The position numbers and the translations under genes were made by a program. The notes under the pieces are model-generated. The model was not told the origin of the DNA. It worked only from the letters and a program-made list of their open reading frames with translations, and searched no databases. Source: an uncultured Actinomycetota bacterium (GTDB lineage: Bacteria > Actinomycetota > Actinomycetes > JAHEKZ01). From it: DNA of 64,000 nucleotides. The stretch's first letter is position 1. Each line of letters begins with the position of its first letter. The stretch spans positions 862,683-926,682 of the forward strand of contig CAVURN010000001.1 of assembly GCA_963743915.1 (NCBI GenBank). The letters run 5' to 3'. Of this stretch, positions 1 to 64,000 are shown one piece after another.

Positions 1-417
1 CAGGTCGTCGACGAGGATGTCGTGGTCGCGGAGCCGGCGCCGACAACCTCGAAGGGAAGCGCCGGACAGCAGCAGGACGAGGCGGAGCAGGAGAACGTGC
101 TGCTGGCCCGCGGGGACTTCGAGGCGCAGGCGCACCCCACGGCGGGTACCGCGTCGGTCATCCAGACGCCGAAGGGGTCAGTGCTCACGCTGACCGAGTT
201 CGAGACCGATCCCGGCCCCGACCTACGGGTCTACCTGGTGGCCGCTGGTGCTTCCGGGGTCGAGGGAGGAACCGATCTCGGGGCGATGAAGGGCAACCAG
301 GGAAACCAGCAGTACGAAGTGCCGGACGCCGCGGCACGGGGGGATCTGTCAGGAACCAAGGTCGTGATCTGGTGCCGGGCTTTCAGCGTGGCCTTCGGTA
401 CTGCGCGTCTGTCCTGA
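1..417 (+). CDS. DM13 domain-containing protein (5' partial)
   Basis: Frame open from base 1; motifs FETDPGPDLRVYL, DLGAMKGNQGNQQY, VVIWCRAFSVAFG typical of DM13. Confidence 0.85.
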   Translation, partial: QVVDEDVVVAEPAPTTSKGSAGQQQDEAEQENVLLARGDFEAQAHPTAGTASVIQTPKGSVLTLTEFETDPGPDLRVYLVAAGASGVEGGTDLGAMKGNQGNQQYEVPDAAARGDLSGTKVVIWCRAFSVAFGTARLS

Positions 418-430
418 GAGCCGTCTGCGC

Positions 431-1075
431 TCAGTCGACCCGGACGGTGCCGTGAGGGGTCGCGAAGTGCGCTGCGACCAGGCCCACCTCGTCGCTGGTG
501 GGGGTGAGCCACTCGACCTCGACGTCGTCGAGCGGGTCGTCGTCGCCCCCGCCGAGCCAGCCGCACACCGTGTCACGGTCGCCGGCGATCTCGAGCTTGA
601 CGATCCGGATCTCGGTGCCGTTGCCGTGACCGGGGCGCTCCTCCGGCTCGCTGTCCCACTGGATGAAGTACGGCAGTGAGGGATCCTCGAGCAGCTCGTT
701 CAGCCCGATCTGATGCCAGCGCAGGTCGAAGCCGTCGGGGCGCCGGCGGTGGCCCTCGACCGAGCCGCGTCCGAGGCGGCTCTCGACGGTGGCCATCTCC
801 GGAACCTCGACGACCCAGCCCAGCCAGCCGCCGCCGTCAACGGCGCGCTGCTTGACCGCGCGTCCGAAGGGTGCGTTGTCCGCCGCGGGGTGGTCGAGTG
901 CCGCCACGACCTCGAGGTACGAGCCACCAGCCAGCGGGAGCACGAAGTTGCGGGTGCCGAACCGGGGGTGCATCCCTCCGTCGGTGAAGCCAGCACCCAG
1001 GCGGGAGCCGATTCGCTGGACGACGTCCGCGAGGTGATCGGTCGGCGCCGCGTAAGACAGGTGATCCAGCCGCAT
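431..1075 (-). CDS. VOC/glyoxalase-like family protein
   Basis: MRLDHLSYA...GGMHPRFGTRNFVLPL...YLEVV...LPYFIQW (Glyoxalase_3-like); start moved to ATG 1075. Confidence 0.85.
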   Translation of the reverse strand: MRLDHLSYAAPTDHLADVVQRIGSRLGAGFTDGGMHPRFGTRNFVLPLAGGSYLEVVAALDHPAADNAPFGRAVKQRAVDGGGWLGWVVEVPEMATVESRLGRGSVEGHRRRPDGFDLRWHQIGLNELLEDPSLPYFIQWDSEPEERPGHGNGTEIRIVKLEIAGDRDTVCGWLGGGDDDPLDDVEVEWLTPTSDEVGLVAAHFATPHGTVRVD

Positions 1076-1242
1076 ACTCCGAATCTTGCCCAACCCCGAT
1101 TCCCACCCCGCAACCGGGGTCGGAGGTCTGGTCGCAGGCGCTGCGCGCGGGTCACAGTGTGACCACGTTCTGTGTCACACAGGTGCACATCGCGTAGCGC
1201 TAGTGCAAGGGTGTCGCCGACACCGAGTACTCGGAGGCCACC

Positions 1243-2832
1243 GTGGACGATCTCGATCGCTCCGCGTACCCGGAACCACCGCTGCTGCTCCGAGGCCTCG
1301 ACCCCGCCCAGGCGTGGAAGCTGCTCTCACGCTCATCGAGTCAGATGCCCGCGGTGCCGTACATCGACGTGCCGGACGAGGGTCTGACGCTGTACGTCGG
1401 CCCGCAGGCCAAGTCCCTGCTCGGCATGGCCCCGGACGACATCGCCAACCTGGAGCCGGGACCAGATCGTCGACCACCTGCACCCGGACGACCGTGAGCG
1501 TGCCCTCCGGGAGACGGCACGGCTGATGGCGGCCGGTGGCGGGTCGCAGGAGTGGCGTTTCATCCGGCCGGACACCGGGGAGACGCTCTGGATCGAGGAG
1601 CGCCTGGCAGCGCGGAGGTCGACGGTCGACCGGTGTCGCCCGGTCTTCTCGTCGACATCACACCGCAGAAGCAGCAGGAGGAGGAGATAGCCAGCTACGT
1701 GAAGGCGCTCGAACGCGTCAACCTGATCTCCAAGACCTTCACCGAGCTGGTCGTCGGCAGCGGTGATGTCACGGCGATCCTCGACCTGCTCGCTGAGCTC
1801 GTCGACTGCTCCGTGGTCCTGACGGACGCGACGGGCAACTCCACCGCGCGGGCAGGTCGCCCGGAACCGAGCGACCACGAGGTGAGGCTCGAGCGCGAGG
1901 TGCGGCTCCGGGGCGAGGGCTGGGGCCGGCTGATGGTGACGTTCGATCGTCCCATCGAGACGGCTGACGAGATCGCCGTGGACCGTGCTGCGACCGCCGT
2001 GGCCCTCGCCCTGTTGCTTGAGCGTGAGGCACACCTCGTGGAGGAGGCCGCCCGCGCAGCGCTCGTCAACGACGTGGTGATGGAGCGCATCACGAGCGGT
2101 CGAGAGTTCCGACGTCGAGCACGAGCGCTCGGGGTCGACCTGGGACGTCGCCCGCTCCGCGTGCTGGTGGCCGAACCAGTCGCAACTGGCGGCCGGCAGG
2201 ACAGCAGACGCGCGCGCAGCCAACGGCGACTCCGCGAACAGCTCGAACGGGACCTCGTCGCCTGTGGCTGCACCGCACTGGTCGGATCGGAGGGGGACCG
2301 TGTGGTGGGCGTGGCGGCCGTCCGTGGCGACCTGAGCCGGTCCGAGCTCGACGCCGTCGTGACGGCGCCTGCGGCGCGGATCGGCATCAGCGAGCTGGTC
2401 CACGGTGATGACCTGTTGCGCGCGTACCAGCATGCCGTCGATGCGGTGGAGCATGCGGCGCGCCGGCTGCCGGACGGCGGATCCGGCACCGTGGTCCACT
2501 TCGACGACCTCGGGCTCTCCCATCTGCTGTCGCGGCTCGCCGACGGCCCCGAACTGGCCCGGTTCGTGGAGAGCGAGCTGGGCAGCCTGGTGCAGCACGA
2601 CCGCACCCACGGCGCGAACCTGCTGGCCACGCTCTCGGCCTACCTGGCCGAGAACGCGTCCAAGACGGCGACGGCCAAGCGGCTCGGCGTCGAGCGCCGG
2701 ACCGTGTACTACCGGCTGGACCGCATCGGCGCCCTGCTCGGCCGCAATCTCGACGACCCGGAGGCTCGACTCCGTCTCGATGTCGCGCTGCGGGGCTGGG
2801 AGGTCGTGCAGCACCTCGGAGGAGACGACTAG
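1243..2832 (+). CDS. PAS/PAC-domain PucR/CdaR-family transcriptional regulator (two apparent frameshifts ~1455, ~1605)
   Basis: C-terminal PucR HTH (LLATLSAYLAENASKTATAKRLGVERRTVYYRL). An alternate frame at 1460-1600 reads HLHPDDRERA...EWRFIRPDTGETLWIEER (PAS_3) and joins GLLVDITPQKQQEE (PAC). Confidence 0.75.
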
Positions 2833-2853
2833 CGAGCCCGTGCGGCCACCTCG

Positions 2854-3435
2854 TCAGAGCCGGGTGGCGTCACCCCGTCGGTAGCGAAGCGCGAAGTAGA
2901 CATGACCCGCCACCGCCAGGGTGAGGGCGAACGCGGTCCAGTCGTGCACCCAGGTGGCGTCCGTGCGGGTCTGGGTCGGCGCCGACCACAGCCAGCCGAC
3001 CATGATCGTTCCCGTGCCGATGAGGACGACGAGTGCCCCCATCGTCAGCGCCGCGTTCAGCTTCTGTCCGGCGTTGAAGCGATGGACGGGGATGCGTCCG
3101 CTCCTGCGGTCGCGGGCCCGCAGCCACTCGACGTCTTGGTCGGTCCACGCCTCGAGCCGCACGACGTCGGCGCGGAAACGGGTCGAGAGCAGCCCGAGTG
3201 CGAGAGGGACGGGGGCCAGCAGCCCTGCAGCCAGGTGCACGGTGCGCAGCAGGTCTCGGCGCCCGACCGCCACAGAGAGCGGGTCCACCCACATCACCAC
3301 TGCCGTCGCGATGCCGACCCCCACCAACGCGGCGAACGAGGCGTGGACCACCACCTCGGCCCGGGAGAAGCGGCGCTCAGGCGATCGGGTCGTCGCTGCG
3401 GCCGTTGGACGCCCCGACGTAGGCATCGACGTCAT
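2854..3435 (-). CDS. Cytochrome b/b6-like membrane subunit (FdnI/MsrQ-like partner)
   Basis: RRFSRAEVVVH, RFNAGQKLN, four TM segments with His ligands; directly downstream of the Mo oxidoreductase. Confidence 0.8.
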   Translation of the reverse strand: MTSMPTSGRPTAAATTRSPERRFSRAEVVVHASFAALVGVGIATAVVMWVDPLSVAVGRRDLLRTVHLAAGLLAPVPLALGLLSTRFRADVVRLEAWTDQDVEWLRARDRRSGRIPVHRFNAGQKLNAALTMGALVVLIGTGTIMVGWLWSAPTQTRTDATWVHDWTAFALTLAVAGHVYFALRYRRGDATRL

Positions 3436-4105
3436 ATCCGCGCTCCTCCCAGTAGCCCGGGTCCACCGCGTCCACGAGCTCGATGCGGCTCAACCACTTG
3501 AGTGACTTGTACCCGTACATCGGAACAACGACCAGTCGGACCGGGCCCCCGTGCGCCTGCGTGACCACGTCCCCGTCGAGGTGGGTCGCGACGAGCACCT
3601 CGTCGTCGAGCGCCTGCTCCAGCGTCAGGGACTCGGTGTAGACGCCGTCGTGCGAGTGGAATGTGACCGCTCGGGCGCTGTCATCGATTCCGGCTTCGGC
3701 AAGCAGGTCGCGCAGCTGCACGCCCTCCCACATCACGTCGTCCACCCTCCATCCCGTGACGCACTGGAAGTCGCGCGTCCACTGGGTGCGCGGCAGGGCG
3801 CGCAGGTCGTCCCAGGAGAACGTCATGGGCCGGTCGACCAGGCCGTCGAGGCGCAGCGTGTAGTCGGCCGTGGTCAGGACGGGCTGCTCCGCGGTCACCG
3901 AGTAGTAGCGCCACCCACCTTCGCCCGGTACCAGGTCGGTGAGACCCGTGGGGTCCGCCCGGCGCACGGGGGCGAGCACGGCGTCGATGCCTTGCTGCAG
4001 CGGTCGGCCGAGCACGACGCCGAGGGCTCCGAGGGCCGCGACGGACAGCACGATGCGGCGTCCGACCGGTCGGGTCGCCGGCGCTGGGTCGGGGCTCTCA
4101 CTCAC
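3377..4105 (-). CDS. Molybdopterin-dependent oxidoreductase (sulfite oxidase/MsrP-like)
   Basis: DFQCVTGW, HGGPVRLVVVPMYGYKSLKWL, GYWEERGY; twin-Arg-like GRRIVL near the N-terminus; start at GTG 4105 inferred. Confidence 0.88.
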   Translation of the reverse strand: MSESPDPAPATRPVGRRIVLSVAALGALGVVLGRPLQQGIDAVLAPVRRADPTGLTDLVPGEGGWRYYSVTAEQPVLTTADYTLRLDGLVDRPMTFSWDDLRALPRTQWTRDFQCVTGWRVDDVMWEGVQLRDLLAEAGIDDSARAVTFHSHDGVYTESLTLEQALDDEVLVATHLDGDVVTQAHGGPVRLVVVPMYGYKSLKWLSRIELVDAVDPGYWEERGYDVDAYVGASNGRSDDPIA

Positions 4106-4164
4106 GTGTCCAGCATGAGCCGCCAGTGCCCGCCCGGCCACTCCGACATCCTTACGAGTCGATG

Positions 4165-4200
4165 ATGTCCACAGCCGGCTCGGTGCCGGTTCGTCCACAG
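4165..4200. promoter_or_regulatory. Pair of DnaA-box-like GTCCACAG motifs upstream of DUF4192
   Basis: ATGTCCACAG at 4165-4174 and TCGTCCACAG at 4191-4200, each one mismatch from TTGTCCACA. Confidence 0.3.
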
Positions 4201-4253
4201 ATGGGAGGCCGGACGCCCCAGGACGAGGTCCGGCTGCGGCACGGTCTCGCCCC

Positions 4254-5367
4254 ATGAGCCTTCCGACGCCGGCCGGCGACCCGGCCCCAGCCCCCGCCCT
4301 CAGCAGCGATCCCTGCTGCACCGGTCCCCACGCTCCGCGCCAGCGGCCCTGGCGAGGTCCTGCAGGTGGTCCCGTACCTGCTCGGGTTCCGTCCCGAGGA
4401 GAGCGTGGTCCTGATCGCCCTGCGGGGCCGCCGCATCGCGGTCTCTGCCCGGTACGACCTCGAGGCACCCCCGGAGATGGCCGTCCCCTGGATGGTCGCC
4501 GCGGCCCGGGAGGGGGCGACCTCCGTCCTCGTCGCCGTGTACAGCGCCCTCCTGGACGGCCCGCCGCTCGCCCACCGGGAGCACGCGGACCGGCTCGCCG
4601 AGCTGGCGGCCGAACGTGAGCTGACCGTCACCGATCGCCTCGCGGTGGGGGCGGACCGCTGGTGGTCCTACGACTGCTCCAACCCGCACTGCTGTCCGCC
4701 CGAGGGCACCCCTGTCGACCCGACCGGTGCGGTGGCCGTCGGTGCGGTGGCCGAGGGTCTGGTGTCCCTGCCTCGGCGCTCCGATCTCGAGGCCGAGCTC
4801 GCACCGCTTCCCGTCCGGGTCGCCGAGGTGTCCGGTGCGCTCGACCGGGCGGACGAGGACACGCCGGTCGACCTGAGCCCCGAGGACCTTCGCGCCCGCG
4901 ACTGGGCGACGGTGCGTCGGTTCGTCCGGGAGAGCGAGCGACGCCAGGGGCCGATTCCCGCGGAGGAGGCCGCAGCGGTGCTCTGGGCGCTGCTCGACCT
5001 GCACGTGCGGGACGCGACGCTCGGCTACCTCGTCGACCGCCCCAAGCCCGAGGTGACCGGTGCCTGGCGCGAGCTGGTCAACGTCGCACCCCCGTTGTGG
5101 CGCGCACCGGTCGCCACGCTGTACGCCTTCTGGTGCTATGCCGCCGGACAGGGCGCTCGCACGAACGTGGGGATCGAGGTCGCCCTCGCGGCCGATCCGG
5201 ACTACTCCATGGCCCATCTGCTCGACCAGCTGGTCGCGTCCGGCGTCAACCCGCTCCGGTTCATCCCCGACCTCGCCAAGGAGTGCCGACCCATCGCCCG
5301 GCGGATCGAACGGAGACGACCACCGGGCGGACGGGGAAAGGCTCGACGCGGGAGGGCAGACGGGTGA
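4254..5367 (+). CDS. DUF4192 domain-containing protein (probable frameshift near 5' end; main frame 4258-5367)
   Basis: VPYLLGFRPEESVV, RWWSYDCSNPHCCPPEG, VRDA, ALAADPDYSMAHLL; family normally lies upstream of sigA/hrdB. Confidence 0.85.
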
Positions 5368-5392
5368 TGCCCGCTGGCGGTAGCGTTCGCCC

Positions 5393-5698
5393 GTGGCCGA
5401 GCAGTGGACGCTTCTCACCAACCACGGTCGGGTCCTCCTCATCCTGGCGAGCGACCCGGACGTGCGGCTCCGCGACGTCGCGGCGTCCGTCGGCATCACC
5501 GAGCGGTCGGTGCAGATGATCGTGGCCGACCTCGAGGACGCCGGCTACATCACGCGCGAGCGGCGCGGTCGACGCAACCACTACGTGGTGCACTCCGACA
5601 TGAGCTTTCGCCACCCCCACGAGGCCGAGCACCGGGTGGGCGAGCTGATCGAGGTGTTCGGTGGCCTCAATGGCTCGCGCGGGGGCCTGGGCCGGTAG
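5393..5698 (+). CDS. Small winged-helix (MarR/AsnC-like) transcriptional regulator
   Basis: WTLLTNHGRVL...RLRDVAASVGITERSVQMIVADLEDAGYITRERRGRRNHY. Confidence 0.85.
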   Translation: MAEQWTLLTNHGRVLLILASDPDVRLRDVAASVGITERSVQMIVADLEDAGYITRERRGRRNHYVVHSDMSFRHPHEAEHRVGELIEVFGGLNGSRGGLGR

Positions 5699-5832
5699 CA
5701 CCTCCGTGCTCGGCCCGGCACGAAGGGTGACGTCGCTGGTCCGTCCGGGGTCGCACCCTGTGGATCATCGGCCCCCGGCCCCCAGCAGCCCCTAACCTCC
5801 CGGCCAGACCCGCGCATCCAGGGGAGGTGCTC

Positions 5833-6697
5833 ATGCGTTCGGCCATCGTCACCGCTGTCGGGGGAGTCGCCATCCTGACACTCGCCGCCGGCGTCCTGGC
5901 CCTCACCGGCGGAGCGTCAGCGGCCGAGCCGTGCGAGGGGGCGGACTGTGAGGTGGTCCCCGATCCCGACGAGGCTGCGTACGTGGGCAGCGGGGGGCTG
6001 CTTCTTCCCGCCGACTCCTTCACCGGGAGCGCGCAGGACCGGGCAGATGCCGCCACCTGCGAGGGGTGCCGCTGGGCCCTGGTGCCCATGTGCCGTGGCC
6101 CGGGGCAGGGGGGCGGGGTCGCCTGCGGGCCCGCTGCCACGTCCTGCCCGCCGGGGGAGTTCCGTCGCATCGTGCTGCTCCTGCGGCCGGGGGACGCCGA
6201 CTGGCGCGAGGTCGGGCTGGTCTGCCTGGTCGGTGGCGCCCCGACGACGGTCGACGACCTGGCTGACCGGCTCTCGGACGTGGTGGTGGAGCGGGTCCCT
6301 GCACTCCACCCGACGTTCCAGCCGCAGGGCGGCACGGTCATCGGGCTTCCGGCCGTCTTCGCCACCAACCAGCCCCGCGGTCTGGGCGAGCGCACCTTCT
6401 CGCTGGTGGGGTTCACCATCGTGATGGACGGTCGTGCCACGTGGACGTGGGACTTCGGCGACGGCACGACGCTTCGTGAGCGACGAGCCGGGAGGCCCGT
6501 GGCCGAACGTCGACGTGGCACATGCCTACGACCGAGCGGGCGAGTACTCCGTCACCGCCGAGGCAGCCTGGGAGGCCTGGTTCACCGTCGACGGCTTGGG
6601 CCCCTGGCCGGTCGAGGGCGACCCCGTGGTGCAGGTGGCTGATCCCCTGGGCATCCGCGTGGCGCAGGCGCGGGCCGAGCTGGTGGTCGGGCCGTAG
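5833..6697 (+). CDS. Secreted Cys-rich protein with C-terminal PKD-like domain (frameshift ~6475)
   Basis: Signal peptide; WTWDFGDGT in one frame continues as PGGPWPNVDVAHAYDRAGEYSVT in the next; GGGGAGG RBS. Confidence 0.65.
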
Positions 6698-6817
6698 CGT
6701 GCTCCCAGGTGGCGCCGGGGCCGGGAGCATCGCCAGGGGGGCCGGATTGGGGTAGCGTCCGGCCAGCCGACCGATCGTCGGACCGTCCGGCCCGGCGACG
6801 CTGCCGAGGAGGTTTGC

Positions 6818-7222
6818 ATGGGGACGATCGTCGTGGGCTACGTGCCGAGCCCGGAGGGCGAGGCGGCGCTCGACCGTGCGGTCGACGAGGCCAGGCTCCG
6901 CGGCAGCAGCCTGCTCGTGGTCAACTCCCAGCGGGGTGGCCGCACCGCCGACTACCACGAGCTGGCCCTCACCGACGAGCAGGTCGAGGCCATCCATGCC
7001 CGCCTGCACGACGCCGGTGTGGAGCACGACGTCCGTGGCCTGGTGCGAGGCAACGACCCGGCCGACGACCTGGTGGGCATCGCCGACGAGGTGGGCGCCG
7101 AGATGATCGTGATCGGCCTGAGGCGGCGGACGCCGGTCGGCAAGCTGATCATGGGGAGCAACGCGCAGCGGATCCTGCTGGACGCCAGCTGTCCGGTCCT
7201 CGCGGTCAAGAAGGCCGACTGA
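6818..7222 (+). CDS. Universal stress protein (UspA family)
   Basis: IVVGYVPSPEGEAAL...IVIGLRRRTPVGKLIMGSNAQRILLDASCPVLAVK. Confidence 0.93.
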   Translation: MGTIVVGYVPSPEGEAALDRAVDEARLRGSSLLVVNSQRGGRTADYHELALTDEQVEAIHARLHDAGVEHDVRGLVRGNDPADDLVGIADEVGAEMIVIGLRRRTPVGKLIMGSNAQRILLDASCPVLAVKKAD

Positions 7223-7248
7223 CCCGCACGTCCAGGCGTCACGGCGGG

Positions 7249-7283
7249 GGAAGAGCAGGCGGACCACCAGCGTTGACTACAAT
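7249..7283 (+). promoter_or_regulatory. Overlapping putative SigR/SigH-type promoter (GGAAG-N18-GTT) and housekeeping -10 (TACAAT) upstream of sigA
   Basis: GGAAG 7249-7253, 18 nt spacer, GTT 7272-7274; TACAAT 7278-7283. Confidence 0.5.
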
Positions 7284-7415
7284 GTCATCTGCTGCACCAC
7301 ACGACGTCCGGCCCTCGGGGCCGCATCGCAACCCCGGCAGCAGCGGAAACCTGTACCCCACGTCCTGCGTCCCCGCTTGACGGCTGTCCGCACCGGCAAG
7401 GAGGCACCCGCTCCT

Positions 7416-8869
7416 ATGAGCGCTGCTCGCTCGACCACCGCCAAGAAGGCCCCGGCCAAGAAGGCGGCCCCGAAGTCCAAGACCACGGCGAAGCCCTCTG
7501 CCAAGAGTGCCGCCACGGCTGCCAAGAAGCCCGGCAAGGCGGCCGTGAAGAAGGCGACGGCCAAGCCGGCGACCAAGAACGCCACCGCAAAGGCGACCGC
7601 CAAGAAGACGGCTGCGAAGAAGCCCGCCAAGGCAGCCGTGAAGAAGGCTCCGGCCAAGGCCGCGTGAAGAAGGCCCCCGCCAAGGCGCCAGTCAAGCAGT
7701 CCGCCGCGAAGAAGGACGAGCCGGCGAAGAAGACGTCCTCCAAGAAGACCGCCGGCAAGGCAGCTGCCACGACAGCCGCCCCGGCGAAGGGTGCCGGAGC
7801 CGGCGAGGCACTGGTCGAGATCCCTGTCGCCGATGACGGTCTGCCGGTCAGTGACGAGGAGATCGCCGAGGAGCTGGCGAAGGAGCCGGAGGAGCAGGGT
7901 TTCGTCATCTCGCACCGCGACGAGTCCGACGAGCCCGTCCAGCAGGTGACCGTCGCCGGCGCCACGGCCGACCCGGTCAAGGACTACCTCAAGCAGATCG
8001 GAAAGGTCGCCCTGCTCAACGCCGAGCAGGAGGTCGAGCTTGCCAAGCGCATCGAGGCCGGACTGTTCGCGGAAGAGAAGCTGAACGGCACCAAGAAGCT
8101 GTCGGCGAAGATGCACCGTGAGCTCGAGTGGATCGCCGAGGACGGTCGTCGCGCCAAGGACCACCTGCTCGAGGCGAACCTTCGCCTGGTCGTCTCGCTG
8201 GCCAAGCGCTACACCGGACGCGGCATGCTCTTCCTCGACCTCATCCAGGAGGGCAACCTCGGCCTGATCCGCGCCGTCGAGAAGTTCGACTACACCAAGG
8301 GCTACAAGTTCTCGACGTACGCGACCTGGTGGATCCGTCAGGCGATCACGCGCGCCATGGCCGACCAGGCCCGCACCATTCGTATCCCGGTGCACATGGT
8401 CGAGGTCATCAACAAGCTCGCCCGTGTCCAGCGCCAGATGCTGCAGGACCTCGGCCGCGAGCCGACGCCCGAGGAGCTCGCCAAGGAGCTCGACATGACG
8501 CCGGAGAAGGTCGTCGAGGTGCAGAAGTACGGCCGCGAGCCGATCTCGCTGCATACGCCTCTCGGCGAGGACGGTGACAGTGAGTTCGGTGACCTCATCG
8601 AGGACTCCGAGGCTGTCGTTCCCGCGGACGCCGTGTCCTTCACGCTGCTTCAGGAGCAGCTGCACGCGGTGCTCGACACGCTGTCGGACCGTGAGGCAGG
8701 CGTGGTGTCGATGCGGTTCGGGCTCACCGACGGACAGCCGAAGACGCTCGACGAGATCGGCAAGGTCTACGGCGTGACTCGTGAGCGCATCCGTCAGATA
8801 GAGAGCAAGACGATGAGCAAGCTCCGTCACCCGAGCCGCTCTCAGGTTCTGCGCGACTATCTGGACTAA
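7416..8869 (+). CDS. sigA: Principal RNA polymerase sigma factor SigA/HrdB with Lys/Ala-rich N-terminus (1-bp frameshift ~7662)
   Basis: [90 protein letters not shown]; AAGGAGG RBS before ATG 7416. Confidence 0.97.
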
Positions 8870-8871
8870 GG
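8850..8871 (+). repeat. 22-bp direct repeat copy 1 (putative att site), last codons and stop of sigA
   Basis: TGCGCGACTATCTGGACTAAGG, identical at 12487-12508. Confidence 0.9.
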
Positions 8872-8954
8872 AAATTCAGAGAAGACTGTAGAAACCTAGA
8901 CAGAATATGGGCTTTCGACGTTCTCTGGGTTGTGACTTGACGGGCACAGCGCTC

Positions 8955-9392
8955 TCAGTCATCTCCTGGGGTCAGGAGTCCATGTCGACGACGACAGTGC
9001 CGAGCGCGTCTTGGACCTGTGGTCCAAGAGCGAGGCAGCTTCATGGACAGAGGGAGTGAGCCTGCCCACCGAGGAGGGCGGAGCGGTGTACGCCGAGGGC
9101 GGCGTGCCCTTGTGATCACCAACCGCTATGAGCAAGATCCCAAGGTGCGCGAGGCGTGCATCGCGCACCACGGCACAACCTGCACCGTGTGTGGGTTCGA
9201 CTTCGAAGCCGCCTACGGGGAGCGGGAGCCGGATTCATCGAGGTGCACCACCTGGTCCCGCTGTCCGAGCTGGACGGCACCACCGAGGTCGACCCGGTCA
9301 CCAACATGCGACCGCTCTGCAGCAACTGCCACTCGATGATCCATCGCGGCGACCTGATCAGCCCCGACGAGCTCAAGAAGCTCCTGCTCTGA
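8955..9392 (+). pseudogene. McrA-like HNH endonuclease, 5'-truncated and frameshifted
   Basis: Pieces in three frames: GSGVHVDDDSAERVLDLW...YAEGG; NRYEQDPKVREACIAHHGTTCTVCGFDFEAAYGE; GFIEVHHLVPLSE...LCSNCHSMIH. Confidence 0.75.
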
Positions 9393-9411
9393 CCATCCGG
9401 ACGGTGATCGC

Positions 9412-9531
9412 TCACTCCGCTGCACCTGCCAGCCCCACGTCGGTCTGGGCCACGTCCAGGGGCACCACCACGAGCACCCCGCTGAACGTGTCTGTCCCCA
9501 CCAGATACGTGGTTCCGCTGTCGTGCACCAT
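9412..9531 (-). CDS. Possible 39-aa leaderless small protein
   Basis: ATG 9531 preceded at 6 nt by GATACT (-10-like); MVHDSGTTYLVGTDTFSGVLVVVPLDVAQTDVGLAGAAE. Confidence 0.3.
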   Translation of the reverse strand: MVHDSGTTYLVGTDTFSGVLVVVPLDVAQTDVGLAGAAE

Positions 9532-9636
9532 GACCCCAGTATCGCCACGGTGACTGACACCATCGGTAGACCCCGCTGAGCCAGAGGACGTAGGACCCGA
9601 TACACCGCCCCAGATTCGCGGTAGCGAGGTCAACTC

Positions 9637-9665
9637 CCGTAAATCGGACGCCGTCCGATTTACGG
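9637..9665. promoter_or_regulatory. Perfect 29-bp palindrome (14-1-14), candidate operator or hairpin
   Basis: CCGTAAATCGGACG-C-CGTCCGATTTACGG, about 77 bp upstream of the diguanylate cyclase start. Confidence 0.6.
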
Positions 9666-9741
9666 CGACTTGGGTTACCTGCTCGGCGGTACTGCGAGCG
9701 CTAGCGACTGTCGATAGTTGCTGGAGAACGGGGGTTCTCAC

Positions 9742-11160
9742 ATGGACGTTCCTTGGCGAACGCTTGTCTGGGTACTGAGGGCTGGTCACTCGGCGATGCT
9801 GCTCCTGCACGATGACGGTCGCGTTCGCTGGGGCAATCGGGCCGCTCGACGGCTGTTCGCAGACGCCCGGCTCCGCACAGGTGCCTTCTCCGATCTGTTC
9901 AGCGACTCAGTCGCAGCGACCGCGTTCCTCAATGCGGTGCGGGCCGCCCCGATCGGCTACAGCGCAGGATGGCGCACTTTGCACCGCCATCGTGATGGAT
10001 GGGTTCAGGAGTTCTTCGTAGAGGCCAGCCGCATCGATGACCCCGAAGGCACCGGCATCCTGGTCACGGTGACCTCCCCTCCAGTGGAGATGCTCGAAAC
10101 CGACTCGCTGACCGGCTGCCGAACTCGCCGCGCCCTGGATCGCGATCTCGCCGCGGTCAACGGGGTCGGCTGCCTGGCGTTCGCAGACCTTGACGGCATG
10201 AAATCCGTCAATGAGACCTACGGACACGTCGCAGGCGACATGGTCCTGATCCATGTCGCTGACCGGCTGCGTCGCAGCCTTGCCGGTGAAGGAGCGGTCT
10301 ATCGGATCGGTGGTGATGAGTTCGCCATCGTGCTGAACACGCCCGATGTGAAAGTTGCGAACAATCAGGTGCGGGCAGCCCTTCACGAGATGTCCCAGCC
10401 GGTGGAGGTCCAGCCTGGGATAGAGAAGGTCATCACAGCAGGGGTGGGAATCGTTTCCCTGGAGTCAAAGTCACGCATCGAAGCCATGCGTGAGGCAGAC
10501 ATCGCGCTGTATCACGGCAAGGCCCATGGGCCCAACACCGTGGTGGTCGGGAGTGATCTGCCGGAATGGGCCCGTGACCGCAGGTCGCTTGTCCTGACTG
10601 CGGCGAATCTGGCCGAGGAGCGCGATCGCCTCGCCGAACTGGCCCGAACCGACCCGCTCACCGAGCTGGCCAACCGTCTGGCGCTCAACGAGGATTCGTT
10701 CCGCTTGTTCACCACAAGCCGACGCAACGGCCGACCGTACTCGGTGCTCTTCGTCGACATTGACCTCTTCCACCACTACAACAAGAACCACGGCGATGCA
10801 GCAGGCGACAAGGCGCTCATCGAGGTGGGCAGGATCATGCAGTCGGTCTGTCGATCGGAAGATCGTGTCTTCCGCAAAGGCGGCGAGGAGTTCATCGTGC
10901 TGCTTCCTGAGACTAGCCTCGCCGAGGCCGCCGCAATCGCAGAGCGTCTACGTCTTGCGGTGTTCGAGCGACAGATTCCGCATGAGAAGCGCCCAGACGG
11001 CGCGGAGATTCTCACGGTGGTCGTAGGCGTCGCCGAGAGCGAAGAAGCCGACCAGAAACCAGAGCAAGTGTGGGAGCGGGCTGCTGCCCCACTGATGGCG
11101 GTCAAGCGCGACCCAGCCGCCCCGAGGAACTGCGTCCGAGTTCACGGCGTTCAGGGGTAG
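9742..11160 (+). CDS. PAS-like - GGDEF - GGDEF tandem diguanylate cyclase
   Basis: Domain 1: TDSLTG...ADLDGMKSVNETYGHVAGD...YRIGGDEF...ADIALYHGK. Domain 2: TDPLTELANR...VDIDLFHHYNKNHGDAAGD...RSED...FRKGGEEF. Confidence 0.92.
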   Translation: MDVPWRTLVWVLRAGHSAMLLLHDDGRVRWGNRAARRLFADARLRTGAFSDLFSDSVAATAFLNAVRAAPIGYSAGWRTLHRHRDGWVQEFFVEASRIDDPEGTGILVTVTSPPVEMLETDSLTGCRTRRALDRDLAAVNGVGCLAFADLDGMKSVNETYGHVAGDMVLIHVADRLRRSLAGEGAVYRIGGDEFAIVLNTPDVKVANNQVRAALHEMSQPVEVQPGIEKVITAGVGIVSLESKSRIEAMREADIALYHGKAHGPNTVVVGSDLPEWARDRRSLVLTAANLAEERDRLAELARTDPLTELANRLALNEDSFRLFTTSRRNGRPYSVLFVDIDLFHHYNKNHGDAAGDKALIEVGRIMQSVCRSEDRVFRKGGEEFIVLLPETSLAEAAAIAERLRLAVFERQIPHEKRPDGAEILTVVVGVAESEEADQKPEQVWERAAAPLMAVKRDPAAPRNCVRVHGVQG

Positions 11161-11177
11161 CAGTGGGATCAGAGCAC

Positions 11178-11447
11178 ATGTGGGCGTATGAGTGTCCCGT
11201 CCATTGCCGAAGGGGATGTCACTCCGCGTATCGAGGCTGTGGTGGACCCACCTACGGGCTCGTGTTCGACAAGATCCCGGGTCAAGGCGTGGTCAGTTAC
11301 ACAGTCTGCAAAGCGCACTACGGTCCAGGCATCGTCCGAGTGACCCCCGTTGAACCGTGGTACGACAACAAGCGCATCTATGACCGGCCCGGACCGAAGA
11401 CGTGCGAATGCTCGAACCCGGACGAGTTCGCCCGAGGCCGTTACTGA
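11178..11447 (+). CDS. Small Cys/His-rich hypothetical protein A (89 aa)
   Basis: ECPVHC...C-x22-CKAH...TCEC; starts 17 nt after the cyclase stop; TGATG overlap with the next ORF. Confidence 0.55.
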   Translation: MWAYECPVHCRRGCHSAYRGCGGPTYGLVFDKIPGQGVVSYTVCKAHYGPGIVRVTPVEPWYDNKRIYDRPGPKTCECSNPDEFARGRY

Positions 11448-11899
11448 TGGCCGAGATCGACGACGAGGCCTGCCCCATCCATTGCTCCGGAGGGATCATT
11501 AAATGCCGCCGCCCACCCGTCGCCACAGGCATCGGACCCGGCATTGGTTCAGGCTCCGCTTCTCGCTCTCTATGTGCCAACCACGTGAAGGGATGGTTAC
11601 GCGCCATTCGACGAGGACGGGACTATCGAACGATCTGGGGGTGGCTTTCGTGGCCAGGCTGGCAGGCAAGCGATGAGACGTGGGTTGTCTGGGGGATCAT
11701 CCATTGCGACACCTGCTGCTGCGACCGGTCCAACCTTCCGCTGCTTCGCGGCCCGATCGTGCCATGGGAACGACCCGGCACTCCGTACGAGGGCGTGCGG
11801 CAGGGAAAGATTGAGGTTGGCGTGCTCGGGGACAGGCCTGACGGTAGGCGCGGACTATGCGAGCCGGGAAGAGTGCCCTATCCACCGCCGGTGGGGTGA
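11447..11899 (+). CDS. Small Cys/His-rich hypothetical protein B (paralog of A)
   Basis: ACPIHC...C-x22-CANH...TCCC; ATG overlaps the stop of A. Confidence 0.55.
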   Translation: MAEIDDEACPIHCSGGIIKCRRPPVATGIGPGIGSGSASRSLCANHVKGWLRAIRRGRDYRTIWGWLSWPGWQASDETWVVWGIIHCDTCCCDRSNLPLLRGPIVPWERPGTPYEGVRQGKIEVGVLGDRPDGRRGLCEPGRVPYPPPVG

Positions 11900-12122
11900 A
11901 TGGGGGCGCGTTGGCGCCGCAACGAAAGGGGGGGTGATGCACCGAGAGATGAAGCGCCCCGAGTCCTTCTCCGAGATTGCCGACGATTGGTCGGCGATCT
12001 GTTGGCATATCTCAGGTGTACCTGCCTATCGCCATCCGGTGGGAACGAACTCCGCTACTAAGGAAGAGGAAGCCAGGAAGGCAGGGCGTTCTCCTACCAT
12101 TGCCATCTCAGGCAGACCGTGA
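11857..12122 (+). pseudogene. Degenerate third copy of the CP[VI]H module (start uncertain)
   Basis: ECPIHRRWG at 11871 resembles ECPVHCRRG of A; later ICWH; no clean in-frame start. Confidence 0.3.
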
Positions 12123-12156
12123 CGACCGTACTCACCCACCGACCAGGGGAGATGTC

Positions 12157-12393
12157 ATGAACGACGTGAGCTTGGCGGCGTTGATCTCCGCATGCGGAAC
12201 CGTGGGGGCCTTCATGCTCGTGTACCACCTCGGTAAGCGGGTCGGACGCCGAGAAGAACGAACTGAACGCCACTTGCGCATGGCGAGAGAGGACAAACTC
12301 CAACGACTGCGCGAACTTACCTGGCACCAGGAGCGCGCCTGGCACCAGGAACACGGCCGCTCGTCAACCCCCGATACACCGTGGCGCGACTGA
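12157..12393 (+). CDS. Small single-TM hypothetical protein
   Basis: AGGGGAG RBS; hydrophobic SLAALISACGTVGAFMLVYHLG followed by a charged tail. Confidence 0.55.
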   Translation: MNDVSLAALISACGTVGAFMLVYHLGKRVGRREERTERHLRMAREDKLQRLRELTWHQERAWHQEHGRSSTPDTPWRD

Positions 12394-12410
12394 GCAGCCA
12401 CTGCTCAGTC
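12388..12410 (+). terminator. 10-bp stem-loop over the stop codon of the last island gene
   Basis: GACTGAGCAG-CCA-CTGCTCAGTC. Confidence 0.45.
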
Positions 12411-12486
12411 CAGGATTCTGCACCGCACAGCGCTCGTGACCTGCACGTTTGCCGAGCACGGTCGTACAGCGCTCGGGCGTTTCGAG

Positions 12487-12508
12487 TGCGCGACTATCTG
12501 GACTAAGG
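12487..12508 (+). repeat. 22-bp direct repeat copy 2 (putative att site)
   Basis: TGCGCGACTATCTGGACTAAGG, identical to 8850-8871. Confidence 0.9.
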
Positions 12509-12607
12509 TCCGGCGCGGCCAGTACCACGCCGTCACGATTGGCTGTCAGCAGGTTGCGCCCATCCATCTGCCAGGAACGGCTGCTGGGGATACAGCTGGT
12601 CGCAGCG

Positions 12608-13522
12608 TTAGGAGAAGATGGAGACGCGACGCACCTCGTCGGGGGCCGGGTGAGTGAGCGAGTCTGCAGATCCGCCCTCTGCGTACTCCACGCGGTACTC
12701 AGCCGCTCTCAGGCCGTCGAGCATGCCTTCGATCATGGTGTTCGTGTCGACCTTCGTCACCTCGACGTCCTTGCCGCTGAAGCTCAACGATTGGGGGAGC
12801 CCGTTCTCGATCACGGTCATGACCGCAGTGGTTCCCTCGTACGCCTCCTGCGGCAGGGAACCCCCGAAGTCAGTTCCCAAGAGCCTGAGGGCAAGGCCGC
12901 TGGGGAGGCTCCCGTGGATCGTCGTGGTCGAGCCGGTCTGCTCAGCTGCGATCGGCTCGAACTCCGCCAGACCAGCGATCCACTGCTCCTCAAGGTTGGA
13001 CTCGACCTTCTCGGTGGTGTCGGTGATGTCAGCGGTGATGTCGGACCACTTGGTCGGTGGCCCCGCGATTCTCTGCCATCGTGCGTAGTAGCGACCCTCG
13101 ACATGGAGGTACTCGATCAACGTGTCGCCCGCTGGATCGTCGGCACGAGAGGAAGCGTGAAAGGCACCGGTCGCCGGCATCCAGAGGATCTCCGCGAGCA
13201 TCGGGATCGGGAGGTCCCACGACCCTTGGTCGTTGTGCATCGTGACATCGACCGCCTCCAGGTGGTTCATGGCCGCCATGGCATCGGCCAGCTGACGTTC
13301 AGCAGCTGCACTGTCGAGCTGGACCGTCTCGCCCTCCGGGGGCGTGGTGGCACTCGACGGCACTGCGGTCGGCGATGCTGGTGTCGACTGGGTCCCTGCG
13401 TCCACTGAGGCTGCGATGTCAGTCGGGCTCGTGGGTGACTCAGCCTCCCCGCACCCTGCGGTCAGGCCAGCTGTCAGGACCGCCATGGCAGCGACGGAGC
13501 GCAAGCGTCCGGGCATGGTCAT
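12608..13522 (-). CDS. Hypothetical lipoprotein (possibly LolA/LppX-like fold)
   Basis: Signal peptide ending in lipobox LTAG-C, S/T/P-rich linker, then a globular domain; start approximate. Confidence 0.6.
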   Translation of the reverse strand: MTMPGRLRSVAAMAVLTAGLTAGCGEAESPTSPTDIAASVDAGTQSTPASPTAVPSSATTPPEGETVQLDSAAAERQLADAMAAMNHLEAVDVTMHNDQGSWDLPIPMLAEILWMPATGAFHASSRADDPAGDTLIEYLHVEGRYYARWQRIAGPPTKWSDITADITDTTEKVESNLEEQWIAGLAEFEPIAAEQTGSTTTIHGSLPSGLALRLLGTDFGGSLPQEAYEGTTAVMTVIENGLPQSLSFSGKDVEVTKVDTNTMIEGMLDGLRAAEYRVEYAEGGSADSLTHPAPDEVRRVSIFS

Positions 13523-13613
13523 GGTCACCCCCGTCGCTGTCGAGGGGCCCAGGGTACGCGCGAGGTGCCGTGAGTTGGAGCGGAATCGCGCACTCGAAGA
13601 GCAGGATTGGCGC

Positions 13614-14306
13614 ATGGTGACTGCAGCGGTCCGCCGCGTCGACTTCGGGCACTTCGTCCGTCCGGTCCGGGAGACGGGTACGGGGGCTCCACGTGTCGAG
13701 GCCCTGCTGGGGTACGTGGTCGAGCATTCCGGTGGCGTTCTCCTCTTCGACACGGGGATGGGGAGCCGTGCCGATGTCGACGCGCACTACCGCCCGACAC
13801 GAACGGGTCTACCGCAAGCCTTGCGAACAGTCGGGTACCGGCTCGATGAGATCACCGAAGTAGCCAACTGTCACCTTCACTTCGATCACTGCGGCGGCAA
13901 CCCAGTGCTCGCCGGGCGACCGTTCTTCGCCCAGGCCACCGAGCTGGAGGTGGCCAGGCACGCGGAGGGCTACACAATCGAAGGACTCGTGGACCCAACG
14001 GGGTGCCGTTGGCAGGAGCTGGACGGCGAGACAGAGATCTTGCCCGGCGTCACGCTCATCCCGACACCCGGGCACACGGATGGCCACCAGTCGCTCGTGG
14101 TCCGCGGCCGCGATGGAGTCGTCATCGTCGCGGGACAGAGCCACGAGAGTGCGAGTGGGTTCGCGAGTGATGTCCTCGCCCTGAGGGCACACCGCGACGG
14201 CGTCAGCGAGCCCTTGCCGGTTGCTCCTGAGTGGATGTCGGTGCTCCTGGCGATGGATCCCGCATACGTCGTATTCGCGCACGACCACTCAATCTGGAGG
14301 CCCTGA
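13614..14306 (+). CDS. N-acyl-homoserine lactonase-family MBL-fold metallohydrolase
   Basis: LLFDTG, CHLHFDHCGG (HxHxDH), TPGHTDGHQS, VFAHD. Confidence 0.85.
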   Translation: MVTAAVRRVDFGHFVRPVRETGTGAPRVEALLGYVVEHSGGVLLFDTGMGSRADVDAHYRPTRTGLPQALRTVGYRLDEITEVANCHLHFDHCGGNPVLAGRPFFAQATELEVARHAEGYTIEGLVDPTGCRWQELDGETEILPGVTLIPTPGHTDGHQSLVVRGRDGVVIVAGQSHESASGFASDVLALRAHRDGVSEPLPVAPEWMSVLLAMDPAYVVFAHDHSIWRP

Positions 14307-14864
14307 CCGAATCCGCTCGCCGGGGCGGTTGAAGATGCTGATCAGCTCTACGGGTCCGGCTCCCGTGCTGCCGAACCAGTGCGGCACCTGGGTGTCGAAC
14401 TCAGCGGCCTCACCGACCGCCAGGACGCGGTCTTCCTCGGCCACGATGAGGCGCAGTGCTCCGGACAGCACAAAGAGCCACTCGTTGCCCTCGTGGCTTC
14501 GCCGACGAGGTTCGGACAGGCTGGAAGGGATGACGATCTTCCAGGCCTGGACCGCGTTCGGTTCTGTGGTCAGCGGAATCACCGTTCGCTCCTTCACGCG
14601 GCGGGGGCGCATCCAGATGCGCGGATCGCCGCTGTCGGGAGCACCCACAAGGTCGTCCAGCGGGATGCGATACGTCCATGCAAGGGGAAGAAGGAGCTCG
14701 AGACTGGGTCGTCGCTGACCGGTCTCGAGACGTGACAGCGTGCTCTTGGAGATGCCGGTCGCCTCGGACGCCTCGACGAGCGTCAGACCGCGAGTCTTCC
14801 GGATACCGCGGAGCCGGCGACCGACGCCGGTGAGGGAAGCATCGATCTGGCTAGCCTGATCCAT
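14289..14864 (-). CDS. XRE-family HTH + cupin transcriptional regulator
   Basis: TGISKSTLSRLETGQRRPSLELL; HEGNEWLFVLSG...FDTQVPH. Confidence 0.92.
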   Translation of the reverse strand: MDQASQIDASLTGVGRRLRGIRKTRGLTLVEASEATGISKSTLSRLETGQRRPSLELLLPLAWTYRIPLDDLVGAPDSGDPRIWMRPRRVKERTVIPLTTEPNAVQAWKIVIPSSLSEPRRRSHEGNEWLFVLSGALRLIVAEEDRVLAVGEAAEFDTQVPHWFGSTGAGPVELISIFNRPGERIRSGPPD

Positions 14865-14883
14865 GGGGTCATTCCATCGGTTC

Positions 14884-14901
14884 GTTCCCAGGAATGGCAA
14901 C
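14884..14901. promoter_or_regulatory. Imperfect inverted repeat between the divergent XRE regulator and oxidoreductase (candidate operator)
   Basis: GTTCCCA-GGAA-TGGCAAC. Confidence 0.3.
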
Positions 14902-14941
14902 AAACGTTGTTCACTGGCTGGGTCCCCAGCACGCTGGGCTC

Positions 14942-15876
14942 ATGGATGAATACGACGTCGTAGTGATCGGCGGAGGGGCCGCAGGGCTCTCGGCCGCGCT
15001 GGTGCTCTCCCGGGCACGCCGGGCGGTGGCCGTCGTGGACGGCGGAGCGCCGAGAAACGCCCCTGCAGCTCACATGCACGGGTACCTCTCCCGCGACGGC
15101 CTCCCACCCAAGGACCTCCTGGAGATCGGTCGCCGGGAGGTGCAGACGTACGGCGGAACTCTCCTCGACGACTCCATCGCTGACGCAGCGATCCGACCCA
15201 CGGGCCATGGGACACCCGCCTTCGAGCTGGCCAGAAGCGATGGGCCCACCCTGAGGGCGAGGCGGGTCCTGGTGGCCACCGGCCTTCGCGACGTCATCCC
15301 CGAGATCAAGGGAGCCCCCGAGCGGTGGGGACGAGACTTTCTCCACTGTCCGTACTGCCACGGGTACGAAGTCCGCGACCAGCCGTTGGCCGTCATCGGA
15401 GGCTCGGCAGAGGCAGTGCAGCATGCCTTGCTCATCCGCCAATGGTCCTCCGACGTCGTGCTCCTGACCCATGGAGAGGAGCTCACCTCGGAGTCAGAGC
15501 GACTGCTCGCCGCCAGAGGCGTCCCTGTTGTGCGTGGACCAGTAGATCGGCTCGTCGTGCAGGACGACCAGTTGGCCGCGGTTGAGCTTGCCGGCGGTCG
15601 CCAGGTGCCGGTGAAGGCAGCGTTCGTCCGCCCCAGCTTCGTGCCGAACGATGCCCTCCTCTCCGGTCACTGGGCTGCGAACGAGACGGCGCCGGTTGGG
15701 TCGTCACGGACCCGGTGGGTCGCACCTCGGTCGCAGGCGTGTGGGCGGCGGGGAACGTGGTCGACCCACGTGCCCAGGTGATCACTGCGGCTGGTCAAGG
15801 ATCGGCAGCCGCCATCGCACTGAACGCAGACCTCATCGAAGAGGACATCGCAAGAGCAGTCGCTGCCCGCGCCTAG
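14942..15876 (+). CDS. TrxB-like NAD(P)/FAD-dependent oxidoreductase (frameshift ~15662)
   Basis: VIGGGAAGLSAA, LVATG, HCPYCHGYE; the shifted frame gives GRTSVAGVWAAGNV to TAG 15876. Confidence 0.85.
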
Positions 15877-15928
15877 CTCTCCGTCAGCAATCGCAGTCGA
15901 CCAATCGCAAGAGTTGGGAGAAACCACC

Positions 15929-16198
15929 ATGCACAGCAATGCCCCGGCGGGCCCGTTGCCACCGCCCTCCAAGCACCAGATGGCCATGATGATCTGGCTC
16001 GCAGTGTTCCCCACGCTGCTGGCCTTGAACCTCACCGTGGGCAAGGTCATCGACGATCTGCCCATGACGGCGCGAACGTTCGTTCTCGCCACCATCGCGG
16101 TACCGATCGTCATCTATGGTCTGATGCCGCAGCTGCACCGTCTTCGGGCGCGACTCGTAGCGGCACGGACCTCTCCCTCGCGCGCGAGGGCTGCCTAA
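15929..16198 (+). CDS. Small two-TM membrane protein
   Basis: PPSKHQMAMMIWLAVFP...YGLMP; GGGAG RBS. Confidence 0.7.
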   Translation: MHSNAPAGPLPPPSKHQMAMMIWLAVFPTLLALNLTVGKVIDDLPMTARTFVLATIAVPIVIYGLMPQLHRLRARLVAARTSPSRARAA

Positions 16199-16369
16199 GA
16201 TTTCGCCGTGCGCTCCTGATTACGCGGCGTGACATTTGTGGTCCGTGCGGTGGAGTGAACCGTGGTTTTCCGGACGTTGGTCTCGCGTGATGTCACTCTC
16301 TGTGTTGGCGGGACGAGGTCCTGCTCTCGGGGCAGGGAATCGACGATCGGCCAACGACCAGGAGAATTC

Positions 16370-16729
16370 ATGAAGCGCTTCGCCATCTACACCGTGGCTG
16401 CGGCCACCGCACTGACCGGAACCGTGTTGCTCGGAACCGGTGCGCAGGCCACGACCGACCACTGCGACTCGACGCTCTACCCGAACAAGGTGGAGCTCGA
16501 CAACGGTGGCACCTCAGTCGACACCGGACTTGCTGAGGGCACGGAGGTCTGCATCAAGGCCGGCACGAAGACGGTCGTCGTGTTCGTCGACGGCGACGGG
16601 TTCATCACCCAGAGCACCATCAAGAACAAGCCCGGCAACGCCTTCCTCGGCATCAGCTACTACGCCTACGGGGACGAGGAGTGCGAGAACACCGACTCGT
16701 ACTCCGGCGACTGCGATGACCCTTCCTGA
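16370..16729 (+). CDS. Secreted hypothetical protein
   Basis: AGGAG RBS, signal peptide ending AQA, four Cys, acidic tail. Confidence 0.75.
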   Translation: MKRFAIYTVAAATALTGTVLLGTGAQATTDHCDSTLYPNKVELDNGGTSVDTGLAEGTEVCIKAGTKTVVVFVDGDGFITQSTIKNKPGNAFLGISYYAYGDEECENTDSYSGDCDDPS

Positions 16730-16740
16730 ATCGCGACGAC

Positions 16741-16772
16741 TGCCGGCTCCCTCAGCCTCGGGGGAGCCGGCA
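16741..16772 (+). terminator. Rho-independent-type hairpin
   Basis: TGCCGGCTCCC ... GGGAGCCGGCA 11-bp stem just after the stop codon. Confidence 0.6.
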
Positions 16773-16836
16773 ATCGCATGTCTGTGCCTGCCGCTGAAGG
16801 ATTGCCGTGGCGTGGGGACGGTGCCAGGGTGACCCG

Positions 16837-18650
16837 GTGACCGAAGACATCCCTCGCTGGGAACAACGCATCCGGGCTCCGCAGCTGCTCTCCTTCAGCC
16901 TGCTCGGCCCTCCCGTGTCCTGGGCCACCGACCGCTCCGATCGCGGAGTGCTGCTCTCGACACTGGGCGGTCGGGCGGAGGTCTTCGCCTTCGATGCGTC
17001 GTCGGTCCCGGCGTCCCTGACGAAGATCACCGACCGGCCCCAGGGCACCATGGGAGCAGCCATCTCTCCCGACGGCTCGGCGGTGTTCTGGTTCGACGAC
17101 AGTGCCGGAGACGAGGTGGGGCGTTGGCGGCGTCACGATCTGCGCGACGGTGCTGAGGTCACGCTGCTCCCGGAGCAGCCGGCGACGTACGGCGCGGGAA
17201 TCCACCCCTTGCCCGAGGGAGGCGCCGTTCTCGGACGCCTGCTCGACGAGGGATTCGAGATTAGCCGTCGTGGACGCCACCGGATCGGGTCGGGTGGCCT
17301 ACAGCCTCGGGGAGCCTGCCTTCCTGGTCGACGCCACCTCTGACGCCTCGCTGGCGTTGGTGGGCTTCGCCCCTGGCGGTGACTGGCTCCATCTGGGGGC
17401 TCGTGTCGTCCGGCTCTCCGACGGTGCGGTGATCGCGGAGCTGGCACGTGAGGGCAAGAACCTGGAGGCAGTCGGCTTCCACCCCAAAGACCCTTCGCGC
17501 GTGCTGCTGGGCCACGAGCCCGACAGCCGCGTGGTGCCGATGATCTGGGACACGACCACCGGGGCCTGCGGTGACGTGTCAACGGGGCTGGACGGCGACG
17601 TGTCGGCTCACTGGTCCCCGGATGGCACCGCTCTGCTCCTCACGGCGCTTCGCAATGCCCGGCACACCCTCCACCGGCTGGACCTCGAGTCCGGCCAGGT
17701 GACCGCAGTACCCCTCCCGACGGGATCAGTCTCGGTGGCCTCCGCCCGGCCCGACGGCTCGGTGCAGGCTCTGATGTCCAGCGCGGATCGTCCGACCTCG
17801 CTCATCCGCATCGACGAGCGACGGCGCGGTCACCGACCTCGTCTCCCTCCCGGGGGCGGCGCCACCCGAGAGCGTGGCCGCCGAGGACGTCTTCGCCGAA
17901 GGGCCGGACGGGCAGGTCCACGGCCTGCTGTACCGGCCGCGCGAGGGCGACTGCCCCGTACCCGACCGTGTTCGCGATCCACGGCGGCCCGACGGCGCAG
18001 GACTTCGACTCCTGGAACGACACCATTGCCGCCTACGTCGACCTGGGATACGCGGTCGTGCGGGTCAACTACCGGGGCTCGACCGGCTACGGGGCTGCCT
18101 GGCGTGACGCTCTGCACCGTCGCGTGGGCTTCATCGAGCTCGAGGACATCAGCGCGGTCCGCGAGGCCCTCGAGTCCGAGGGGATCGTCGACCCTGGCCG
18201 GGTGAGCATCGCCGGCGGTTCGTGGGGTGGGTACCTGACGCTGATGGCACTCGGACTGCAGCCGGAACGCTGGCGCTCAGGAGTGGCGCTGGTGCCCCTT
18301 GCCGACTGGTTCACCGCCACCGAGGACTCGCCCCCCTTCATGAAGGCGTACGACCGGTCGCTGTTCGGGGCGGGCATCGAGGAGATCCCCGACGTCTACC
18401 GTGACTCGTCACCGCTCACATACGCGGACAGGGTCACCGCACCCGTCTTCGTCACGGCCGGCGAGAACGACCCACGCTGCCCGGTCGACAGGTCGACCTG
18501 TACGTCGAGGCCCTGCGTAAGCGTGGTCACGACGTCCGCTACGACCGCCTCGAGACGGGTCATGCGATGCCGGACCTCGACATGAAGGTCACCGAGATCC
18601 GCCGCGTGCTGGAGTTCCTGACGGAGACGAACCCGAGCTCGACGGCATGA
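16837..18650 (+). CDS. S9 (prolyl oligopeptidase/acylaminoacyl peptidase) family serine peptidase (~4 frameshifts)
   Basis: Beta-propeller repeats (AAISPDG, WSPDG), IHGGP, VNYRGSTGYG, nucleophile GGSWGG, GENDPRC, ETGH. Confidence 0.85.
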
Positions 18651-19853
18651 GTGACGTCTATGTGCACATCGGTCTGCCCAAGACCGGTACGACCTCGATC
18701 CAGCTGGCCCTGAAGGAGAGCGCTCCGGCGCTGGCTGCACACGGTGTCGAGCTCAGCGGGGGCAGGCACCGGGTGCAGCGACTGGCGGTCTACGACCTGC
18801 TCGGCAGGCGGATCGAGGGTGATGAGGTGCACGACGTCGCGGGTGCTTGGAAGCACCTCGTCGAGCAGATCGACGCGTCAGCGGCACCGACGGCGATCCT
18901 CTCCGAGGAGCTCTTGACGGTGAGCCGACCTCGGCAGATCCGGAGCCTCGTCAAGTCCCTCTCGGCTCATCGAGTCTTCGTGGTCATCGGTGTGCGCGAC
19001 TTCGGACGGTCGATCCCGTCGGCGTGGCAGCAAGAGGTGGTCAAGGGGCACAGCTTCACGTGGAGCGAGTTCGCTGCCGCGATTCGCGATCCTGTCGGAG
19101 GGCCCGGCGACCGCCGGTGTGTCCTTCCGCCTGCGGTTCGACCTGTTGCGCATCCTCGACACCTGGGAGCGCGTCATACCCCGCGAGCGGATCCGGCTGG
19201 TGACGGTCCCCCCGCCGGGCAGCCCCTCAGACCTCCTGCTCGACCGGTTCGGGGAGGTGCTCGGTGTTCCTCACGGAACCCTGCGGGGGCAGGTCCAGAA
19301 ACGCAACGAGGCGCTCGGGGCCGTCGAGGTCGAGGTTCTGCGGCGGCTCAACACGATCCTGAAGTCCGAGCTGAGCCCCGCTCAGCACATCGCGGTCGTC
19401 CAAGGTGCGCTCCGCACCGGACTTGCCGGACGCGAAGGGTCACGACGCCTGACGCTGCCTCAGGAGGAGCTGCCCTGGGTCGAGGAGTGGACCAAGGACC
19501 TGGTCGCCGAGCTGTCGGCACGTGCTTACCGGGTGCACGGGGACCTGACAGACCTGGAGCCGGTCCTCGGGAGCCCTGGGGAGCGATCCCTCGACGACGT
19601 CACGGAGGCCGAGCTCCTCGAACCCACCGAGGCGGCGCTGCGCGCGCTGTCCTTCTCCTATGCGTCCCTGTGGAAGCGGCACCAGCGACTCAAGGGGCGC
19701 CAGGAGGGCGACGCATCGGTGGCGACACGGCTGACCAGCTCGGCCCGAGCGGCCTCGTTCGGCGTCCGGATGTCTGCGTTGGACCAGGCCGACCGGAATC
19801 GTTTCCTCGGCTGGCTGTCGCGCGTCTACCTGCGCGTCACGTCGCGTCGCTGA
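18647..19853 (+). CDS. P-loop/sulfotransferase-fold hypothetical protein (frameshift ~19090)
   Basis: VHIGLPKTGTTSIQ, ILSEE, VRDFGRSIPSAWQQEVV; continues in the 18990..19853 frame (RNEALG, EVLRRLN, VHGDLTDL). Confidence 0.75.
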
Positions 19854-19884
19854 CCAGCATCCGCTGGGACGGACAAGAGTTCGG

Positions 19885-20640
19885 TCAGACCGTCGCCGAG
19901 ACCGTCCAGGCACGCGCTCGGGTGGTGAACGGCCCCCTGCCCATCGACGAGAGGCACCGTTCACGCAGCTCGAGTCGGGCTTCGGGGGACAGCTGGGCCA
20001 CGAAGTGCCCGGCCGGTCCGACGCCGAGAGTGAAGGGCTCCCACCATTCCTCGAACGATTCGTGGTGCACCTCCACCGTCAACGCGGTCGATCGAGCGAC
20101 ACGCAGACCCGAGCGTTCGAAGAGGAGCTCGAGCGATCCCTCGGCGACCCCTGCGAGCGTCGACTCGTCGTCGATGTCCACGCACATGTGCCGAGCGCTG
20201 TTCCAGAAGGGCTCGAGGGGGCCAGTCGATCCGCCACAGTCCCAGACGTTCGCTGCCACCTGCCCACCCGGACGCGTCACCCGCGCCATCTCGGACAGAC
20301 CGACGACCGGGTCGGCCATGAAGTGGATCACCAGCTGCGCCAGTGCCAGGTCGAAGGACGCGGTCGCGAAGGGCAGCTCTTCGGCGGGAGCCAGCTGCGA
20401 GTCAACTCCCGGGTACTGGCGGTGGATCGCATCGATGAAGGATGCGGAGGGATCCACCGCGGCGACCGAGGGCTCTCCGAGGAGAGCCACGAGCGTCGAC
20501 GTGAGGGCACCGGGACCGCACCCCACGTCCAGCACACGCTGACCGGGGCTGACGCCGACGAACGCGATGAACTCGTGAGCCAAGGGCTCGGAGAATCGCC
20601 CCATGAAGCGCGTGTAGGCCTCGGCACTGACATCGAACAC
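19885..20640 (-). CDS. Class I SAM-dependent methyltransferase
   Basis: YTRFMGRFSEPLA, VLDVGCGPG, AEELPF, MARVTRPGG. Confidence 0.9.
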   Translation of the reverse strand: MFDVSAEAYTRFMGRFSEPLAHEFIAFVGVSPGQRVLDVGCGPGALTSTLVALLGEPSVAAVDPSASFIDAIHRQYPGVDSQLAPAEELPFATASFDLALAQLVIHFMADPVVGLSEMARVTRPGGQVAANVWDCGGSTGPLEPFWNSARHMCVDIDDESTLAGVAEGSLELLFERSGLRVARSTALTVEVHHESFEEWWEPFTLGVGPAGHFVAQLSPEARLELRERCLSSMGRGPFTTRARAWTVSATV

Positions 20641-20699
20641 ACCGACATGCTCGCCCCTACTGGCAGTGACGTCCAGCGTGCAGCGGCTAGGGTCTGGCC

Positions 20700-21449
20700 G
20701 TGCTCGACTGGTACCAGCAGAACATCGGCGACAGTGGCCGCTCGGCTGCGCTCTTCGCCCTGATCGGGTTCCTGGTGACGTACGGCGTCACCAGATGGAT
20801 CACTCTGCGGATTCGGGGCCGCAAGTCCTCGTCGGGGTCCGATGCTGGTGCGGTCAAGGACGTCTACATCGGTGGTGTGCACATCCATCATCAGGTGTGG
20901 GGGATTCTCCTGGTGCTCGTCGTCGGCCTCCTGGAGCTCCGGTTCCGGCCAGACGCTCCGTGGGTTGAGGTCCTGGCGCTGCTCTTCGGGGTGGGCGCAG
21001 CGTTGGCGCTCGACGAGTTCGCCCTCTGGCTCCACGTGGAGGACGTCTACTGGAGCGAAGAGGGACGCAAGTCGATCGACGCCGTCATGGTGGCTGTCGT
21101 GGTGGGCCTGGCGCTCCTGGCAGGAACCTCTCCGATCGGCGTGGACTCCAGCACCATCGACTCCGAAGGCTGGGTCGCCGCGGCCGTGATCATCCTGGTC
21201 CACATCGGATACACGGTGGTCTGTCTGTTGAAGGGGAAGATCGCCACCGGGTTGATCGGCCTGCCCGTCCCCACGCTGTCCTTCATAGGATCGATCCGTC
21301 TGGCCAAGCCGACGTCGTACTGGGCCAAGCGCTACTACTCCGAGGCCAAGATGGCGAGGTCGCTCGCCCGCTTCGATGAGCAGCACCAGGCCCGCATCGA
21401 GAGGCTGCGCGACGTCGTCTCTGGTGGTTCCGGCCGCGCCACCGATTGA
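20700..21449 (+). CDS. Integral membrane protein
   Basis: GGVHIHHQVWG, ALDEFALWLHVEDVYWSEEGRKS, LLKGK, RLAKPTSYWA; several TM helices. Confidence 0.8.
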   Translation: MLDWYQQNIGDSGRSAALFALIGFLVTYGVTRWITLRIRGRKSSSGSDAGAVKDVYIGGVHIHHQVWGILLVLVVGLLELRFRPDAPWVEVLALLFGVGAALALDEFALWLHVEDVYWSEEGRKSIDAVMVAVVVGLALLAGTSPIGVDSSTIDSEGWVAAAVIILVHIGYTVVCLLKGKIATGLIGLPVPTLSFIGSIRLAKPTSYWAKRYYSEAKMARSLARFDEQHQARIERLRDVVSGGSGRATD

Positions 21450-22537
21450 CGGTGGATGTCGAGGCCAGCGGGCCTCACGGACGCGAGACATGTGACGCCA
21501 GGGTCGGGCATGCTTCGTCGATGCCACTGCAACTGTCTGACCGAGTCCTGCCCGACGAACAACGACGTACCGTCGACGAGCTGCGTGACGACCTGGACCT
21601 GACGGCCGGCGACACACGGGCCAAGGTGTCGGCGTTCTGGACGATGCTCACGCTCTCCGCTGTGATCGCTGCGGCCGGGGTCCTGACGGACTCGACGGCG
21701 ACCGTGATCGGCGCCATGATCATCGCGCCGCTGTCGACGCCGATCATGGGGATCGCTCTCGGGATCGCCCGGCGAGACCAGAGAACGACGCGTCACGCGA
21801 CGCGCTACGCGCTCCTGGGTGGTGGGCTGGTGATTCTCATCGGAGTCGCGTTCTCGTTCGCCTTGCCCGGCTCGTTCGACCTCCTCGGCAACTCCCAGAT
21901 CGCCGGGCGCACGTCGCCGGGGCTGCTCGACCTCGTGGCTGCCGTCGCCACCGGGTTCGCCGGGGCGGTCGCGCTGGCACGGCGCGACGTCGCCGCCGTC
22001 CTCCCCGGCGTCGCGATCGCGATCTCGTTGGTCCCTCCGCTGGCGGTGGTCGGTGTGTGCCTCGGTCAGGGGGCGATCGCGTTGGCCGTCGGGGCTCTCA
22101 TCCTGTTCGCCTCGAACCTGCTCGCCCTCGTGCTGGCCGGGACCCTGGTGTTCACCGCCGTCGGGTATGCCACCGAGGGTGAGCCCTCGGCAGGAGGTGC
22201 TCGGCGGCGGGCCTACCTCGCGATCGGCGTCATGCTCACGGTGGTGCTGGTCCCACTCGTGGCCAACACCGTGAGCACCCTTCTGGTCACGGTCTGGACG
22301 GGTCGGGTGCAGACGATCGCGGATGACTGGGCATCGTCAGTTCCGGGCGCGACCGTCAGGGACGTGACCTTCACCTCGACCGACTTCTACGTGGAGGTGC
22401 AGACACCGGAGGACGTGCCTCCCGTCGAGGATCTCCTGTCAGAGCTCGAGGGTCAGGTGCCCAACGGCTTCGGCGTCGTGGTCAGCACGTCCGTCGGCCG
22501 GGAGATCGACGTGGGCACGATCGGCGCAGACTCGTAG
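21446..22537 (+). CDS. DUF389 domain membrane protein (start may be ATG 21521)
   Basis: DSTATVIGAMIIAPLSTPI, RTSPGLLDL, LPGVAIAISLVPPL. Confidence 0.88.
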   Translation: MTVDVEASGPHGRETCDARVGHASSMPLQLSDRVLPDEQRRTVDELRDDLDLTAGDTRAKVSAFWTMLTLSAVIAAAGVLTDSTATVIGAMIIAPLSTPIMGIALGIARRDQRTTRHATRYALLGGGLVILIGVAFSFALPGSFDLLGNSQIAGRTSPGLLDLVAAVATGFAGAVALARRDVAAVLPGVAIAISLVPPLAVVGVCLGQGAIALAVGALILFASNLLALVLAGTLVFTAVGYATEGEPSAGGARRRAYLAIGVMLTVVLVPLVANTVSTLLVTVWTGRVQTIADDWASSVPGATVRDVTFTSTDFYVEVQTPEDVPPVEDLLSELEGQVPNGFGVVVSTSVGREIDVGTIGADS

Positions 22538-22556
22538 AACCTCGCGACTCCGTTGA

Positions 22557-23720
22557 TCAGGTCAGCGAGTCGCCGGTCGAGGGACTCGGCCTGTGGGTCC
22601 CGGTGAGCACGTTGTACCGGTCCATGAGGTCGTCGAACTCCATGTAGACGTCCTGCAGGTGCCGGGCGCCGCTCTGGGGGTCGAAGGCCATGCGACCGTG
22701 CAGGACCCGGTGCGAGTGGACTGTGAGCAGATCACCTGTCTCAGACCTGAACGCGACCTTGTACGTGGGACTGTCGAGCATCCTGCCCAGCGTGCGGTAC
22801 GCGTCGTAGAACGGCTCGACGTCGTCGAACGGCACCTGCAGTGGCAGGGCGAGCTGGTTGGAGAACCGGAACGTGCGCACCCGCCCCGACGTGTCCAGCT
22901 GGACGAGCGGAGCAGTGGCCCGGGTGTCCTCGTCGTCGCTGAAGAGCTGGAACGTCACCGGAACTCGGCACAGCGTGTCGAACGCGTCCGGGTCCTGCCT
23001 GCGCAGGTCCGCCAGGACGGACCAGCCGTCGACCACCGTGCTCTCGCCACCCTGTGAGTCGTTCACCAGGAAGTGGAGGAGCTGGATGCTGGGCGGCCAG
23101 TGGTAGCTCGGAAGGTCGGTGTGCGGCTTCAGCTCCAGCGCCGTGTGAGCCACGTTGTAGCCCTGGGGGTCATGGCGGACGTTGTGCACGCGTTCGAAGG
23201 CGGTCTCGCGCACGTGACCGATGGTCTCGGCAAAGCGCTCCACCTCACGGTCCGACGACGGGGTGTGGGTGACGACGGCGACGCCGTACTGGCGCAGGGC
23301 GGTCAGGTAGGCCAGCTGGACGGCAGGCTCTCCCACGACTCCCGCGTGGTCGAACCGGGGGATCTCGGCCAGGTCCGACCGCCAGTGGACCACTGGCGGC
23401 TCGGGCTCGCGGGCCCCGTTGGAGTAGTCGTGGGCCATGAGCCATTCGACGCTGTACGTCGAGGCATGCCCGTCGCTCCAGTCCACCTGCACCGCCTGCC
23501 CGTCGGGAACCAGCAGCGCGTCGACGGCGGAGAGCTCCTGCGGAATGTCGGCGGTGTAGATCCGCCGTTCACCGGTCTGCAGGACCCGGCACTCACCGCA
23601 CCAGCAGTTGTCCCGCAGCCAGACAAAGTGGAAGCGCGACTGCCGACCATCGGTGGCCAACGTCAGATGGCGCTCGGCGAGCGACAGGGTCGCGGTCGGG
23701 TGGGACGTCTGCTGGGTCAT
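22557..23720 (-). CDS. Gamma-butyrobetaine hydroxylase-like TauD/TfdA 2-oxoglutarate/Fe(II) dioxygenase
   Basis: WLRDNCWCGEC (DUF971-like N-domain), HTDLP (HxD), GGESTVVDG, RVLHGR. Confidence 0.88.
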   Translation of the reverse strand: MTQQTSHPTATLSLAERHLTLATDGRQSRFHFVWLRDNCWCGECRVLQTGERRIYTADIPQELSAVDALLVPDGQAVQVDWSDGHASTYSVEWLMAHDYSNGAREPEPPVVHWRSDLAEIPRFDHAGVVGEPAVQLAYLTALRQYGVAVVTHTPSSDREVERFAETIGHVRETAFERVHNVRHDPQGYNVAHTALELKPHTDLPSYHWPPSIQLLHFLVNDSQGGESTVVDGWSVLADLRRQDPDAFDTLCRVPVTFQLFSDDEDTRATAPLVQLDTSGRVRTFRFSNQLALPLQVPFDDVEPFYDAYRTLGRMLDSPTYKVAFRSETGDLLTVHSHRVLHGRMAFDPQSGARHLQDVYMEFDDLMDRYNVLTGTHRPSPSTGDSLT

Positions 23721-23854
23721 GCACGGCTCCTCGTCGTCCAGGCAAGTGTCGTCCCGCTCCCAGGCTCTGACAAGGAACTTGCGGGGATCTGGGCATTCCG
23801 CATCCCACCCGGTCGCATCGGGGCTAGATTCACCCGAAAGCGCGACGAGGGGTG

Positions 23855-24817
23855 ATGCACGTGAACCGACTCGTGGTCCTCGGCGCTGCCGCCGTGACCG
23901 TGACGGGCCTGGCCAGCGCCCTCACACCGGCCCAGGCCGTTGCCCCCACCATTCCCGATCCGGTCATCGCTGCGGTGGGTGACATCGCGTGCAAGAACCC
24001 TCCTGGCAACAACAGGAAGGTCTGCCAGTACGACGACGTGGCGGCGCTGATCGAGCGACGAGGCTACGACCGGTTTCTCGCGCTTGGAGACATCCAGTAC
24101 GAGAGCGGCGGCTACCGGGACTTCCGGCAGAACTACGACGTGTACTTCGGTGACCTCCTGAGCATCACCGAGCCGGTCCCCGGCAACCACGAGTACGGCA
24201 CCGAGGGAGCCGCCGGCTACTACCGGTACTTCGGTGACCGCTCTCGTGGTGCCGACGGCTACTACTCCTACGACCTCGGTGCGTGGCATGTCATCGCGCT
24301 CAACTCCGCGATCTGCCCTGCGGGAACGGGGTGCGGACCTGGAGACCCGCAGTACGAGTGGCTCAAGGACGACCTGGCCGCAAACCCTGCGCCGTGCACG
24401 TTGGCGTACTGGCACCATCCGCGCTTCGACTGGCTGAAGTACCAGAAGGCCGACTGGACTGATGACTACGAGTTCCAGAAGTCGGCGCCGTTCTGGACGC
24501 TGCTCTACGACAACGGGGCGGACGTCGTCCTGAGTGGTCACAACCACAACTACAGCCGCTGGCTTCCGATGGACGCCGAGGGTCGGTTCGACCCACGACG
24601 CGGCATGGTCCAGTTCGTGTCAGGGGCCGGTGGACGGAACCTGAACGCGTTCGGTGGGCCGCAGACCCGCCCGGCGACCTTCGCCACTGGTCAATCGGCC
24701 GAGTTCGGGATCCTCGAGCTCACGTTGCACGACACCAGCTACGACTACCGCTTCCGGTCCACGCTGGGTGCTCGAAGCGCCTACATCGACCAGGGGTCGA
24801 ACATCCGCTGCCACTGA
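23855..24817 (+). CDS. Secreted metallophosphoesterase
   Basis: AAVGDIAC, LGDIQY, PGNHEY, YWHHP, LSGHNHNY; signal peptide ending AQA. Confidence 0.88.
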   Translation: MHVNRLVVLGAAAVTVTGLASALTPAQAVAPTIPDPVIAAVGDIACKNPPGNNRKVCQYDDVAALIERRGYDRFLALGDIQYESGGYRDFRQNYDVYFGDLLSITEPVPGNHEYGTEGAAGYYRYFGDRSRGADGYYSYDLGAWHVIALNSAICPAGTGCGPGDPQYEWLKDDLAANPAPCTLAYWHHPRFDWLKYQKADWTDDYEFQKSAPFWTLLYDNGADVVLSGHNHNYSRWLPMDAEGRFDPRRGMVQFVSGAGGRNLNAFGGPQTRPATFATGQSAEFGILELTLHDTSYDYRFRSTLGARSAYIDQGSNIRCH

Positions 24818-24921
24818 CGCGCCTGAGGAAGGTCGTCCCCTCGCGGCGCGTGATGCTGGCGGCCCCAGGCCGGGGCGACTAGCGTGAGCGCACGCGCAAC
24901 ACCCGGACGTGAGAGGACACC

Positions 24922-25197
24922 ATGAGCGGCGACCAGCCCATGAGCCAGCCCGCACCCCCTGCGGACATCAACTCCAAGAAGATCCTGTGCGGTGTGCTGG
25001 GAATTCTGTTGGGCGGGTTCGGTGTGCACCGCTTCCTGCTCGAGGACGTGTCGGGCGGCATCATCCGGATCGTCATCACCGTCGTCACCTGCGGAATCGG
25101 GTCGATCATCGGCCTGATCGAGGGAATCATCTACCTCACCAAGTCGGACCAGGAGTTCTACCAGACGTACATGGTCGAGAAGAAGGCCTGGTTCTAG
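24922..25197 (+). CDS. TM2 domain-containing protein
   Basis: KILCGVLGILLGGFGVHRF...IGLIEGIIYLTKSDQEF. Confidence 0.9.
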   Translation: MSGDQPMSQPAPPADINSKKILCGVLGILLGGFGVHRFLLEDVSGGIIRIVITVVTCGIGSIIGLIEGIIYLTKSDQEFYQTYMVEKKAWF

Positions 25198-25244
25198 TCC
25201 GACGCTGACGCGACCGCGGGCGGGGCCGTTGTACGCTCCGCCGC

Positions 25245-26765
25245 ATGAATCTCGTCGAGTGTGTTCCGAACTTCTCCGAGGGGCGGCGACCTGAGGTCGT
25301 CGACGCCATCGTCGACGCCATCTCGACCGTCGTCGGTGTCACCGTCCTCGACGTCTCCTCCGATGCCAGCCACAACCGGTCCGTGGTCACCTTCGTGGCC
25401 CATCCGGACATCGCGGGAGAGGCGGCCTTCCAGGGGATCGCGAAGGCCGCCGAGCTGATCGATCTCACGGTCCACGAAGGGGAGCACCCGCGGATCGGCG
25501 CCACGGACGTCTGTCCCTTTGTTCCGCTCGGTGACACGACCATGGAGCAGTGCGTCGAGCTCGCCCGGCACCTTGGGCAGCGGGTCGGTGACGAGCTCGA
25601 CATCCCCGTCTTCCTCTACGAGCGGGCGGCGACGCGTCCGGACCGCCAGAACCTGGTCGACGTGCGACGTGGCGAGTTCGAACGCGCCAGCAGCGAGATC
25701 GGGACAGACCCCGACCGGACGCCAGACTTCGGCCCGAACGCGATCCACCCGACCGCCGGGGCCACGATCATCGGTGCCCGCCCCTTCCTGGTGGCCTACA
25801 ACGTCTACCTGGGCGGTGTCGAGAACGTCGAGGTGGCCAAGGCGGTGGCCAAGGCGGTGCGGGGCTCCAGCGGTGGCCTCCGGTACGTCAAGGGGCTGGG
25901 TCTGGAGGTGGACGGGCAGGCGCAGGTCTCCATGAACCTGGTCGACACCGACCGGACGCCGCTGCACCGCGCCTACGACATGGTGCGCATGGAGGCGGAG
26001 GCGCGAGGTGTCACCCCGACCAAGAGCGAGCTGGTCGGCCTGGTGCCCGAGCGGGTGCTGTTCGACGCCGCCGCGCACCACATCCGGCTTCCCGACTTCT
26101 CCACCGACATGGTCCTGGAAACCCAGGTGCGGGCTGCGACGACGACGGCACCGTCGCTCGGTGAGTTCGTCGCGAGCGTCGCTGGTGACGCACCGGTCCC
26201 CGGCGGCGGAAGTGTGAGCGCGCTGGCCGGGCAGCTCGCTGCGGCGCTGGCGCAGATGGTCGCGGGACTGACGGTGGGCCGCAAGAAGTACGTCGACGTG
26301 GAACCTGAGATGCGGGAGCTGGCACGGCAGGCACAGGCATTGGCCGACCGCCTTGGTCGGCTCGTCGAGGACGACGCTGACGCGTACGCACTGGTGAGTG
26401 ACGCCTACCGGCTGCCGAAGGACGACGACGCGGCCGCCGCCGCTCGCGAGACCGCCATCCAGACAGCCCTGCGCACGGCCGCCGACGTGCCGTTGGAGAC
26501 CGCTCGCGCGTGCCGAGACGTGGCGCAACTCGCGGCCATCTGCGCGGCCAAGGGCAACCAGAACGCCGTCACCGACGCAGGCGTGGCGGCCCTTCTCGCC
26601 GAGGCCGGCTGTCGAGGGGCGGCCTACAACGTGCGCATAAACGTCGCGTCGATGTCGGACCGCTCCGCCGGGGAGGCGCTCTCAGCCGAGGTGGCCGGCC
26701 TGGTCGAGGCGACTCACGCCGCGGCCGTCGAGGCGACGACCCGGGTCGAGGCCGCGCTGGGCTGA
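25245..26765 (+). CDS. ftcD: Bifunctional glutamate formiminotransferase / formiminotetrahydrofolate cyclodeaminase
   Basis: VECVPNFSEGR, HNRSVVTF, HPRIGATDVCPFVP, GARPFLVAYN; cyclodeaminase PVPGGGSVSA...NVRIN. Confidence 0.93.
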   Translation: MNLVECVPNFSEGRRPEVVDAIVDAISTVVGVTVLDVSSDASHNRSVVTFVAHPDIAGEAAFQGIAKAAELIDLTVHEGEHPRIGATDVCPFVPLGDTTMEQCVELARHLGQRVGDELDIPVFLYERAATRPDRQNLVDVRRGEFERASSEIGTDPDRTPDFGPNAIHPTAGATIIGARPFLVAYNVYLGGVENVEVAKAVAKAVRGSSGGLRYVKGLGLEVDGQAQVSMNLVDTDRTPLHRAYDMVRMEAEARGVTPTKSELVGLVPERVLFDAAAHHIRLPDFSTDMVLETQVRAATTTAPSLGEFVASVAGDAPVPGGGSVSALAGQLAAALAQMVAGLTVGRKKYVDVEPEMRELARQAQALADRLGRLVEDDADAYALVSDAYRLPKDDDAAAAARETAIQTALRTAADVPLETARACRDVAQLAAICAAKGNQNAVTDAGVAALLAEAGCRGAAYNVRINVASMSDRSAGEALSAEVAGLVEATHAAAVEATTRVEAALG

Positions 26766-26782
26766 GGGCCTGGACTCGATGG

Positions 26783-27118
26783 TCAGCCACGGCGCCAAGG
26801 CGCGCTGACGGCGCGTGCGGCGACGAGGGCGAGGATGACGGCGGCGACGGCCCAGACCATGCGTGCGGGGTCGATCGCGGGTTGCCAGCTCACCTTGCCG
26901 TGGTCGATGACGTAGGCGCCGGCGGGCTTGGCCATCATGCCGAACCCGCCCCCTTCCCCTTCCGGCCCGCCTTCGTCCTGACCGGTGCCGGCTCCGCCAC
27001 CTCCGGCGACGCGTGCCGCCGGGATGACAGTGATCCCGTCCTGCTCGACCGCAGGGCCGTAGACGGTCGTCACGGACAAGGTGTCGCGGGCTTTGCTCAG
27101 CAGCTCTTCGACCTTCAC
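26783..27118 (-). CDS. GerW/YtfJ-family protein
   Basis: VYGPAVEQDGITVIPAARVAGGGGAG...GGGFG...PAGAYVI; GGAGG RBS. Confidence 0.8.
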   Translation of the reverse strand: MKVEELLSKARDTLSVTTVYGPAVEQDGITVIPAARVAGGGGAGTGQDEGGPEGEGGGFGMMAKPAGAYVIDHGKVSWQPAIDPARMVWAVAAVILALVAARAVSAPWRRG

Positions 27119-27218
27119 GAGTGGGCCTCCGTCCTGCATGCCGATGCTCCTCCGTCCAGTCAACCGCCGGGACGCAGCGCGGACAAGGCCACTGGTCCCC
27201 TCTGCCATGATCGACGAC

Positions 27219-27929
27219 ATGGCACACGAGACTCCCGCCGCACAGAGCCGACAACGTCGCCCTTGGGTGCCCTTGGGGGTCGCTCTGCTCATCCTCGGCC
27301 TGCTGGGGGGCGCGGCCGGCGGCGTGGCGCTCGCTGCTCAGGTGGGCGGTGACCTGGTGCGGGCCTTCAGCGCCGACCCCCAGGTCACACCCGTGCAGCT
27401 GGACCTCGACCTCAACGAGGGGACGTACATCGTCTACGAGTACACGGGCTCCGCCCGGTCGTCCGGTCCGATCACGACAGAGAGCTTCCGCGGCCTCACG
27501 GTCGCGGTCGGCGACGTGACGGTGACCGCGCCCGACGGGTCGGACGTGCCGCTCTCCGTCCCGCGCTTCGACGAGACGCTCACCCGTGGTTCGTCGACCT
27601 ACACCGGAGCCGTGAGCTTCGAGGCCGAGGACGAAGGCGTGTACCGGATCAGTGTCACGACACCGGACACGAGGATTCTCGTGGCACCGAGTCTGACGTC
27701 GATGTTCACCGGCTCGATCGTCTGGATCGCGCTGCTGTGCCTGAGCGGGATCGTGTTCGCCGTCGGGGTCGTGCTCCTCGTGGTCGGTCTCGTCCGGAAG
27801 GCGCCGACGCCCGTCACGGCCGTGCAGTCGCCAGCAGTCGCGACCCCGGCCGGCTGGTACGCCGATCCGCACGGCCTCGCAGCGCTCCGGTGGTGGGACG
27901 GGCAAGCATGGACCGACCACGTGCACTAG
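27219..27929 (+). CDS. DUF2510 domain membrane protein
   Basis: C-terminal PAGWYADPHG...LRWWDGQAWT; two TM segments. Confidence 0.8.
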   Translation: MAHETPAAQSRQRRPWVPLGVALLILGLLGGAAGGVALAAQVGGDLVRAFSADPQVTPVQLDLDLNEGTYIVYEYTGSARSSGPITTESFRGLTVAVGDVTVTAPDGSDVPLSVPRFDETLTRGSSTYTGAVSFEAEDEGVYRISVTTPDTRILVAPSLTSMFTGSIVWIALLCLSGIVFAVGVVLLVVGLVRKAPTPVTAVQSPAVATPAGWYADPHGLAALRWWDGQAWTDHVH

Positions 27930-27939
27930 TCGTTCGGCC

Positions 27940-28566
27940 TCACTCGAGATCGATCAGCTCGCCCTCCCAGGCCTCGATCCCCTCACGGATGGCGAACACG
28001 GCGATGACGAACCCTGCGGCCGGGTCCAGCCAAGAGGCACCGGTGAGCGCGTAGAGCCCGAGTCCGGCGAGGGTCGACAGGCTGAGCACGATGCAGATCT
28101 CGGTCTGGCGGGCATCGGTGAGGATGAGCCGGTCGTCGCCGAGAGCGTGCCCCACGCGCCGTTTGGCCACTGCCAGCACCGGCATCACCACGAGCGAGAC
28201 GCCCAGGATCGCCAGGCCGAAGGGCGAGCTCTCCGGTTCGGCGCCGGAGACGAGCGCACGGCCACCCTCGATGACGACGTAGCCGGCGAGCACGAAGAAG
28301 CTGATCGCCACTCCGCGCAGAGCGCGCTGTTCCTTCACCGGGTCTGCGGCGCCGTGCCGGAGGCGCGCCGAGAGGCGCAGGCCGACCAGGACGGCGGAGA
28401 CCGACTCGATCGCCGAGTCGAGACCGAAGCCGACGAGGGAGACGAGCCCGGCGGCCAGGCCGATGCTGACCGCCAGGACACCCTCGGCCACGTTGTACGC
28501 GACGGTGAACTGCGCAAGCCGCAGACCCCACCGCGTCAGCCGGGTGACCTCGTCGTCGGGTGGCAC
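27940..28566 (-). CDS. Cation (CDF-like) transporter
   Basis: YNVAEG, SLVGFGLDSAIE, DARQTEIC, WLDP; six TM helices. Confidence 0.85.
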   Translation of the reverse strand: MPPDDEVTRLTRWGLRLAQFTVAYNVAEGVLAVSIGLAAGLVSLVGFGLDSAIESVSAVLVGLRLSARLRHGAADPVKEQRALRGVAISFFVLAGYVVIEGGRALVSGAEPESSPFGLAILGVSLVVMPVLAVAKRRVGHALGDDRLILTDARQTEICIVLSLSTLAGLGLYALTGASWLDPAAGFVIAVFAIREGIEAWEGELIDLE

Positions 28567-28613
28567 GGCGTCCGGTTGGGGCTCAGGCGTGGTGCTGGAT
28601 GAGCGGCCCGCGC

Positions 28614-29240
28614 CTACGGCTGGGGAGTCCAGCGGAGGTAGGGCTTGACCTCTTCGACCTCACCGAACTTGGCCTTGGCGTCCTCGGTCGACATCGCCGG
28701 AGAGACGATCACCCGCTGGCCCGGTGTCCAGTCCGCGGGGGTGGAGACCGGCTGGGCATCGGTGAGCTGCAGGGCGTCGACCACTCGCAGGATCTCGTCG
28801 AAGTTGCGGCCGACCGACTTGGGGTACGTCAGCGTCAGACGGACCTTGTTGCTCGGGTCGATGATGAAGACCGAGCGCACGGTCGAGGTGTCGCCCTCAC
28901 CGGGGTGGATCATGTCGTAGAGCTCAGAGACCTTGCGGTCGGGATCGGCGATGATCGGGAAGTTGAGGGGGATGCCGCCGACGTCCTTGATGTCGGGCGC
29001 CCAGCCCTTGTGGTCCTCGACCGAGTCGACCGACACGGCGATCGTCTTGACTCCGCGCTTGCCGAACTCGTCGCTGAGTCCCGCGGTGCGACCGAGCTCG
29101 GTGGTGCACACCGGAGTGAAGTCAGCCGGGTGGCTGAAGAGGACGGCCCAGGAGCCGTTCTTCCACTCGTGGAAGTCGATCTGGCCCTCGGTGGTGTCGG
29201 CGGTGAAGTTCGGAGCCTCGTCGCCCAGGTGGATGCTCAT
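28614..29240 (-). CDS. 1-Cys peroxiredoxin (Prx6)
   Basis: LFSHPADFTPVCTTELG, TVRSVFIIDP, GRNFDEILR. Confidence 0.95.
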   Translation of the reverse strand: MSIHLGDEAPNFTADTTEGQIDFHEWKNGSWAVLFSHPADFTPVCTTELGRTAGLSDEFGKRGVKTIAVSVDSVEDHKGWAPDIKDVGGIPLNFPIIADPDRKVSELYDMIHPGEGDTSTVRSVFIIDPSNKVRLTLTYPKSVGRNFDEILRVVDALQLTDAQPVSTPADWTPGQRVIVSPAMSTEDAKAKFGEVEEVKPYLRWTPQP

Positions 29241-29407
29241 GGTGCCTCCTCGCACGCGTGTGGACGGGACACGTCCATTCTTCCCCCAGGGGGTCGCCGG
29301 CCCCGCGGCGGGGGGACCGTCGTGGCATCACGGCGAGCGGCCCATGTCTCGGTAGGGTCGGCGGGTCCGTCAGGGACCACGACATCGCGCAGCGAGGGGC
29401 GTCACGC

Positions 29408-30482
29408 ATGGAGGAAACCGTCTTCGTCACGGTGCTGCTCGTCCGGTTCTTCCTGCCCTTCACCATCCTGCGATATCCGCTGCCCGGCGTGGTCGCCTGC
29501 CTGGTGGTCGACGGGATCGACCAGTCGATCTTCCAGGCCTTCGGCTTCGACCCGCCCTTCTACCAGTCCTACGACAAGGCGATGGATGTCTTCTACCTCG
29601 GAGTCGCGTACATCTCGACGATGCGCAACTGGGTGAGCCTTCAGGCCTTCGAGGTCTCGCGCTTCCTGTTCTTCTACCGCCAGGTCGGTGTGGTCGCCTT
29701 CGAGCTGACCCAGGTGCGCACGCTGCTGCTGATCTTCCCGAACACCTTCGAGTACTTCTTCATCGCCTACGAGGGGATTCGGGCGCGATGGAACTCGGTC
29801 CGGTTCCAGATGAAGTTCTGGGTGGTGGTTGCCGCCCTGATCTGGATCTTCATCAAGCTGCCCCAGGAGTACTGGATCCACGTCGCCCAGCTGGACTTCA
29901 CCGACACCGTCAAGGAGGTGTCCTGGTTCCTCCCGCTGATCGTGGTCGGCAGCCTGATCCTGCTGGCCATCCTCTGGTTCGTGGTCCGTCCCCGCCTCGA
30001 CCCCGCCGATCACGGGTGGCAGATCAAGGCGCCGCCGTTGCCGGAGGGAATCGACGACGCCGGAGAGCGAGCCTCCTTCATGGCGCAGTACGGCCGGGTC
30101 TGGTCGGTCGCGTCGCTGGAGAAGGTCTTTCTCATCGGCTTGCTCTTCATCATCTTCAGCCAGGTGCTGCCCAACGTGGACGTGAGCAACCTTGCCCTGT
30201 TCCTCTGGGTCGCGGTCTTCGTGCTTCTCAACGCGATTCTCAGTCTCTGGGTGGCGCGCAAGGGATGGAGCACCGAGTCGGTGCTCAGCACCTTCGTCGC
30301 ACGACTCGTGGTCAACGGCGTGATCCTCTTCGTCATCGACCTGTTCTTCTTCGAGCGGCTGGTGCTGGGCGCGGCGCTCTTCTTCCTGCATGCTGTTCAG
30401 CGTCCTGATCACGCTGTACGACCGCTATCGTCCGGTCCATGAGTTCCGCTTCCACTCAGGACGGGTAGCGGACGCGACATGA
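29408..30482 (+). CDS. Polytopic membrane hypothetical protein (frameshift ~30388)
   Basis: YQSYDKAMDVFY, FPNTFEYFF, IKLPQEYWIHVAQLD; corrected end overlaps the next ATG (ATGA). Confidence 0.7.
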
Positions 30483-31186
30483 CCCGTCCCGTCATCGGCA
30501 TCTCCGCCTACCGCGAGCAGGCGCGCTGGGGGGTCTGGGACCAGCCCGCCGTGCTGATTCCGGCGACCTACGTCGACCAGGTGGCGGCTGCCGGTGGACT
30601 GCCCGTCGTGCTGCCGCCGTCGACCGGCCCGGACCCCCAGGTGCTCGAGCTGCTGGACGGGCTGGTGCTGGCAGGTGGCGCCGACCTCAACCCGGAGCGC
30701 TACGGCCAGGCACCCCACGCCGAGACCGCTGGATGGCGGGACGACCGTGACGCCGGAGAGCTCGCCCTCGTCGACGGTGCGCTGGAGCGCGACCTCCCCG
30801 TGCTCGGGATCTGTCGCGGGCTGCAGATCATGACGGTGCACGCCGGGGGACGCCTCGAGCAGCACCTGCCCGACGTCGTAGGCCACGAGGGGCATCGCCC
30901 CGAACCCGGGGTCTTCGGCATCCATGACGTCACGCTTGCGTCAGGCTCACGGGTGCACGCCGTCCTGGGTGACCAGGTCAGCGTCAAGAGCTATCACCAC
31001 CAAGGAGTTGGCGACGCCGGATCGCTCCACGTCACCGGCCATGCCCCCGACGGCTCGATCGAGGTGGTCGAGGTGCCGGGCAAGCGGTTCGCCGTGGGCG
31101 TCCTGTGGCATCCCGAGGCAGGGGAGGACCCTCGGCTGTTCGAGGCTCTTGTGGCTGCCGCTTCCACAGCGAGGGGGAGTCGATGA
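30479..31186 (+). CDS. Gamma-glutamyl-gamma-aminobutyrate hydrolase family (PuuD-like, peptidase C26)
   Basis: RPVIGI, GLVLAGGADL, PVLGICRGLQ, SYHHQ, WHPE. Confidence 0.92.
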   Translation: MTRPVIGISAYREQARWGVWDQPAVLIPATYVDQVAAAGGLPVVLPPSTGPDPQVLELLDGLVLAGGADLNPERYGQAPHAETAGWRDDRDAGELALVDGALERDLPVLGICRGLQIMTVHAGGRLEQHLPDVVGHEGHRPEPGVFGIHDVTLASGSRVHAVLGDQVSVKSYHHQGVGDAGSLHVTGHAPDGSIEVVEVPGKRFAVGVLWHPEAGEDPRLFEALVAAASTARGSR

Positions 31187-31288
31187 GTCACGACGATCGA
31201 AACCTGTTGCGCACCTTCACCGCCGTGGATCGACGGGCCGACCTACTGGTCGGGGTCCTGTCGTCAGGCGACTGACGGGCACCGCACA

Positions 31289-31309
31289 CGATCCTCCATT
31301 GGAGGATCG
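31289..31309. terminator. Perfect 21-bp palindrome between convergent genes (terminator or operator)
   Basis: CGATCCTCCA-T-TGGAGGATCG. Confidence 0.4.
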
Positions 31310-31362
31310 GCTGCGTTCCGGAAACGTCAGGATCCCAACCGCAGGGAATCCGCCGATCCGGG

Positions 31363-32128
31363 TCACAGAGGGGTGACGTAGGCCCCGGAGATCCCGCCGT
31401 CGACCAGGAAGTTCGACGCCGTCATGAAGGAGGCGTCGTCACTGGCGAGGAACGCCACCGCGGCCGCGATCTCCTCCGGCTCACCGAAGCGGCCCATCGG
31501 CACGTGCACCAGGCGACGCTGGGCGCGCTCGGGATCCTTGGCGAACAGCTCGATGAGCAGGGGGGTGGCCACCGGGCCGGGGGAGACGGCGTTCACGCGG
31601 ATGCCCTCGCGCGCGAACTGGACGCCGAGCTCACGGGTCATGGCGAGCACGCCGCCCTTGCTGGCGGTGTAGGAGATCTGCGAGGTCGCTGCACCCATGG
31701 TAGCGACGAACGACGCGGTGTTGATGATCGATCCCTTGCCCTGACGCTGCATGTAGGGGATCACGGCCTTGCAGCCGAGGTAGACCGACGTGAGGTTGAC
31801 CTCCTGGACGCAGACGCCACGCTTCCAGGTCGGTCTCGAGGATCGAGTCGTCCTGAGGGGGTGAGATCCCGGCGTTGTGGAAGGCGATGTCGACGCTTCC
31901 GAAGGCGTCGACTGTCTCCGCATACATCCGCTGGTTGTCGTCCGGGCTCGTCACATCGGCATGGATGTACTTGCCGCTCACTGCTGCAGCCGCGGCCTCG
32001 CCGGCCTCGTCGTTCATGTCGACGATGACGACGGTGGCACCCTCCGAGGCCATCCGCTTGGCGGTGGCGAGTCCGATCCCGCTCCCCCCACCGGTGATGA
32101 CGGCCACCCGGCCCTGGAGTCGATCCAC
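31363..32128 (-). CDS. Short-chain dehydrogenase/reductase (frameshift ~31815)
   Basis: VITGGGSGIG, HNAGI, YTASKGG (YxxxK), VNAVSPG. Confidence 0.9.
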
Positions 32129-32133
32129 CCTGA

Positions 32134-33501
32134 TCACCCTTCCGAAGTGATGAAGACGTTCTTGACGTCGGTGAAGGCGTCAAGGGCATCCGGCCCGAGC
32201 TCACGGCCGAGCCCGGACTGCTTGAAGCCGCCGAACGGCGTCCAGTAGCGCACCGACGAGTGCGAGTTGACCGAGATGGCGCCGGTGTCGACGGCGCGCG
32301 ACACCCGGATGGCCCGCGCGACGTCGCGCGTCCAGATCGAGCCGGAGAGCCCGAAGTCGGAGTCGTTGGCGAGGCGGATCGCGTCGGCTTCGTCCTCGAA
32401 CGGGACGACGACGACCACCGGGCCGAAGATCTCCTCGCGGAAGGTGCGGTCCGACGCGCTCACCGGCGCCAGGACGGTCGGTGCGAACCAGAAGCCAGGG
32501 CCGTCCGGTGCGGATCCCCGGAAGGCGACCGGTGCCTCCTCCGGGACGTAGGAGGAGACGGTCTCCCACTGACCTCGGCTGATCAGCGGTCCCATCTCGG
32601 CGGTGTCGAGTGACGGGTCCTCGACCCGGACACCCTTGACCGCCGGCTCGAGCAGTTCCATGAAGCGGTCGTAGACGGTGCGCTCCACGAGGATCCGCGA
32701 GCGGGCGCAGCAGTCCTGCCCTGCGTTGTCGAAGACTCCGTAGGGCGCGGTGGCCGCAGCCTTGTCGAGGTCGGCATCGGCGAAGACGACGTTGGCGCTC
32801 TTGCCGCCGAGCTCGAGCGTGACCCGCTTGACGTGGTCTGCCGCTCCTCGCATGACGCGCTTGCCGACATCCGTCGAGCCGGTGAACACCAGCTTGCGCA
32901 CGGCTGGGTGGGTAACGAAACGTTCTCCGACGATGGATCCCTTGCCGGGGATCACGGTGAAGACGCCCTCGGGCAGCCCTGCCTCGAGGGCCAGCTCGCC
33001 GATCCGCATCGCCGTCAGGGGAGTGAGCTCCGCGGGTTTGAGCACGACCGTGTTGCCGGCAGCCAGCGCGGGTGCGAAACCCCAGCCGGCGATCGGCATG
33101 GGGAAGTTCCAGGGCACGATGACGCCGACGACGCCGAGTGGCTCCTTGAACGTGACGTCCAGCCCGTTCGGCACCGGGATCTGGCGACCGAAGAGCCGCT
33201 CAGGTGCGGCCGAGTAGTAGTTCAGGACGTCCCGGACGTTGCCCGCCTCCCAGCGGGCGTTGCTGATGGTGTGGCCGGCGTTGACCACCTCGAGCCGCGC
33301 CAGCTCCTCGACGTGGGCGTCCACGACCGCGGCGAACTGTCGCAGCAGGCGCGCCCGGTCCCCGGGCGCGACGTGGCGCCAGCTCTCGAAGGCCCGGGCT
33401 GCCCGTTCGATCGCCGCGTCGGTCGCGGCGACGTCGGCGAGCTCCACGGTGCGGACGAGGGACTCGTCGGCCGGATTGATGACGTCGTGCGTAGCAGTCA
33501 C
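32134..33501 (-). CDS. Aldehyde dehydrogenase (gamma-glutamyl-aldehyde DH-like)
   Basis: IVPWNFP, FTGST, LELGGKS, NAGQDCCA, EEIFGP, PFGGFKQSG. Confidence 0.93.
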   Translation of the reverse strand: MTATHDVINPADESLVRTVELADVAATDAAIERAARAFESWRHVAPGDRARLLRQFAAVVDAHVEELARLEVVNAGHTISNARWEAGNVRDVLNYYSAAPERLFGRQIPVPNGLDVTFKEPLGVVGVIVPWNFPMPIAGWGFAPALAAGNTVVLKPAELTPLTAMRIGELALEAGLPEGVFTVIPGKGSIVGERFVTHPAVRKLVFTGSTDVGKRVMRGAADHVKRVTLELGGKSANVVFADADLDKAAATAPYGVFDNAGQDCCARSRILVERTVYDRFMELLEPAVKGVRVEDPSLDTAEMGPLISRGQWETVSSYVPEEAPVAFRGSAPDGPGFWFAPTVLAPVSASDRTFREEIFGPVVVVVPFEDEADAIRLANDSDFGLSGSIWTRDVARAIRVSRAVDTGAISVNSHSSVRYWTPFGGFKQSGLGRELGPDALDAFTDVKNVFITSEG

Positions 33502-33514
33502 GGGACTTCCCAGC

Positions 33515-34897
33515 TCAGAATCGCTCGAAGTTACGCCGCAGCTCCCAGTCGGTCACCGTCGAGGTGTACGACGCCAGCTCGATCCGGGCCATGTTGGCGT
33601 AGTGGTCGACCACATCATCGCCGAACGCCTCACGTGCGAACGCGGAGCCCTCCCACAGCTCCAAGGCGGCGTCCATCGTGTGGGGAACCTTGGGCAGGTC
33701 GGAGATGTAGGCGTTGCCCTCCAGCGCCGGCTCGAGCTCGAGACCCCTCTCCATGCCGTCGATGCCGCTTGCGACCAGTGCCGCGGTGGCCAGGTAGGGG
33801 TTGATGTCCCCGCCGGGCACCCGGTTCTCCATCCGAAGGCCGTGCCCGTGGCCGACCAGGCGTACCGCGCACGTGCGGTTGTCGCGACCCCAGGCGACCG
33901 TCGTGGGCGCGAACGAGCCAGGGACGAACCGCTTGTAGGAGTTGATGTTCGGGGCGGACAGCAGCGTCAGCTCTCGCATGTGGGCCAGCGTGCCGGCCAC
34001 GAAGCTCCGTCCCAACGGTGACAGCTGGGCATGGTCGTCGGCGTCGGCCATGACGGCCTCGCCGTCCCGATGCCCCTTCCCGTTGCCCCGCACCGAGATG
34101 TGGATGTGGCACGAGTTGCCCTCGCGTTCGTTGAACTTGGCCATGAAGGTCAGGGCCATGCCCTCCAACGAGGCGATCTCCTTGGCGGCCTCCTTGTAGA
34201 TCACGTGGTTGTCACACGAGGTCAGGGCGTCGGCGTAGCGAAAGGCGATCTCATGCTGCCCCAGGTTGCACTCGCCCTTGGCCGACTCGACGTACAGCCC
34301 GGCACCTTCCATCGCCAGGCGGATCCGGCGCAGCAGCGGTTCGACCCGTGCCGTGCCCAGCAGCGAGTAGTCGACGTTGTACTGGTTGGCCGGGATCAGA
34401 TTCCGGTACCCCTTGTCCCACGCCTCCTCGTAGGTGTCGCGGAAGACGATGAACTCCAGCTCGGTGCCGATGTACGCGGTCAGTCCCATGTCCGCGAGCC
34501 GGGCCAGCTGGCGTCGCAGGATCTGACGTGGGGACGCGACCACGTCGGTGCCGTCCTCCCACTGCAGGTCGGCCAGGAGCAGCGCGGCGCCCGGCTGCCA
34601 GGGCATCCACCGCAGCGTGTCGAAGTCGGGGGCCATGACGAAGTCGCCGTAGCCGCGCTCCCACGAGGACATCGAGTATCCCTCGACGGTGTTCATGTCG
34701 ACGTCGACCGCGAGCAGGTAGTTGCACCCCTCGGTGCCGTGGTGGGACACCTCGTTGAGGAAGAACCGCGCCGAGAGCCGTTTGCCCTGCAGCCGTCCTT
34801 GCATGTCCGTGATGGCGAGGACCACGGTGTCGATCTCCCCGCTGTCGACTGCGTTCCTCAGCTGCTCCAACGTCATCAGACCTTCGAGCTGCGACAT
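33515..34897 (-). CDS. Glutamine synthetase-like gamma-glutamyl-amine synthetase (GlnA4/PuuA-like)
   Basis: DMQGRLQGK, GTELEF, KGECNLGQHEI, GNSCHIH, NSYKRF...FAPT...DNRT, ENRVPGGD; followed by ALDH and SDR genes. Confidence 0.9.
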   Translation of the reverse strand: MSQLEGLMTLEQLRNAVDSGEIDTVVLAITDMQGRLQGKRLSARFFLNEVSHHGTEGCNYLLAVDVDMNTVEGYSMSSWERGYGDFVMAPDFDTLRWMPWQPGAALLLADLQWEDGTDVVASPRQILRRQLARLADMGLTAYIGTELEFIVFRDTYEEAWDKGYRNLIPANQYNVDYSLLGTARVEPLLRRIRLAMEGAGLYVESAKGECNLGQHEIAFRYADALTSCDNHVIYKEAAKEIASLEGMALTFMAKFNEREGNSCHIHISVRGNGKGHRDGEAVMADADDHAQLSPLGRSFVAGTLAHMRELTLLSAPNINSYKRFVPGSFAPTTVAWGRDNRTCAVRLVGHGHGLRMENRVPGGDINPYLATAALVASGIDGMERGLELEPALEGNAYISDLPKVPHTMDAALELWEGSAFAREAFGDDVVDHYANMARIELASYTSTVTDWELRRNFERF

Positions 34898-34997
34898 GCG
34901 TCCTCCTGCTCGTGCGACCCCGTCGGACGGACGCTAGTGCCCCACGGGGGTCGGGGCAATGGTCCTAGGTCTAGCGTGACCGCGTGGAGGAGGCAGG

Positions 34998-35762
34998 GTG
35001 ACCGGTCCCGCATCGGAGGTCGAGCGCAACCGCGATCTGTGGTCGCTCGTCAACGCTCAGCACACCGACCACGATGCCTTCCGGCAGTGGTCGGCCGAGG
35101 ACATCCGTTGGGGCCTCTTCGGCATCCCCGAGGCGACGATCGGTGTCCTCGGCGACGTCACGGGACTGGACGTCCTCGAGCTGGGGTGCGGTACGGCGTT
35201 CTTCTCGTCCTGGCTCATGCGGGCTGGTGCCCGCCCGGTCGCCGTGGATGTGACCCCGGCGCAGCTGGACACGGCGCGACGCTGCCAGAAGCAGTTCGGT
35301 CTGCAGTTCCCCCTGATCGAGGCCGACGCCGCGGACGTCCCCCTGCCGTCCGCGCGCTTCGACCTGGTCGTCAGCGAGCACGGCGCTGGGGTGTGGTGTC
35401 GCCCGGAAGGATGGGTGGCCGAGGCCGCCCGGCTGCTCCGTCCGCGGGGGCGGCTGGTCTTCCTCGTCAACAGCATGGTGTCGACGCTGTGCGTGCCCGC
35501 CGAGGGCGGACCGGCAGGGGACCGGCTGCTGAGAGGTCAGCGGGGACTGTCGCCGGTCGAGTGGCCGGGGGGAGGCGTCGAGCACCACCTCTCCCACGGT
35601 GAGTGGATCGCGGTCCTGCGGCGCCACGGGTTCACGGTCGACGCGCTCCACGAGCTCTACCCGCCGGACGACGCGGCGTCCCCGGAGTACTACGACATCG
35701 TCACGGCCGACTGGGCGCGCAAGTGGCCCGCGGAGGAGCTCTGGGTCGCCACCCTGGCCTAG
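34998..35762 (+). CDS. Class I SAM-dependent methyltransferase
   Basis: VLELGCGTA, VDVTPAQL, FDLVVSEHGA, ARLLRPRG. Confidence 0.9.
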   Translation: MTGPASEVERNRDLWSLVNAQHTDHDAFRQWSAEDIRWGLFGIPEATIGVLGDVTGLDVLELGCGTAFFSSWLMRAGARPVAVDVTPAQLDTARRCQKQFGLQFPLIEADAADVPLPSARFDLVVSEHGAGVWCRPEGWVAEAARLLRPRGRLVFLVNSMVSTLCVPAEGGPAGDRLLRGQRGLSPVEWPGGGVEHHLSHGEWIAVLRRHGFTVDALHELYPPDDAASPEYYDIVTADWARKWPAEELWVATLA

Positions 35763-36910
35763 AAGTTGTCGACGTGGGGGTGGGGGTGGTCGGAGGCCCG
35801 ACGCTGGAACGAGAGGATCTTGGGGTTCTGGATCACGCCTTCCCGGATCTCGATCGCCAGCCGGATGCTGGGGTCCTGGTCCCACGCCTCCGGCCCCGAC
35901 ATCACCGTCCGCAGGTAGGGGATGAGCGCCTCGCTGATCGTCCAGGTGGCCGAGTTCCAGAGATAGGCGGGGCTGTGGTCCACGCCGTAGTAGGTGACCC
36001 CGTCCCCGACCACGAAGGTGGGCTGCTCGAAGGTGGTGGGTCGAGCGAACGCGAAGCCCATGCCCAGGTCGCACGAGACGTCGACGATGAGTGAGCCAGG
36101 GGGGAAGTGGGCGATCTCGCTGTGGTCGACGAACATCGACGGGCTGTCGGTGTCCTGCAGGACGCAGTTGACCACGATGTCGTGCCCCGCCAGGAACTGC
36201 GCGGTCGGCGTCCGCTCCTCGTCGAGGATCACCTCGGAACGGCTGGGATCGTCCTCGAGCCTCTCCAGGTGACCCATCACGAGACCAGGGATGGGGGACG
36301 CGACCGCCGTCAGGTCACGCATCGTCAGCACCGTGATGTCGTGGATCCCCAGCGACTGCAGGGCGGTGATGGCTCCCCGCGCAGTGTTCCCGAACCCGAT
36401 CACCGCGGCCGTCATGTGCCGGCCGTAGTGCCCTGTGGTCCCGGACAGGACCAGCGCGTGCAGCACCGAGCAGTAGCCGGCGAGCTCGTTGTTCAGGTGG
36501 AAGACGTGCACCATGAAGCTCCCACCAGGTGTCCAGTGGTTCATGGCCTCCCACGCGATCAGGGTGAGCCGCTTGTCGATCGCCAGCTGGGTGAGGGGCG
36601 TGTCCTGGACCGCGTGCGGCCACCCCCACAGCACCTGGTCGTCGCGCAGCGACTTGATGTCGGCCAACGTGGGCTTGGGGAGCAGGACGACGTCGGATGC
36701 GGCGATGATCTCGTCGTGGGTCAGCATCCCGGCCACGAGCGGCGCGAGGTGGCTGTCACTGACGCCGTAGCGCTCGCCGTACCCGTGCTCGAGGAAGAGG
36801 GACGCGCGCAGGTCGTCGTCGATGCGCTCGATGTGAGCAGGATGCAGCGGAAGGCGTCGCTCGTTCTCCTTGGTCGAGGTGCCCAGCACTCCGAGCTTGA
36901 GCAGATCCAT
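35759..36910 (-). CDS. N5-(carboxyethyl)ornithine synthase / alanine dehydrogenase-PNT family protein
   Basis: KENERRLP, LWGWPHAVQ, NNELAGYCSVLHAL, VIGFGNTARGA, IVDVSCD, YYGVDHSP. Confidence 0.85.
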   Translation of the reverse strand: MDLLKLGVLGTSTKENERRLPLHPAHIERIDDDLRASLFLEHGYGERYGVSDSHLAPLVAGMLTHDEIIAASDVVLLPKPTLADIKSLRDDQVLWGWPHAVQDTPLTQLAIDKRLTLIAWEAMNHWTPGGSFMVHVFHLNNELAGYCSVLHALVLSGTTGHYGRHMTAAVIGFGNTARGAITALQSLGIHDITVLTMRDLTAVASPIPGLVMGHLERLEDDPSRSEVILDEERTPTAQFLAGHDIVVNCVLQDTDSPSMFVDHSEIAHFPPGSLIVDVSCDLGMGFAFARPTTFEQPTFVVGDGVTYYGVDHSPAYLWNSATWTISEALIPYLRTVMSGPEAWDQDPSIRLAIEIREGVIQNPKILSFQRRASDHPHPHVDNF

Positions 36911-36948
36911 TGCCGCCTACTTTCTCGTGTGTGTCTCCTGCGTACCGG

Positions 36949-36986
36949 TGCCCGGGCATGCCTGGCAAGGGGCCAATGCCCGGGCA
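36949..36986. promoter_or_regulatory. Inverted repeat made of two self-palindromic TGCCCGGGCA units upstream of the CEOS-like gene
   Basis: TGCCCGGGCAT (36949-36959) and ATGCCCGGGCA (36976-36986). Confidence 0.35.
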
Positions 36987-37014
36987 ATCTCGCGAGGCGC
37001 GAGCAGGCTCGGCC

Positions 37015-37635
37015 TCAGGGGGCAGCAGCTCCCACGGGAGCGAGACCGGCGTCGGCCAGGAGTGCGGTGACCAACGCATCGTGGTCGCCGCGGACGAGGT
37101 CGCCGATGGGATCCTGCGTGTACTCCACGAGGTCGTCGATCGGCAGCGACAAGGCGGCCCGCATGGCAAGCAGACGGCGTCGCTCGGGGTCGTGGGCCTC
37201 CCGGTAGACCAGCCCGGCGGCGCGCAGTCGACGGATCTGCGCGACCCGTACGGGGAGGTAGAGGACGACGACGATGGCGGCCGGGACGGCGAAGGTGAGG
37301 AGGCCGAGGGCGAGGGCCAGCCGATGGATGGCGGTGTCCCCGGTCAGGGCCAGCTCGACGATGTTGCCACCGCTGGCGGTGCCCGCCGCCTCCAAGGCGC
37401 CGGCGAGCTCGTCGCCGACGAGAGGGGTTCCGGCGAGGACCTCGGCGGCCGAGCCGAACCCGCTCTGCACTGACGACCCGGCGCCCTGGACGGCGTCCGT
37501 CACGGACCGAAGATCGTCGACCAGCAGGTACACGCGACGTCCGAGCCAGGCGAGCAACGCCAGCGACGCCACCACGAGGACATCGCGCGCAATGGTCGTC
37601 CGTCGTTGGCGCTTCTCCGACGGGTACAGCGTCAT
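37015..37635 (-). CDS. Membrane-associated hypothetical protein
   Basis: Two TM segments; PLVGDELAGAL, LLAMRAAL...DPIGDL. Confidence 0.7.
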   Translation of the reverse strand: MTLYPSEKRQRRTTIARDVLVVASLALLAWLGRRVYLLVDDLRSVTDAVQGAGSSVQSGFGSAAEVLAGTPLVGDELAGALEAAGTASGGNIVELALTGDTAIHRLALALGLLTFAVPAAIVVVLYLPVRVAQIRRLRAAGLVYREAHDPERRRLLAMRAALSLPIDDLVEYTQDPIGDLVRGDHDALVTALLADAGLAPVGAAAP

Positions 37636-37714
37636 GGACCCCACCTCCGGCCCCCTTTCTACGCCAGATCGGGAGTCCTGAACGGCGGATCAGGCTGCGG
37701 GTACCCTCATCCGG

Positions 37715-39197
37715 ATGACGATCCGCATGGTGAGTGCCTGCGCGGTGACGGTCGCGACGATGGCGGTGACCGGATGCACGGACGCATCGCGGGACGTGGT
37801 CGAAGACGCGACGGTGCGCGTCATGCAGTTCAACATCGAGTACGGGGGCACTGTTGTCGACTTCGCCAGCGTGCCCGCTGCGATCGAGGCGGCCGACGCC
37901 GACGTCGTGGCCGTCCAGGAGGCTTACGGCCACACCTGCCGGATCGCCCGGGCCCTCGACTGGCAGTACTGCGACCCTCGCACCCAGACGCTGTCGCGGT
38001 TGCCTCTGATCACGCCTCCGGACCCGGCCGCTCCCGAGGTTCTCGTCGCCGTCGAGCCCGGCCGGGTCCTTGCGGTCATCAATGTCCACCTGCCCTCGGC
38101 ACCGTACGGTCCGAACAAGGCGGCCGCCGGCGCCTCCGCAGAAGAGCTGGTAGCCGCCGAGGACGGGCGCCTCGACGCCTTCGCGCCGGCGCTTGAGGCG
38201 GTGGGGCGCCTCCAGGCAGCGGGTCTGCCCGTCATCGTGACGGGCGACTTCAACGCGCCCTCTCACCGCGACTGGACCGAGGCCACCGCTGGGCTGCGGG
38301 ACCACGTCCGGCCCGTCGAGTGGCCCGTGTCCCTCGCTGCTGAGGAGGCCGGCCTGGTGGACGTGTACCGGACGGTCCACCCCGATCCGGTCGCTGACGA
38401 GGGGTTGACCTGGCCCGCCGCCCGTCCGAAGGCGGGGAGCTACAACCCCGGTCTCGTGGGCCGGCCCGCCGACCGAATCGACATGACCTTCGCCTCCGCC
38501 GACATCGCTGTGCAGAGCTCGGAGATCCTCGGCGAGCAGGGCGCCGACGTCACCGACATCGTGGTCGAACCGTGGCCCACCGACCATCGGTCGGTGGTCT
38601 CCGAGCTGCGCGTACCGCTGGGCGATCCCGGGCCCTACATCTCCCCCGTCCGGCGTCTCGTCGAACAGGGCGAGGAGATCGAGCTGCTGGTGTCGGGGAA
38701 GCCATCGGGGCAGGAGGTCGTGGTGCGGGGCGACGGGGTCCGGTTCTCCCTTCCGCTTGCGGACGACGTCCACACGCTCACTCTGGACACGGCGCTGCTG
38801 GAAGCGGGGACGTACACCTTCACGATGGTCGGGGCAGATGGTGCCCCGGTCGCCACCAACCAGCTCTGGGTGAAGTCGCCGGGCACGGCGACCGAGCTTC
38901 GCGCAGGGAAGGAGACTTACGGCGTAGGTGAACCCGTGGATGTGACGTGGGCCGACGCCCCCGGCAACAAATGGGACTGGATCGGCGTGTACCGGCGCGA
39001 CGCCGATCCGAACACCGCCTGGTACAAGAACTGGCTCTACACCGGCGCGACGATCGCAGGTGAGGGGACCATCGACGGTCGAACCGAAGGCGGTCCGTGG
39101 CCGCTGCCTCCCGGGGAGTACGACATCGTGCTCCTCGCTGATGACAGCTATGCCGAACTCGCCCGCGCACCCTTCACGGTGACCAAGGCGCTCCTAG
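37715..39197 (+). CDS. Endonuclease/exonuclease/phosphatase-family lipoprotein (true stop probably ~39197; track ORF reads through)
   Basis: Lipobox VTG-C; VMQFNI, DVVAVQE, TGDFNAPSH, DRID, PTDHR; C-terminal beta domain DWIGVY. Confidence 0.8.
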
Positions 39198-39224
39198 GCC
39201 CGCGAGGATTGTCCGCCGCGTACG

Positions 39225-39974
39225 GTGGACGGATTCCACGCTCTGGGTGCCGTCGCGTCCGTGGCCGTTGCATTCTCGCTGACCATCGGGCTGACGCCGT
39301 CGCCGGCGGCGTCGACGAGTGCGCGGAGCGCAGAGGCCCGCGTCGCGACCTCGTCGCTGCGGCCGAACATGACCGCCAAGCTCATCCCCTTCGGGTACCG
39401 ACGCAAGATGCAGATGGCGCGGTACTCCCAGCGGCACTACGGAGAGCGCCGATTCCGGCTGCGCGACCCGAAGGTGATCGTGGAGCACTACACCGACGGG
39501 CCGTCGATGATCAGCGCCTGGTGGACGATGGCGAACAACACCAAGAACCTCGGCGAGTCGCCCGGCGTGTGCGCGCACTTCATCGTCGACGAGCGCGGAC
39601 GCATCATCCGCGTGGTTCCCCTGGGGCTTCGCTGCCGGCACACGATCGGTCTCAACCAGACCGCCATCGGGATCGAGCACGTGGGGACGTCGGACCGCGA
39701 CGTCATGACCCGGCAGCCGCAGCGTCGAGCCTCCTACCGGCTGACCCTCTGGTTGATGGCGAAGTACGGCATCAACGTCGGCAACGTGATCGGTCACGGC
39801 GAGAGCCTGCGGAGCCCCCTCCGTCACGAGGGCTATCCGTCGTGGCGCTGCCTGACCCACACCGACTTCTCACGGCGCACCATGGACGACTACCGGGAGC
39901 GGTTGCGTCACCTGGCGCGGGCCAACGACCTGCGGGTGGGACCGCGGCCGGCGTGGGTGAGCCCCGGCTGCTGA
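39225..39974 (+). CDS. N-acetylmuramoyl-L-alanine amidase (Amidase_2)
   Basis: VIVEHYT, AHFIVD, RHTIGLNQTAIGIEHVG, VIGH; signal peptide. Confidence 0.85.
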   Translation: MDGFHALGAVASVAVAFSLTIGLTPSPAASTSARSAEARVATSSLRPNMTAKLIPFGYRRKMQMARYSQRHYGERRFRLRDPKVIVEHYTDGPSMISAWWTMANNTKNLGESPGVCAHFIVDERGRIIRVVPLGLRCRHTIGLNQTAIGIEHVGTSDRDVMTRQPQRRASYRLTLWLMAKYGINVGNVIGHGESLRSPLRHEGYPSWRCLTHTDFSRRTMDDYRERLRHLARANDLRVGPRPAWVSPGC

Positions 39975-40012
39975 GCTGGTGGGGGAGTGCGGATGGCCGT
40001 GGTTCGGGTCGG

Positions 40013-40213
40013 TCAGACCTCGGTGAGACGGGCGGTCTCGTCCTGGATCTCGACGGCGAGCTTCTTCAGGCTCGGCTCGAACTGCTTGGCGTGGTGGGCG
40101 CAGAAGTGCAGCTCGCCGGTGATCAGTCGCACCCGGACGTAGGCCTGTGCGCCGCAGCGGTCGCAGCGGTCGGCAGCGGTGATCGCGGTGTCGGGGGCCA
40201 GAGTGGTGGTCAC
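40013..40213 (-). CDS. Small conserved actinobacterial Zn-ribbon protein (DUF7455)
   Basis: AADRCDRCGAQAYV...LHFCAHH; GGAGG RBS; usual neighbour of parE. Confidence 0.88.
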   Translation of the reverse strand: MTTTLAPDTAITAADRCDRCGAQAYVRVRLITGELHFCAHHAKQFEPSLKKLAVEIQDETARLTEV

Positions 40214-40387
40214 GTTGCCTCCTGAAGGTCGGACCGGGCGGTGGCCCGGCCGTCGGTCGCTGCCGGAGGTCTCCGGCACCGCGCGTGCTGTCGTCAGTAC
40301 TTCCTCCAACATCCCACCACAGTCCGACACTTCCCGCTCCGGACGACGATGGGGTTCGCCGTTGGCGTACACCATTGCCAAGCGTCG

Positions 40388-40403
40388 TGTGATCTGGGTC
40401 ACG
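40388..40403. promoter_or_regulatory. CRP/GlxR-like box
   Basis: TGTGA-TCTGGG-TCACG, one mismatch from TGTGA-N6-TCACA, in the divergent DUF7455/parE gap. Confidence 0.45.
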
Positions 40404-40519
40404 ACACGCCGATCGTGACCCAAATGGGCCCCTGCGGTGCGCCGACATCACCCGATCGGACCCGGGGGATAGCCTCGGGGGAGTCCCTTGTCGCTCCGCC
40501 CGAAGGAGACCGCGCCCGC

Positions 40520-42685
40520 GTGCCAGCACCCCGAGCCACCTCCCGCACCGGACGCACCCCTGCCGGGAACGCGGTCGCCGGTGAGAAGGCCAAGACCGGC
40601 ACGGCGCGAGCCAGGTCCACACCCAAGAAGGGCGCCGGCTACACCGCCAAGCACCTGTCGGTCCTCGAGGGCCTCGAAGCGGTCCGGAAACGCCCCGGCA
40701 TGTACATCGGCTCCACCGACTCCCGGGGTCTGGCGCACTGCCTGTGGGAGATCATCGACAACTCCGTCGACGAGGCCCTGGCCGGTCACTGCCACCGGAT
40801 CGACGTGACCCTCTACGACGATGGTTCGGTCGAGGTGGCCGACGATGGCCGCGGCATCCCTGTCGATATCGAGCCCAAGACGAAGCTCAGCGGGGTCGAG
40901 GTGGTGATGACCCGGCTGCACGCCGGCGGAAAGTTCGGTGGCGGCTCGTACACCGCGTCCGGCGGACTGCATGGGGTCGGGGCGTCGGTCGTCAACGCGC
41001 TGTCCGCGCGTCTCGACGTCGAGGTCGACCGCGACGGGAAGATCCACCTGATGTCGTTCCGGCGTGGCATCCCGGGCGACTTCACCGGAGATGCTGTCGA
41101 TTCGGACTTCAGCAAGCGTTCGGGGCTCCGCGTCGTCGGCAAGGCGCCGAAGCGGAAGACCGGCACCCGCGTCCGGTACTGGGCTGACCGCGAGATCTTC
41201 CCGCCGGACGCCGAGATGGATCTCGAGGCGCTCACGGCGCGGATGCGCCAGACCGCCTTTCTGGTCCCAGGGCTGACCCTCGTGCTGCACGACCACCGCG
41301 AGGGGCGGGGCACGGAGGAGTCGTTCCACTTCGACGGTGGCATCAGCGAGTACGTCGAGTACCTGAGTCAGGACGAACCGGTCGCGGACGTCGTCCGACT
41401 GCAGGGAGTGGGCCACTTCCATGAGACGGTGCCCGTGCTCGATGCCAAGGGCCACATGACCCCGCAGGAGGTCGAACGCGAGCTCACCGTCGACATCGCG
41501 CTCCGCTGGGGCACCGGCTACGAGACCATCGTCCGCAGCTTCGTCAACATCATCGCCACACCCAAGGGCGGCACGCACCTGTCCGGCTTCGAGCGGGGGC
41601 TGGTCCGCACCGTCAACGAGCAGCTGCGTGCCACCAAGCTGCTCAAGGCGAACGACGACCCGGTCGTGAAGGATGACGTGCTCGAGGGCCTGACCGCCGT
41701 GGTCACGGTGCGCCTCCCCGAGCCTCAGTTCGAGGGCCAGACCAAGGAAGTGCTGGGGACGTCGGCTGCGACCCGGATCGTGTCCCATGTGGTGCACCGT
41801 GAGCTCACCAAGGCACTCACCTCCACCCGGCGCGCCGACAAGGCGCGCGCACGCGCGGTGCTGGAGAAGGTGGTCGGCGCAGCGCGCGCCCGAATCGCGG
41901 CGCGACAGTCGAAGGAGCTCCAGCGCCGCAAGAACGCCCTGGAGACCTCGTCGCTGCCGGCCAAGCTCGCGGACTGCCGCAGCGGGGACGTCGAGCGCAC
42001 CGAGCTCTTCATCGTCGAGGGCGACAGCGCCCTCGGCACGGCCAAGCTGGCTCGATCGAGCGAGTTCCAGGCGCTGCTGCCCATCCGCGGCAAGATCCTC
42101 AACGTCCAGAAGGCGTCGGTCGGCGACATGCTCAAGAACACCGAGTGTGCGGCGCTGATCCAGGTTCTGGGCGCCGGGTCGGGTCGGACGTTCGACCTCG
42201 ACGCGGTCCGCTACGGCAAGGTCATCATCATGACCGACGCCGACGTCGACGGCGCGCACATCCGCACGCTGCTGCTGACCCTGTTCCACCGCTACATGCG
42301 CCCCTTGCTGGCCGACGGCCGGGTCTTTGCCGCGGTCCCTCCCTTGCACCGGGTCGAGGTCGTCACGGGTGGGGGCCGGAAGAACGAGGTGCTCTACGCG
42401 TACACGGACGCGGAGATGAAGTCCCTCCTCGCCGACCTCGAGCGCAAGGGGAAGCGGATCAAGCAGCCGGTGCAGCGCTACAAGGGACTCGGCGAGATGG
42501 ATGCGGAGCAGCTGCGCGAGACCACCATGGATCCGCGACGCAGGACGTTGCGGCGGATCACGCTCGCCGACGCCGAGCACGGCTCGGAGGTCTTCGAGCT
42601 GCTCATGGGCAACGAGGTCGCGCCCCGACGGGAGTTCATCGTGGACGGAGCCGCAGCCCTCGACCGTTCCCGGATCGACGCCTGA
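40520..42685 (+). CDS. parE: DNA topoisomerase IV subunit B
   Basis: LEGLEAVRKRPGMYIGS, EIIDNSVDE, DDGRGIP, GGLHGVGASVVNALS, VEGDSA, PIRGK, MTDADVDG, RYKGLGEM; GAAGGAG RBS; located at the sigA locus rather than oriC. Confidence 0.9.
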   Translation: MPAPRATSRTGRTPAGNAVAGEKAKTGTARARSTPKKGAGYTAKHLSVLEGLEAVRKRPGMYIGSTDSRGLAHCLWEIIDNSVDEALAGHCHRIDVTLYDDGSVEVADDGRGIPVDIEPKTKLSGVEVVMTRLHAGGKFGGGSYTASGGLHGVGASVVNALSARLDVEVDRDGKIHLMSFRRGIPGDFTGDAVDSDFSKRSGLRVVGKAPKRKTGTRVRYWADREIFPPDAEMDLEALTARMRQTAFLVPGLTLVLHDHREGRGTEESFHFDGGISEYVEYLSQDEPVADVVRLQGVGHFHETVPVLDAKGHMTPQEVERELTVDIALRWGTGYETIVRSFVNIIATPKGGTHLSGFERGLVRTVNEQLRATKLLKANDDPVVKDDVLEGLTAVVTVRLPEPQFEGQTKEVLGTSAATRIVSHVVHRELTKALTSTRRADKARARAVLEKVVGAARARIAARQSKELQRRKNALETSSLPAKLADCRSGDVERTELFIVEGDSALGTAKLARSSEFQALLPIRGKILNVQKASVGDMLKNTECAALIQVLGAGSGRTFDLDAVRYGKVIIMTDADVDGAHIRTLLLTLFHRYMRPLLADGRVFAAVPPLHRVEVVTGGGRKNEVLYAYTDAEMKSLLADLERKGKRIKQPVQRYKGLGEMDAEQLRETTMDPRRRTLRRITLADAEHGSEVFELLMGNEVAPRREFIVDGAAALDRSRIDA

Positions 42686-42703
42686 ACCACTAGGGTCTCG
42701 GCC

Positions 42704-42973
42704 ATGTGCTGCATCGTGGCGTTGATGGGGCTGATCGGCCCCCGGGTGGCGTTCCTGTTCGCGTGGATCTTCACGAACGAGGTCGACCAGGCGTTCGACT
42801 CATTCTGGATGAAGCTCCTCGGACTCATCTTCCTGCCGTGGACGGCGCTCTTCTGGGCCATCGCGTACGCCCCGGTGCAGGAGGTGTCGGGCTTCGGCAT
42901 CTTCCTGGTGCTGCTCGGGCTCGTGATGGACATCGCGTCCTACACGTCGGGCGTGTACAGCCGCCGCGACTGA
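42704..42973 (+). CDS. Small membrane protein
   Basis: GPRVAF...LGLIFLPWT; three hydrophobic segments. Confidence 0.75.
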   Translation: MCCIVALMGLIGPRVAFLFAWIFTNEVDQAFDSFWMKLLGLIFLPWTALFWAIAYAPVQEVSGFGIFLVLLGLVMDIASYTSGVYSRRD

Positions 42974-42989
42974 GCGTCACAGCGTGCCG

Positions 42990-43511
42990 TCAGGTGTCTG
43001 GCTCGTGCACGCTGACCAGGTCGAGGCGCCCGGTGTCCACGTCGAAGATCGCGCCGCCGATGGCCAGGTTGCGCGGCAGCAAGGGGTACGCCCGGATGCG
43101 GGTCAGGTCATGCCGGAGTGAGGCCACCTGATCGTCGGTTGTGCGGAACTCCAGGCTGCGGGTGTCCACGCCGTGCTCGTCACGGATCTTCGCGTGGATC
43201 TCGGCCTCGGTGAACCCGGCCATCGCGCACTTGGTGTGGGGCATCACGAGCACGCGGTCGACCTCGAGCAGGTACGCCCCGAGCACGAGCGTGCGGAGGA
43301 CGTCCTCGGTGACTCGCCCCCCAGCGTTGCGGAGCACCTTGGCGTCGCCAGGGCCTATTCCCAGGATGTCGAACGGGTTGATCCGCGAGTCCATGCACGT
43401 GAGCACGGCAAGTCCCCGCGCAGCGCGAGCCGGCAGGCCCGAGTTCTCGAAGCTGTCGGCGAAGGCTTCGTTCGCTGTCAGGAGGTCGTCGAAGCTTCCT
43501 GGCGCGTTCAC
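42990..43511 (-). CDS. Beta-class carbonic anhydrase
   Basis: LTCMDSRI, RNAGGRVT, HTKC; GTG overlaps the upstream stop. Confidence 0.92.
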   Translation of the reverse strand: MNAPGSFDDLLTANEAFADSFENSGLPARAARGLAVLTCMDSRINPFDILGIGPGDAKVLRNAGGRVTEDVLRTLVLGAYLLEVDRVLVMPHTKCAMAGFTEAEIHAKIRDEHGVDTRSLEFRTTDDQVASLRHDLTRIRAYPLLPRNLAIGGAIFDVDTGRLDLVSVHEPDT

Positions 43512-44062
43512 ACGGGTTCCTTTCCGGGGAGCCACTTGATGCCGCAGCCCATGCTGGGACGGTGCGGTTCTGGGACTGCACTGCCCGCGGCGACCAGGGT
43601 GATCGCGTCCCGCAGCTCCTGACCGGTGACCGGCTCGTCGTTGCCCGGTGTGGCGGCGTCGAAGGCTCCGCGGTACGCCAGGCGGCGGTCGGGACCGTAG
43701 ACGAAGAAGTCGGGTGTGCAGACGGCTCCGAACGCCTTGGCGACCGACTGCTCGGTGTCCACGAGATAGGGAAAGGACCACTGGGCACGAGCGGCCTGCT
43801 CGGCCAGGTGCACTGCACCGTCGTCCGGATAGCGGTCGACGTCGTTGCTGCAGATGGCGACGAGATCGAGGGTGGGTCCGGGCGAGAACGTCCCCAGCTG
43901 GTCCTCGATGTGTCGGACGTAGGGACAGTGGTTGCAGGCGAAGAACACGACGAGCACTGGAGCGGTGAAGTCGGCGAGCGAGTGGACGGTGCCGTGGACG
44001 TCGGGTAGCGCGAACGCAGGGCAAGGCGTGCCCAAGGGCACCAGCGATGACGTCAGAGCCAT
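43508..44062 (-). CDS. Thioredoxin-family (peroxiredoxin-like AhpC/TSA) protein
   Basis: ACNHCPYV, ICSNDVDRYPDD, AVCTPDFF, SMGCGIKW. Confidence 0.9.
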   Translation of the reverse strand: MALTSSLVPLGTPCPAFALPDVHGTVHSLADFTAPVLVVFFACNHCPYVRHIEDQLGTFSPGPTLDLVAICSNDVDRYPDDGAVHLAEQAARAQWSFPYLVDTEQSVAKAFGAVCTPDFFVYGPDRRLAYRGAFDAATPGNDEPVTGQELRDAITLVAAGSAVPEPHRPSMGCGIKWLPGKEPV

Positions 44063-44082
44063 GACCCCATCCTGCCGCAGGA

Positions 44083-44433
44083 CTAGGAGAGGGGCACGAC
44101 GTAGGACTCGACCCGGGAGATGAGCTCGTCACGAAAGGTCAGGACGGTGCAGAAGGCGAAGCGCACGGTTCCGCCGGAGGCGAGAGATCCCCGGCCTTCC
44201 CCGATCGCCACCGCAGTGTCGCCGTCTTGGACGACGCGATCGACGTCGAGCGTCGGCCTGCCCACGAAGGCCGCGTTCTCGATCTCTCCATCGAAGGCCT
44301 CCTTGCCGCGCAGAGAGGTGTGTCCCGGGATGTCCCACGCGACGTCCTCGGTGAGGCACCTCAGGATCTGGTCATGGTCACCGTGGCGGAATCCGTCGAA
44401 GTACTCCGCGACGATCGACTGACGACTGGTCAT
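44083..44433 (-). CDS. NTF2/SnoaL-like protein
   Basis: YFDGFRHGDHDQILRCLTEDVAWDIPG...GKEAFDGEIEN. Confidence 0.85.
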   Translation of the reverse strand: MTSRQSIVAEYFDGFRHGDHDQILRCLTEDVAWDIPGHTSLRGKEAFDGEIENAAFVGRPTLDVDRVVQDGDTAVAIGEGRGSLASGGTVRFAFCTVLTFRDELISRVESYVVPLS

Positions 44434-45332
44434 CCCTTCGCAACCTCCGCCTGATCGGTGATGGTGGTCTGGAACCAGCTCGAGCCGACAGCTGCCTTGC
44501 CACACGACTCGGGTCGGTGCGGTCCACTGCGCTGCTCAACCTCGACGGAGAAAGTGGCACTGCCTGTGCTGACCGACCAAAGTCCCTCCTGGCCGGGGTG
44601 CACGGACAGCGCGCGGGGGTGAGGCGCGCCGAGGTGCTGCAGCACCGCCAGCTCGGCAGCCTGTGCTGCAGCCGGCAACGACGAGCGGCCGCGGCAGGAG
44701 GCGAGGGTGCGCTGGGCCGCGTCCGGGCCGCCGTAGAGGAAGCCGTCCGGCAGGGACAGGTAGGTCGGGGCGAACCGGTGACCGCTCAGGTGGGAGGTCT
44801 CCCAGACCGCGGACCGGGCGTCCCGGCGCGCGGCGAGCTCGGCAGCGAGCGGACGCCCGAGCAGCGCGCAGCAGCGGTCTCGGCGGGCGTTGGTGCACAC
44901 GAGGACGGCGGCCCCCACGGACGGGTCATGGGCTCCCGGGAGGGTCTCCGGGGGAGTGGTCGACTGCAGACACGCCTCCAGGTCGAAGCGGGTCAGCTCG
45001 TCGAGATCGGTGACCCAGCGGCTGGAAAGCCAGGTCGCGCCGGGGTCGGTGCGCGCCACGAGCAGGGTGCGGCGTGCCGGGTGCCGGTCGGCGTGGTGCT
45101 CGGTGGCCCGGATCAGGCCGACCCGCACGACCCCCGGTGCGGTCAGAGCGGCCAGGCGTGCGGAGACGGCGGACTCGAGATGGCTGTCGTGGACGGCGTC
45201 GCGACCCCACGGCCCGGGCTGCTCGAGCAGGACCCACACGCGGGCGTGAGGCGCGGTCCCGCCGAGGGGCTCCCCGGCGGCCCGGCTCAGCGCCGAGCAG
45301 GGCCTGCCGACGGGGTCCGCGGTGTCCGACAC
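44430..45332 (-). CDS. Sucrase/ferredoxin-like (Apd1/Aim32-type Fe-S) protein
   Basis: LLEQPGPWG, VCTNARRDRCC, WETSHLSGHRFAP. Confidence 0.88.
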   Translation of the reverse strand: MSDTADPVGRPCSALSRAAGEPLGGTAPHARVWVLLEQPGPWGRDAVHDSHLESAVSARLAALTAPGVVRVGLIRATEHHADRHPARRTLLVARTDPGATWLSSRWVTDLDELTRFDLEACLQSTTPPETLPGAHDPSVGAAVLVCTNARRDRCCALLGRPLAAELAARRDARSAVWETSHLSGHRFAPTYLSLPDGFLYGGPDAAQRTLASCRGRSSLPAAAQAAELAVLQHLGAPHPRALSVHPGQEGLWSVSTGSATFSVEVEQRSGPHRPESCGKAAVGSSWFQTTITDQAEVAKG

Positions 45333-45335
45333 CTG

Positions 45336-47783
45336 CTACGCCTCGAGCCGACCGGGGCCGACGGCGGTGATCGGCTGACTGGCACGTTCTCCGCTGCCGT
45401 CGCGACGGCCCTCGGCGGACGGCAGGTCCACGGGGACGCCGGCGCCTGCGCAGGCGAGCGGAGGAGCTGTCCCGGCCCACGCCAGGATCAGGGTGTCCTC
45501 GCCCTTGAGGAAGCGGTGGCACCGGACGCCGCCGGTTCCGCGCCCCTTGGCCGGGTACTCCGCGTAGTCAGTGACCTTCACGCTGCCGGCCTCGGTGCCC
45601 GGCAGGGCGGCCGAGCTGCCGGAGATCGTGACGACAGCGGCATCCCCGTGGCGATCCACCACGCCGAAGAAGACGGCGGTGGCGTCGTCGGCCAGCCGGA
45701 TCCCGGCCATGCCGCCGGCCGCCCGGCCCTGGGGACGGACAGCGGACGCGGCGTAGCGCAGCAGCTGACCGTCGGAGCTGACGAACACCAGGTCGGCGTC
45801 GTCGGGGGCGAGTCCGCAGCCCACGACCTCGTCGCCGTCCTTGAGGCCGATGACCTCCCATCGGTCCTTGTTGCTGGGCGGCTCGACGAGCAACCGCTTG
45901 ACCACGCCGTCCCGCGTGCCCAGCGCGAGGGGCGCCGGCGCGGACCTCAGGGGCACCAGGCCGAGCACCCGCTCGGCCCTTCCGAGGTCGAGGAACTCCG
46001 AGACGGGGGCGCCACCGGCCAGGGTCGGGCCAGCGGCCGTCGACGGCAGGGTCGGCAGGTCGAGGACCGCGAGCCGGACCACGTCACCCCGGGACGTGAC
46101 CACGCCGACCTCACCGCGCGCCGTCGTCTCCACCTCGGAGACGATGACGTCGTGCTTGGCCCGCGACCCGCTTGCCGGCAGTGGCTGGTCGTCGACGGTG
46201 CGGGCGAGAAGTCCGGTCGCCGACAGCAGGACGCGGCACGGGTCGTCCGAGACCTCCAGCGGCGCAGAGCGGGCCGGCTGTCCAGCTGACTCCAGCAGGA
46301 CGGTCCGTCGGGGTGTGCCGAACTGCTTGGCCACCTCGGCAAGCTCGGAGGAGACCAGCTTCTGCAGCAGCTTCTCGTCCTCGAGCAGCGCAGTGAGCGA
46401 CTCGATGGTGGCGGACAGCTCATCACGTTCGGTCTCCAGCTCGATGCGGGAGAACTTGGTCAGTCGGCGCAGGGGCATGTCGAGGATGTAGGTGGCCTGG
46501 ACGTCGGACAGGTCGAAGACCGCGATCAGACGCTGCTTGGCCGCAGCGGCGTCGTCGCTGGACCGGATCAGCTCGATGACCTCGTCGATGTCGATGATCG
46601 CGATGAGCAGACCCTCGACGAGGTGGAGGCGGTCAGTCGCCTTGCGTCTGCGGAACTCGGTGCGGCGTCGCACCACCTCGAGCCGGTGGTCGAGGTACTC
46701 GCGCAGCAGCTCGAGCAGTCCGAGCGTGCGGGGCTGACCGTCCACCAGCGCCACGTTGTTGATGCCGAACGAGTCCTCCAGGGGCGTGAGGCGGTACAGC
46801 TCATCGAGCACGGCGTCGGGATTGAACCCGTTCTTGACCTCGATGACCAGGCGAAGACCCTGCTCGTGGTCGGTGAGGTCGACCAGCCCCGAGATCCCCT
46901 GCAGCTTCTTGGCGCGCACGAGGTCGGAGATCTTCTCGACGACCCGCTCCGGTCCGATTCCCATCGGCAGCTCGGTGACCACGATCCCCTTGCGTCGCGG
47001 GGTCACGTTCTCGATACGGGCCGTGGCCCTGACCCGGAACGAGCCGCGCCCGGTGGCGTAGGCGTCGCGGATGCCGTCGAGTCCCACGATGCTGCCCCCG
47101 GTCGGCAGGTCCGGCCCGGGGATGAACCTCATCAGCGCGTCGAGGTCGGTCTTGGGGTGCGCGAGCAGATGCCGTGCCGCTGAGATCACCTCCACGAGGT
47201 TGTGCGGCGGCATGTTCGTGGCCATGCCGACGGCGATTCCGGTCGCGCCGTTGACGAGCAGGTTCGGGTAGGCGGCAGGGAGCACCCGGGGCTCGGTGAG
47301 CTGGCCGTCGTAGTTCGGCGAGAAGTCCACGACGTCCTCGTCGATGGACCCGGTCATCAGGAGGGCGGCCCGGTCGAGCCGGCACTCGGTGTAGCGCATC
47401 GCTGCCGGCCCCGAGTCGAGGCTGCCGAAGTTGCCGTGACCATCGACCAGCGGGAGCCGCATCGAGAAGGGCTGGGCCATGCGCACCAGCGCGTCGTAGA
47501 TCGCGGTGTCCCCGTGGGGGTGCAGCTTGCCCATCACCTCGCCCACCACCCGCGCGGACTTCACGTGACCGCGATCCGGACGCAGCCCCATGTCGTCCAT
47601 CTGGAACAAGATCCTGCGGTGCACCGGCTTCAGGCCGTCTCGGGCGTCAGGGAGAGCGCGCGAGTAGATGACGGAGTACGCGTACTCCAGGAAGCTGCCC
47701 TGCATCTCGTCGGCGACGTCGACGTCGACGATCGTCTCGCGGGGCGGCTCGGCGGACGCGGGGGGAGACTTGCGGCGGGCCAT
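45336..47783 (-). CDS. parC: DNA topoisomerase IV subunit A
   Basis: [30 protein letters not shown] (catalytic Tyr), GIAVGMATN; no GyrA-box seen. Confidence 0.9.
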
Positions 47784-47879
47784 GCGGCGGGGAGCTCCGG
47801 CAGGTTGGGGGTGGACGGGCAGACCCAGTCTCCCCGACGGCGTGGACACCGAGGAGGCGACCCGCCCGCGAGCGGCGGC

Positions 47880-48278
47880 TCAGTCGTCGGCCTCCGGCGT
47901 CGGGGTGGTGGTCAGCAGGTAGCCGAGCATTGCGATGAGGGCCAGCTGCCCCAGAGTGGTGAGCGCGATCCAGGACCACAGCGGCAGGTCGGTGACGAGG
48001 TCGTAGTCCAGGATGGCCCTGCCGAAGACCAGGAACAGCCCGATCACGGCGACCTGAACGGCCGTTCCCACTCCCCACACCCACCGACGATCGATGACCA
48101 CGAGGAGCGCCGCCCCAGAGGCGTACACCACGGCCAGCTGCAGGTAGGCACCGAAGGTGTTCTCGCTGGCCCCGACCTCGGCCGCACGGATGGCGAAGAA
48201 CATCCACAGGTAGATCACCGTCATCACGCCGCAGACTGCACCGGCAGTCAGCCGGACCCGTCGTCGAGCGAGACGCAT
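47880..48278 (-). CDS. Hypothetical membrane protein
   Basis: Four hydrophobic segments; fills the gap between parC and the acetyltransferase. Confidence 0.6.
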   Translation of the reverse strand: MRLARRRVRLTAGAVCGVMTVIYLWMFFAIRAAEVGASENTFGAYLQLAVVYASGAALLVVIDRRWVWGVGTAVQVAVIGLFLVFGRAILDYDLVTDLPLWSWIALTTLGQLALIAMLGYLLTTTPTPEADD

Positions 48279-48402
48279 GCAGGTGGGTCGTGGAGCGAAC
48301 CGTCATGCGGATCGCCTCCCTCCTCCGGCTTCAGGCTGCTCGTCGGGACCGCGCCGGGTCAGAGGACAAGGACCTGCCACCTGCGAGCAGTAGCGTGGGG
48401 TC

Positions 48403-51087
48403 GTGGCAGCAGAGACCGGCGCCCCGGCCGCAGATGCCGCGTACCCGCAAGCCTGGGAGGCCGACGTCGTGCTCCGCGACGGCGGCACCTGTCACCTGCG
48501 GCCGATCCGTCCCGAGGACGCAGCTGGGCTGGCCGCCTTCCACGCCAGGCTCTCGCCCGAGACCATCTACTTCCGGTTCTTCGCGCCCTATCCCGAGCTG
48601 ACGCCCCGCGACGTCCAACGTTTCACCGGTGTCGACCACCGGGACCGGGTGGCGTTGGTGGCGACGATCGGCGACGCCATCATCGGTGTCGTCAGGTACG
48701 AGCGGCTCAACGCGTCCGACGCAGAGGTGGCCTTCGTCATCCAGGACGAGCACCAGGGACGAGGGCTGGGAACGATCTTTCTCGAGCACATCGCACAGGC
48801 GGCGCGTGAGCGCGGGATCCGACGGTTCGTCGCCGAGGTGCTGCCCGAGAACGTGCGGATGCTCGAGGTCTTCAAGCACGCCGGCTACCGCCCGGAGACC
48901 TCGCGGGACGAGGGCTTCGTCACCCTGACCTTCGACATCACGCCCACCGCAACCTCGCTGGCGGTGACCCATGCCCGCGAGCAGCGTGCTGAGGCCTCGT
49001 CGGTCCGGCGTCTCGTGCGCCCGGCGTCCGTCGCCGTCGTGGGCGCCAGCCGCGACGAACGGTCGCTGGGCTACGCCCTCGTGCGACACGTCGTCGACGG
49101 TGGCTTCTGCGGACGGGTCGTCGGTGTGAATCCGGCCGCGGGGGACGCCGTAGCGGGTGTTCCCTGCTACCCCTCGCTCGAGGCCGTCCCCGAGCCGGTC
49201 GACCTCGCCATCGTCGCCACGCCGGCCGAGGCGGTCGGGAAGGTCGTGCGGGACGCTGCTGCCGCCGGCGTGCACGGGCTGGTCGTGGTGTCGTCCGGGT
49301 TCGGGGAGAGCGGACCCACGGGCTTCACGGCTCAACGGACGTTGGTGCGCACCGCTCGGGCGCACGGGTTGCGGGTGATCGGTCCGAACGCACTGGGGTT
49401 CATCAACACCGACCCGGAGGTCAGCCTCAACGCGTCGCTCTCGCCCCACGTCCCTGGACGCGGTCCGGTCGGCTTCTTCGCGCAGTCCGGAGCACCTGGA
49501 GTCGCCCTCCTGGAGGCCGCCACGCGACGCGGCATCGGCATCTCCACCTTCGTGTCCGCCGGCAACCGTGCCGACATCAGCGGCAACGACCTGCTGCAGT
49601 ACTGGGAGGACGACGAGGCGACGTCCCTGGTGATGCTCTACCTGGAGTCGATCGGCAACCCTCGCAAGTTCAGTCGCATCGCCCGTCGACTCGGGTCGCA
49701 CAAGCCGATCGTTGCGGTCAAGACCGGCCGCAGCACCCAGGGTGTGCCGCTCGGGCACTCCGTCCGCGGCACGCGTCTGCCCGCGGAGGCCGTCGAGCAG
49801 ATGTTCGTGCAGTCCGGTGTGATCCGCACCGACACGGTGTCGGAGATGTACGACGTGGCCCAGCTGCTCTGTTCGCAGCCGCTGCCGCAGGGCAACCGCG
49901 TCCTGGGCATCAGCAACTCCGACGCCATGACCCTGATGGCGGCCGACGCAGTGAGCGCCGCCGGCATGACCTGGGTGGACCCGCCGTTGACCTTCGGCCC
50001 CGACTCGACCGCCGAGGAGTTCGAGCAGGCGCTCGCGGCCGCTTCCGACGACCCCGCGGTCGACGCGATCCTGGCGATGTTCGTCCCGGGCCTGCACGAC
50101 ACCGGCGTCGACGTCGTCGGGGCGGTGCAGCGCGTGGCTGCCCGCGCCACCACACCGATCCTTGGGGTGATCTTCGCGGTCGAGGGCATCCACCCCTTGC
50201 TGAAGGACCTCACGCGCGGCCTCCCTCAGGTCGGCAGCGTGCCGACCTACCCGGCGGTCGAGGACGCCGTCCGAGCGCTCGCCGCGGTGCAACGACATGT
50301 CGTCTGGCGCCAGCACGCGACGGACACCCCTGACGATCCGGGTGGGCTCGATGTCGAACGTGCCCGCACGCTGGTGACGGACTGGCTGCGCCACGAGACG
50401 GGGGATCGCACACTGACCGATGTCGAGGCGACCGAGCTGCTGCGCTGCTACGGAATCGAGCTGTGGCCGCGGCAGACTGCGCGAACGGCGGACGAGGCGC
50501 TGGCGGCCGCGCACGACCTCGGCTACCCGGTGGTGCTCAAGACCGTCGACTCCTACCTCCGGCTGCGCAGCGACCTGGGTGGCGTGTTCTTCGACATCAC
50601 CGACGATGCGGACCTGCGCCACCAGTTCGCGGCGCGCCTGGCCGACCTCGGACCGCTCGAGTACGACCGCCTCGTGGTGCAGCACCAGGCCCGGCCCGGG
50701 ACGTCGGTGGTGCTCGAGACGACCGAGGACCCGCTCTTCGGACCGGTCGTGTCGTTCGGTCTGAGCGGCGTCGCCTATGACGTCATGGAGGACCGGGCCC
50801 ACGCCGTCCCGCCGCTCAGTGGGCACGACATCGAAATGCTTCTGGACGCCCCCCGCGCCGCCGGCCTGCTGCGCGCGGGTCGTGCCGGACACGGGATCGA
50901 CCGTGACGCCCTGCACGAGCTCGTCGCCCGGACCTCTCGGCTCGCTGACGACTTCCCGGAGCTGGCGTCCCTGGTGCTGCGTCCGGTGGTCGTCTCGGAG
51001 GACGGTGCTGCTGTGCTCGGCGCGCGGGTCACGCTCCGTCGACCTGTCGGCCGCACGGACCTGCCGGTTCGGCGTCTGCTGGGATGA
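48403..51087 (+). CDS. GNAT + NDP-forming acyl-CoA synthetase fusion (Pat/PatA-type protein acetyltransferase)
   Basis: ADVVLRDGG...RPIRPED, HQGRGLG; SVAVVGAS, IGPNALG, SAGNRAD, YPVVLK, DPLFGP. Confidence 0.9.
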   Translation: MAAETGAPAADAAYPQAWEADVVLRDGGTCHLRPIRPEDAAGLAAFHARLSPETIYFRFFAPYPELTPRDVQRFTGVDHRDRVALVATIGDAIIGVVRYERLNASDAEVAFVIQDEHQGRGLGTIFLEHIAQAARERGIRRFVAEVLPENVRMLEVFKHAGYRPETSRDEGFVTLTFDITPTATSLAVTHAREQRAEASSVRRLVRPASVAVVGASRDERSLGYALVRHVVDGGFCGRVVGVNPAAGDAVAGVPCYPSLEAVPEPVDLAIVATPAEAVGKVVRDAAAAGVHGLVVVSSGFGESGPTGFTAQRTLVRTARAHGLRVIGPNALGFINTDPEVSLNASLSPHVPGRGPVGFFAQSGAPGVALLEAATRRGIGISTFVSAGNRADISGNDLLQYWEDDEATSLVMLYLESIGNPRKFSRIARRLGSHKPIVAVKTGRSTQGVPLGHSVRGTRLPAEAVEQMFVQSGVIRTDTVSEMYDVAQLLCSQPLPQGNRVLGISNSDAMTLMAADAVSAAGMTWVDPPLTFGPDSTAEEFEQALAAASDDPAVDAILAMFVPGLHDTGVDVVGAVQRVAARATTPILGVIFAVEGIHPLLKDLTRGLPQVGSVPTYPAVEDAVRALAAVQRHVVWRQHATDTPDDPGGLDVERARTLVTDWLRHETGDRTLTDVEATELLRCYGIELWPRQTARTADEALAAAHDLGYPVVLKTVDSYLRLRSDLGGVFFDITDDADLRHQFAARLADLGPLEYDRLVVQHQARPGTSVVLETTEDPLFGPVVSFGLSGVAYDVMEDRAHAVPPLSGHDIEMLLDAPRAAGLLRAGRAGHGIDRDALHELVARTSRLADDFPELASLVLRPVVVSEDGAAVLGARVTLRRPVGRTDLPVRRLLG

Positions 51088-51135
51088 AGGAGCGCAGGAC
51101 GGCCTGGTGTCTTCGCCCGGTGTCACAATGGGCTC

Positions 51136-51717
51136 ATGACCGACCTCCCCGTCACCTCACCCGGCGACCTCCGCGCAGCCGTCGAGCGTTGCGGGTACTA
51201 CCCCGAGGTGGTGCTCCACTCGCTGGCCGTGGCGGTGGCGGATGAGCCCATCACCTCGTTCCTGGTCCACCACGAGGCCACGTTCGACCGCGACGAGCTT
51301 CGCCGGCACCTGACGGTGGTGCTGCTCACGCCCACCCGGCTCGTGATCGGGCACACCGACGACTACCCGGCCGAGGACGCTGGTGGCCAGCCGCACGCGG
51401 CCACGAGCACGGAGGCGGTGCGCATCGACCGGTTGACGTCCGTGGTGGTCAGCCACATCGTCGACAACCCGGTCGGGCACGAGTCGGGCAACCTGCCGCG
51501 TGAGGTGGTCGTCACGGTCGGCTGGGGGGCGGTGAGCCGTCTCGACCTCGAGCCTGCCACCTGTGGCGACCCCGACTGCGAGGCCGACCACGGCTACACC
51601 GGCACGTCCACCGTCGACGACTTCTCCGTGCGGGTGTCCCAGACCGCCGACGGCGTCGAGGGTGTGGTGCAGGCCGTGGAGTTCGCGCGCTCCCTGTCAC
51701 GCGCGACGACGCGCTGA
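51136..51717 (+). CDS. DUF5998 family protein
   Basis: GYYPEVV, HHEATFD, LTPTRL, WGAVSRLDLEPATCGDPDCEADHGYTG. Confidence 0.88.
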   Translation: MTDLPVTSPGDLRAAVERCGYYPEVVLHSLAVAVADEPITSFLVHHEATFDRDELRRHLTVVLLTPTRLVIGHTDDYPAEDAGGQPHAATSTEAVRIDRLTSVVVSHIVDNPVGHESGNLPREVVVTVGWGAVSRLDLEPATCGDPDCEADHGYTGTSTVDDFSVRVSQTADGVEGVVQAVEFARSLSRATTR

Positions 51718-51720
51718 CCT

Positions 51721-52539
51721 CTAGTCGGGCTTACGTGATCCGAAGAGGATCTCGTCCCAGCTCGGTACTGACGCCTTCTTCTTACGCTTGGTCGGGGGGC
51801 TGTCCGGCACTGTCTCACGCCCTCGCTGGAGCATCTCGATGGCCTCCTGGGTGCCGGTCTTCTCGGGCACCGGGGGCGCCTCGTCGCTCTCGTCGTCGGC
51901 AGCCACCTCGTCGTCGATCAGCTCGTCGTCGGCCGTGCTCACCGAGCGCAGCTGGGTCACCACCCCGGTGGACTCCTCTTCCAGCAGCCATCGCGCCTCG
52001 TCGTCGTCGGCCGTCACGGTGCGACGCGTCGGGTCGTACACCCAGTTCGCCGAGCGCTCGCCGTCCCCCGAGAGGTAGTCCAGGCGGACCTCCCAGCCGC
52101 CGTCCTCGCGACGCCACGCATCCCACTGCATCCCGTCCCGGGGGACGCCGCGCTGCTCGAGGCGTTGGCCGACCAGTTCTCCGAGCAGCATCACCGCTCC
52201 GTGGTCGTCACGGCGGATGCTCACCTTCGCCGCCTCCTGGGCGATGTACTCGCGCTCGTGGAGGATCGGACCCGCGAACCGCTCGACCCGCTCCATCGAG
52301 ATGCCGGCCTCGTCCGCCACTTCCTGCAGGCTCTGTCCGCTGCGGATGCGGGCCTGGATCTCACGGGGACTGAGGCGGCTCTCCAGATCCAGGGGCATCT
52401 GGGTCGGGGCGTCGGGCTCGGTGCGCAGAAGCGTGCGCAACCGGTTGTCGACCGGCAGATGGTCCTTCTCGCCGCCGGGACGCTCGAGGATCAGCCGAGC
52501 ACCGTCATCGGTGACGCCCACCAGTCGAAGGTCTGTCAT
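51721..52539 (-). CDS. sepH: Septation protein SepH (DUF3071)
   Basis: LSPREIQARIRSG, VERFAGPIL, WDAWRREDGGW, C-terminal ASVPSWDEILFG. Confidence 0.9.
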   Translation of the reverse strand: MTDLRLVGVTDDGARLILERPGGEKDHLPVDNRLRTLLRTEPDAPTQMPLDLESRLSPREIQARIRSGQSLQEVADEAGISMERVERFAGPILHEREYIAQEAAKVSIRRDDHGAVMLLGELVGQRLEQRGVPRDGMQWDAWRREDGGWEVRLDYLSGDGERSANWVYDPTRRTVTADDDEARWLLEEESTGVVTQLRSVSTADDELIDDEVAADDESDEAPPVPEKTGTQEAIEMLQRGRETVPDSPPTKRKKKASVPSWDEILFGSRKPD

Positions 52540-52564
52540 GGCGGCAAGAATGTCACACCACGGA

Positions 52565-53788
52565 TCATGCCGGGGGCGAGGTGTCAGACGTCTCGTCGGG
52601 CCCGCCGTACGCCTGCGCCATGCTGCGGAGTCCACCCAGGGCCGCCACGGTGGCCACCATTCCGGCGGTGATCGCCACCCAGAACCCGGCGCTCAAGGAG
52701 ATCTCGTCGACGAGCCATCCGCTCGACGGTGACCCGAGCGCGAAACCCACAGCGATCGCGGTGGACGTCCAGGTGAGCGACTGCGTCAGCGCCGAAGCCG
52801 GGACGAGCCGGGCCGCGAGACCGAATCCGGCGATGAGCGCTGGAGACACACCGGCACCGGCGAAGAGCAGGACCGCGGCGATCCCCGGCAGTGCGTGCAC
52901 GAACAGCAGGGGAAGGAGCAGCACGGCGGTCGCTGCGGAACCGACGAGCAGCTGCACGTGCAGGCCGGGCAGTCGTTGCAGGCCGCCGATCACGAGTCCG
53001 GAGACCATCGAGCTGACCGACCAGATGGCGAGGACCACACCCGCGGCGGCGATCTCACCACCTTCGCGGGCGGTGGCGATGACCGTCACCTCCACACCGG
53101 CGAAGACGACACCGAGCATCACCATCACGAGGACGACCGACGGCATGCCGGGGTAGCGAAGCGCCAGACGTTCACCGTGCCGCGCGTCCGGACGCGGCGG
53201 CGGCTCGGTGGACCCCTGTGCGAGGAACGCCACGGTGCCGGTCGCACCGATCACGGCCGTGAGCGCCAGTGCTTGTGCGGCTCCGACCGTCGCCGCGACG
53301 CCCGCGGCCAGCGGCGGCCCGATGATGAACACGAACTCGTCCACCACCGACTCCCACGAGTAGGCGGTGCGCAGCAGCGGGGACTGGGCAAGCAGGTAGG
53401 ACCAACGGGCACGGACCGCTGCCCCCACCACTGGCAGCGCGGCACCGGAGACCGCCGCGGCGACGAAGAACGTCCAGAGCGGCGCGTCGGTCGCCGCCAG
53501 TGCCAGGATCGCCGCCACTCCCACCACGTGGATGCCGATCTGCGGTCCGATCACCCGGCGCTGGCCGTAGCGGTCGATGAGCATGGCGACGGCCGGAGCT
53601 GCGAAGGCCCCCACCAGGATCCAGGTGGCGTCCACGGCTCCGGCGAGGAAGTACGAGTCGGTGATGTCGACCATCAGCAGCAGCAGCGCCAGCCCACCCA
53701 TGGCCAGCGGGAGCCGGGCGAAGAACCCGGCCAACGAGAAGGGCCAGGCATGCGGGGTGCGCAGAAGCTGCACGTACGGGCTGGCCAC
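52565..53788 (-). CDS. MFS transporter
   Basis: ARLPLAM, LIDRYGQRRV, RARW, AYSWESVVDEFVFIIGP; about 12 TM helices. Confidence 0.9.
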   Translation of the reverse strand: MASPYVQLLRTPHAWPFSLAGFFARLPLAMGGLALLLLMVDITDSYFLAGAVDATWILVGAFAAPAVAMLIDRYGQRRVIGPQIGIHVVGVAAILALAATDAPLWTFFVAAAVSGAALPVVGAAVRARWSYLLAQSPLLRTAYSWESVVDEFVFIIGPPLAAGVAATVGAAQALALTAVIGATGTVAFLAQGSTEPPPRPDARHGERLALRYPGMPSVVLVMVMLGVVFAGVEVTVIATAREGGEIAAAGVVLAIWSVSSMVSGLVIGGLQRLPGLHVQLLVGSAATAVLLLPLLFVHALPGIAAVLLFAGAGVSPALIAGFGLAARLVPASALTQSLTWTSTAIAVGFALGSPSSGWLVDEISLSAGFWVAITAGMVATVAALGGLRSMAQAYGGPDETSDTSPPA

Positions 53789-53876
53789 GGCGTCACGCTA
53801 CGGCGTGGCTTCCGCACCCGAGCCGGGGGCACACCTGAACGGCGCCTGCCGGCTCCGGCTGTCAGGATGAGTGCCC

Positions 53877-54971
53877 ATGGCCCCCGTCGACGCGCTCCTG
53901 CTGGTCTCGTTCGGCGGCCCGGAAGGGCCCGACGACGTGGTGCCGTTCCTGAAGAACGTCACGCGAGGTCGTGACATCCCCGAGGAGCGGCTGCGCGAGG
54001 TGGGTCAGCACTACTTCCACTTCGGGGGAGTCAGCCCGATCAACGCGCAGAACCGCGCACTGCTCGCCTCCCTGCGCGCCGAGCTGCCTCGCCACGGCCT
54101 GGACCTGCCGGTCTACTGGGGAAACCGCAACTGGACGCCCTACCTGTCCGAGGCGCTCCAGCAGATGCGTGATGACGGGGTGCGCCGGGCACTCGCGTTC
54201 TTCACCTCCGCCTACTCGTCGTACAGCGGCTGTCGTCAGTACCGCGAGAACCTGGCGGCGGCGCGTTCCGCGGTCGGCGAGGGTGCGCCCCAGATCGAGC
54301 GCATCGGTCCCTACTTCAACCACGCGGGGTTCGTGGAGCCCTTCGTGGACGGCACCGTGGATGCCGTGGCTGCACTGAACCCGGACCAGCAGTCGGATGC
54401 TCGGCTGGTCTTCACCACGCACTCCATCCCGCTGTCGATGGCCGAGTCGAGCGGCGTCCCGGGCGGCGCCTACGTCCGGCAGCACCTCGACGTGGCCTCG
54501 GTGGTCGCCGCCCGCGTGTCCCAGCGCCTGGGGCGGTCGCTCGAGTGGGATCTCGTGTACCAGTCGCGCAGTGGAGCTCCGCACGTCCCGTGGCTCGAGC
54601 CGGACATCGACGGGCACCTGCGCACGGTCGCCGCACGAGGCTGCACCGCCGCGGTCGTGGTGCCGATCGGGTTCGTCTCCGACCACGTCGAGGTGCTCTG
54701 GGACCTCGACACCCAGGCCCGTGCGACGGCCGATGAGGTGGGGCTTCCGATGGTGCGCGTCCCGACTCCGGGGACGGACCCGCGCCTGGTCTCCATGGTC
54801 GCCGAGCTGGCACTCGAGCACATCGAGGAGCGCCCGTACGGGGAGCGGCCGCGGCTCGGCAACCTGCCCGCGAGTCCGGACCGGTGTGCTCTCGGCTGCT
54901 GCCCCAACCCCCGGGCCTCGCTGCCGGCGGTCGGGGGCGCGGAGACCGGTCAAGGCGATCGATCGCCGTGA
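53877..54971 (+). CDS. hemH: Ferrochelatase (coproporphyrin III ferrochelatase)
   Basis: LLVSFGGPE, GGVSPIN, GNRNW, FTTHSIP, YQSRSG...WLEP, PIGFVSDHVEVLWDLD. Confidence 0.95.
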   Translation: MAPVDALLLVSFGGPEGPDDVVPFLKNVTRGRDIPEERLREVGQHYFHFGGVSPINAQNRALLASLRAELPRHGLDLPVYWGNRNWTPYLSEALQQMRDDGVRRALAFFTSAYSSYSGCRQYRENLAAARSAVGEGAPQIERIGPYFNHAGFVEPFVDGTVDAVAALNPDQQSDARLVFTTHSIPLSMAESSGVPGGAYVRQHLDVASVVAARVSQRLGRSLEWDLVYQSRSGAPHVPWLEPDIDGHLRTVAARGCTAAVVVPIGFVSDHVEVLWDLDTQARATADEVGLPMVRVPTPGTDPRLVSMVAELALEHIEERPYGERPRLGNLPASPDRCALGCCPNPRASLPAVGGAETGQGDRSP

Positions 54972-55783
54972 GTGTGCCCTCGCCCGACGCCGACGAGCTC
55001 CGGGAGCTCTGTGCCCGCACGGCTGAGGCGGCGGGTCGCTGGCTGGTGGCCTGGCGTGCCGGGCGCACGAGCCTCTCGACGAGCACCAAGTCGAGCCCCA
55101 CCGATGTGGTCACCGAGGCGGACCGGGAGGTGGAAGGACTCATCCGCGAGCGGCTGATGAAGGCTCACCCCGGAGCCGCTTGGTGGGGCGAGGAGTCCGG
55201 TCGCAGCTCGGGATCGGACAGCGCAGGAGCACTGGAGTGGGTGGTCGACCCCATCGACGGCACGGTGAACTTCCTCTACGACCTGCCGGGGTGGTCGGTG
55301 AGCATCGGCGCCGTGGTCCGCGGTCAGGTCGTGGCGGGCGCGGTGGCGATCCCCACGCTCGACGAGCTGTACTCGACGTCCCTGGGGGGCGGTGCGTGGC
55401 TCGAGACCTCACGGGTGCCGCGACGACGTCTTGCCGCGTCGACCTGCGACGACCTGACCCAGGCGCTGGTCGCCACGGGCTTCGCCTACGACCCGCAGCT
55501 TCGTGCGGTGCAGGGACGAGCCGTCGGTCTGATGCTCGGTCGGGTGCGGGACATCCGTCGTGCGGGGGCGGCCTCCGTCGACTTCTGCTCGGTGGCGGCG
55601 GGGCGGGTAGATGCCTACGTCGAGCGGGGACTGCAGCCGTGGGACCGCGCCGCCGGTGCCCTCATCGCGCGGGAGGCCGGTGCCGTCGTCGACGAGCACC
55701 CGGACGGCTCCGTCGTGGCGTGCGCACCGGGGCTGCGAGCCGCGCTGACCGAGCTGCTCGACGACGTCGGCGCCTGGGACTGA
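54968..55783 (+). CDS. suhB: Inositol monophosphatase family protein
   Basis: TKSSPTDVVTEAD, GEE, WVVDPIDGTVNF, WDRAAG. Confidence 0.88.
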   Translation: MSVPSPDADELRELCARTAEAAGRWLVAWRAGRTSLSTSTKSSPTDVVTEADREVEGLIRERLMKAHPGAAWWGEESGRSSGSDSAGALEWVVDPIDGTVNFLYDLPGWSVSIGAVVRGQVVAGAVAIPTLDELYSTSLGGGAWLETSRVPRRRLAASTCDDLTQALVATGFAYDPQLRAVQGRAVGLMLGRVRDIRRAGAASVDFCSVAAGRVDAYVERGLQPWDRAAGALIAREAGAVVDEHPDGSVVACAPGLRAALTELLDDVGAWD

Positions 55784-55820
55784 CCGGTCCTCAAGGCCAG
55801 TGGACGGGCGCGTCCGGTGC

Positions 55821-56339
55821 CTAGTCCAGCCGCCGAAGGGACGCGCGGTAGCGGTGACCGTTGGCCACGTAGGTGGCGACGGAGTCACTGAAGGCGTTCT
55901 CGGGCACGCTCGACGGCCGGATGGTGGCAGGCACCCCCAGGGCCATCGCGCGTCCCGGCACCTCGGTGCCCCCGGAGACCACCGCACCGGCCCCGACCAG
56001 CGCACCGGTCCTGACCAGGGCACGGTGGAGGACGATGGAGCCCGATCCGATCAGGCAGCCGTCCTCGACCACGCACCCCTCGAGGTGGGCCAGGTGCCCC
56101 ACGACGCAGTCGGCGCCGATCGAGGTGGAGAGCTCGGCGGTGGCGTGCACGACGGCGCCGTCCTGAACCGAGGTTCGCGCGCCTACCGTGATGGTGCCGT
56201 AGTCACCCCGCAGCACCGCGCTGGGCCAGACTGTGGCCTCCGCCTCGATCGTCACATCGCCGATGACCACAGCGTCCGGGTGTACGAAGGCGTTCGGGTG
56301 GATCGAGGGCGTCCGTTCGCCCAGGGCGTACACGGCCAT
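55821..56339 (-). CDS. Gamma carbonic anhydrase family protein
   Basis: VHPDAVVIGDV, VLRGD, VQDGAVVH, GHLAHLEGC; hexapeptide repeats. Confidence 0.9.
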   Translation of the reverse strand: MAVYALGERTPSIHPNAFVHPDAVVIGDVTIEAEATVWPSAVLRGDYGTITVGARTSVQDGAVVHATAELSTSIGADCVVGHLAHLEGCVVEDGCLIGSGSIVLHRALVRTGALVGAGAVVSGGTEVPGRAMALGVPATIRPSSVPENAFSDSVATYVANGHRYRASLRRLD

Positions 56340-56572
56340 GGATTTCCCCTCTTCTTTCCTGTATTTCACCTGGTAGACGCGCCGAGAAAGGCCACGGTGC
56401 GGCGCTCAGGGGCAGGCTAGGGCACAATCTCACCCCGAACGGTGTGGCACCGGTCGGGAGTGGGCACAAAACACCTGTCCGATGTGTTAGAACCCACGCC
56501 AGCACCCGGCACCGGAACGACCCGCTCGGGCCACCGAGCAATCCGGATCCTCGAAGGAGGGGTCCCGCACCC

Positions 56573-56869
56573 ATGGCGACCGACTACGACACTCCCCGCA
56601 AGACCGACGACGAGCTCTCCGAGGACAGCCTCGAAGAGCTGAAGGCTCGTCGCGCCGATCTTGCTGCGTCGACCGTCGACGTCGACGAGACCGAGCTCGC
56701 GGAGTCGCACGAGCTGCCCGGTGCAGATCTCTCCGGAGAAGAGCTCACCGTCCGCGTCGTCCCCAAGCAGGAGGACGAGTTCACCTGCTCCCGCTGCTTC
56801 CTGGTGCACCACCGCAGCCAGCTGGCCAAGAAGGTCAGCGGCCAGCCGGTGTGCCGGGACTGCGCCTGA
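56573..56869 (+). CDS. DUF4193 family protein
   Basis: MATDYDTPRK...LPGADLSGEEL...EFTCSRCFLVHHRSQL...CRDCA. Confidence 0.93.
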   Translation: MATDYDTPRKTDDELSEDSLEELKARRADLAASTVDVDETELAESHELPGADLSGEELTVRVVPKQEDEFTCSRCFLVHHRSQLAKKVSGQPVCRDCA

Positions 56870-57000
56870 GCCCTCCACGCGTGCGCGGTCACTGAACGGC
56901 GCCACCCCGACGCCTGGTCCTGCGGGCTGGCGTCCATGGGTGTGCCCATGCCTGCAATCAATGAAGGCGGTGTCACACCGCACCCGCTGGGGGTGGGGGG

Positions 57001-57249
57001 TCAGCCCGCGACCGATGCGCGGGGGCGGGAGGCTCGCTGGGTCGCCCAGTTCTTGGCGACCGCCACGGTCGCGGCACTGACTGCCGCGAAGATCAGCACC
57101 TCGGGCAGCGGGCTGTCGTCCTTGCCCGGCTCCGAGCCGCGGACGAACCGCCACGCCGCGCTCACCGCCTTCTGGGCCACCAACCCCGCCGCCAGCGCCG
57201 CCACCGTGACCACGACCTGCGACGGACCGGACTCCTTGGACGCGCCCAT
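57001..57249 (-). CDS. DUF4235 family small membrane protein
   Basis: AAGLVAQKAVSAAWRFVRGSEP...EVLIFAAVSA. Confidence 0.7.
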   Translation of the reverse strand: MGASKESGPSQVVVTVAALAAGLVAQKAVSAAWRFVRGSEPGKDDSPLPEVLIFAAVSAATVAVAKNWATQRASRPRASVAG

Positions 57250-57291
57250 CCCGTTCCTTCCCTTAGCCTCCGTTACCCCTGTGGGTCCCGG

Positions 57292-57792
57292 CTAGATCCT
57301 GTCACGCCCCGGCGCTGCCGGAGAGGGCTGCAGCGCGTCGGCCAGCTGCTGCGGCCGCCGGGTGGAGACGTACCAGGACGGCGTGGGGTCACGGGGGTCG
57401 ACCACCTCGAGGGCGATCGCCGTCCGGACCCACCCGCGCAGAGCCGTGTAGGCCCGCGGATCCGCCTCGGGGCCGCGCCGTCGCCGAGCGGCGTCGGCGT
57501 CGAGCACCTCGACCCGGCCGATGCAGGAGTGCGGCAGGTGGGCCGGACCGACCCACAGCCCGGTGCGGTCGACCCGCACGACGGTCGACACCTGCACCAG
57601 TCCGGCGCTCGCCAGGCCGAAGGCGAGGACTCCCACCGCCGTCCCCACCGGCATCCCGAGCGCGTGACCGTAGGCGATGCCCAGCGTGGCCGCCCAGAAG
57701 ACGGCCGCGACCCACGTCCACCACGGGACGGTGAGCCGCTCACGGAAGACCGTGCCGGCGGCGTCCGCGGACGAGGTCGAGGGCGCGCTCAC
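57292..57792 (-). CDS. DUF3093 family protein
   Basis: FRERLTVPWW, VGPAHLP, GPEADPRA, DPRDPTPSWYVSTRRP. Confidence 0.88.
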   Translation of the reverse strand: MSAPSTSSADAAGTVFRERLTVPWWTWVAAVFWAATLGIAYGHALGMPVGTAVGVLAFGLASAGLVQVSTVVRVDRTGLWVGPAHLPHSCIGRVEVLDADAARRRRGPEADPRAYTALRGWVRTAIALEVVDPRDPTPSWYVSTRRPQQLADALQPSPAAPGRDRI

Positions 57793-57844
57793 CACTCCAG
57801 GGTGGCACCGGTGTGAGGGTCCCGCGCGAGTAGGGTCGCCTCTC

Positions 57845-58450
57845 GTGAGCGAGCAGCCCGCGCCGCGTCGGCGTCCGATCGAACCTCCGGCGCACGCGAC
57901 GCCTCCCGAGAGACATGCCGACGCCCCGCCACCCGGCACGCTGCTCGGCAGCCACTACCGCCAGTGCTTCGGATGCGGGCCGGACCACCCCACGGGACTG
58001 CACCTGTCGCTGACGGCCGGCCAGGGCTGCACCATCCACGCCGAGCTGCAGGTCACCGAGCACCACCAAGGAGCTCCCGGACTGGCCCACGGCGGGCTGC
58101 TCGCCGCCGCGTTCGACGAGGCCCTGGGGGCGGTCACCTGGCTGCTGCGGGTGCCCGTGGTGACCGTGCACCTCGAGACCGACTACCGGCAGCCGGTGCC
58201 CGTGGGGTCGACGCTGCTGCTCGACGCCGAGTGCTATGCCGTGGCCGGCCGGAAGATCTACTCCCGCGCCGTAGGCCGGCTGGCCGAGCCCGACGGCTCG
58301 CCGGGTGCCGTCGCCGTCCAGGCTCGTTCGGTGTTCGTGTCGGTGCCCCTCGAGCACTTTCGCGAGCACGGACGCGCCTCCGACATCGACAGCTTCGTGG
58401 CCAGCCACGACGAGACCGAGGTGCTGCACGCCTTCGAGGTCAACCCGTGA
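57845..58450 (+). CDS. PaaI-family thioesterase
   Basis: [37 protein letters not shown]. Confidence 0.88.
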
Positions 58451-58908
58451 CGGGCCGCGACCCGGTCGACGTGCTGGTGGTGCGGCTCGACCCGGAGCTG
58501 CCGCTTCCCACCTACGCCCACCCTGGCGACGCCGGACTCGACCTCTGCACCGCCGAGGACCTCCAGGTGCCCCCACACGGGCGGGTGCTTGCGCCTACCG
58601 GCCTGGCGATCGCGCTGCCCGACGGCTGGGCCGCGTTCGTGCACCCACGCAGCGGCTTGGCGGTCCGCGAGGGCCTGACGGTGGCCAACGCCCCGGGAAC
58701 CGTGGATGCTGGTTACCGAGGGGAGATCAAGGTGGCGCTGGTCAACCTCGACCCCGTCACCGCCGTGACCGTCCGCCGGGGGGAACGGATCGCCCAGCTC
58801 GTCGTCCAGCGGGTGGGGCACGTCCAGCTGCACGAGGTCGACCGCCTGCCCGGTTCCGCCCGCGGCGACGGGGGATTCGGCTCCACCGGACGCGCCACTT
58901 CCGCCTGA
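58447..58908 (+). CDS. dut: dUTP diphosphatase
   Basis: [38 protein letters not shown]. Confidence 0.96.
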
Positions 58909-58930
58909 CCGGCCAACCGAAAGAGGTCCA

Positions 58931-59608
58931 GTGTCCCTGTTACGTCGCAAGCAGCAGACGCCCGAGGAGCAGGCTTTCCAGCATGCCCTCGGCGAACCGT
59001 TCGACCGCGAGGAGGACGCCGCCGCCGACGACGACCCGGAGAGCGGAGGGGACGTCGTCGCCCGCGCCGACACCCACGACGACGGGCGACTGAGGCTCGA
59101 CTTCGGCGCGCTGCAGGTCCCGGCCGTGGACGGCATGCAGGTGCGGGCCGACCTCGACGATGAGCAGGTCGTGGCGGTGAGCGTCATGATCGATGGCACG
59201 GTCCTGCAGCTGCAGGCCTTCGCCGCACCCCGGTCCGAGGCGGTGTGGGACGAGGTGCGCCAGGACATCGCTGAGGGGATCCGGGGCAACCAGGGTAAGG
59301 CCAGGGAGGCCGAAGGACCGTTCGGACGCGAGCTGCACGCCGAGATCCCGGTGATCGACCCGGCCGGTGCCACCGTGCTGCAGCCGGCACGTTTCGTCGG
59401 GATTGACGGTGACCGCTGGTTCCTGCGCGGCGTCGTCACTGGACCCGGCGCGACCGATCCGGCGCGCGCGGCAGCGGTCGAGGAGATCTTCGCCGACGTG
59501 GTGGTGGTCCGGGGGTCTCACGCGGCGCCGCCCCGTGACCCGCTCCCGCTGCGCCTGCCGCCCGACGCGCAGCCGTCGGACGCTCCGCCCTCCGACGGTG
59601 CCGAGTAG
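58931..59608 (+). CDS. DUF3710 family protein
   Basis: LDFGAL, LQAFAAPRS..VWDEVR, GPFGREL, RFVGIDGDRWFLR. Confidence 0.88.
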   Translation: MSLLRRKQQTPEEQAFQHALGEPFDREEDAAADDDPESGGDVVARADTHDDGRLRLDFGALQVPAVDGMQVRADLDDEQVVAVSVMIDGTVLQLQAFAAPRSEAVWDEVRQDIAEGIRGNQGKAREAEGPFGRELHAEIPVIDPAGATVLQPARFVGIDGDRWFLRGVVTGPGATDPARAAAVEEIFADVVVVRGSHAAPPRDPLPLRLPPDAQPSDAPPSDGAE

Positions 59609-59617
59609 CCTGGAGCA

Positions 59618-60046
59618 GTGAGGACAGCCGCGGACTCTGACGGTGCTTCCGCACCTCGTGGCGCCACCCCTCGTCCGGCGTCCGCAGGCTGGTGGGCGCG
59701 CATGGTCGAACGGCTTGCCCCCAGTGCGCAGACGCTGGAGGCGGATGAGCTGATCAGCGCGTCCGCGACCCTGGGCTGCACCACCATCGCGCGTGCGCCG
59801 CTGGCCGTGCCCGTGCGCGTGGCCGGGACCATCCGAACGCTCACCTTGCGTTCGCGCGCCCAGGTTCCCGCGCTCGAGGTCGACCTCTATGACGGAAGCG
59901 ACACCCTCACCCTGGTCTTCCTGGGACGCCGGGCGATCCGCGGGATCACGCCCGGTCGACGTCTGGTCGCGCGCGGCCGGGTGACCCGCCGCGGCTCCAG
60001 CCTGGTGATGTACAACCCCACCTACGAGCTGCTGCCGGCCGCATGA
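59618..60046 (+). CDS. OB-fold nucleic-acid-binding protein
   Basis: LEVDLYDGS, FLGRRAIRGITPG, MYNPTYEL; conserved after DUF3710. Confidence 0.82.
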   Translation: MRTAADSDGASAPRGATPRPASAGWWARMVERLAPSAQTLEADELISASATLGCTTIARAPLAVPVRVAGTIRTLTLRSRAQVPALEVDLYDGSDTLTLVFLGRRAIRGITPGRRLVARGRVTRRGSSLVMYNPTYELLPAA

Positions 60047-60756
60047 GCGGCCCGCACGCCTCCGCGTCAGACGACGCGGAGCACCCGGACGAACCGGCGC
60101 AACCGCCCAGGCCCTCCGCGTCCATCGCCGGGGTCGACATCGCCGCGGCCATCGGCGGGCGCCGCGGTCTGGTCGACAGCGGGCTGCCCAGCCTCGTGTT
60201 CGTGGGGGTCTACACCCTGGGTGGTCAGGAGCTCCAGCCCGCGGTCATCGCCGCACTCGTCGTCGCAGCAGTGCTGACGGCCTGGCGTCTGGTGCGACGT
60301 CAGCCCCTGACGCAGGCGTTCGCAGGCTTCGCCGGCGTGGCGATCGCCTCCTTCATCGCGTCCCGCACCGGGGAGGCGCGCAACTACTTCGTCACCGGGC
60401 TGCTCACCAACGGCGGGTACCTGTTGGCGTGCCTGGTGTCCATCGCCGTGCGCTGGCCGTTGGTCGGGGTCGTGCTGGGGCCGCTCCTGGGCGAGGGGAT
60501 GACCTGGCGTCGGCATCGCGAGCGGTTCGTCGTGTACCAGCGGATGACCTGGGTGTTCGCCGGGCTGTTCGCGATCCGGCTGGCGGTCCAGGGCTACCTC
60601 TACTGGCAGGACGACGTGCTCTGGCTGGGCATCGCCCGGTTCGCGATGGGGCTGCCGCTCTACCTCGGGGCGGTCGGGCTGGCCTACTGGATGATCCGCC
60701 GGGCGCCGCCCCCGCACGGGGACCGCGGCGCGGCCGAGGCGACCGACGAGCCCTAG
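60043..60756 (+). CDS. DUF3159 family membrane protein
   Basis: IGGRRGLVDSGLP, RTGEARNYF, VRWPLVGV, MGLPL. Confidence 0.88.
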   Translation: MSGPHASASDDAEHPDEPAQPPRPSASIAGVDIAAAIGGRRGLVDSGLPSLVFVGVYTLGGQELQPAVIAALVVAAVLTAWRLVRRQPLTQAFAGFAGVAIASFIASRTGEARNYFVTGLLTNGGYLLACLVSIAVRWPLVGVVLGPLLGEGMTWRRHRERFVVYQRMTWVFAGLFAIRLAVQGYLYWQDDVLWLGIARFAMGLPLYLGAVGLAYWMIRRAPPPHGDRGAAEATDEP

Positions 60757-61427
60757 TCGCGCGGTGTGTGGTCGTGCGGGCTGAAGACCTGCTGCACCTT
60801 CGACTCGGAGTCGTCGGAGGTGACGAAGAGGAGCTCGTCCCCTGCCTCGAGCGGGTCGTCGGGACTCGGGGTGATGACCTTGCGGTCGCGGACGATCGTC
60901 ACCAGCGTGGTGTCCGGTGGCATCACCACGTCCCCGACTCGGACCCCGACCACGGGGGACCCTTCGGGCAGCGTCAGCTCGACGAGGTTGGCGTCGCCCT
61001 GCTCGAACTCCATCAGGCGCACGACGTCACCGACGCTGACGGCCTCCTCGACCAGCGCCGACAGCAGCCGAGGTGTCGAGACCGCGACGTCCACGCCCCA
61101 GCCCTCGTTGAACAGCCACTCGTTCTTCGGGTGGTTCACCCTGGCCACGACCCGCGGGACGCCGTACTCGGTCTTGGCGAGCAGTGAGATGACCAGGTTC
61201 ACCTTGTCGTCGCCGGTGGCGGCGATGACGACCTGACACGCCTGCAGGTCAGCCTCGTCGAGCGCGGAGATCTCGCAAGCGTCGGCCTGCAGCCAGCGCG
61301 CCGCTGCGAGGTCGCTCCGATAGGTGGTGACCTCGGGGTCGATGAGAAGCACCTCGTGGTCGTTGCCGAGCAGCTCGGCGGCGATGGAGCGCCCCACCTT
61401 GCCCGCTCCGGCGATGGCAACCCTCAT
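60753..61427 (-). CDS. trkA: TrkA-family potassium uptake regulatory protein
   Basis: IAGAGKVG, ATGDDKVNL, ARVNHPKN, TrkA-C domain. Confidence 0.92.
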   Translation of the reverse strand: MRVAIAGAGKVGRSIAAELLGNDHEVLLIDPEVTTYRSDLAAARWLQADACEISALDEADLQACQVVIAATGDDKVNLVISLLAKTEYGVPRVVARVNHPKNEWLFNEGWGVDVAVSTPRLLSALVEEAVSVGDVVRLMEFEQGDANLVELTLPEGSPVVGVRVGDVVMPPDTTLVTIVRDRKVITPSPDDPLEAGDELLFVTSDDSESKVQQVFSPHDHTPRD

Positions 61428-62089
61428 CAGGAGCCCTCCGGTCCCCGGCTGACGGCTGCGGTCGCGCGGTCGAGATCAGCCGATTCGAGAAGGGTGTGGA
61501 CGATGTCCCCCTCCTGCACCACCGAGCTGACGGTCGTGAGCTGTCCCTGGCCGAACCGGGTGATGTAGCCGACCTTGACGCCGCACTCGGTCTCGAGCTG
61601 GGTGTACGTGCGTCCGATCCACGAGGGCGCGACGGGCAGCTCGGCCAGCATGACCTGGCCGCTGGGGTCGCGGTAGTCCTCGTGGACCCCACCGGGGAGC
61701 AGACGTCGCAGGATGCGGTCGGCGGTCCACCGGACGGTCGCGACCGTGGGAATGCCGAGCCGCTGGTAGATCTCGGCACGACGGGGGTCGTAGATGCGCG
61801 CCACGACGGTGTCGACGCCGAAGCTCTCCCGGGCGACGCGGGCGGAGACGATGTTGGAGTTGTCACCACTGCTGACGGCGACGAAGGCGTCGGTGTGCTC
61901 GACACCGGCCTCGAGCAGCGTGTCCCAGTCGAAGCCCACCCCTGTCACGGTGGAGCCACGGAATGAGGTTCCGAGGCGCCGGAAGGAGTCCGGCTCCTGA
62001 TCGACGACCACGACTTCGTGGCCGGCGTCGTCGAGCTCGATCGCCACCATCGACCCGACACGGCCGCACCCCATGATCACCACATGCAC
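61427..62089 (-). CDS. trkA: TrkA-family potassium uptake regulatory protein
   Basis: IMGCGRVG, SSGDNSNI, ARIYDPRRAEIYQRLGI. Confidence 0.92.
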   Translation of the reverse strand: MHVVIMGCGRVGSMVAIELDDAGHEVVVVDQEPDSFRRLGTSFRGSTVTGVGFDWDTLLEAGVEHTDAFVAVSSGDNSNIVSARVARESFGVDTVVARIYDPRRAEIYQRLGIPTVATVRWTADRILRRLLPGGVHEDYRDPSGQVMLAELPVAPSWIGRTYTQLETECGVKVGYITRFGQGQLTTVSSVVQEGDIVHTLLESADLDRATAAVSRGPEGS

Positions 62090-62145
62090 GGACCCACGGT
62101 AGCGGTCCCGGCGGGGCGGACGCGGTGGGCGTAGCATCAGCGCCC

Positions 62146-64000
62146 GTGGCCTCCCTCACGTCGCTGTTCAAGCGCGCGCTCGTGGGGCGCCCCCAGTCGA
62201 GTGCGAAGCTGAGCGAGACGCTGCTGCCGAAGCGCATCGCGCTGCCGGTCTTCGCCAGTGACGCACTCTCGTCGAACGCGTACGCCACACAGGAGATCCT
62301 GCTCGTCTTGTCGCTCGGGGGCCTGGCCTACATCCACTTTGCGCCGTGGGTGGCGGCAGGGGTGGTGCTCGTCTTCTTCGTCGTGGTCGCGTCGTACCGG
62401 CAGAACGTGCACGCCTACCCGTCCGGTGGCGGCGACTACGAGAACGTCAGCGTCAACCTCGGTGCCAACGCTGGCGTCGTGGTGGCCAGCGCCCTTCTCG
62501 TCGACTACGTCATGACGGTGGCTGTCTCCATCGCGGCGGCCGTCGACAACATCGCATCGGCGTTCGAACCCGTCGAGCAGCACGTCGTCCTGATCGCGGT
62601 GGTGCTCATCGGCGTCATCACGTTCCTGAACCTGCGCGGCGTCCGCGAGTCAGGGACGGCCTTCGCGATCCCCACGTACTTCTTCATGGCGTCGATCTTC
62701 CTGATGGTGGGCTGGGCGGTCATACGCCTCGCCTCAGGCGCGGAGCTTCAGGCCGAGAGCGCCGACTGGCAGGTCGTCGCTGAGGGCAGCTTCAGCGGGC
62801 TCGCCCTCGCCTACCTGGTTGCCCGCTCTTTCACCTCCGGGACCACTGCGCTGACCGGTGTCGAGGCGATCAGCAACGGCGTCCCGGCGTTCAAGCAGCC
62901 CAAGTCGAGGAATGCCGCCACGACGCTGCTCCTGCTCGGCGTCATCTCGATGACGATGTTCGCGTCCATCACGTGGCTCGCGCTCGAGACCGATGTGCGC
63001 GTCGCCGAGAACAGCGAAGACCTCATCGGAATGCCGGAGGGCGCGACGCAGAAGACGGTGATCGCGCAGGTGGCCAACGCTGTCTTCAGCAATGCTCCCG
63101 TGTTGGCCCTGATCGTCTCGTCCGCCACCGCCCTGATCCTTGTGCTCGCGGCAAACACCGCGTTCAACGGGTTCCCGGTCCTGGGGTCGATCCTGGCGCG
63201 TGACGGCTACCTGCCGCGGCAGCTGCACACGCGCGGTGATCGACTCGCGTTCAGCAACGGCATCATCGCGCTCGCTGGTGCGGCGATCGTGCTGGTGATC
63301 GTCTTCGACGCCGACGTCTCCAAGCTGATCCAGCTCTACATCGTCGGGGTCTTCGTGTCGTTCACCATGAGTCAGATCGGCATGGTGAGGCATTGGAACC
63401 GCTTCCTGTCAGTCGAGCGAGACCCGGCCATCCGCGCGCGAATGCGCCGCTCCCGGGTCGTCAACTTCGTGGGCTTCGTGCTCACGGGGTCCGTTCTCAT
63501 CGTCGTGGTGCTCACGAAGTTCACTCGTGGTGCCTACCTCGCGGTGATCGCGATGGTGGTGCTCTTCGCCATCATGAAGGCGATCCAGCGGCACTACGCG
63601 AATGTCGCGGTCGAGCTCGCCGCCGACACCAGCGAGCAGATGCTGCCGTCCCGCATCCACGCCGTCGTCCTCGTCTCCAAGCTGCACAAGCCGGCGCTCC
63701 GCGCGCTTGCCTACGCACGGGCATCGAGACCGGCGACCCTCGAGGCCGTGACGGTCGGTGTCGACCCGGAGGAGACGGAGGCGCTGCTCGCGGACTGGGA
63801 GAGGCGAAACGTCCCTGTGCCGCTTCGGGTGCTCGACTCGCCCTACCGCGAGATCACCCGCCCCGTTGTGGACTACGTCAAGGCGAAGCGGCGTGACAGC
63901 CCCCGCGACATCGTCGACGTGTACGTGCCCGAGTACGTGGTGGGTCGCTGGTGGGAGGCGCTGCTGCACAACCAGAGCGCCCTGCGACTGAAGACGCGAC
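62146..64000 (+). CDS. APC-family permease (KimA/YdaO-like), 3' partial; absent from the ORF track because it runs off the window
   Basis: My translation from GTG 62146: FKRALVGRP...LPKRIALPVFASDALSSNAYA...AYPSGGG...NLRGVRESG...ALTGVEAISNGVP...LAANTAFNGFP...SPYRE...LLHNQ. Confidence 0.9.
   Translation, partial: MASLTSLFKRALVGRPQSSAKLSETLLPKRIALPVFASDALSSNAYATQEILLVLSLGGLAYIHFAPWVAAGVVLVFFVVVASYRQNVHAYPSGGGDYENVSVNLGANAGVVVASALLVDYVMTVAVSIAAAVDNIASAFEPVEQHVVLIAVVLIGVITFLNLRGVRESGTAFAIPTYFFMASIFLMVGWAVIRLASGAELQAESADWQVVAEGSFSGLALAYLVARSFTSGTTALTGVEAISNGVPAFKQPKSRNAATTLLLLGVISMTMFASITWLALETDVRVAENSEDLIGMPEGATQKTVIAQVANAVFSNAPVLALIVSSATALILVLAANTAFNGFPVLGSILARDGYLPRQLHTRGDRLAFSNGIIALAGAAIVLVIVFDADVSKLIQLYIVGVFVSFTMSQIGMVRHWNRFLSVERDPAIRARMRRSRVVNFVGFVLTGSVLIVVVLTKFTRGAYLAVIAMVVLFAIMKAIQRHYANVAVELAADTSEQMLPSRIHAVVLVSKLHKPALRALAYARASRPATLEAVTVGVDPEETEALLADWERRNVPVPLRVLDSPYREITRPVVDYVKAKRRDSPRDIVDVYVPEYVVGRWWEALLHNQSALRLKTR

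Follow-up and report, generated by a model that had tools for sequence, protein, structure and literature searches.

Analysis of a 64,000-nt stretch from the genome of an uncultured actinobacterium (hereafter, the window) identifies, directly behind a diguanylate cyclase gene, a small Cys/His-rich open reading frame, ORF A, which homologues and gene calls together establish as a real and very narrowly distributed gene. The reading that we favor, and to which we assign a probability of about 0.6, is that the ORF A protein likely binds two metal ions, that the following ORF B is a diverged paralogue, that a third copy has decayed, and that all of these are strain-specific cargo of a genomic island. 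ORF B would have arisen from ORF A by an old tandem duplication, with its candidate ligands kept and nearly everything else changed, and selection for metal binding would have acted on it through most of its past; it may still be expressed. The third, A-type copy would have decayed to a frameshifted fragment. The three copies, on one strand behind the cyclase gene and before the gene for a putative small membrane protein (ORF D), would form a unit that is the strain-specific cargo of a flexible island starting from the hrdB stop codon. The motif is unique to the A/B locus in the genome, and the island context holds.

Genomic setting and the cyclase gene

The GC content of the window, in 2-kb bins, is 63-73%, and is lowest (63-67%) from 8 to 16 kb. 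The cyclase gene (positions 9742-11160, forward strand) encodes a predicted PAS-GGDEF-GGDEF protein, as assigned from Pfam (GGDEF, PF00990, E 1.5e-59, in two stretches; PAS_4, E 9.6e-4), from NCBIfam (TIGR00254, E 2.8e-58) and from motifs in the translation, which reads RIGGDEF and RKGGEEF, i.e. the GG[DE]EF active-site motif is present, with RSED (RxxD) five residues ahead of GGEEF in the second GGDEF domain. The protein (9742-11157) is an exact entry in the protein collection searched, and the gene ends with a TAG stop codon at 11158-11160.

Further along the same strand, ORF D (12157-12393, 78 residues) is predicted to encode a small membrane protein, hydrophobic in a segment at its N terminus and charged in its tail; GGGGAG lies 5 nt upstream of it. 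Its exact protein is likewise in the collection, the entry stemming from NCBI and ENA annotation of the same contig, and a slightly longer read of it (12148-12390) matched no family in Pfam, PHROGs, NCBIfam or PADLOC. Rfam searches gave nothing real within 8800-14500, no tRNA gene was found in the window, and no consensus promoter-like or terminator-like site was found in 8800-12700.

ORF A is a gene

The first-pass annotation had ORF A run from ATG 11178 to TGA 11445-11447, starting 17 nt after the cyclase stop and reading ECPVHC-x10-C-x22-CKAH...TCEC, and in all of these respects it was exact. The true start is, however, probably GTG 11163 rather than ATG 11178, giving a protein of 94 residues (11163-11447, forward strand; 89 residues from the ATG), because the translation from the GTG, VGSEHMWA, matches the N-termini of two related proteins, P0002 and P0005 (both MGSEHMWA), because AGGGG lies 5 nt upstream of the GTG, and because the GTG is 2 nt past the cyclase stop.

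A phmmer search of 1.84 billion representative sequences with ORF A gave two matches, P0001 (91% identity) and the 102-residue P0002 (58% identity, E 1.2e-15), and a word-index search gave one cluster, that of P0001, again at 91% identity. Four sequences, drawn from Logan, ENA and NCBI assemblies, make up the P0001 cluster, among them the annotation of the same contig; ORF A is thus called as a gene in all three types of assembly, and this, together with a 58% identical homologue with all ligands, upholds the earlier claim that it is real. The candidate ligands of ORF A are C6, H9, C10, C21, C44, H47, C76 and C78 (numbered from the Met at 11178). All eight, along with the C-x22-CxxH spacing, are invariant in all four sequences of an alignment of ORF A, P0001, P0002 and residues 1-100 of ORF B, the invariant columns of which include C6, P7, H9, C10, C21, C44, H47, C76 and C78. 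The Cys and His residues picked out by the first-pass annotation are therefore those conserved in ORF A, its strain variants, P0002 and ORF B.

C14 and H15 of ORF A are not kept in P0001, and the differences of P0001 and P0005 from the window are clustered at residues 12-18. In P0002 the loop after C10 is 13 residues longer than in ORF A, with the 22 residues before CxxH kept, and the C termini of the two proteins are nearly identical (GPKTCEC[SH]NPDEFARGRY), the GSEHMWA head also being common to both. A contig from another sequencing run (X3) differs from the window at three places over 11184-11432, of which, with codons read by hand, 11312 and 11339 are synonymous and 11329 gives G51D. A second run contig (X1) skips 11208-11414 (207 nt, with a side of 36); this may be an in-frame deletion variant, but a P0002-like homologue aligning at its conserved ends only is in our view likelier.

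In codon usage, ORF A scores +0.17 bits per codon under a genome-wide model and +0.09 under one built from 57 low-GC3 ORFs. None of the other five frames scores as high, but under the low-GC3 model the value falls short of 0.158, the 5th percentile for chunks of true genes. The predicted pI is about 8.5. A 166-nt contig from an RNA library (X20) is identical to the window over 11164-11301, which is a weak hint of ORF A transcription given that DNA can occur in RNA libraries. The X20 contigs do not cover 11494-12345, but, as these are assembled contigs with some records filtered out, this is uninformative.

Distribution of the family

Neither ORF A nor ORF B has a match above threshold in Pfam, NCBIfam, PHROG or PADLOC, such that no known domain family was found for either and the earlier view of the family as unassignable stands for every library tried. 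ORF A has a sub-threshold match to Pfam CpG_bind_C (E 0.19; 11.9 bits against a cut-off of 26.3) that ORF B does not share, and P0002 has one weak PHROG match (E 0.005) with no domain passing. A profile of the four aligned sequences found no solved relative among PDB chains at E up to 10; in the ESM Atlas the best score for ORF A (0.83) was below the usable range, and ORF B had no usable match.

The family is also very narrow. The DNA of 11100-12400 was not found in any of the 13 other genomes of the genus, and no relative of A or B was found in these 13 congeners or in six-frame searches of 40 related genomes, the best matches in the latter (E 0.004 with A, 0.02 with B) being short and many of them containing stops. 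Searches of 400 genomes of the class gave five matches with E 0.002-0.009 per genome, about chance level; of the three that were translated, two were without the ligand pattern and one, read in a frame with stops, was uninformative. Word-index searches with A, B and the four-row profile gave no family members beyond the P0001 cluster, and scans of genome, metagenome and viral contigs gave no further ones. With tblastn there was no phage match, and none of nine plasmid matches (E 0.3-0.9) was taken as a relative. The homologue searches thus returned P0001 and P0002 only. The stretch or parts of it occur, among the runs listed, in 20 metagenome runs from 15 studies, mostly of freshwater and sediment; contigs from four of these runs were compared with the window. 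The literature searched held nothing on a CPxHC...CxxH...CxC motif or on small Cys-rich partners of cyclases. The first-pass annotation put the locus forward as a candidate for an undescribed system, which is an overstatement for a family that comprises one species-level cluster and one other sequence; A and B are unassigned and very narrowly distributed, and are therefore better regarded as a variant among small Cys/His proteins.

ORF B and the third copy

ORF B (11447-11899, forward strand, 150 residues) was correctly described as running from ATG 11447 to a stop codon at 11897-11899, as reading ACPIHC-x6-C-x22-CANH...TCCC, as overlapping ORF A by TGATG (11445-11449) and as having a 22-residue spacing identical to that of ORF A. 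It shares all eight ligands with ORF A, in unchanged order and with the same x22 spacing, within residues 1-96 (nt 11447-11735), whereas its tail looks unconstrained, the last 55 residues being without a counterpart in ORF A. GAGG lies 9 nt upstream of its ATG, which shares its A with the ORF A stop codon TGA, an arrangement of the type expected for coupled translation of A and B.

The motif statistics argue for common descent. CP[VI]HC occurs twice in the genome, in ORF A and ORF B, 278 nt apart (4.57 M residues in six-frame segments of at least 60 residues; 2.9-Mb genome), and of 68 C-x22-C-x2-H occurrences genome-wide, two follow the ORF A and ORF B heads. When the residues of ORF B were shuffled with composition kept, CPxHC-x3-25-C-x22-CxxH occurred in 1 of 300,000 shuffles, as did a looser eight-ligand pattern. 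The patterns were derived beforehand from A and B, so these counts and shuffle figures are post hoc and make the case look stronger than it is, but by a margin far smaller than the effect that they show. Outside of the ligands, identity between ORF A and ORF B is below 20%. BLASTP finds an eight-residue match that is not significant (E 0.075), an HMM of A, P0001 and P0002 ranks ORF B 12th among 1013 six-frame segments of the window (E 7), and DNA similarity between the two is within shuffle range. We read ORF B as a strongly diverged tandem paralogue of ORF A, the present activity of which is uncertain, and suggest that it was long selected for its ligand set, because all eight ligands are kept at such low remaining identity.

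The third, A-type copy is a remnant at 11871-12061 on the forward strand, with its head and tail motifs in different frames. Its head, ECPIHRRWG, starts at 11871 in the frame of ORF A; ICWH follows at 11999-12010; and the tail, CTCLSPSGGNELRY-stop, lies at 12017-12061 in a frame that differs from that of the head. The ECP[VI]H motif occurs twice in 5.84 M six-frame genome residues, at 11190 (in ORF A) and at 11871, and CxC-x10-Y-stop occurs twice in the six-frame genome, at 11403 (the end of ORF A) and at 12017. The extended head, ECPIHRRWGE, resembles the P0001/P0005 allele, ECPVHCRWGG; DNA similarity between ORF A and the remnant is within shuffle range. From these motif pairs in different frames, 11871-12061 is therefore assigned as a shortened, frameshifted A-type remnant. 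The first-pass annotation had an eroded third copy starting at 11871, which holds, and extending to 12122, which does not, the remnant ending at 12061. An open reading frame at 11673-12122 was also considered as a gene, and is not supported.

A diverged contig of the X1 run covers 11743-12102, with 10 nt inserted after 11833, one nucleotide missing at 11884 and one added after 11933; among the 29 substitution places listed (11773 to 12076), the three codon phases have 10, 10 and 9. The pattern fits unconstrained DNA, for one contig at depth 4.6 and for the places listed only, with 18 further places outside the count.

These data bear on the strongest alternative, that ORF A alone is functional, ORF B being a dead relic with its frame still open, and 11448-12156 being decaying noncoding DNA; we rate this as somewhat improbable, yet as a serious competitor. 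The codon scores of ORF B (-0.11 with the genome-wide model, -0.05 with the low-GC3 model) are neutral, about zero, and barely above that of its own antisense frame. Its 150- and 165-residue forms are absent from a 15-billion-protein collection that holds A, D and the cyclase, it is in no gene call looked up, and no homologue was found for it. Its 22-residue spacer is Gly/Ser/Pro-rich, unlike that of ORF A, and of low complexity, and the overlapping frame at 11673-12122, clearly no gene, is equally long, such that long chance frames do occur here. The indels and even phase spread of the X1 contig point in the same direction, although its indels within ORF B lie in the tail, past the ligand-bearing part, and come from one contig of low depth. 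Against a relic stand the retention of the eight ligands despite the loss of nearly all other identity, the 150 open codons, and the TGATG coupling and GAGG kept at the start of ORF B. We therefore keep the first-pass description of A and B as real, co-translated family members in part: it stands for A and for the coupling signals of B, whereas the similarity, codon usage and gene calls of B do not support it.

Metal ligands and fold

The proposed metal-binding set of ORF A comprises six invariant Cys and two invariant His residues, arranged C-P-x-H-C, C, C-x2-H and C-x-C. In the favored reading, two structural metal ions would be held around a β-hairpin formed by the 22-residue spacer, with zinc as the default guess; the CPxHC head and the CxC tail would contribute five more ligands to those flanking the spacer, and eight ligands would suit two tetrahedral sites. 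We think it likely that A and B bind metal at all; within that likelihood, two structural zinc sites are the most likely arrangement, at about even odds, with an Fe-S cluster as the main alternative.

AlphaFold2 models of ORF A (from a three-row alignment; pLDDT 41.3) and of residues 1-100 of ORF B (five rows; pLDDT 35.2) are too poor for a fold search, and are unusable for the metal-site check that had been suggested, no metal site being seen in them. For what a model at pLDDT 41 is worth, the spacer is drawn as a β-hairpin (residues 30-52 of the 94-residue form), with C21 and C44/H47 at its foot.

Ligand sets of the Cys6His2 kind can hold either zinc or Fe-S clusters, and the presence of six invariant Cys and two His within about 75 residues would also be consistent with an iron-sulfur cluster, alone or together with one zinc, in place of two zinc ions, making the proteins redox-active. 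We consider this unlikely, because neither Pfam nor NCBIfam gives an Fe-S family match at E up to 1, and because the CPxH and CxxH pairs, flanking a hairpin predicted at low confidence, look more like zinc knuckles.

Relationship to the cyclase

Co-transcription of A and B with the cyclase gene can be inferred from the spacing and the common strand; given how close their starts lie to the preceding stop codons (2 nt and -1 nt), both are probably made from the cyclase transcript. It is a further step to propose, along the lines of the first-pass annotation, that A and B serve the cyclase as accessory subunits, sensing metal or redox conditions and adjusting c-di-GMP synthesis. The start of ORF A at 2 nt past the cyclase stop on the same strand, with B coupled to A, would be in keeping with such a role, as would the occurrence of A variants and cyclase variants on equal-sized contigs (5907 and 46790), which are probably the same contigs, both sizes belonging to one species-level cluster. 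The adjacency to the cyclase gene is, however, found within that one cluster, no relative of A or B was found in the 13 congeners, and the nearest cyclase gene in the genus, that of genome G004 (65-70% DNA identity, and apparently frameshifted), is followed by a convergent gene and not by A/B. The subunit proposal is accordingly doubtful, and a functional link to the cyclase is a guess made solely from operon position.

An island behind hrdB

When the hrdB regions of five relatives were compared with the window by blastn, all matches ended at 8868-8870, i.e. at the stop codon of hrdB (gene 7664-8869, forward strand), the 3' end of which (8845-8871) is also where a repeat element copies the gene; synteny returns at about 16820 with genome G003 and at about 22570 with G006. 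At the front of the island cargo there is an HNH endonuclease remnant (9019-9392, forward strand), apparently split by a frameshift, as it lies in two overlapping frames (9019-9339 and 9156-9392). It matches Pfam HNH (E 9.4e-8 on 9156-9389, from profile position 13 of 47) and a PADLOC type IV restriction enzyme model (1.2e-4).

The unit of cyclase, A, B and D is closed by an imperfect-palindrome repeat of ~105 nt (12401-12509, forward strand), defined by nhmmer and by alignment with relatives and hrdB ends. It is the single full copy in the genome (nhmmer E 1.8e-30), the hrdB end being a partial match. The last ~35 nt of the repeat copy the hrdB 3' end, stop codon included, with a perfect 22-nt match between 12487-12508 and 8850-8871, and the hrdB 3' end recurs, as its inverted complement, in the first ~20 nt of the repeat. 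In the fold of the repeat consensus the ends pair (31 pairs, two with compensating double changes; RNA fold z-score -1.96). From the hrdB boundary and the repeat, we therefore take the cyclase, A, B and D to be cargo between the hrdB stop and one repeat.

Of 20 genomes of the order, 11 have the repeat, and these span four of its five genera. Among genomes with a located hrdB, five (G000, G004, G006, G010 and G016) carry a copy in the same orientation at 1.3-5.6 kb past that gene, and G003 has none. G004 carries six copies over the 11 kb that follow hrdB, as against two in G010. The blocks between repeats are 0.8-5.5 kb with several genes each, and carry unrelated genes on both strands, mostly for secreted or membrane proteins. 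One G006 block encodes a small serine recombinase (Pfam Resolvase, E 7.2e-43), a 53%-identical relative of which is encoded elsewhere in the source genome. We interpret the island as a hot spot of insertion in which the repeats are att-like; these may serve as sites of recombination, constitute a MITE-like element or form a terminator module. A hot spot that starts at the hrdB stop codon and has a repeat mimicking hrdB would be of a new kind, the literature searched holding nothing on insertion at hrdB, and the variable blocks beside hrdB may matter more than the A/B family itself.

A bolder combination, that A and B form a new Cys6His2 two-metal fold that senses for the cyclase, and that the module is a cassette of a gene-capture site at hrdB, is in our view quite improbable as a whole. 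If true, ~105-nt palindromes that mimic hrdB would let gene blocks insert and swap behind an essential sigma-factor gene, a previously undescribed type of gene-capture site in the source actinobacterial family. Hardly credible is the converse proposal that none of the three copies is a gene, and that they are chance frames in high-GC intergenic DNA in which one DNA motif (TGYCCNRTCCAYYGC) recurs. In its favor, spurious frames of some length often arise in this DNA, coding statistics are weak, and at the nucleotide level the shared head amounts to a 15-nt repeat (D1). P0002, however, keeps the frame, both ends and all ligands, which contradicts the proposal for ORF A, and neither the constant x22 spacing nor the CxC tails can be put down to a DNA motif.

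Comparison with known systems

If A and B do bind metal, CPxHC...C-x22-CxxH...CxC would be a new ligand signature among small metalloproteins, and A, B and the third copy would constitute a compact tandem family at three stages, i.e. intact, strongly diverged and decayed. The narrowness of the family limits its wider importance, unless it proves to act with the cyclase.

The CPxH and CxxH pairs may resemble those of zinc-ribbon and zinc-knuckle mini-domains, in which CPxC and CxxC or CxxH knuckles flank a β-hairpin. The likeness would extend to the small size of the proteins, to the placing of a CPxH knuckle and a C-x2-H at either end of a spacer fixed at 22 residues, and to the ligands being the only strongly conserved residues between A and B. 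Unlike those domains, A and B have eight ligands rather than four, His in place of Cys in both knuckles and an extra CxC near the C terminus, and there is no profile match to a solved chain or family. With the WhiB-like (Wbl) proteins, A and B have in common that they are small, basic and Cys-bearing and come from a high-GC Gram-positive organism; CxxC is, however, part of the Wbl signature and is absent from A and B, and Pfam and NCBIfam searches at E up to 1 gave no match between them and a Wbl profile.

For the island, the comparison is with integron arrays (IntI, attI, attC); integrons are not known from this actinobacterial group. In contrast to integrons, the repeats here are conserved in sequence and separate multi-gene blocks pointing both ways, and an IntI-type tyrosine integrase was found neither among 20 ORFs beside hrdB in G004, G006 and G010 nor among the window neighbors. 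As in integron arrays, imperfect palindromes of ~105 nt, in one orientation, separate variable blocks beside a fixed anchor, the counterpart of which would here be the 3' end of hrdB.

The region behind hrdB in the window and in relatives

The stop codon of hrdB, the main sigma-factor gene, at window 8868-8870 marks the exact end of nucleotide homology with five relatives, and homology restarts only at approximately 16820 (against genome G003) or 22570 (against G006), in window coordinates. Since homology is lost and regained in this manner, the nucleotide comparison identifies the 8.9-16.8 kb stretch, which has a lower G+C content, as a flexible island, one that possibly reaches as far as 22.5 kb.

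Within this stretch, at window 12401-12509, lies an imperfect-palindrome repeat of ~105 nt, the 3' end of which carries a copy of the hrdB 3' end, and which is spanned by several contigs from the RNA-library run X20, a type of library in which DNA can be present. The repeat is contained in 11 of 20 genomes of the order, and in several of them copies sharing one orientation are arrayed immediately after hrdB. The positions of the repeat in relatives are 4635-15086 of L036 (G004), 4482-4585 and 8536-8638 of L034 (G010), and 11125-11235 of L035 (G006). It is also present at sites away from hrdB, e.g. on contig C17 of G010. In G006, a small serine recombinase gene (Resolvase plus HTH_7; L035 14590-15300), overlapped by a long, low-scoring antisense frame, sits in the variable DNA that separates hrdB from the repeat. 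In G010, post-hrdB sequence at L034 3183-3979 recurs at 8639-9278, after the second repeat and at the contig end; the recurring stretch, which takes in the start of a Wzz-like gene, reflects either a real duplication or an effect of assembly.

Variation and decay among the genes of the island

ORF A, the small Cys/His protein gene, is almost identical among its strain variants, apart from a tight cluster of differences at residues 12-18 (window 11211-11231), which reads RRGCHSAY in the window and P0003 versus RWGGTYKH in P0001 and P0005. The decayed third copy (11871-12061) has a head similar to the RWG allele, so the copies might have exchanged sequence. Separately, ORF D (12157-12393) contains an 18-nt tandem duplication, at window 12320-12355, giving WHQERA followed by WHQEHG.

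The closest congeneric homologue of the PAS-GGDEF-GGDEF cyclase (9742-11160) lies on the minus strand at L019 1254-2760 (G004, contig C11). It is broken across three overlapping frames, and is therefore likely to be either a pseudogene or the product of faulty assembly.

Upstream of the cyclase gene, window 9019-9392 holds the remnant of an HNH endonuclease, seemingly divided over two overlapping frames. Of the models in the defence library, one for type IV methyl-directed restriction enzymes matches it best (E 1.2e-4).
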